Shown one piece after another: positions 1-64,000 of a stretch of 64,000 nucleotides of DNA. The notes below the pieces were generated by a model. The model had not been told where the DNA came from. It searched no databases and saw only the letters and a list, made by a program, of their open reading frames with translations. The DNA is taken from the NCBI GenBank assembly GCA_030141605.1, contig JAQGDQ010000113.1, positions 496,001-560,000 of the forward strand, written 5' to 3'. Both the position numbers and the translations under genes were made by a program. This stretch comes from Tubiluchus corallicola (lineage: Eukaryota > Animalia > Priapulida). The first letter of the stretch is position 1. Each line of letters opens with the position of its first letter.

Positions 1-747
1 CGGCCGATCAAAATTAGAAAAGGCAAATTATGAGGCATCAAGTGGATTTCAGAAAAAAGGACGATTTGTGCAGACTGCTGTTTAGATGCTACGGGCATTG
101 TTCTCAATATTCTGATTCCAAAAACCCTCACTAGACGGCTCTGGCGGGAAGCAGGCCTTCCGGAAGTGCAAAACTTTGAACAGGAAATGTGCGGAATCGG
201 CCGCAACAATCAAAATGCATGATAGCTATTATATACTGATTGTTTTATTTTATAAGCAAGATTAATTACACTAAAGGAAACTTTAATTATTTAGTTTTGT
301 CCTGAAAATTTGTTAGAAGCAAGCGGCTTGGTTCATTTTATGGAGCTAATGTTACGGTGACTGCAATAAGTACGCTAACTTGCTACTGGTTTTCCTAGAA
401 GCCGAGTTTCTACTACAATAAGGCACATCTGTGTAATACTATACTATACTATAAGGGACTTATAGTTTGAACTATTATGCCAAAGGGATATCTGTATAGG
501 CCTTGGTGATGCAGACGTCATTATTAGTGCTACAGCTGGAAATTGGTATCTTTGATAACAAATTTAACAATTTAGTGCCTCAAATGCAAGGAAAAGCACT
601 AAGTGCTTTAAAGTTAAGTAACTTATTTCATTAATTGTAATTCACTCAGTTGTTATAAGCCTAATAAAAAGTACATCCTTTGAAATAATCATTTTTTCAT
701 TTTATTTGTTTTAATAATATTGAAACAAATATTACGTATTACACAAC

Positions 748-748
<1 letters not shown>

Positions 749-818
<70 letters not shown>
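749..818. repeat. (TA)n microsatellite
   Basis: Pure TA run; it explains the IYIYIY ORF at 720-1040. Confidence 0.95.
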
Positions 819-821
<3 letters not shown>

Positions 822-834
822 CTAAACCATCTGT

Positions 835-1060
835 TTATTATGCCCCAGTACGCGTGGAAGCCTCGCACGGCTCGTACCGCCTGCAGTCTTTTAGAGTACG
901 GTCGAAGAAATTACTGTCGAACACAAGGTCCTCCAATACTTCTTGCAGATGCCCCACAAGTTTGTCTTTTGAATACGGATCAATGGCATGTTCTTGGATC
1001 ATCATGTTCTTTGCCTGCGCTTTTCTGCAATAGCGTTTGACTAGCTATTCCTGCGAATTT
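835..1060 (-). mobile_element. Probable Tc1/mariner transposase C-terminal remnant
   Basis: Minus strand reads, with a frameshift, ...LVGHLQEVLEDLVFDSNFFDRTL/RLQAVRAVRGFHAY. This resembles the Tc1 C-terminal 'RLxAVxxAxGxHTxY' motif. Confidence 0.4.
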
Positions 1061-1856
1061 ACAGGCATGCAGTTCGATCGAAAAAAAATCAACTTCAGTG
1101 TTGATCATGCACATTGTCCCAGTAATAATTTGATGTAATAAATTGTTCTATTCTATTACTCGTTGTTTTTGAAACCTCCTAACAAAAAGTTATATACAAT
1201 CCTGCATTTCTATACATGTATTGACAGCCTTCCTTTCTGATTCTAACCCTTTACCCTCAGTGGACAATGGCGGTTTGTAAAAAAAAGTTCGATTGACCAG
1301 AATGATATCTAACCTACCGTTCTGAGTTAATGTGGCCATTCTAAATTTGAATGTTTTGGAATTCCTCCGCTACTAACTGGGTTATTCATTCAGAACTGAT
1401 TTATGGTGAAAAGTTTCTCTCCCTTTCTATCCATCTAAATAAACACACGTGGGAAATTATAAGCCGATTTCAGAAATGCTTCTCCTACATTTCTATACTT
1501 ACAAACTGAAACAACAACTTCTTTTTAATTATTATCTATTCTTTATTGCTAAAAATTGTATACAAATGCAAACATAAAATTAAAATCAGTTAACATTAAA
1601 ATCTTGTACACAATAGTTTAAAAAATTGAATAAAGGTAATAGTGTCATATGTAACATGATAAACATACTAAAACAAAACCAATAACTTCAGAAATTAAAG
1701 AGATCAAATCTAAAAAATAAGAATTTCTAATACGTTAATTTGATAGTTACGAACAAATTTGAAGTAAAAAGGTTACTATAGGAATACAGAGTACACGAAA
1801 CAGCAAGCTTCAAATGGGATTTTTATTTTGAATTTTGTATTTTATAATGAGTTTTG

Positions 1857-1905
1857 AAGACCGCTGACGATGGAGAATAATATTGTTCAAAACGTTCTGG
1901 ATCTT
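1857..1905 (+). ncRNA. Decayed minimal (Penelope-type) hammerhead ribozyme motif
   Basis: aagaccg-CTGACGA-t-ggagaa[taata]ttgttc-AAAA-cg-ttc-tggatctt. Stem I, the CUGANGA box, stem II and the short CG stem III are present; GAAA is mutated to AAAA. Confidence 0.4.
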
Positions 1906-3268
1906 GTTAAATGTAAATCAAAAATAACAACATTGGAAATATTACCTTGAAAAGCAATTAGTTTTTAATGAGTGCAAAGGTGACTAACGCAAACAATACC
2001 AGCTTGTTTTCTTTCTTTGGTATTGGTGTAGTTTTACGCAGTTATAATCTATTTGCATAAACCTAGTTTTGATTTATTTTTGTTGTTTTAAGTGATAACA
2101 GTGGGTTAAAACATTTCCCTACTGGAATTCCTTCCCATTCCGTGGAATTGTATGTGGGTGCATTCACATATGACATGATACTCCGCCTGTACCAACCCAC
2201 ACGAACACGTGTGTTGTGTCCTCTGTAAATGAGCCTAGCGGCCAGTGTCTATCGCAAGCCAAAGGGTATAATACGCAAGAATTGTAGGACTCCTAGTGTT
2301 GCCGAGACACACTGCGCAAGGACAGGCAACACGCATGGCTTTCTAAAAGGCTAGGAGGACAGACTGGCTTCAAAGGCTTCTCCTATCACAAGGCGCATGC
2401 GCAAAGTGTAAAATGAATCATGATGCGTTTTGGGTCATGGCCACAACTTTCGTAACTACTAAGCAAATACGTCGATCGTCGCTTGCTCATTAATCTCTTG
2501 CGCAGCAGTTTCTCTTCAACAAATTGCAGTTAAGAAGTGCTGGCAGATGTTAATCTATAACACTATAAAAAATGTGCCAAAAGTTGTCAAAGTGGTATGT
2601 TTTCTCCTGTAATTTATCTAGTTTACAATCTTTCAAAAAACACGTAAATGACTGCTTAGCAATCACAAAACCATAAAGGCATATTGCGTAAGAACACGCA
2701 GTAACTAGTGACTAATTTGCGAAATTGTGAATATATGTACATTTATGTCTATATGCAACAGATATTGGCAAACAACGTTCTACTAGTTGTCGCTTTGCCC
2801 TTTCCAAAATAATTTTTCTTGGTCTGGCAAAATTTTCCTTCTTTATGTAGTAAAATGACCTTTTTAGTGTAAACTATCACATATAAAACGATTAATTTCT
2901 TAAATGTGAACCTAATCCTGTTATAATTCTCTGAACACGCCTTAATTAACTTTAAATATATATATATATATATAATCTTTATTTGTTTAAAGTAGATTAA
3001 CAAAGCAGTATTACCTGATTCATTACATTAAAACATCAGTGCTAATGTCATCTGGGCATTAAACAATGCAATAAATCATCTGGATTAAACAATACATGAA
3101 TTCACGCCAAAAGAAATGCAAGTTCTAATCTGCAAGAACAATAGCAATGTTGTGCTCATTCTTCAGCTAGTAAAGTTACTAAACTCAATATTTATTTTTC
3201 ATCATTGAATATTATCATTCATCAATATTAATTCACCATTGAATTACACAAAAATTTATGACTAAAAT

Positions 3269-5440
3269 TTACAATTTGCTCGTGACTAACGAAATTGTTT
3301 CATTTAGGAAAACACGGCGTTCATTTGCATAACGTGTACATTCAAAAAAGTAATGTGCATGATTTTCAACTAATCTATTACAAGAACATATTGGGCTATC
3401 TGTTAGGTTGCGAGACAACAAATCAGAATTTAACTGTGTAAATTTCAAAGTAAATCTATTTGTTAACATTTCATTGTTTTCTGTCTTCATTCTTTTTTAC
3501 ACAGGTAGTTATCGTAGTATGTTCCCACTCCTTAGAAACAAGGCGTTTAAAAACAGTTTTACTAATACACGTTTGCCTTGATTCAATACTTAGCTTATTC
3601 CAAAGCCTAATTGCACTCTGGAAAAAACAGTTATATAGTTGAGCAGTAGATTCTAAAAGGTACTGATCACGCAGCGAGTAATGTCTGATAGAACGACACT
3701 TTTCAAAAGTGGTACATAAGTATTGAGGAGCATTATGATAATATATTTTTTGCAAAATATATACCGTAAGTAATTCACTCCTTTCTTTAAGTGATGGAAG
3801 ACCTAGCAACAGATTAAGATTGTGCTGACTCGTACCTCTTATAGCTCCTGCAATACATAGCATTATTTTATACTGAACCCTTTCAATTATAATAAAATTG
3901 TCAGTTGAACAATTGGCCCATATTACGATTCCGTATTCTAACAATGGTCTTATAAAGGTATTATATAACACCAAAGCGGAAATGATTAATTTTGTGTTTC
4001 AGCGGGGCATATGGCTATATCATTTTATTAGCTTTCTTAATTATGTACTCAACATGTTGGTTCCAGCTAAGTTTGGAATCAAGTACAATGCCTAAGTGTT
4101 TAACAGATGAAACCACTTCAATAGAATTGTCACCAAACTTTATTCCTTCTATAGATGAAGGATTAGTTTTTCGTGAAAACAGAATAACTTTTGTTTTTTG
4201 ACATTTAAAGATAAACCCCATTTACCAACCTAAGGTCGCCAGTAGGTCGCTAATCTGGATGTGACACCTCTACAACAATTCTTTGCTGTCTATTTTCAAG
4301 ATAACTTTCCAACCATTAGAAGAGTATCTTGAATACCAGCACGCTTGAGCTTGTATAGAAGCCCAGCATGCCAGGCTTTGTCAAACGCCTTTGATATATC
4401 AAGGAAAACTCCTATTACGTCTTCATGCCTACTCATACCTTCATAAAATGAGTGAACGACGAGTTGGTAGACCGGTGAGTCACCTGGTCGAAACCTTGAC
4501 TGAATCTTTGTAAAAAACTCTGTACCTACTAAAAATTCATACGTTCTCACAAGTACTATTTTTTCAAAAATTTTAGTTATCGCAGGTAACATTGATACTA
4601 GTAGGTAATTCGTTTTGTCGTTTTTTGGCCCCGATTTATGAATTGGGGTAACATTAGCCATTTTAAGTTCAGATGGGAATATTCCTATATCAAACGATAT
4701 CTGTATCAAATTGGTTAGACTAACATTAATATAGGGTTACACCATCTGAAGCATTTTTGTCTTGATACCATCAAAACTACATGCATTATTCACATCAAAA
4801 TTAAATATTAATTTACCGAAAGTCTGTTAGCGAAATTTTTGTTAACTTGATTAGGCAACGTTAAGTGAGAAGTATTAATATCAGTAATGGAACTAAAATA
4901 TTCATTAAATGATATAGCTTTATTTTTGTTATCATAATAGACGTTATCATGCTCTATTAACGGTGGTATGAACGAAACAGCTTTCCTACCTAACAATTGT
5001 TTTTCAGCACTCCACCACTGTCGATTTGAGATGTTGGATTCGTTGATAATTTTGCTCAAAAGTTTATTCTCATGCACTCCTTTCGCTTTTCTACATGCAT
5101 GTGTATAAGCATTACGTTTTCTCTTGCAATTAATCCAGTCGTTAACTTTCTTAGACTTTATCGCTTTTTTGTATAATCTTTTAACTTTCTTACGAGTTAT
5201 ATAAAGATTCTTGCAATACCAAGGCTTATTTTTAGGGAACACAGTAACAACTTTTTTGGAATGGCCTCGTTGAAATTTGCTTTAAGTAACTGGCTCCAGT
5301 TAGCATAAATTTCATTTACGTGATTTCAATATGGATATGAGACGTGCCATGTAACATCATTGAATACGTCATGTAACCTATCTTGATCTACTTTATTGTA
5401 AAATCACATTTGTCGATTTAATTGCTTTAGAAAACAAGGC
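3269..5440 (-). mobile_element. Degenerate, 5'-truncated CR1/L2-clade LINE ORF2 (RT plus C-terminal Cys/His motif)
   Basis: Collinear broken ORFs: KPW..(4808-5242), KMANVTPIHKSG..FLDISKAFDKAWHAGLLYKL (4296-4709), KHLGIVLDSKLSWNQH (4015-4221), LYNTFIRPLLEYG..RLWNKL (3471-3974), CSC..ENHAHYFFEC (3269-3490). Several frameshifts, and the YADD region appears deleted. Confidence 0.9.
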
Positions 5441-6039
5441 ACGATGTTAACTTGCCCAAATAATACAATGCCATAAATATCATAATGCTTTAAATTTATT
5501 GCCATAAAAATATTATATTCATACATATAATACAGAATTTACATTAGTAAATATAAACAAAATTAAAAATAAAAATGAATGAGTTAGTAAATAATAAAAT
5601 TTATATAAAAAATTCGGTTCTGATAAATAAAATTCTTTACATCATTTTCGTAATATTATGGCTCGCCAAGAAGTCGTCCGACTTATAAAGCCAAATATAC
5701 TGAAAAACGTTCAAATAATGAAAGTAAAAAAATTGTACAATAAAACTTATTTAGCATTATAAAAATGTTATCATATAATTCTCATTTTCTTTTTAAAACA
5801 TGAGTGCGATTTACTTTTGTTCACATCACAAGACAAGTTGTTCCATAACACAGGGCCCTGATAACCAATAAAATATTTCATAAGGTCAGCTCTTGCTTTT
5901 GATGTGTGATGTATGGTATGTAAAATTTCTAACAGGATCACCAGAAATCAATCGTAATTGTTAAACTGTCACTTTAGTTTTAAGCTGTTTCCAAATTTTA
6001 CAAAAAACAACTTGAGGAAAGAATATTTTAAAGATCCAC

Positions 6040-6410
6040 CGACTGCCTGTCTGATTACCTGCCTGACTGACTGACTAACTAACTGACAGATTGGCTGTCT
6101 GACTGACTAGCTGACTCACAAATTGACTAACTAACTAATTAACTGACTAACTGACTGACTGACTGACTGACTGACTGACTGACTGACTGACTGACTGACT
6201 GACTGACTGACTGACTGACTGACTGACTGACTGACTGACTGACTGACTGACTGACTGACTGACTGACTGACTGACTGACTGACTGATTAACTGGCTGAAT
6301 AACTAATTGACTTGCTGACTGACTGACTGGCTGACTCTGGTTGTCTGACTGATCAACTAATTAACTAGACAAGCACGAACTAAGCAACCAATTAATCGAG
6401 TAACTGACTA
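6040..6410. repeat. (CTGA)n tetranucleotide microsatellite with degenerate flanks
   Basis: Pure gact/ctga run at about 6150-6285, with imperfect copies on both sides. Confidence 0.95.
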
Positions 6411-8067
6411 GTCGATTATTTTTCTTCTAACATTCTGTGGATCCAATATAAGACAATGACAAGTGCAAACGCGGTTCTGGTTTGAAAGATTCCTAAAATC
6501 ATCTACTTCAGTTCTCACTAGAAAAAAACGTTGTAAAAAAGGTCATAAATTTCACCAGAGAGTAGTTAGCACATTCTGGATAGATTAAGTTTCACTCAAG
6601 CAATTTTTTATACTTGAATATTTTAAGTCATAAAGGAAAGTCGCGCTGAACTCTCTCAGCTCGGTGAAGGACAGTGAATCCTGAGGAATTCTGCGTGGCG
6701 ACAGAACGTTGAGACCTGAACGTGAAATGTACTCAGTTTTGTCCTTCTCCTTCCCTCTTCTGTCATTATTGTCAAAGATGAAACATTTCTTCCTTTTTAA
6801 AAAGATGAACCCTCGTCCTCCATCCCGACTCTTTACCAAGAGAGAATTTCCCTTCAACTTCTCCGAACAGTAATGGATGATATGGATAATGCCATCCTCT
6901 TTGCACTGTATTACCCAGATTCCCCGAACAACGTCCCGCATAAAAAAAAATCTGTAACGATCTCTTGTTTTTGTTTTCTTCTTGCTTTCATCTTTCTTCC
7001 TTTTAGCTAGAAAAGAAGTCACCAGCTCCTATTTGAATAGCGACATGATAATATTTCTTAACTACCTTTGTCAAATAAATCATGTCGCTGTTCAAGTGAT
7101 TTCTTGTATCGCTTTCTGTCTTTTTTCCTGTCAATATAGACAAAAATTTAATTATTGTCCCGCCAATGTTTCAAACGCAGGCCATCATCACTAGTCGATG
7201 TATTTCTTTTCTAAGTAAGTTCTTTGTGGCTGCTAGATGGTAATTTTTTCATTTTGGAAACTTGCTGCATCTCACCTCGAACGCTTTCTTCCTGCCTCAG
7301 GACCGCAGAGCCTGGGAGATAGTTCTATCTCTAACTTCACCTCCATATGGCTTCAAAGCAATTCGAGAGTCAGTAGATTGAAGTTTTTACTCACTGGACA
7401 TCGCTAGTGGGCTCATTTAAACACTAAACTGAGATGCGCATTGCCTTACATTACTAATGTTGACGGTCATTCATCGGTTAATTTGTATCTGTTGTTCCTG
7501 ACTAATGCACAATCCTATACATTCTAGCCTAGAGGGAAGGGGTTGATCTGTACCAAGGTCTCTTGGACAGCTTAGAAAACTTTATCAGAAGAAAGATAAC
7601 CAATAGCAAAGTTAAAATTTAAAATTAGCTTTAAAATCAACTAAAGTTATAAATCTAGACTCTAAAAAAGGCGGCCTTTACTTGAAGTGGTTATTACGTA
7701 ACACATTTGGCAAGAGTATTTCAAAAATGAAAATGATAAAAAAGCTATAAAAAAAGCTTTGAGAGAGGCCATGTGTTAGCCCCTTATGCTGAGAAAGTCA
7801 CGTACGCTGGGAGGACCACTGAAACGTTTGTGGAAACCATTCGTGCAGAGAAGCAAGGGTAACAGAGAAAGATTTTACGCTTACGTATATGCTGTTACCC
7901 TCGATTTTGCACTGCAGAATATCACGCTACAGTTTTACATAAAATCAAAGTCGATAATCGTTATCGTATTAATGAGATTTTCTTTTGGTGCAGCACTTGT
8001 AACTCAAACAAGCACTTACCCACCCCTTATGCTAAAGAAAAATGAATTTCTCCTGATGCTGGAAAGG

Positions 8068-8074
8068 TATAAAA
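8068..8074 (+). promoter_or_regulatory. TATA box of the hemerythrin gene
   Basis: TATAAAA about 100 nt upstream of the ATG at 8167, with an Inr-like 'gtcact' about 30 nt downstream of it. Confidence 0.55.
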
Positions 8075-8166
8075 GTTTGTGTGAGTAATGACTGGAAGTC
8101 ACTTTGGCTTTTTGCTAGTACTGTGCAGCATCCTGTTTCCTAGACAACAGAGATATCCAGGGCAAG

Positions 8167-11224
<3,058 letters not shown>

Positions 11225-12400
11225 TTATTTGGCAAACTTCTATGATGATTGTGCTCATGAGGGGTTGTTCACACAGCACAAGAGCCAACAGTGAAACTTA
11301 TATCCTATATCACATCTAGATCTTACATGGGTCTCGCATGTAGTGTCAAAGAATTTCATAAGTGTTTTCATTAATCTGAGATCAGTAGTAATTAATGTTG
11401 AACGTAGTTAAATTTTAATCAGATTCTGACATTGTTTCATTACGAATTCATCCATTCCTTCCTGTTCAAACTCCATTGTGATTGTTTTCCTTGTGAAAGT
11501 TATAATTTTGCCTGTGAAATGCTATATAAACTACAACACCACAAATCTCAAAAGAGTTCTTAGATTACTTATAAATTATCACTAATTAGGATCTGTGCAT
11601 TCAAGCTTATTAATATCTACAAATAAAGGTCACGATTCTATTCAAAGAAATTATTTTCTGTAATTATTTTGCAACAGTTGATTGTTTATTGACATATTGA
11701 CTTGCACGTTTTTCAAGAAAAATGGACGAAGTATAAAAACTAGGCATTAGTATGTTTTAAAAGCCTACGATTTATTCACAATCGAAAATTCCAAATGATC
11801 AAAATGAGGAAAGTTGTAAAATGTCTTTGAAATATTAAAAAGCCGTATACGTGTCAAAAAATGTGAAGCATCGGGAATATCATCCAAAAACAGATACAAA
11901 AGTATTATATTCTGTTTGTTACACCTTTAAATAGGTAAACACGGATTCACTAGACACAGAATTACAAAATATTGAAAAACATAACGTAATCCTATACAAT
12001 ATGTGACAAAAAACTTGATGGCGCACAAAAAGTACAAATTTTGATAAAAATTTGCACAAGCTGACACTAACTGAAAGTCAGGGTGTACTATGAATGTAGA
12101 GTTGCTAGAAAGAAAAGGAATTTAAACATGGGAAAAATGGGAAAGGGTGTGATACAAAAACGAATCAACTGAAATCAGATAAACTTGAATAAAAGTTGAC
12201 CAAAAATATAATGCATTGACTAATTACCAGTGTGAACAGTAAGACAAGGACAAGAAAACCATCACTAAAGTTAGCAAAGTATTACTCGATACATTTTCGC
12301 CCTCTCGATTAATCACTGCTTCGCGCTAAGTGACGCTAGCGCACGGCTTAAACATGAAAGACAAGAAGCTGATGGAAAGGAATAGAAACATAAAAAGAAT

Positions 12401-15400
12401 TTGAAATTTCTATGTATCAATATACAAAGTCTGACAAAAAAACATGCATTGCTTAAAGACACAGTTCGTTCATCTGAAAATTTAGTCGTTGGAATAACCG
12501 AAACTTGGCTACACAAGCAAATACCTAATGCCTCCATACAACTGCCTCATCATACACTCATACGTCGAGACCGTCCCACACATAAACGTGGAGGAGGGGT
12601 TGCAATGTACATCCCAAAACACATGTCATTTAACGAAGCCAAAGGAATTAAAACTAACAAAATAGAATCAATTTGGTACAATATCGAAAACTACATTATA
12701 GGTGTCATTTATAAGCCACCAAATCAAAAATACAAGACTTTTCTAAAACATTTTGAAATTGAACTTGAACGTGCTGTACTTGAAAATCAACCAGTTTTAT
12801 TAATGGGGGATTTTAATATCGATATTAATGCAACAAATACTGCTCAGTGCAAAAAGTATAAAGAAGTCTTGGACCAATATAACACGCAAATACTAAACGC
12901 AAGTAATAAACCCACAAGAATCACTAAAACATCATCTACTACCATAGACCACTTTATCTCAAACGCTAAAGACAATTTCCAAGTACAAGAAAACTTCTCG
13001 TGTGATTATTCTGATCATGATTTTATAATAATAGTAGACAAAACAAAACCAACCAAAAACAATACAGGCACAGTCTGGAAAACAGTCAGAGATTATTCTA
13101 CATATAATAAAGATATATTTCAAGATACTTTAGCCAAATTGGACTGGAGTAATATTTACACAATGACTGACATTGACATGCAAATAAACACATTAATAAA
13201 TAATATGGAATACTGCCTGGATATCTATGCACCGTATAAAAAAATTAAAATACATCAGCAGCAATTTAATGCAAAATCTGCCTGCCCTTGGGCGGATACA
13301 GAACTCGCAAAACTAAGACACAATAAAAATGAATTATATAGAACATATTTACATTTAAAAGGTAAAATCAATTACAATAATTACAAAAAGGCACGAAATA
13401 AATTTAATAGCTACAACAGGAAACTCAAAAATAAATATTATATTAATAAATGCAATGATGCAACTACACCTAAACAAAAATGGCGTTTAATTAATGACGT
13501 ACTTAACAGATACAGAAACGATCAATTACAAATAAATAGTTTACGAGAAAATGACAGTATAATATCTGATCCAGTTGACATTGCTAACAAATTAAATTCC
13601 ACATTTATCAATCTCGGAAAATTTGACAACTTGCCACACCAACATAATGCAAATATACACAATATATACAAAAACCAATCAGTAATACAATCCACTTTCC
13701 CATTTACTAGCGTCACAGAATACGACATCTTTAGAATATTAAACAGTTTAAATATAAATAAAGGAAGTGGACCCTCAGACATGCCAATAAAGATCTTAAA
13801 AGACTGTGCCAGCATCATTACTCCTCATTTAACATATATCACAAACCAAGTCTTAATGCGCTCAGAATTTCCAGCAGTGTGTAAACAAGCAAACATAACT
13901 CCAATACACAAGAAAGATGCTAAAGATGATGCTAAAAACTACAGACCAATCTCAGTAGTGCACGTACTAGCCAAAGTATTTGAAAGAGTTATCTACAACC
14001 AAATAAACCATTACATTGAAAATAATAAGTTACTGTCAAATCATCAATTTGGTTTTAGAAAACTACATTCTACAATAGACGCGATAATTGATGCCACTGA
14101 AAAGTGGCGTTACAACTTAAATAAAAATAAATATATAACAGCAGCATTTTTATATCTAAGTAAAGCTTTTGACAGCCTCGATCACAATTTACTACTAGAC
14201 AACTTACGCCAACTAGGATTCGATTATACTTCTCTCAAACTAATTAATAATTACCTACACAATAGAAAACAAAGAGTCAAACTGAACAAACACACTTTTT
14301 CAACATGGGACACACCACAGAGAGGCATCCCACAAGGTACGATATTAGGTCCATTACTCTTTTGTTTATACGTTAATAAAATTCATTTAGTTTTACATAA
14401 TTCAGACTTAACACAATATGCCGATGATACAACACTCTATACAGCACACGCAGACTTTCTAACATCAAAAAATAATCTAGAAAAAGACATAACAAATATA
14501 AATGCAGCATTTAACTATTTTTGTTTAAAAATGAATGATGATAAGACAGAATTTATGGTAATATCACCCAAATCCAATGACATTACTTCTAATGCAACAC
14601 TAAAAGTAGGTGACTGTTCCATAGAACAAGCAAAAACTGTAAAATTTTGAGGCATTACTGTCGACAATAAACTCACTTGGGATGAACAGTTTCATCAAAT
14701 ACACAACAAGATGGCATTAAGCACGACATTCTTACGCCAAACCAGAGGCCATCTAACCAAGAAAACAAAAATTTTCATCTACAAAAGTCTAATATTACCA
14801 CATTATCTATATGGTTGCACTTTACTTCAAAACGTTAAATATGAAAACTTTAGAAAACTAAATACGATGCAAAACTATGCACTTAGATTAATTCATGGCT
14901 ACTCTAACAAAACTGCTAAACAACATGCTGCTTCTGCAACAAGCTTAAGAACGTCCACAAAAATACCAATATTAGAAGCCTATCGAGATTACAAAACACT
15001 GATATTTCTTTATAAATATATAAATAAACTGAGCATTCCATTTATAAACAATCCCTTAGCATTTATTCCTGATACCGCATTGAACACTAGAACATACAAT
15101 TTAAAGCAAATTACAGTAAACAATAAATTTGGAAATAACTCTATATCAAAACAGGCCATACATTTATGGAACTTACTACCCAGTGAAATAAAACAAATAG
15201 AATCTCTCCACCACTTTAAAAAGAAATTAAAAGAATATCAATATAACAGGTTTCAACTTCCACATTGTGCATCTGATACTAATTACACGGACTCCACTTT
15301 CATATACCCCCGCCCCTGACTCCATATAATGATTAAAAATGAATTTTTTTTAAAAAAATTATGTAATGTAATACGTGTTATGTTAGTTTCGTGTTTCGTA

Positions 15401-15670
15401 ATGTTAAATGTATAAATAGTGTGCACTATGTAATGTAAAATTTAATGTACTTTCCTATAATTGTTTGTGAAAATATTTTAATATGGTATTTGTAAATATG
15501 TTCATTATATTGTATATAGTTTGCACTTTAGTTTTTTTAGTATGCACTGGACGCATTTGTCTTGAACAGTGTTGTTATTTTAACATTACGCTGAGGCTAA
15601 CTCAATTTTATTATAATGAGGGAACCGTTTTTATGACAAATAAAGAATTAATATATATATATATATATAT
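12401..15670 (+). mobile_element. Nearly intact CR1/L2-clade LINE ORF2 (APE endonuclease + reverse transcriptase) with 3' UTR and (TA)n tail
   Basis: APE motifs NIQSL, GITETWL, RGGGVAMY, GDFNID, TIDHF, SDH. RT motifs NYRPIS, QFGFR, GIPQGTILGPLLF, YADDT. One in-frame TGA at 14648-14650 (KF*GITVDNKLTW), after which the frame continues to 15319. AT-rich 3' UTR ends in ataaag plus (TA)n. Confidence 0.93.
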
Positions 15671-15674
15671 AATA

Positions 15675-16150
15675 GTAAATTTCAACAGCAGCAGCTACAG
15701 CAACAATGACAACAACTTTAGCAGCAGCTCCAACAACAACATTGCAGTAGCTGACGAATGCAACGCCGCCGCGGCCACCGCGGCCACCGCCGCCAATGAC
15801 GACGAAGATGACAATGATAATAAGGACAAGAAGAAGAAGAAGAAGAAGAAAAAGAAGAAGAAGATTAACAATAACAACAACAACAACAACAACAAGAGCT
15901 GCTGTTGCTGTTGCTGTTTGTCTTCCGAACTGCAATCTCACAATAATGACGATAATAATAATGATGGCACTAGCGATGATACTTAAATGATGAAAATGAT
16001 AATGGTAATGATAACGATAAGGATAACAACAATGATAATGATAATAATAAGGATATTATTGAATAACAAAAGAAAAGAATAAAAAGGAAAGTTAATGTTA
16101 CTAAATTAACATTTAAAAAAGCGAAAATAGATAGATAATAGATAGATAAA
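15675..16150. repeat. Compound trinucleotide low-complexity tract (AAC/AGC/GCC/AAG/AAT/GAT) plus (GATA)n
   Basis: Successive short triplet runs; they explain the overlapping homopolymeric ORFs at 15483-16158. Confidence 0.9.
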
Positions 16151-16959
16151 AGCGGCAAATAAAATAGATAATTCTTAGCAAACTGACTTTCTGCATTCTG
16201 TGTTGAGCATCTACCTGCATTGGAGAAACCAATAAAGAAACCATTTTTTCGAATCTAGAATCATCCACAAACATAGGAGCTGACTTTCTTTATTCACGCC
16301 ATAAACGTTTCCATAACAACATCTTTGATTAATGCAGTACTTGATTTTCGACTTAAGATGTAGTAGAAGCGTGAGACATGAGAGGATTTTTAATACAATG
16401 TGAATAAAACATTGCTTCTTTGCTTCCCCAAGGAAAGTATAAAATTTTTATCTTTTTTTTGTTATTTTGCCTTTTTGCTATCTGGTATCTAGCGTTAACT
16501 TTTGATGAATTTGATAAAAGAATAAGCTAGTAAACTGAAATGGAATTATTTAGTTTCAATGTCAGTTTACGTTTAAATTTGGTCAAAAATTGCTTAGTAG
16601 CGCTAGCTTCAGTTCAAACTACAGACTACAGTTGTCGCTAGGAATGTAAATTATATTCCTTATATAATAGACAGCGATGTATTTGCATGAGGCAGTCTGC
16701 TTGTTTCGGTGTTGGTGGCTTAGTGTCAAAGGAATCTTAAGCCTCACCTAAATTTCTGATAACGTTACGACCTGACAAGTGACGAGATGTGCGAAAAAAA
16801 CAGAAAAAACAATAATATCCCATACGATCGTCATCCAGTTTGGCTTTCAGGAATACTGATCAACACAGCCTGCATTACTCGTTGCTGAAAATATGTCAGT
16901 CAAAAGCTACCTGTTGATAGACAGCAGCATTCGAAAATTCAAAATGTTTGGTTTGAGGC

Positions 16960-17070
16960 AAGGATAATTACTTGTGGAGTACCTAGAGGATCCGTTTTAC
17001 ACCCTTGTTATTTTCAACCTATATAAATAATCTGTCTCACATTTCTAGACTATTAAGTTTTAGATTATTT
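16960..17070 (+). mobile_element. Short LINE RT fragment
   Basis: acttgtggagtacctagaggatccgttt..cccttgttattttcaacctatataaataatctg encodes TCGVPRGSVL/PLLFSTYINNL, a frameshifted GVPQGSxLGPLLF..YINDL motif. Confidence 0.6.
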
Positions 17071-17368
17071 GCCCCCCCTCCTAGAATGATATAAAAAATT
17101 TCTAATAATATTTCTTAAATACTTTTAATATTTTTTGCACAGACCGACTGGTAAAACAGACAACAAGTACAACACAATATTTTACTTAAAAGATGCCTTA
17201 AACTGTGATTACTAATCAGTGGTCAGATCAAAGCAAGATGGCACCTGAGTATTCAGTCATATCCTTGTTTTCTTTTTCTTAAACAGATTCAAAGATGGAT
17301 GTTTTCTGAATTGCCACGCACTACTTTTCTGCTAATTAGGGACTCTGGAAATCCCCTTTGTTGGGTGG

Positions 17369-20242
17369 ATGAATGTGCCATTGAATGTCTTCATGACATG
17401 GCTTATCACTCAACTAGTTAGAAGTGCGATGTTTCCCAAGAACTTGGTAAAGCTGTACTCCAATAAACACGGGAATGGAACTTTGCATCTTGACACTTCA
17501 AACCTTTCCATCGTGTCAGATCCAGAGTTTTACGAAGAAGCCGGCACTGGCCATTTTCCAAATGAAATAGCCATACTTAGAGAACCGAATAAGACAACAG
17601 TGGTTGGCGTCATCAGCATGCATCTTCAATGTGACGAAGACGCCATTCAAATTGCTCTCGGGAACGAATCGTTTGCATTTTATAATCCAACGCAAGATAA
17701 ATTTTGCGAAGACCCTGACTGGTACTTCTATTACTGGCAAAATGACTACTATGATAGGGTGTACATCAGATTCTTGTCAGACGGGAAACCTACAAATCAT
17801 ACCGGTTTTGAAATTGTGGTCTATCGCATGAAATTGCCCAGACGTTGTGCAGAAGAGTACTGCTTGAATGGCGGACATTGTTTGGTAAACTACGGTATCT
17901 ATGCTTATTGTCGCTGTCCTCGGACATTTCATGGCGTGAGATGTGAAGAAATAAAAGACTTTTGCTTCTCGAAACCATGTTTGAATTCTGGTACGTGCCA
18001 TAATTATTTAGATCATTCTGTACATTTTCATTGCATTTGTCCGGCAGGATTTACGGGCGAATTTTGCGAAACAAGACAAGATCCGTGCTCGAAAAGTAAA
18101 TGTACGAATAGTGCAACTTGTATCAGTCATGGAATTTCATATTCATGTGAATGTTCAGAAGGATTCACGGGTGAATTTTGTGAAAGGAAACAAGATCCGT
18201 GCTTGGAAAGTAAATGTATGAATGGTGGAACATGTATCAATCATGGTAGTTTATATTCGTGCCGTTGTCCAAAAAACTGGACAGGTGAATATTGTCAGTT
18301 CGCGGACTTGTGTTCATCTCAACCATGTCTAAACAATGGTTCGTGTAACAATGATGTAAGCTTGTACATCTGTGAATGCGCAACAGGATATGGAGGGCGA
18401 CACTGCGAAACTTTTCAAGCTTGCTTTTCGAATCCCTGTCAAAATGGCGGACGTTGTGCTGATGGCAAAAATTTCTATACTTGTAAATGTGAGCCGGGCT
18501 TTAGCGGCATCAATTGTGAATTGCTGGATCACTGTTTTACGAACCCTTGCCAAAACAGTGGTACGTGTATCTATGACAAACTTTCGTTTTTGTGCATTTG
18601 CACAGAAGGCTACACCGGAAAAAGATGTGAGTCTTTTGACAGATGTTGGTCTAATCCATGTAAGAATGGTGCAACATGTCAGAGTGAAGAAGGCGGGTAC
18701 ACATGTATGTGCGTCTCTGGATATATGGGAGCTGAATGCCAATTACTAGACAAGTGCTTCTATAACCCTTGTTTAAACAATGGAACGTGCATAGATAGTG
18801 GAGACTCGTATAAATGCACTTGCCCATCGGGATATACTGGGAATGACTGCAGTGTTTTTAATGTCTGCTGGTCACTACCTTGCCAAAACAATGGAACATG
18901 CGCAACTATTCAAACATCTTACAAGTGTATTTGTACATCAGGTTATAGAGGAATAGATTGCAACGACGCTGTAACTTACGTTAATGAGAAAACATCAACT
19001 GCCTATGAGGAGACTGAAGGCAGCACAACTGGAAAAGATTCGAATAATGTAACAAGCACGGCCGCAGATAGTAAGACTGATTACAAGGCATTCAATGCTT
19101 GCTTATCATTCCCATGTCAAAACAATGGAACGTGTAAAAACAATGAAAGTATAAACCAGTACATATGTGATTGTCCAAAAGATTTTTTTGGTACCAATTG
19201 CAACTTTGAAAGCCGAAAAGTTGGCCTCGGTTCAAGCACCAAACAAGGAACCTGCCCGCCAGATACTGGTCAGTGTCCAAATGTCTCATGTGTCAAAGAC
19301 AGTGACTGTCCTAATGATGAAAAGTGTTGTGATTTCGAGGACTGTGGTAGACATTGTGTTCCACCACGTAATAAAAAGATTTCTATTCCCGAAAACAAAA
19401 CAGAAGCTACACATCCAGTTGAACCAACTAAAGATGATGCTTCAGAAAAAGAAAAGGACACTGATGCAATAGAGATTCTTGGATTCATACTGGCATCTTT
19501 CGTTTTTGTATTCATCGGTGTAGCGGGTACATTGCTTTATATTCGAGTAAAAGGTGGGCTACCATGTAAACAATGGACAGAGCGTGGAAGTTACTCTATA
19601 GAAGAAATCTATAATCCTTCGTTTCAAGAATATACTGTCAACAGTGATGACAGCAGCGTTGCTCCAGAAAAATCATCCAAAAAAGGATTTAAAGTTAAAC
19701 CGACTAGCATACTTTGTAATAACAAAGAGCAAACCCGCACTCTGGAAAAGCCGATACTTGAGCTTAATGAAGATGAAAACTGCGTTTATTCAAGCAATGA
19801 GACAGATGAGCAGTCACTAGAAGAACTTGATGGCAAATTTTCCTCTAAAGACGTTAATATAACCGTCAAACAGACCAGTGACAACAATTTTTTACACTCT
19901 CTCACATCAGAAAAAGTAAATGACGAAATTCCCAAAAGAATAACTAGACAGCTAGAAAAAAGTGCTAAGAATTCAGGCAGTGAAGTAACAGAGGAATCAT
20001 CGGGTGAAGTCACAAATGACGAAAACAGCTCTGAAATTAGTGGACAAGGATCAATTCAACAAACACATCAGAAACCAAATGCTGGAGCAACGGATTCTAA
20101 TAGTAATATAGTTTTTGATATGTTACTCACAGAACAACACACAGATGTAAAGAAAGACTGTAGCACAACGGCATCGGAGACAGACGGATCAACAGCAGAT
20201 CATACAGAAGGCGAAACCACTTGTAAAGATAACTCAGAATAA
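17369..20242 (+). CDS. Type I membrane protein: signal peptide, CUB-like domain, 11 EGF repeats, WAP domain, TM helix, long acidic S/T-rich cytoplasmic tail (957 aa, single coding exon)
   Basis: Uninterrupted ORF. CUB C-terminal motif VYIRFLSDG..TGFEIVVY; 10 tandem Notch-type EGFs plus one after an S/T linker; WAP-like CPPDTGQCPNVSCVKDSDCPNDEKCCDFEDCGRHC; TM ILGFILASFVFVFIGVAGTLLYI. A polypyrimidine-CAG acceptor at about 17287 suggests a 5' UTR intron. Confidence 0.9.
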   Translation: MNVPLNVFMTWLITQLVRSAMFPKNLVKLYSNKHGNGTLHLDTSNLSIVSDPEFYEEAGTGHFPNEIAILREPNKTTVVGVISMHLQCDEDAIQIALGNESFAFYNPTQDKFCEDPDWYFYYWQNDYYDRVYIRFLSDGKPTNHTGFEIVVYRMKLPRRCAEEYCLNGGHCLVNYGIYAYCRCPRTFHGVRCEEIKDFCFSKPCLNSGTCHNYLDHSVHFHCICPAGFTGEFCETRQDPCSKSKCTNSATCISHGISYSCECSEGFTGEFCERKQDPCLESKCMNGGTCINHGSLYSCRCPKNWTGEYCQFADLCSSQPCLNNGSCNNDVSLYICECATGYGGRHCETFQACFSNPCQNGGRCADGKNFYTCKCEPGFSGINCELLDHCFTNPCQNSGTCIYDKLSFLCICTEGYTGKRCESFDRCWSNPCKNGATCQSEEGGYTCMCVSGYMGAECQLLDKCFYNPCLNNGTCIDSGDSYKCTCPSGYTGNDCSVFNVCWSLPCQNNGTCATIQTSYKCICTSGYRGIDCNDAVTYVNEKTSTAYEETEGSTTGKDSNNVTSTAADSKTDYKAFNACLSFPCQNNGTCKNNESINQYICDCPKDFFGTNCNFESRKVGLGSSTKQGTCPPDTGQCPNVSCVKDSDCPNDEKCCDFEDCGRHCVPPRNKKISIPENKTEATHPVEPTKDDASEKEKDTDAIEILGFILASFVFVFIGVAGTLLYIRVKGGLPCKQWTERGSYSIEEIYNPSFQEYTVNSDDSSVAPEKSSKKGFKVKPTSILCNNKEQTRTLEKPILELNEDENCVYSSNETDEQSLEELDGKFSSKDVNITVKQTSDNNFLHSLTSEKVNDEIPKRITRQLEKSAKNSGSEVTEESSGEVTNDENSSEISGQGSIQQTHQKPNAGATDSNSNIVFDMLLTEQHTDVKKDCSTTASETDGSTADHTEGETTCKDNSE

Positions 20243-20384
20243 ATGCGGAAAATTACAATTTTAAATTTACTAACTGCAAAGACTGTGTTTTGTGTTTAAT
20301 TAAAAGTCCTATCTAACTAGCTAAACTAAGCATAAAATTATTACAATTCGTGTACTCATTGTTTTCACTTGTAAGTTGCACACG

Positions 20385-21330
20385 ACACGAATGTAGGTAA
20401 AAGTGGGACAGGTAAAAATAGCACAGGAAAAATGGCACAAGAAAAAATGGCACAAATGGAAAAGTTGGTACAATCGATACAGGTAAAAATAGCACACTAA
20501 AAATCGCACAATGAAAACGGCACGGTAGAAATGGCACAGGCAAAAATGGCACAAATTGAAAAGCAGGTAAAAATGCTACAGGTAAAAATGGGACACTTAG
20601 TAAAATATGAGTTTAGTGTCAGGGTTACTCTGTTTGGGAAAACTATTTTAGTTATTTTTACCTCTGCAATTAAAGTTATGCTTCACGTTTGTTTGGTTGG
20701 TTGTTTTTGTCTGTTATAGCAGTAAGCCTATTACACAAACGCTACCTAAAAGATATCTACGAAACTTTGTGAAGAAGGCGGGTATAAGGTGTCAAAATGG
20801 GCGTTTTTCGCTCGCCCTTTTTTCGCAGAACTTGGCCTAACACTGAACACATGCAAAAAACATTCGTGAAGCACTTCCTAGAGGTCTCAGGGAATGCTTA
20901 GTATTTCTTTTTTATTATCTCCACAAGGACAAAGAACTATGAGTTAGTTACCAGTTCAAGAAATTCTCGCTTAGAAAACTGTGTTACACCGTCTATAACC
21001 ATTGCTTATTAATGTGCATAGATTTACAAGCTGACTTGGTATGTAAATAGGTATGTCAGTCTATGCCAAAATTAATAGTTAAAAGACAGTTGATAAACAC
21101 TATATGGAATATTCGTGAATTATTGATTATAATCCTATTTTGATTCAATATTAATGGACAAAATTAGACGAATAAGTTTAAGATTGTTCGGCTTTGGCAA
21201 AGATCTGCTTCCTACTAAGAGCATTCTAGTTTTATTATAGAAATACTGCAATATGTGTCATTTTTGCTAATTTTCATTTGCGCATTTTTTCCTGTGCCAT
21301 TTTTTCCGTTTTTATCTACTTTTCCAGTCT
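20385..21330. mobile_element. Non-autonomous DNA element (MITE-like) with about 15-bp subterminal repeats
   Basis: Tandem aggtaaaaatggcac variants at 20395-20600 and their reverse complement (gtgccatttt..) at about 21255-21325. Confidence 0.55.
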
Positions 21331-21495
21331 CACTCTCTCCACGCCAGAAGTATGATCCATGGGAAAGGCAGAGCTAGTACATCTGGTACTTCAGGCGTCG
21401 CAAGAGTTGTCGGAATCATGGTGCTATGCAACATGACCCGCCTATAGGGACTCCAGCTCCGGATATTTCCTTGGGGTTTACTCCCGAAGCCTTTA
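21330..21495 (-). mobile_element. Probable RTE-clade retrotransposon 5'-region fragment
   Basis: Minus strand aaaggcttcgggagtaaaccccaaggaaatatccggagctggagtccc..caactcttgcgacgcc..gcgtggagag resembles, from memory, sequence conserved in RTE 5' regions; not database-verified. Confidence 0.4.
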
Positions 21496-21894
21496 CGACA
21501 ATAACCAAGACGTGCATATTGTGACGTACGCCTATATGATTACAAGTCTGTTTTGTACTGTACTAGTGTCAACGTGCATGCGAAGCTGAAAGAACATTAA
21601 AAAAATTTTAGACGTAGGCTATACTAATAATGAATTAGAAAAATTCCTCGTAATGTATTGCGTCTTTGTGTTTGAACCTGAAGAACTTGGCTATTTTTAG
21701 TAACGACATTAGGCCTACAATTATAGACCCAATTCTTTGCTAATAAATACGGTTAATAATTAATAAGTTTGTCATACATATTTTAACTGATTGCTTAATT
21801 ATACAAGTTTTGGCTTCTGAGTTTGCAACCTCAAAAAAAATGGAGTTTGAGCCTAGGTAGGGTAATATAATACTAAAAATAAATTACTGAAGCT

Positions 21895-22140
21895 CCCACG
21901 TTCGCGTAACGCGCATTCAATTTCTTTATCGTGTCAGTTAAATGGGCGGGAATCAGGAATTTCTAACAAAAAGCGCATTAGTACTGCGCAGCACAGTATT
22001 GCGCGTGTATCCTAGGGCGGGAACTTTTAAGCTCGTGAAAGAGCTACAGTACAGAATGTAAGCGTGGCGTAATTATGAAGTTGTCGCGAGAAACTGTATT
22101 TTTTGTGGTTGTGTATCGCTAGAGTTATTAAGCAACTAAG
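21895..22140 (+). promoter_or_regulatory. CpG-rich promoter upstream of the TOP3B-like gene
   Basis: Local CpG enrichment in AT-rich DNA; two GGCGGGAA (E2F-type) sites at 21945-21952 and 22016-22023; TCGCGAGA at about 22084. Confidence 0.55.
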
Positions 22141-22159
22141 CCGTGAAATCAACGATAAA

Positions 22160-22218
22160 ATGTCTACAACGAAAAGAACCGGAAATGATGTGAGGAATTC
22201 AAATAAGAAGAGAAAAAG
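22160..22218 (+). CDS. Candidate first coding exon of the TOP3B-like gene (MSTTKRTGNDVRNSNKKRK, NLS-like)
   Basis: aaaATG context and AG|GTATAA donor. A phase-2 join to the ttttttgcctag|A acceptor at 23018/23019 gives ..KKRKRLKPVDSTRIKTVL, matching the TOP3B N-terminus MKTVL. Confidence 0.55.
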
Positions 22219-23057
22219 GTATAAACTTATATGGGACGTTTGTGAAGTCCGAATCTTCTATTCTAAAAGTAAATAGTCACCGAGTTTTACTACTGTTTAA
22301 TATACACTTCGAGTCATATACATCTTCAGTCTCATGGAGACGATCACACGGCTTATCTAACTAACCACACAAACGGTTAGAAGCCTATCACTTCATAGTG
22401 TCAGAAAATTAGTGCTGAAAGACACTCGAATAACCAGGCCAGGTGGCAGCATATTAACATTATGTGAAAGTTGTGCGGTTTAAATGCATGTACTATCTGT
22501 AAAGGTAATCTGCCATGCTGGTGGCAGCCAGGTGTCATTTGCAGCTCCGGATCCAGGACTTATTGTCAGGGAAAGCTTAATTTAAATAGTTGTGCAGGAC
22601 TGAAATCTCCAGATTTTTGGTTGATCTATTGTTTTTTGTGTTCTTAGACGACAAATTTTTATTAAGTTTTGGCCTAACGAGGTTTCTTCTAGCATGACTG
22701 CCCAGGTGAAAAATTATTACAAAAATTTAACCTATATAGGTCTACAATGTGCATGCCCAGCATCGGCACTGTATGAGGCTTGTAAGCACCTGTAATAATT
22801 AGGTTATTAACTACATGCAGGCACTGCATAGACCTTTTGGCATAGGTCTACACAATACATGCACATCTATGTAGTAGAAACATGCTATTTCTTTCCAGTA
22901 ATAATATGTTTGTCAAGCACTGAGACTTTGCTGTGCAATTAAATATGCTAACATTTAATACACTGCTTGGAATGGAACGTTCAGTTTCTTAGCTAAATAT
23001 TGTTTATTTTTTGCCTAGACTGAAGCCAGTCGATTCCACAAGAATAAAGACTGTCTT

Positions 23058-25109
23058 ATGGTGGCCGAGAAGCCATCAGTAGCGAAGTCTTTAGCAAAAA
23101 TTTTGTCTAATGGCAGTGCTGTTACACGAAAAAGTTCAAACGGCGCATGTTCCATCTATGAGTACACTGGAAAATTTATGGACAAAAATGTCAGATTTAA
23201 AGTCACTTCTGTCTGTGGACATGTTATGAATATCGTTTTTCAATCGAAGTTCACCAGCTGGAGTGGGAATCCAGCTGATTTGTTTTGGGCTCCCATTGAA
23301 AAAACGGAAACGTCGCCAAAGCTGAAAATACCTCGTTTTTTGGCGCAACAAGCAAAGGGGGCTGATTATTTAGTGCTGTGGTTAGATTGTGACAGAGAAG
23401 GTGAAAATATTTGTTTTGAAGTGATGGATGTGGTACAAGGTGTTATTTGTTTATCAGGCAATGACGAGCAAACAATTTTCCGGGCTCGCTTTAGTGCAAT
23501 CACCGATCAAGACATCTGGAATGCTATGGAGAATCTCGGTTCTCCCAATAAAAATGAAGCATTGTCAGTAGATGCTCGTCAAGAACTAGATTTAAGAATT
23601 GGTTGGGCTTTTACTCGATTTCAAACAAAGTACTTTCAAGAAAAGTATAGCAACTTGGCTGGCACAGCAATCTCATATGGTCCTTGTCAGATGCCAACAC
23701 TAGGCTTTTGTGTGAATAGGCACGATGAAATTAGATCATTTAAACCAGAGCCATATTGGGTTCTTCAAGCCCAAATTGAAGGGCAAAATGGTAACACAAT
23801 AAAGATTGACTGGAACCGCATCAGAGTATTTGACAAGGAGTTAGCTCAGATGTCTTTTAACAACGTGAAATGGCGTAACATTGCCATAGTAACAAGTGTC
23901 AATAAAATAGAGAAAGTAAAGCATCGCCCTCTTGCTTTAAATACTGTCGAGTTCATGAAAGTTGCCAGTTCTGCACTAGAAATGGCACCACATCACACTA
24001 TGATGGTTGCTGAAAAACTGTACACTCAAGGGTACATTAGTTACCCGCGAACAGAAACAACATCATATCCGGAAAACTTTGATTTTCTGGGGACACTTCG
24101 GCAGCAAGTGGTTTCCAAAGAGTGGGGAAATGTCGTGTCAGCACTTTTGGAATCTGGAATTCAGAAGCCTCGAGAAGGCTACGACGCAGGTGACCATCCA
24201 CCCATTACTCCACTAAAGTTTGCTAGTGAGGTAGAAGTTGGCTCAGAAGGGTGGAAACTATATGAGTACGTCACTAGACATTTCATTGCTACTTTGTCAG
24301 CAGATTGTCATTTCTTGCAGACAAACGTCACATTTTCTGTTGGAGCTGAAAAGTTCACATTAATTGGTAAAGAGGTGACTGATCCGGGTTATACAGCACT
24401 GATGACCCAGCAAGCAATTCCCGCAGAAGAGAATCTGCCCCCCTTTCAGATAAATGACTTATGTCCTTTGAAAGATGTGAAACTGTTAGAACGCAAAACC
24501 AACCCTCCTAATTATTTAACAGAAAGTGAGGTTATAACGCTGATGGAAAAGCATAGCATAGGCACAGACGCTAGCATTCCAGTTCACATAAACAAAATTG
24601 AGCAGAGAAACTATGTTACAATCGGTGCTGGTCGTAGACTAATACCAACTCCTCTCGGAATTGCCCTGACATATGGATACCAAAAAATTGATCCGGAACT
24701 CATACAGCCCCATATGAGGTCTGCCATGGAGGAGCAATTAAACCTGATTGCTCAAGGTAAAGCCGAGTTTCAAGCTGTTCTTCAGAAAGCCCTGGAAATA
24801 TTCAAGCTGAAATTCCAAAATTTTGTTACACATATTGGCAAAATGAATGAATTATTTGAATTGGCAGAACAGCAGCATGTATCTGCAAAAGTGCAGCACC
24901 AACCAAATACGCCATCAACTGTCACACGAGGAAGAGGACGGGGCAAATCTAGAGAACGTGCGCTATCAAAACCAAAAAGTAAAAAGCTGCAAGTAGGTAA
25001 AGCAGCTCGTGCACAACAGGCACACCATCAATCAGCTGTGTCAATGGCCACACGTGGAAGAGGACGGGACAGATCTCGAGGACGTGGGCAAGAAAAAGTC
25101 AAAAAGTAA
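23058..25109 (+). CDS. TOP3B: DNA/RNA topoisomerase III beta-like (type IA), intronless, C-terminally truncated with RG-rich tail
   Basis: MVAEKPS (Toprim), VTSVCGH, WLDCDREGENICFEV, ARQELDLRIG, SYGPCQ, active site GYISYPRTETT, DAGDHPPITP, IGTDASIPVHI. No C4 zinc ribbons; ends in RGRGRG repeats. Confidence 0.9.
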   Translation: MVAEKPSVAKSLAKILSNGSAVTRKSSNGACSIYEYTGKFMDKNVRFKVTSVCGHVMNIVFQSKFTSWSGNPADLFWAPIEKTETSPKLKIPRFLAQQAKGADYLVLWLDCDREGENICFEVMDVVQGVICLSGNDEQTIFRARFSAITDQDIWNAMENLGSPNKNEALSVDARQELDLRIGWAFTRFQTKYFQEKYSNLAGTAISYGPCQMPTLGFCVNRHDEIRSFKPEPYWVLQAQIEGQNGNTIKIDWNRIRVFDKELAQMSFNNVKWRNIAIVTSVNKIEKVKHRPLALNTVEFMKVASSALEMAPHHTMMVAEKLYTQGYISYPRTETTSYPENFDFLGTLRQQVVSKEWGNVVSALLESGIQKPREGYDAGDHPPITPLKFASEVEVGSEGWKLYEYVTRHFIATLSADCHFLQTNVTFSVGAEKFTLIGKEVTDPGYTALMTQQAIPAEENLPPFQINDLCPLKDVKLLERKTNPPNYLTESEVITLMEKHSIGTDASIPVHINKIEQRNYVTIGAGRRLIPTPLGIALTYGYQKIDPELIQPHMRSAMEEQLNLIAQGKAEFQAVLQKALEIFKLKFQNFVTHIGKMNELFELAEQQHVSAKVQHQPNTPSTVTRGRGRGKSRERALSKPKSKKLQVGKAARAQQAHHQSAVSMATRGRGRDRSRGRGQEKVKK

Positions 25110-25313
25110 AATCGCCCAAAATGATACAATTCTTGCATCACAGACAGTGCTGTTTCTTACTTCTTCACGAGAAAGAGGGCGGAGGAGATACAGGGGCTAT
25201 GGACGTAGTAAGCTAAAGGTTAAGTGGACGTAGTAAGCTAAAAGTTAACAAGTCATAATTAACTGCCTCCTAAAAGGAATGTTTTCTGGGGAAAATTAGA
25301 AACATTACATCAC

Positions 25314-25935
25314 ATGGTATGGCATGATATGGTATGATATGATATGATATGATTGATATGATATGATATTTTTATTGCAAACCACAGTTCATTTTACAAA
25401 ATACAACATCACACATTTACACTCATATTACTAAAAAAAATAAAATAAAGAAAATTACAAAAATAATAACGATAAATAAATGAGATTACATTGAAAAGAG
25501 ATACACAATGATTATGAGCTAATGGACCAATATTACATACAACAAAAATCGAGTTAATTACAGTATAAAAGTACATGCCAATTTCTTCTAATAGGAGATG
25601 CAAACGCTATATCATATTTAGCCTTTTCTATAGACTATAGACACATTTTCTATGTATAACATCAAAATAAATTAATCCATAGTTTACACACCACGTTCTA
25701 GCACTAGCATCAAATGGTTGATAAAAACTTTTGCGCAATGATGTATTATAAGCAACTTTTAAAGCATACAAATTATAATTATAGTAGTTCATGCAGTAAA
25801 AGTTCGTACAGCAAGAATTGTATAAAAGTTTCTTTACATGAACCAAACAGTAACTAAATTTGCGTATTAAGTGCTTATCTCTACAACACAATAAATTATT
25901 GCACTTACACTTGCAGATTTCCTCATTTACAGTCA
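25314..25935 (-). mobile_element. LINE (L2/CR1-like) 3'-end remnant with (ATATC)n tail
   Basis: Minus strand gives a YNTSLRKSFYQP..RTWCVNYG ORF2-end-like peptide, an AT-rich UTR, then gcaataaaaa followed by (atatc)n, seen as (atatg)n at 25314-25370 on +. Confidence 0.55.
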
Positions 25936-27355
25936 ATTATGAAAATAATGGTAAACTTTGTGTATTTCTATCGTTATTTTTTGAAATATTTATTTTCGAG
26001 TAAGACGTATTTTAACGATATAATTTTTAGTTTACTGAAGTAGCGCATATGTTTTGCGACATTAATACAAATACAGTATGTATAGTATATCCTTACAGTT
26101 GTTTATCGAAAGCTATTTATTAAAAAGATTTAATTCATAAAAATATAAAAAAATTATGCAACTTACACTAAATTGACTTGCCTTATTTGACTCTACATCG
26201 AACTAAATACAACAGTTTTCACTCGAAAACAAACAGACCAGTTTATGAGCCAGATTAATGTATGATTATCAATAACAAGAATAAGAATAATTGTAAGGTT
26301 TTTGCCTGCGTCTTTGAGAAATGCATTATAATAATTATGAAAATAATTACGTGTATTTCCTTTGTTACGAAAACTTTATACGTGTATCCTTATGAGGCAA
26401 TGGACGAGGAGTCTCATAAGTTTAGCTTAGTAGGCAGCATGATTTGTAGTGCAACATAGACAATTTCTGCCTGCATGTTAACACTTGTGTTCGCTCAGGT
26501 GATGAAGTCACATGAAACAGCGCAGTGTGCGTCGATGCTGACGCAAAAAGACAAAGACAAAGTTTTTGAGACAAAGAAAAAACAAACGCACAAATGTCTC
26601 GCGCCTAAGCAAGCCAGCGCTCAGTGTCTAATTTTTCTGTGCTTGCCTGTCCCCTCCCTCCTCTGTTGCAGTTTTGTTATACCATGCCCATTCTGTTTCT
26701 GGTGCATTGTTTAGACAAACTTTAAACTTTTTGCTTCCAAAACAGACTGATAAGTAGTTAAGGACAATTAACCCTAGCTATACAATGACTAGTAAGTAGG
26801 TAGGAAGCAAGCAAACTAGCTAACACAGACAGGCTGCCAAATTATTACACAAAATTTAGAAAACTACGCACAGATAGATAGGTGTAGATAGAAAAATCGA
26901 TAAGCAAGCAGATACTAACGAAAGTAGGTCGGTGGTTTGACGGGCTTGTAGGCAATTAGTAAAAAAAGACAAAGTTTCACGACTAGTAGAAAAACGTAGG
27001 TCACTCAGTCCATGAAAATGCATTTATCAATTCCGCAGCTCAGCCTTTGCTTTGGACGCCAAGTAATGACAAAATGGCAATTTACTTTGAAGCTGGTTTC
27101 GTGGTAAGGGTACCAAATGAAACGTCTGTGAGCACTTTTATTGCTAGCTGAACAAATGATAATCAACAGTATAACAGATGTTATTTAATATTCACTCATT
27201 TTTTTATACCAGCTAATAGGCAGCATAAATTTCATTCAAATTTTTATGGAGTGGTCATATAATTATAATGAACACTGATCTAATCTCTCGGACAGTATGT
27301 AACACATTAATCAAGTTATCTAGTGTTTACTACTATAGTCATCTATGATGTTTAC

Positions 27356-27758
27356 TAGGGGTGAGCATCGAACGTTCGAATCGAATTCGAACGCTCGAAT
27401 TCGATTCGAACGAGTTTTTTCAGTTCGAACTCGATTCGAATCCAAAACTATAGATTCGAATAATTCAGCATTTGAATCACATATGTTCTTTATCACTAAA
27501 ACGATTGAAACATCATGCAATTAGCATAATTTAGCTGTGATTTCTGCACACGATGTTAAAGAAATTACTAGTCGTTTTATTGCAGAACAAAATCTAGTGA
27601 TATGCATGATCTTTGTAAGACTAATTTTTAATGGTGGTTCGAAAATCTTTCAATATCAATTCGAATTCGAAACACTGAAGTTCGGTTCGATTCGAATTCG
27701 AAAGTCACAAATTCGGTTCGATTCGAATTCGCTTTCTGGTAGAGAATGCTCACTTTTA
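27356..27758. mobile_element. hAT-like MITE with TTCGAA-rich subterminal arrays
   Basis: Imperfect TIRs TAGGGGTGAGCAT ... ATGCTCACTTTTA. Flanks atgtttac / atgttcca are a possible decayed 8-bp TSD. Many ttcgaa/ttcgatt repeats at both ends. Confidence 0.65.
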
Positions 27759-28069
27759 ATGTTCCAAGAAGGTAAAGTCATCTATGGTCTTTACAAAGAA
27801 GGATTTGCATACGTTATAAGACACACTTCAAATGCTCATAATCTAACCAGATGTCCTGTTAGATCATGAAGAGCCAAACTGTGAATATGGCTTGGGCGCA
27901 TTCTGGAATGAACTCTCTTAGAAAAGGTTGGATTCTAGGTCACGCGTAATTCAATGTGTTGTGGAGAACGAGCTGCGTTGGTAATGAATTCCAACTGAAT
28001 AAAATGCGCTTAGGGATTAGGTTTAATGATTTCCCATAATAACTGCACTGGTCTGCTGGACACGGTTGT

Positions 28070-28235
28070 CAGTAAGAAACCGCAAAGACGACAGCTTCTC
28101 ACTTATATCAATTTCATCCAAAAACATCTTATCAACACACCATTAGATATCAAAAATGCAGAGACATGGGAGATTGCAAGTGACAGGGCAGCATGGAGTA
28201 AAGTGATCAGATGGTTGTCAGCGTCGCAGCTATGT
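28070..28235 (+). mobile_element. RTE-clade retrotransposon 3'-end fragment
   Basis: KKPQRRQLLTYINFIQKHL...WEIASDRAAWSKVIR matches the RTE ORF C-terminal pattern 'GRP..TW...I..DL...W..A.DR..WR..V'. Confidence 0.55.
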
Positions 28236-28814
28236 GCCATCCTCTTTTCGAATAAATAATGTGTTATTACTATTAGAATTCTGTCGGTCAAACTGCTACT
28301 AAATCTTCGTCAAGCATTCGCGGAAACAGGAGCAACTCCAAAAATGACTTTAGTATTGTAAAAAAATTACAGGTATCACAATTATATTAATTTGTATTCT
28401 TAGTCTATAATTTAAGTAAGAAGTTGGAGTATCGTGTAAGCTGGAGTATTTCTCTAATATAACTTAGTTCAATTTATTTTAATTTAGTTTATGGAACTTA
28501 AAAAACTTTCATATGATATTGTGTATGTAAGGCTGGAGCAGTTTAATTTGAAGTGTTACCAGCATGGGCATCACAATGTCTCATTTTATTGATATTGATG
28601 ATTATCGGGACAGGAAATCTTCCTGCTTTGATTTTTTATTATAAAATTTTTCGTAATTTTACAGATGTCAGCATATCGTTTTACTTTTGCAACATCGCAC
28701 TGATTTAGTCTTGATAGCCGCAAGCTGTTGTGTCACGCCAGGATTTGGTGTGCTTTAATTACTGGATTAGATTGGTTTTTTTCTGTTCTCGATGTGAGTT
28801 TAGCCCCAATATAT

Positions 28815-29400
28815 CTTTTTGCAGTGGTCTGATCTGGGACTGGTCTGTCTTGGATCTGGTCTGTGGCTGGTTTGTCAGGGGTCTGGTCTGTCTGAGGCCA
28901 CATTTGTGACTGTTTAGTCTGGATAGTTAGGGGTACCTTTTTAGGCTGAATACTACTATAAAAATGAGGATTAATGGTTACACGTAGGTCATCAATGCAA
29001 CAAATGTGAAAATGGACTCCATTTTTCATGTCATCGTTTGGAATTGCTTCAAACAAAGTCAGTATAGTAGCCAATGTAAAAAAATTGACAGTTCAATTCT
29101 CCCATCCAACCTCAAAAGAGGATAGAGAGCCACCCTTTGGTGACAAGTATAATGCAAATGAACAATGCCATCAGTGAGGATAGAACAAGCTATCAGATGA
29201 TCAATAAAAGTTGCACAGCAGTTGTTCACCTTGTGCTCTCCTGGTGCCTCCTTGCATATCAAAATGCAGTATCAAAACCAAAAAATAGAACAAAAGTATG
29301 TAATGTATTTAGCCTTGACACGTCAGGTCTCAGACAGACTATGGCCCAAACGGATCAGCCAAAGACCACACCAGACCAAGCTGGAACCAGACATGTAAAA
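28815..29400. repeat. Inverted-repeat element built of ccagac/gtctgg units
   Basis: ggtctgtctgaggcc (about 28885) is nearly the reverse complement of ggtctcagacagact (about 29326); ggtctg arrays on the left and cagacc arrays on the right. Confidence 0.5.
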
Positions 29401-29567
29401 CAGAAAGAACGTGACCCGATCCAACATGACCCACCTTCAGATAACAATCACTACTACATTAGCTTGTTAAGTAATGCATCATTTTTGCTATATAATTATG
29501 GTTACGTAATGATGCAAAATTTGTTTCATGATGACTGTTTTTGGGATTTGTTACATAATCAGCATTT

Positions 29568-29598
<31 letters not shown>

Positions 29599-29964
29599 CT
29601 TTGTTAGCAATGATCCTTTTGTTACGTAATGAACCTTTACAAGTCATTAGTATTGTTTCAATCTTAAGTAACTGCAAACTGCATGACTATTCTCCTTTAC
29701 CTTGCCTGCTTGCAATTATGAGTGTGAAAGACAGATCTATGCAAAAAACTTCAGATTACCAGAAATGCTAAATGGTCTTTTGACAACCAAAGCATGACTC
29801 TGCTTTCAAAATATTGTAAGTTGTTAAATAGATCTCTTTTATTTGCTGTCTTTTTAAATCCTCGGAAACAAAAATTGAATAGACATTGAATTGTTAATTA
29901 CATTTTCTAAATTGCAGTTTGACATTAATTTAGGCTTCATTATTTCTTGGAACAAATTGCTGAC

Positions 29965-46931
<16,967 letters not shown>

Positions 46932-46986
46932 GTTTAGTTTGCTTATTGTATGTCCTAACTGAAGTAGAAGTTTTTATGTCTGTGAT

Positions 46987-47012
46987 AAGTACTGCAGCAG
47001 TGTCTGCATCTT
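46987..47012 (+). promoter_or_regulatory. Iron-responsive element (IRE) in the NRAMP/DMT1 3' UTR
   Basis: AAG-U-A-C-UGCAG-CAGUGU-CUGCA-U-CUU: CAGUGN loop, perfect 5-bp upper stem, unpaired C, then A-U pair, U bulge and AAG/CUU lower stem. Confidence 0.75.
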
Positions 47013-47058
47013 TGGGTTTAAATCTCGTGAGGTCTGTTTTTTTAAACACAGTTTTTAA

Positions 47059-47260
47059 GATATGGTTTGTAAGTTGCAAAAATTTATCTATTGATTTTAT
47101 TTTGTAAACTTTACCAATTTTATTTAATGAAAAAGTTTTTGAACGTTTTTAGTATAATAGGGTATGGTTTGTAAATTGTAAAAATCTGTCTATTGACTTT
47201 ATTTTGCAAATTTTGCCAATTTTATTTGTGAAAAATGTTCCTGCAAGTTTTTAGTATAAT
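47059..47260. repeat. About 100-bp tandem duplication in the NRAMP 3' UTR
   Basis: tatggtttgtaa..tctattga..ccaattttattt..gtttttagtataat occurs twice in direct orientation. Confidence 0.85.
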
Positions 47261-50200
47261 CAATGTAAATAACCAGACTGGAAATCGTTAAGCAAAATTT
47301 TCGAAGTCCTACTTTGGACAAATCTGTCAAATTGCTAAAAACATCTGGAAATTAACATTTTCTGGAAAAAGTGTTTACATTCAAGACAAGTGCTGAAACT
47401 TTTAGCATTCAAAGTGAAAAGCTGAAGATCAGTTTTGTAGTTTCGAATGATAAAACGATATGACACAGCAATACAAAGTTCAATTGTTTCTTTAAACTAG
47501 GGCCCAGGCTTAACTACACAAAAAATATTTTTTGTTCCAGTTATTCGTTTTACCCAAAATATTTGTTTTTAATCTTTGAAATAATTAATTTTTAATATTT
47601 CCTCACCTCTTTCTAACATTATTAGTTGATCTCGCTTGTTGCCTGAATCAACTTTTGTAATTACATTTTATTACCAATTTACTGTTGTATATGAAATCTA
47701 ATTGTGTTTACACTTTAGGTAAATCATGCTACTTTTTTATTTTATATCATTAAATAGCCAAAAGTGGGTTAATATCAGTTACTCATAATTAATCAGAGAT
47801 CGAATTTTTCTTTCTTTTTGATGATTCCCACGAAACATATTTTTATTTTGTTATATTGTAAAACCTAACGTGAACAGTCTAAATAAAACTGATTTGTATG
47901 TGAGACTTGTAGATGCATACAAAGTATATACAAAATTAAATGGCAATTTACATTAGCAAAAATGCATTATTACTGTGAGTTAAGTAATAATCTAACTAAT
48001 TTGAACTGCTAAATTGAACTTTTATTCAGAATGAAGCTCTCGGAAAGCGGACAATTTTATGGTCTACCAAAATCTAGATTAAAAAAATTGTGCCACTGGC
48101 AAAAAGTGTTAAGATTTTAGTAATCTGTTGAAACGATAACTAATTAATGCTTCCATTTAATCACATAAATTTTCATAATATGCGAGTGACATGATCAGAC
48201 TTAATTTATGTGAAATTAAGCTGAAGAAATAATAGGATTGAAAAACAACAGTAGAGTCACATAATTCAGAACATATGTCTAGTATTCTTTGTATAATTCT
48301 ACTACAGGACTATGTAGGATGGTGACTAAGATCATTTAGTGAATGAAATTATTGATAATTTTTAAAATTTTATTTAAAAACAATCTATTTCTACATGAAT
48401 GTATTAGGTTTATGAATTTTAATAATTTTATACGTAGAAAATATAAAGATAATCAAAATAAGTCCAGCTAATCAGTTGGAACAGGGATTACATTGTATAT
48501 AATGGGTATTTTTAAATGCATACGTTGTTGTTATTAGGTTAACTAATTGAATTAACACTCCAGTCATAGAATGGGTTAAAAATTTGTATTTTGTTTGTTG
48601 TTGCATGTACCCTGTAAATCATACATTTTTGCATGTTTTGTAGTATACTTATGTTGGTTTATATCCTTTAAGACATCTCTGTTTTTGCAACAACATCTGT
48701 TTCGCAAGACAGGTGATATTGTGTATTTTTAAATAAATGTATTAAGCTTAATTTCATTTGCTCTTTGATAATAACCTTATTTATGCATTCATTTCTAATA
48801 CTAGTTACACACATATACACTATATCATGTACGAGCATATGTTCGAAAATAAATGCTGCTGAATATCCAGATTTAAAATCAGGTGATATGAATCTTCAGT
48901 TCGATAGTTAACTAATTACTTCTGCAGTTTATAAACTCTGATGATGACAAAGTCATTTACCTCAGACTCCCGTAACTACAAATGTGCCAGCTTTGTCTGT
49001 TACATAAGCAATGGCAAATAAACTTTATCGTCTTCACTTTTGTGATACATCCGCTCTTGTCAAATATTTTTACTATAAAATCGCAGAATATTACTGTTAA
49101 TATTACCGATATTGCTTATCGTGCCCAAAAAAGTGTACCAGTTGGATGCTAATGCAACATAAACTGTTTATAGGAATACAGTGTTTCATACCTGTAAGTT
49201 TTATTCAAATATTCACAACTACGAGCAATGAGAATCCATCAAATACTTTTCTATTGAAAAATTTTGAATACGATTGTATAAATGACTACAATACTGTACA
49301 AAATTACAGTACAAAAACTGATATTATACAAAATGCATATCCCAACGTGATCTACACTTGTTATTATGTGTCTAGCATTAAAACCTCAATAAATAAACAC
49401 ACATTTACCTAAAAGGCACAACCAACGGTATCAATAAATACAGCCCAGCCTAACTTCATTTTGTGCATAGAGGCAGCCGACAAATCATTACTTGCTAACA
49501 CTACTACAAACCAACATTCGATAAAATTTGTCTTGAACAAATGTGGAAAGCCAGCTAAAAATATAATTGCTTTAACGTGCCCGGATTTTAGGATTCTAAG
49601 AAATTCGTTATCTTACAAATAATACTTACAAATGATACAAATTTTTCACAAATAGCCAAAACTGAATTTCCCCCAAATACATGCAGCTGATCATAATTCC
49701 AAAAACGTCCCAACATATGAAAAGTACTGTTTGAAATCCGATACATTTGCATAGATTTATGAAAATCAGAAGTATTTGAATATCATTTACAGCAGGTTAG
49801 AACTACAAGTGAGATCTATGTACACAAAGGTGATGATGTTATTATCTACTATCACGTGAAAACTAAATCTTAAATTATAATTAATAAAATGACATAGTTT
49901 GTGTAAACTAAATACCCGATCTTGACTATTTTATCTAAAAAGTGATACTATGAAATTAAATATCAGTTTGCAAGACCGTAGAGACTATAAATGCTACCCA
50001 CAAAAAATGGTATCTAAAACGATTAAAAACACAACCTAGAATCACATGATAATCAAACATATGATAATATAAGACATAATTAAAAAAAAAACTATAAACA
50101 CGTTTAGTAATATTATTAATGACAATATTAGTACAATATATATATTTTTATATACAGCACCATTACATATAGTTACTCAACTTACTAATGTTTGATTATC

Positions 50201-51168
50201 ATCTTGAGTTACGTGCATCATGCACATATACCAAAAACAAAAGCTTCATTTACTACAGCCGTATTTCTGAATTTGTAAGACTTTTGAACAAGAAACGTAA
50301 AATTACCTAATAAAAACACAACTCAGATAATGCAATAAAATAAACTGCTTCCCTGAAACACAACCTCACAAGTAAAAAAGCTTTTGTACAGCTATTAACA
50401 AAATAAAAACCATTGCACAATAATTCTACTCGCAGTGGGGACTTATATTACTACACAAGCTACCTTATTAAATTTTAGTCTAGGCCACAAAAAAATTATT
50501 AATTAGTCTTCCAGCAATATTCGCATGGTACTTCGTCAAACATTAATCATCGAGGCAATAGCTAACAACATTGGTGTCAGAAATGGGATCACTTTCTACT
50601 AACTGGGAAAATAAAAAACCTCGTGATTCGTACTTTAGCTATAGTCCTAGGATTTTGGACTACAACTATACCTAGGATAGCTGTAATCATTATGATGTCC
50701 TATAAAAGAACAGGCGCTTAAAAAAATAATTTTTATGCAATTACTGGTTAAGGATAATCTTTCTATATAGCTATTGGAACCAATCTTTTCCTTAAAATGT
50801 TTCAGTGATTATTATAACATCTACAGTCTTTACATGCTTTCAGCACAGTCTTACAAAAAAACTTCAACGGTAATTTTTTCCACTTTTCTTCCAACAGAAG
50901 TCAGCATACGAATAAAAATTAGCATTAAAATTCACGATTTCCTACATAAACATATTGTACCCTCAGTAACAATCTAGATTCTGATTACAGTCATTAAAGC
51001 TCAGTTCGCACAAGTTTGGCCACTCCAGGGTTTTTCAAAAGAATAATAATGCACTTCACCTCACATGGGTAGTAGAAAAAAGTTCAGTTAATAACTTCTG
51101 TGAACAGCAGATAAAAGCACTTAGTCAATTTCCTAAATCATGATTGTGCGAGAGATCTTGACACTATT

Positions 51169-54100
51169 TCAGTTGCCACCATAAGTTGGGTTCTTGAAGG
51201 TTGAAGTCGCTTGTTTATAAATAGGGTTCTCTCCCTGAAAACAGATTACAATAATTTTTATACAAGTCTATTGATTTAGCGGTTAATCACCATATTTACT
51301 ATTCAAAGTGAAGCAAAACTAACAGACTGCACATTAATGCATCTATATCCATATAAAAATAAAGTTAAACACAAAAAATCAATTACACAAAAACACTAAT
51401 TATTCAAAAGGGTTAGACTTCCCCGTTAAGTACATAAGCCTTGCAGAAAACCAGGAGAGAAGAGGAATAGCCAGGAAGCTTTAGAAAAAAGTGCGGCTAG
51501 TCCTACTATCAACCACAGTTAACAATATCAACAGAAAAATGGAAAAATGATTTACCGTATCCCACTTGGCGTTTTGTCTTTCTTTCTCAAACTTTGCAAA
51601 TTCTCGCCGATCATGTATCGTCGTTAATAATTTCCAAATGAGTAAAAGAGCAAGACCTACGGCAACGATACCACCGACGACACCGGCAATAATGGCAGCT
51701 ACGTTAATTGGTGGCGGACATACCTACAGGCAAAATGCAGCAGAAGTTACATAATATGTTTTAATGTAACTTTATTAATAATAATTTAAAACTTAATGTA
51801 CTTCAAAATAAAATAGCATTCATTCTGAAGAGAACGAATACAGTGAAAATAAATGAAGTTTACAAGTAAAGATACTAAATTTTCTTTATTCAATGTTACA
51901 GCACTTACAAAAAAACAGAACTTGAACCTGACACAGTCAAACCTTGTTATACTGCCTGCAAAATGACCAGGAACGAAACGGCTGTGTTCAAATATGTGTA
52001 GAAATCACACATTATACCACCTCCTGTTACCAGTCATCCGCCAGGCAAATTAATATACATGTTCACTAGGGAAATACTGCCAACAGTCTCAATTAGCATC
52101 AGCAGCTTCTCAACATAATGCCAGCTGTACAAGTCTACTACATGCTCTGCTGAGTCGCCAACTTTGGCCAGACATCACAATATAAAACATGTTATCATGT
52201 TTTGATTGTTTGCCAGTACTCAGTACATCGTACAATTACCACAATATTACGAAGTCATAAAGGCAACTGACAAGAAAACACATGATCTTCTTCCGCAATC
52301 AAGAAATGTGATATCTGCGTGTTTTCTGAGAATCATCCAAACAAATAGCAGCAAGAAATTTATAGTTGTGACAATCTTTTTTACATAATACATGTTTAGT
52401 GGGGCAGTAGATGTTCACTACAGTCTATTATATAGTTGAGTGAATGACATGTATATAATGAAAACAAAAAAATTCTTAATAAACATGACTAATTTTGAGT
52501 TTGTCATTAATAAACACATAACACCAAATTTCTTCTGGTCCGAAAGTGAGGGGCATAAAATGGCTTAACAGTATTATCATGTAAACATGATTTTCCATTT
52601 TAACGCAATTTTTTCTAAAGTGACAAAATCGATTCTGCATGTAATTCTGATTAAAACTGCATAACAAAATGCTGCACAAACAGCTTACCTTTGTTTCTTG
52701 TGCTTGTATAAATATCACGTCTGTTTGCGTGTCGTTGTACTCATAAGTGAAATAAAATGTGCAACCGTCATCACCTTTAAACTGACACAATCGTCTCCCT
52801 TCCTCTAAATCTTCTACAAAAGATAATGAAAACAAAGTTCACAAATAATAATACAAAGTGAGATCATATGAAAATAAAAGTAAAGTCACATGACTCAATA
52901 TACCACGTATATGCCTCAATATGCACTGCCACGTAAGTAATAAAAAAAAACTGAAAAATTAGCTCTCAAGAAAATTTTTACAAAAATGAGTGAATTTACA
53001 AGGTTTTCAATTTACTGTGTAAATGAAGAACAGCCACACAAAAATGAATAATCTGCTGTAAAACTAGCACACACCACATTAAATTTTATATTAACACACC
53101 ACAAACACTTGACAACCATTTACACCTATCATATATCAATAATGTACAGTAGACAGATAGAAAAGATAATTCCAGCACTGTCCCAAAACAGCAAACACTT
53201 GAAGCAAAGAATATTACATAAAAAAATCAGAACACGTGCAAAAAATTATGTACAAGTGGCAATTTTTATGCTCTGCAGTATTCAGGAAATTATGAATAAT
53301 GCAAGCAATGCTTTAGAGCTCCTTGTTTAGTCTTGGCCTACCATAAAATTTTTGCAATTTATACACAAATAATGTTACAACAATTAGCAGGGATGCCACA
53401 TTAAGCAAGTAGCAATTTATTTTGTTTGGGACACCACATTAGTAATAAAAAGATATTAACATTGCATTTTAATGATAAAGGTACTTTTATGGCTTGCACG
53501 AATATCTAAAATTCACAGACTAATTTATTTTATGTTCAAATTAAATATCATAATATTACCCGAAACTTTATCCACCTTTACAATTGTAAGGTTAGAGCAG
53601 TGTTTGTCACACTCTTCCTTTGTCTTATAATCCCCGCTTTCATGCACGACGCATTGTACACAAGCTCTGTTCTCATCACACTGGCCTTGGCAAGTTGGGC
53701 AATCCTCGCATGTCGGTCCGCGGAAGAGACTGTCCGGGTCGCACTTGCAACGCCCACATTCGCATACACCGTGTCCTAGTAGAAGGTACAGATTTGGAAA
53801 GGTAACATTTTGAAACACATGAGAAATACAAGCTTTTTTCTTCAAAATTACTTTATTATCAGAAATAAACTACTTCAAATATATACTGATAGTTATGAAA
53901 TGTATCTCAAAACAAGAAGTCATTTACATGTTAATTATACACTTGTTTTGAAAGTGGATCCTTTTAATAAACACTAAACGTCAAGTCAAGTAAGTTACTC
54001 AATCAAACAAACTTATGACAAGATAATAATTCTCTTAAACACAGACCTGCACAATATTTTCCATTGGAAGCCATACAAGTTTCATTGGAAGACGGACACT

Positions 54101-57100
54101 GGCAACGATCACCAGCGTACTGCGGCAAACAGTCGCACTTCCCGCAGAAACATGACCCCCTGCTGGATCCACCACAGATCAGGCCATTGTAGACGCCACA
54201 GGAAAAGTTGTCACATTCGCAGTAGTCACCCCAGACCTTCTCACCAGGGTTCTGATAAACAAATGAAAAACGCTTAGAAAAGACTGAAAGCAAAACTCAT
54301 TTTTACCAGTTAGTACAAGTATGCATCTGTATCCATCTATTATAAAGTAGATGTCATCATTTTCAGAAGAAAATGCACATCTATTGTTAATATAAACGAT
54401 AATCGTCATACTATCAATCAGCTAATACAGTTGCCTAGCATTCTTGTGTAAAATACAAAACATTGAGCACAAGCCTGCTGAGTTTTTGCACCTCCCTTTA
54501 CGCGATACTTTGTGCCTAATCTTTCATTCCCACAAAATAATCTCATTTCCTGCTTTTTCCCATGACTTACACTTATAAACTTTAAACTGTATTACTGATA
54601 ACCATTTTAAATTTTGTTTCTTTTGATTTCTAATTCTAATAATTTTGTTAGCATGTGTTGAAAATCTAAAATTATTTATTTCTGTGATTATCTTACAAGT
54701 GTACAGCAGTCTCTACTAGTAAGTAAGCAACCATTTTCTGTTAACGTATATCGGGAAACCGTAATCAAAAATACTCACGTCTCTCACGTAGCACTCACAT
54801 TCTCCACATATGCACTCGCCACGTCCGTAGCACACGGGTGCGTTAGTGTCGTTTGACAACCGGCAGGTTATGTCGCTGGCATCTCCAGCATATTTCTCTG
54901 CATCACATTCACAATGTCGACCCTTGAATCCGGGTGGGCAAGAACAAATACCGCATTCATACGTGCCAGTGCCATTACAATAGGGGCTATTCGGTTTTTC
55001 ATTTTCCGGTTTCTCACAGTCACATTCACAGATGACATCTAATTTTATCACAAGCTCCTCATTGATGTTGACTGGCTTGATTTTCAATTCCGTCTTGCCG
55101 TCCTTTGGACAGCCATTGACAGTAACAGTGATATCAAAGTTAACCTGAAAGAGCAAGTCACAAGTTAATTGTATTTATTTGGCTTCCTAACTACCAAACA
55201 GTGAACACTAGTGGTGAGACATTTTCACATTTGATTAATAGGAAACGAAGTTGATTTGTAATTGACCATAATCGGTTTTTAGGAATAAGAGATAAGTAAT
55301 TTCGAAACTTTAAGAGAAGGAACACGCACGAAAACTTTGTGCTTATATTAATGAGAAACTTTTGCACTATGGAGGTGATATAGGAGCGCCATGTTACTAT
55401 GCAAAGGCAGAGCCATAGAGGGAATACTATTAGATTTTACCATAATGATGGCTATATTTGATGTACAGATTTTGTGGATTTTCCAAAAGATAAGTTGAAA
55501 ATGGTACTGGTAATACAAACTATTTGCACAGACAGTTGAAAAAATATGCGATAACTGAAAATAACTTAATCTCGAATTGAATATTACTGATTAAATTGAC
55601 TTATTGGTCCCACCAGTACTGTACATCACGTACAGCAAACCCAGAACACTTATAGATTGGTGGGCCCTTCGTTTTGACTTGCTTCTCATAATTTCTTATC
55701 GATGATTTTAGCAGTGAAAATCCTTCCATTAGAAATTGAAAAACATTCTTATGTACTCTTTCGAACTGCACATATAATTATGCCATTTGCAATTTGCAAA
55801 ATCAATATAACACAATTTCTTTTCTAGATTTTACGGATAAACTATTTGTTCTAACTATAACATTTAATGATTCTAGGTGAGTTAAGACAGATAAAACTAC
55901 TACATACCGTATCCCCTACTTTGAGTCCCAGGCATTTGTTGCTGTCAACCACTTCCGTACCTAGGCAGCTGGTTCTATATTTCACTGTCACATTTTCTGG
56001 TTTATTGTCTGTTAATATCAACTCCGAGCGAATTTTCTACAAAAGCAAAACAAGACCTGTACTTCGACACAACTTAGCCATAACAAACAATAATAACAAA
56101 GTGCTAAAATAGAATTTGATTCCAAGTGGCTGGCCACCAGGAAATGACAAAGATAAGAGACGATAATAACATGGTCTCCTTGGAATTAGTCCTGTAATAG
56201 ATGTTACAGGAAGCAAAATGGTGTAAAAAACTTACACACATCTACAGAGGCAACATCACAGAACCTCACAAGTAAGCAAAAGCAAAACGGTACAGCAAGT
56301 CTCTTCACAGAATGATTTTGTAATTTTCAGTTTATGTTCAAGAAGTACTTCACGTCCAGCAAAAAAAGAACTTTTTTCTGATTCTTTGCTGAATATTGGC
56401 TTCAAACTAGTTAAAATTTGTATACACCACCTGAAATCATACACGAAAACTATTTATAGCTCAACAGTTTTTCAACATTCAAAACCTTATTACTTACATC
56501 GTAGTTTTCCTGCACAAGATCCACAATATTTGAAGAATCATTCGCAAGAATTCCGGCGGTTGATCCGTCAATCAATTTGCGCAATTCTTCGTACACATCG
56601 ATCGTATTCTCCGTCACAGCAAAAATCAGGTTCACAGACTTTTCCTTCACCATGCTGATGAGTTGACTAATAGAGGGGTAGTCCTAAAGTAGTCATAATA
56701 ATCAATTACACATTTGTGAAGGCTAAACAATAAGCAGGGGAATGCTAAATGACTAGCTAGGAATTTTGTCAAATCTCATCATGGTACACTACACATTTCT
56801 AAAGTTTGCAGTATGCTGTCCCACTTCTTAAAATTAATCTCAAGTGGCACATATTAATTACAAAGTACATTTTTCTTTTCTGTTCATGTACTCAAATGCT
56901 TTTTTCTCCAATTTGAGATTCAAGTTATTTGGCTCTATAACTGCTAGAAACATGGAAGATACTATTTTGAATGCAATCAATCTACTAGTCATAGGCTGTT
57001 GTAGATCAAAACAAAGAACAGTGAAAATGCAAAAAATAAAACTAGACTGTTATTTATAACTAAGTCATAAACTTAAGATTACATCGAGACCCTTCATTTG

Positions 57101-60100
57101 ATACACTACAAGCTAATATTTTTCAATACTGGGAAAATATCTGTGCCCGACCCACCCATTTTCGGTTTTTCCCCTAGCAGAAAGTTTTTCACTAAACAAA
57201 TAATTCATATTCAACCATGCACAAGAACTTGACCCACCTAGTGAAATATCAAAAATTGCAGCCCTAGCTCAAAAACTGTGTCAGCAGACTACAGCCTAAA
57301 GAAAAATAAATGAACACTCGTCCATTCCATTACTTTTGACCCGGCATTCTCGGATGACACATAAACATCGTTTATTTTACCTAAGGTTGACCCACTTAGG
57401 TATTCTGTACTGTATTACAGAATATTAATTATGAAGATTTATAGTAAAGCAAATCCAAAAGCGTTAGATACAGGAAAACATTCACATACCAGCTCTGTGC
57501 TCATTGTGTACTCGTTGTTCCTCATGTGGCAGTGACCATCATTGGGCTTCACTATCCCTCCCAACTTGCCATCGCCGGCATAGTGAAAACTGGCATCCGT
57601 AGAAAAGATTACCAAATGCCGTGCCGCCTTCCGCCAACCAATCTCGTTTTCACAAGCGATGGCTTGAATTAGAGCGTCCATTCCGCCTTCTGGTGAATCA
57701 AGATTACCAGATACGGGGACCTCATTCACTTTTTTCTAAACAGAAACACAAAAATGAGTAAATTTACTAGTTGCAATGTTAATCTAAGATGTATTCGCCA
57801 TACACGAGAGGTAACACAAAAAACATTAAGCGTTTTCAAAAATGATAATTAAACCTGTCGATCAGTTTAACACACTGACGTCACGCCATTATCCTAGGGA
57901 TTTTTTTCCAATTGCCGAGTACGAAATAACACGTAGCAGCACTGTAGCTAGCATACGATGCGGAAAATGTCTGCTCGAAATTAAAAATCCTACAGTATTA
58001 TGCCATGTCACATAAGTGCAAAGTGCATACACAAGCAGCAGCCAACTGCTAGAAAAGGTTTTGGATAAGTTGACGGACTGACAAGCTTTCCTGAGCAGGT
58101 TATATTGGCACTTTCTCAACTAAGCTTATACTCATTGCAGCAGTGGGTAAATCGCCACCTTGTTACTAGTACGAGAATAAAAACTCATGGTTAACAGTCA
58201 CTGTGTTAGAAGCACTAGCACTCTTTCCTTTAAAGAAGCGGGCAAAAGGGGAAAACAATTAATAATAAAGTAAAAATAAATAAAGAATAAGTAAGAGTGT
58301 GTAACATTTAATGCAACTCCATGTCATATAGAAAACATTGGTGTGGGGTTTTTCGGCTTAACTGTACAAAAATAGATGCTTCTTTTTTCACACAATCTGG
58401 CACCCTGCAAGCAGAAATCCAGTACTCAATGGCAAAACCTACTTAATGTGGGTGGGAGTGACAGGACCAAAACCTAATTAACTATCAAGTCTTATCCTCT
58501 GGCATTGGCAAGCATGTGAATACATCCCCAACTAGCTAAACAGCCATTATCCCTACTGCGAATAAAATCTCTTAGAGCAAGTATTTAATTCAGCAATTGC
58601 ACATACATTCGCTGACCTATGTTGCTCAAGTGTTGATCAACATTGGTTGCAAAGCAAATGGTAGCCATTGGGAGGCCTACAACCTATTAAACAACATTCA
58701 ACAGCAATTCACATAAAGACCTAAAACACAATATGTAACACAAACTAAAATGATTCAAAAAAACTTACCGCAAATAACGGAGTATCTACAGTCAGCGACA
58801 AGTGGTTTTTGAAGCCATAGGGAGCAGCACAACCTGTGCACGGCTCGTTCAGTTTATCTGGCACAGTGCTTACGTAAGGCATCACTGTCTTATCTACAAA
58901 CGATCCAAAACCCAGACGGAAATTCTTCGTTATTTCTCTCATCTTGTCAGCTGTAACAATGAAAGCTTGTAACTTAGTTTGAGAAACTTATGCTTGTGGC
59001 TTTCGTAGTAAAACTATTGAAATTATTGCTGTACGGTCCACGGCACATTGTAGCTAGACGTTGTACAATGTTTTCCTTGTAAAATCTATTTGTCAATGAA
59101 GATCTTGGGAATTATGAAGACTTGAATAATAATGTCAAAATACACGTTGTACTTAACGGAGTTGAAGACAGTAGGATCTCAGTAAATTATAAGATATTTA
59201 CTGTTGGGCATAATTATATTAAAGAAACTAAATGTTTTAACTTAAGCTAAATTCAATATTTTCACTTGGTAATATTATGTATTATTACATTCGTTTGCCT
59301 CATACTTACTAGATTGCGACTGTCTTTTTCATTAAATTTTATTGCACTTGTCTAATTGTTACATAGATCCTAATTGTACACTTTGTCTTTCATGTATTGT
59401 ATTTGTATTACCTCTGTAACCACAGGACTTTTGTATCAGTTTTACTGTATGTCCAAAGGTTGTACAATAAATATGTTCAAACTAATAAAAGCTTAGCAGT
59501 CTAACAATTACTGAACCCACGATTTTGATATGTCATCAAATCGTGTGCATATTCACACGCCATAATACCAAGAATTGAAATTCAAATATACTTAACTACA
59601 ACTAGAATGGAAATTCAGAATTCAGACTCCTTAAAGAAATGGAATGCACCTGGTTGTGTATAAAGTTCATGTGAAATTAATTTTGCTGCTCATGCTTACA
59701 AATGTAGTAATATGCACAGACAAGTTCTTTTTACAACAATCCTCTGACAGAGAGCAAATCACTGCATTTTATTCTTTTATTTTTTTCTGAAACCTAATAA
59801 TAACAAAATTCAGAAATTACTGCAACTTACGTAAATATGTTTAACAGCAGCAATAATAATCAGAGTAGTAACTCAAAATCATTACAGCTTTGAAAGGACT
59901 GGTAGTGAATTCAAATTAATTAAAGTAAACAAATCCACAAATGATGAAAATATAAAAGTTACTAGTTAAACCATACCAAGCAGATCACCGAGCGCAGCTA
60001 CTCGATCCTTGTCATCTTTCATGGAGTTGGACAAGTCCATAAGATAGTACAAGTCAACAGGGTAGTCCTCAGCTTGTCGATACTGCATGGTGATTGTATA

Positions 60101-62416
60101 TGGATTATCTATAAAACACAAAATCACGTATATTCCAACACATTGCTTTTCACACAATTATCATATCAAAAATAACATTTGAGCAGTTGCCAGATTACCC
60201 AAAGTTTTCTTAGTAAGGACTAATGGCTTTCTCTATATAATAAAAACGTTTAAAAAACTGCACTGGATTAAGTGTTATTAACGGTTTTAATATTCTTAGT
60301 AAATGCCTCACTAAATAACTTTTTATGAGATGTTACACCTAATCAAAAATTTTCAACTATGAATTTAAATAAAAACTGTTATTGTATCAATAATGAACAA
60401 AAGCCACACCAAGTACAATTTATAAATGCACACTGATCTCTCAAATTTATTTTGTTTTATCATGGATGCAGAATGTATATAGCTGTGAGGATATTAGCTG
60501 AGTGGTGACAGTATGTGCTTAGCGACAAAAATGAAACAATGTCATGTCTGCTTAGTAAATAGAGGGCTGACTACCAGGATAAGTGCTTCTGAAAGTGAGG
60601 AATTCTATCTGCCATACTACCCTGAATAAACACCTCTTCTGGGAGGGTCTAAGAACATGGCTAAGCTGTCTCTGCCTGTTCACTATCTCATCTTACAAAA
60701 TTATGAAGAGATAGGTTCTGGTCCTACCAGAACAAGCTACATTAGGGCAAACACTCAATGACCATTTTCAACTCTCTAGGCCCTAGATAGCATGGCATAA
60801 ATAAAAAATAAAACAGTGAAAACACCTGTCACATGAAAAGTATAACAAACTGGGGCTACTTGCAGCGCTTACACTGCTTAGGAGCCATGCACATATAACG
60901 ATATTAAGTTACGATAGGTGGCAGGAGATGCGATAACTCCATTATAACACAAGGTAGGAAGGTCTTCGAAATTGGCTGAAAACTTGATATCATTATATGT
61001 GGATGGCCCCTTAGGAAAATCAAACATCAAGTGTATCAACTCACTTGGTCGGATCTTTAGAGACATTTCTTGAGGATGGACTTGAACCGCTTCCTCGTCT
61101 GGACCGACGGATCCCTCCGTCAACGGATCAGCTTTGGTGATATCTTTTTCTGTCGTGGGGTTAGTTATATTCACCCTATCACAACCTTTAGCAGCTAAGT
61201 TACTGTACGTGTCACAACGTGTGCCATCAATGCCCTAGATAAAAAATATCGAACTGGAGAAGCTAATACATAAAAATCTGCATCATTTTTTATGTAGATA
61301 TATAATATGGAAAAATTGTATGGAAAAAGAAAAGGAAAGATTCTAGGTCAAGCTAAAAATTTATGCGATTTTTTGTGCCTTATTCAAAAACTGCATCATT
61401 TACAACGTAGATACACAATATGAAAAAATCACGTGGAAAAAGGAAAAGAAAGATTCCATGTACAGCTGAAATTTTATTCGATTTTTGGTGAATTATTCAA
61501 TTCTCAAATTTAAATTACATTTTAAAAACAATTAAAGGACTTCAAAATCATCACATGCTGGTAATACCAAAAATTCAGGGAATTAATTCCTAAGTACATC
61601 AAGTAAACTGCACAGTGTGTGTTAACCAAAACTTGCCTTTTTCATGTATAGATGACTACTTGTAAATATAGACCTGACGAATTAAGCAAATAAAGGTTAA
61701 AACAAACAAAGGTGCAAATGCTCACTCCCAGTATCTGAACGTGAGTTAAAGCAAACTCATCACACTAAATGTTTTCTCAGAATCTCCAGTTACATAATGC
61801 CTTAAAAATCCACACTGAATTATAGGTTTTGTAAAAATTAGACCCCAATGTTTTTGTAGATATATGTTATTATACGATAATACTGACTCACAGAAACTCA
61901 CATTTTTTTCTTAACAACAGGCCAGGTTTTTTTAATAGATGAGGTCAATATGAAAAAAATTACTAGACTAGAAATTAGATAATTTCTACATTCATCACTT
62001 TGGTTAATTAATATAATTGATCAACCTAAGCAAAGCAATTAACTGGTAAGAATATAGCAATTAATTTGATTAAAAAATATACGTAAATGTTAACTAGACT
62101 ATGAAATAGATAAATAAATAATTATGTGGTGCAAACATTTTAATCATTAAGGGAGTGAGTTACTGCATAAATCTTGTTTGTATACTACAGCAATACCGGC
62201 AGAGCACATGTACCACACAAATACTGTTATATTGTTGAACTATAAAAATAACCAAACACTTACTTCCTGTTCACACCAGGCACAGTTTGGATTTGAAGTT
62301 ATACATATAGCACAGGTTTTATAAGATGTACACTGATTGGAAGAGGAGACTTGGTCCTGAGATAATACACTTGTTACAGCATATAACACAAATACTAAAC
62401 ACACTGACAGTCTCAT
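51169..62416 (-). CDS. Integrin beta subunit (beta1/betaPS-like), 787 aa, 13 coding exons: 62264-62416, 61045-61234, 59977-60108, 58769-58950, 57490-57735, 56498-56683, 55908-56036, 54779-55144, 54047-54251, 53560-53775, 52689-52813, 51556-51723, 51169-51234
   Basis: Phase-consistent joins (2364 nt). Signal peptide [22 protein letters not shown] (CAWC), [50 protein letters not shown] repeats, [14 protein letters not shown] and NPIY/NPTY motifs. A 5' UTR intron acceptor lies at 62431. Confidence 0.95.
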
Positions 62417-63827
62417 GTTTGTTTAAAATCCTGCAAAAATAAATAAAAATAAACACTTTCAACGGTTACTATCCATAATCCATTAAACTGGATATTAAGA
62501 CATGTAATTCAAGCATTTGCTAAGTTAACCCAAGTATTAACACTAACCAAATATCTAGCACATTTCATGGTCACTTTTACTGAAAAGCTGCATGATGCCA
62601 ATGTGTAGCCTATGTCTTTATATTTTAGGGTAACCGATATATTTTAACATATTGAATGAAAAAAGAATTGGACCACCAGTTATTTATTCTATGAATTTAC
62701 ACAAAGTGCAATTTCGTACAAAACTGTACTGTAACAAAACTATTTCAGAACTAGATTTCAATTGAATCTACAAAAGATTAAATAAGTGAACATCATTTTT
62801 AGGCCACGACTCGAGCTAAAAATTAATATATTTATTTTTACGCCTACTAAAATGCCTTCTAATCGTATTGCGCAACTTCATCAATGTCTTATAACCGTGA
62901 CAATAATAATAATAATAATAACAGCTCACATAACTGATATTCAAAAGAAGCCACTAACCCTATATTTTCCAGTGATTAACAACATGCAGTGCCTTTGTTA
63001 GCTATTACCAGCTTTTTCGATTCTAAAAGATGACTCAAAGCTGAATCATACATGTGCCGTCTATGCACCCACAAACAGCCTGTTAGTAATGAAACATGAT
63101 CCTCAAACACGAGCCTACAGTCTCTCTCTCTCTCACTAACACAAACTGTTCCAGTGACCCCCGCTCTGCATGCCAAGCAGTGGTTTCATCTGTATCCTAA
63201 GGATGAGAAATCTGCGGGTCGTACCAAGCACATTAAATATCTAATATTGTAAATCATTTAAGTATTATTTTAGAGATATTGGCTGTGTTGCCCCTTAAAC
63301 TGCATTGAACAGGAAACTTGTCATCTGTGTAACAGATGTTTTTAAGAAGAACTACCCACATTTTTCTTTCGTCATGATAGCAATACACACATATTTTTCA
63401 GGTTTCTATATACGTAATATACACGTGTAGTCTTGGCTCATCAATAGGACAGATTTGTTGTGCTTGAAAGCATAGTAAAAGGACAATTGGTAGAATGGCA
63501 AATAGTAATGGGTGATTTTGAAATTTTCTCATTCAATTATATCATCATTAATCTTTTGCGATAATTTTTTAGTGTTTTAGCCATATTTTCAAACACTGCA
63601 GCACTGTAATATAGCCTTATAAACTTCTTCATGTCTTTCATCGCTGTGTGCCATTTTCGTACTCGCAAACTATTTTTATAGGCACAAATATTCATTAACT
63701 GCTCTATTACTATGTCAACTACACACATCACGCGAAAACAAATAAGCCACAGGTTGCAACACTATCAGTACTCTCACACTAATATCAGAGCTCATTTCTT
63801 CTCTTCTCGTGTTGTGGGCCCTTGGAA

Positions 63828-63887
63828 TTCACTATTAAGTAAGTAAGTAAGTAAACTAATAAACTTACTTACTTACTTAGTAGTGAA
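63828..63887. repeat. Inverted repeat of ttcactaY(taag)n arms
   Basis: ttcactattaagtaagtaagtaagt-aaactaataa-acttacttacttacttagtagtgaa: 25-bp arms with one mismatch and a 10-nt spacer. Confidence 0.85.
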
Positions 63888-64000
63888 ATAGTTGGCGCAT
63901 CAGATCTGCCGCAATTTCGCAAATTGTTGAGGAGAGACCGTCAATAACCGTGTTATGGTTAGGTCTCTTAGACTTCGCAAGCAAGTATTTTGCAAGCAAG

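Follow-up and report, generated by a model that had tools for sequence, protein, structure and literature searches.

Past the predicted stop codon of an NRAMP/DMT1 (SLC11) gene in the priapulid Tubiluchus corallicola lies a hairpin with the core of a canonical iron-responsive element (IRE). Our analysis showed that this core is canonical and rare, and that its occurrence exceeds chance. We give a probability of roughly 50% to the view that the hairpin is a genuine IRP site, gained by convergence, through which low iron raises NRAMP. The window that we analysed is the whole stretch of DNA, 64 kb in length, and all coordinates refer to it.

A canonical and rare IRE core

46987..47012, + strand: whole hairpin, with a weak lower stem (U6 bulge and three pairs), 55 nt 3' of the TAG
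46991..47009, + strand: IRE core n7-n25, with A7-U25, bulged C8, five Watson-Crick pairs and a CAGUGU loop

On re-reading of the window, the sequence, coordinates and 55-nt spacer of the hairpin proved to be exactly as first described. The 5' arm consists of AAG (46987-89), U (46990), A7 (46991), C8 (46992) and the upper-helix strand UGCAG (46993-97), followed by the loop CAGUGU (46998-47003), the 3' arm CUGCA (47004-08), U25 (47009) and CUU (47010-12). Five core features of IREs are listed by Volz 2021 (PMC8466369), namely C8, a five-pair helix, C14-G18, the AGU triplet and a U19-type position, and all five are present in this hairpin. The loop provides the cross-loop pair C14-G18, the triplet A15-G16-U17 is found at 46999-47001, and position 19, where U or C is required, is U (47003). 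The upper helix has five Watson-Crick pairs and no G-U pair, and the bulged C8 is unpaired in the minimum free energy (MFE) structures of both the 26-mer and the 41-mer, having no G partner because n25 is U. The host is a metazoan, and by the gene model the hairpin has sense orientation (+ strand) and falls within the predicted 3' UTR.

The bare pattern C-N5-CAGWGH is common, with 40 matches in the window, both strands counted, versus 25.6 expected, and we therefore applied the SIREs core rules instead. For this, we used our own implementation after PMC2896125, which covers the canonical motifs 1 and 2 and excludes the 16 SELEX motifs and the quality score; motif 1 calls for six pairs, at most two of them G-U, and an n25 other than G. 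This hairpin passed the rules and was the only match on either strand of the window, a perfect core with no G-U pair and n25 = U. The claim of the preliminary description that it is the only well-formed IRE in 64 kb thus stands for SIREs motifs 1 and 2 on both strands, and is limited to those motifs.

Such cores are seldom produced by shuffling. When one strand of the window was dinucleotide-shuffled 150 times, a shuffle contained on average 0.49 any-class cores and 0.033 perfect ones; an all-Watson-Crick core never arose. Shuffling the 100 nt that follow the stop produced a perfect core in 2 of 20,000 trials, and the corresponding counts for longer stretches of the UTR were 0 of 4,000 for 969 nt and 4 of 4,000 for 1,939 nt. 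By this measure, chance would place a perfect core in the initial 100 nt of about 1e-4 of UTRs, and somewhere in about 1e-3 of UTRs 1.9 kb long. The analytic rate per 2 kb was 3e-4 for perfect cores and 6e-5 for strict ones.

The NRAMP/DMT1 host gene

34853..46931, + strand: NRAMP/DMT1 (SLC11) gene, 12 coding exons located, start exon not found
34853-34987, 35657-35779, 35875-36101, 37566-37704, + strand: NRAMP exons 1-4
39920-40075, 41007-41165, 41683-41769, 42072-42191, + strand: NRAMP exons 5-8
43027-43250, 43664-43823, 46038-46079, 46797-46931, + strand: NRAMP exons 9-12
46797..46931, + strand: terminal coding exon, in frame after a TTACAG acceptor and ending in TAG (46929-46931)

Joined together, the exons encode 568 aa with no internal stops, with AG at every acceptor and ten GT donors and one GC donor; the latter belongs to a GC-AG intron and lies at 42192, 3' of exon 8. 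Pfam PF01566 (Nramp) matched six of the nine exons scanned, and the predicted protein contains the motifs DPGN and MPHN, in keeping with the earlier assignment of this gene to animal NRAMP/DMT1. DPGN and MPH are named as NRAMP/SLC11 motifs in PMC8041893. The top full-length protein match was from Priapulus caudatus (73% identity over 540 aa, 817 bits versus 739 for the runner-up), with an alignment that extends to residue 549 of the whole protein, and the two sequences formed one clade with 100% local support in a FastTree phylogeny of 80 rows. Priapulus is an ecdysozoan (Scalidophora), and there were no kinorhynch or loriciferan names among the NRAMP protein matches, so that the protein comparison points to a priapulid or a different scalidophoran.

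The local match of the last exon to the Priapulus tail is weak (8 of 24 residues identical, E 0.064), with tail lengths that are similar, and a single C-terminus that agrees with the spliced form here is common to all three listed Priapulus isoforms. Because of this resemblance in tail length and this shared ending, the predicted TAG stop is probably right, and exon 46797-46931 with its stop, as originally proposed, fits the Priapulus tail.

The NRAMP introns contain high-copy interspersed repeats at 37767-38354 and ~41778-41855, recognised by their very high summed read depth and numerous loose ends, and the repeat at 37767-38354 is also present in the diverged sequencing runs X5 and X6. Tail to tail with NRAMP is a multi-exon integrin beta gene on the - strand (~51484-61234), with Pfam matches on four of its five pieces. 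Two intronless frames on the + strand lie elsewhere in the window. One is a 696-aa type IA topoisomerase ORF (23019-25106; Pfam Topoisom_bac and Toprim) with an RG-rich tail, located in an intron-rich genome and resembling a TOP3B retrocopy. The other is a 968-aa frame (17336-20239) that carries a WAP domain along with numerous EGF repeats, an unusual combination, and the hydrophobic stretch after these domains may be a membrane helix.

Lower stem, Rfam models and competing folds

No Rfam family matched the whole 64-kb window at gathering score, and a search of 2.7 kb (46800-49500) at E<=10 returned no IRE, just three unrelated chance matches. When 81 nt around the hairpin were searched, IRE_II (RF02253) matched at model positions 8-24 alone, with every upper pair kept and the lower stem unaligned, at 16 bits against a gathering cut-off of 30, while IRE_I (RF00037, ferritin type) had no match at E<=10. 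The Rfam comparison suggested in the preliminary description therefore came out against the hairpin, and its label of a canonical IRE is apt for the core, which is canonical and rare by chance, but overstates a sub-threshold Rfam match.

The hairpin had also been described as having the same geometry as the UGC/C internal loop of ferritin. The hairpin can indeed be drawn with an unpaired U6, a single pair and a bulged C8, as in the ferritin 5' IRE, but the latter has G7-C25 and a 5' location, in contrast to the A7-U25 pair, short lower stem and 3' location found here. We give this likeness no weight, because IRE_I fails to match and the lower stem is no better than that of random flanks. We kept the core fixed and drew 3,000 random flank pairs from the UTR. 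Judged by energy or by number of base pairs, 40-64% of these flanks did at least as well as the real lower stem in seven of eight comparisons, and 30% did so in the eighth. A lower helix is an additional criterion of Volz; four pairs can be drawn here, a level that 40-64% of the random flanks also reach. By eye, most of the 38 classic IREs tabulated in PMC8466369 have longer lower stems than this one.

Of the structure as originally drawn, C8, the five Watson-Crick pairs and the loop were recovered, but the lower stem is absent from the 37 C MFE (-3.2 kcal/mol versus -5.1 kcal/mol for the upper helix alone). In a 31-mer at 37 C, pair probabilities were 0.82-0.93 in the upper helix, 0.07 for A7-U25 and 0.28-0.39 for the three lower pairs; at 5 C they were 0.28 for A7-U25 and 0.62-0.79 for the lower pairs, and the whole hairpin forms mainly when cold. 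Longer sequences allow another fold:

46941..47017, + strand: competing long hairpin that takes the IRE 5' arm, in the MFE of 46932-47060

The pair probability of the upper helix varies from 0.00 to 0.96 with sequence context, and in five contexts of at least 129 nt at 37 C it was 0.01-0.19 in three and 0.56-0.90 in two. Across six contexts, the cost of forcing the IRE was 0.3-2.9 kcal/mol at 37 C and 0.1-6.8 kcal/mol at 10 C. Folding z-scores were unremarkable (-0.28 to +1.34).

Possible inclusion in the transcript

46945..46953, + strand: donor-like site ATT/GTATGT, intron start 46948, which could splice the hairpin out
46080..46151, + strand: in-frame intron 11 read-through, 23 aa and then TAA at 46149, with ATTAAA at 46283
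47749..47887, + strand: first common poly(A) hexamers 3' of the hairpin (ATTAAA 47749, AATAAA 47882)

In the interval from the stop to the hairpin, none of 12 poly(A) hexamer variants occurs, and the first one further on is AATGAA at 47126, which suggests that the hairpin lies within the mature mRNA. Further along the predicted 3' UTR, 44 nt past the hairpin, is a 102-nt tandem duplication with 81% identity (47056-47259). Using a matrix built from the 11 donors of the NRAMP gene itself, we obtained a score of 6.7 for the donor-like site at 46948, a value reached by 3 of 301 background GTs, while the true donors, left out in turn, scored 3.8-11.0. The post-stop sequence TAG/GTTTAG was rejected as a donor, with a score of -2.3 that is matched by 67% of the 301 background GTs.

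The intron 11 read-through might, speculatively, represent an IRE-less isoform with an alternative C-terminus. Near the same junction, alternative C-termini are known from NRAMPs of chiton, oyster and scallop. Nothing in Priapulus matched the read-through tail. A match of run X5 into intron 11 (46032-46161) appeared to hint at a conserved read-through exon, but we set it aside because the same run also enters the intron after exon 5 by 86 nt (39897-40161). Of the four sequencing runs compared with the window, X1 may be the one that it came from. Reads of run X4, which resemble the same species, cover the hairpin bin at a depth of ~5, and the diverged runs X5 and X6 have depth 0 over 46624-47124, to which we attach no weight as regards conservation.

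Distribution among animal NRAMPs and comparison with known IREs

To place the hairpin among other NRAMPs, we used the best 80 of 257 metagenome loci. An ORF was present in 78 of these and reached at least 500 aa in 56, leaving out 24 loci that were ORF-less or shorter; 39 fell in the animal clade (17 outside it), 33 were non-redundant (6 redundant), and in 24 of them the sequence continued for 85 nt or more past the stop (9 had less). A C8 or G8 core was found in 0 of these 24 (17,806 nt scanned across all 33), an absence that holds just for the part seen, since many of the 3' ends are short. SIREs-type matches past the called stop occurred in two of the best 80 of 257 loci, neither with a perfect core: L007 at +3 from the stop, bulged, with two G-U pairs and inside a longer hairpin, and L074 at +1991, with a mismatch and an ORF below 500 aa. 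An arthropod-like NRAMP transcript (L037) carries a hairpin 27 nt past its stop with a CAGUGA loop, five Watson-Crick pairs and A at position 8; it had no match in Rfam and is either a chance hairpin or a variant element. The smf genes of C. elegans (PMC2773845) and the DMT1 of a sponge (PMC7034838) have been reported as lacking an IRE. From the sequences compared, an NRAMP 3' IRE appears not to be a general invertebrate feature.

The mammalian DMT1 (SLC11A2) 3' IRE is likewise a single 3' UTR element of this gene family, with C8 and a CAGUGU/C loop. It has an extra 3' bulge in the upper helix that is not found here (by eye, three DMT1 rows of PMC8466369), and the stem sequence of our hairpin is unrelated and its lower stem weaker. 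In mouse Dmt1, the IRE form retains exon 16 and the IRE-less form splices to exon 17 (PMC7523796), whereas here it is the distal exon, reached by splicing, that carries the candidate IRE, and a read-through form, if there is one, would be IRE-less. The preliminary description had left both convergence and an older origin open. Because the stem sequences are unrelated, the 3' bulge is absent and the other invertebrate NRAMPs compared lack the core, we disfavour an older origin shared with the mammalian element, and a convergent gain in this lineage seems likelier. Convergent gain of IREs is an accepted, scattered pattern (PMC3708341, PMC3904948).

Other IREs offer further points of comparison. 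CDC14A (classic) and sponge NAALAD2 (predicted) also have one canonical core in the 3' UTR, in different genes; the former is described as not widely conserved (PMC3048577), and the latter (PMC7034838) shows that predicted invertebrate 3' IREs have already been published, although it has no Infernal score in Table S2 of Volz 2021 (PMC8466369). In mouse, the coding sequence of Egr2 contains a core nearly identical to ours that is graded only as "IRE-like", and the ferritin IREs of crustaceans and polychaetes have G8 (both PMC8466369).

In the literature that we searched, mostly outside subscription journals, we found no report of an invertebrate NRAMP 3' IRE, and the invertebrate IREs with binding data in the literature examined are 5' translational elements (ferritin, SdhB). 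DMT1 makes up 3 of the 38 classic rows in the Volz tables (PMC8466369), all of them mammalian, and 0 of the 83 IRE-like rows in those tables is an invertebrate NRAMP. A 3' UTR IRE has been claimed for the Nramp of common carp (as cited in PMC5946104), which is also an IRE-like hairpin in the NRAMP 3' UTR of a non-mammal, but from another lineage. The statement that the DMT1 IRE is essentially confined to mammals is thus roughly accurate for validated elements, and has to be relaxed for this fish claim. Pacific oyster DMT isoforms are said to have a 3' IRE, of which we found no report in the literature searched; if this is right, the hairpin is not the first invertebrate case, just the first ecdysozoan one. 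We know of no earlier ecdysozoan NRAMP 3' IRE, and to our knowledge the validated 3' IREs are all from vertebrates.

A possible role in iron uptake

We infer that the hairpin places NRAMP under iron control. In low iron, worm IRP1, the cytosolic aconitase without its Fe-S cluster, would bind the candidate IRE and presumably capture the IRE fold from the competing hairpin, and the bound NRAMP mRNA would be protected from decay, live longer and give rise to more transporter. Hemerythrin is an iron protein. It circulates in priapulids (PMC7771090), which makes an iron demand and tight control of uptake plausible. In its cluster-free state, IRP1 holds on to C8 and to the AGU triplet, and the five-pair helix sets the distance between the two (PMC8466369). 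Binding of IRPs to IREs works in Drosophila (PMC3708341), and in crayfish and earthworm but not in C. elegans or Schistosoma (PMC4184891); by analogy with the first three, priapulids likely keep an RNA-binding IRP1. Stabilisation as the outcome is the weakest step, which we extrapolate from TFRC and from Dmt1 of juvenile mice. Deletion of the Dmt1 3' IRE lowers mRNA post-transcriptionally in mouse pups, but in adult mice the element represses translation instead of stabilising, and it failed in reporter assays (PMC7523796; see also PMC3048577).

The hairpin could instead be a chance look-alike, in which the palindromic CUGCAG beside CAG yields a five-pair helix and the right loop with no selection and no IRP control, and we consider this unlikely, though a serious contender. 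It would be consistent with a lower stem of random quality, z-scores near or above 0, the sub-threshold Rfam score, the competing fold and the absence of the core from all 24 other animal NRAMP 3' regions scanned. For each mollusc gene set, SIREs returns ~119 "high" IREs (PMC7850002), the majority of the 83 IRE-like claims in print do not pass Infernal (PMC8466369), and any scan over a great number of windows is bound to come across chance cores in iron genes. The per-gene rate, however, is 1e-4 to 1e-3, the window has no second core where about one of any class is expected on two strands, and the all-Watson-Crick class is missing from the 150 whole-window shuffles. We favour a real element despite its poor lower stem because our prior for a real 3' IRE in an invertebrate NRAMP, a soft estimate of our own at ~1-2%, compares with that per-gene chance of 1e-4 to 1e-3. 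The softness of this prior, the many "high" calls of SIREs, the failed IRE-like claims and the near-copy in mouse Egr2 are the reasons that we do not rate the look-alike as less probable still.

A real IRP site might also have an effect other than stabilisation, such as damped translation or tissue- or stage-specific fine-tuning of NRAMP. The mouse Dmt1 3' IRE represses translation in the duodenum of adults and leaves spleen and kidney unaffected (PMC7523796), and single 3' IREs act unlike the TFRC array (PMC3048577, PMC7523796), but up-regulation is the one clear low-iron logic for an importer, and we regard such an effect as quite improbable. It is more doubtful again that the hairpin lies outside the main mRNA, spliced out from 46948 or bypassed by intron 11 read-through, and has a function in a minor isoform at most. 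The donor-like score of the 46948 site, the open 23-aa read-through with its ATTAAA and the alternative C-termini of the three mollusc NRAMPs would fit this, while the donor matrix was built on only 11 donors, all three listed Priapulus isoforms share the C-terminus that fits the spliced form, and the read-through tail is unmatched in Priapulus.

Implications for iron regulation in animals

With a single, unconfirmed 19-nt core as its support, the hairpin is a good candidate addition to the known IREs, and would act by a mechanism that is not new. Our tentative view, held with somewhat less confidence than that of an IRP site raising NRAMP, is that a scalidophoran worm independently evolved a functional NRAMP/DMT1 3' IRE, and that the control of iron import by IRPs through a 3' element has had two or more origins in animals, on the same gene. 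The worm may also have its own switch between IRE-plus and IRE-minus isoforms, with a polarity opposite to that of mammals. If the convergently gained IRP site is real, the mRNA-fate arm of IRP control would operate in an ecdysozoan as well, and the hairpin would be a clean example of one RNA element recruited repeatedly to one gene. As a single 3' IRE free of the extra bulge, it would also serve as a probe for the still-unsettled action of the mammalian DMT1 element.
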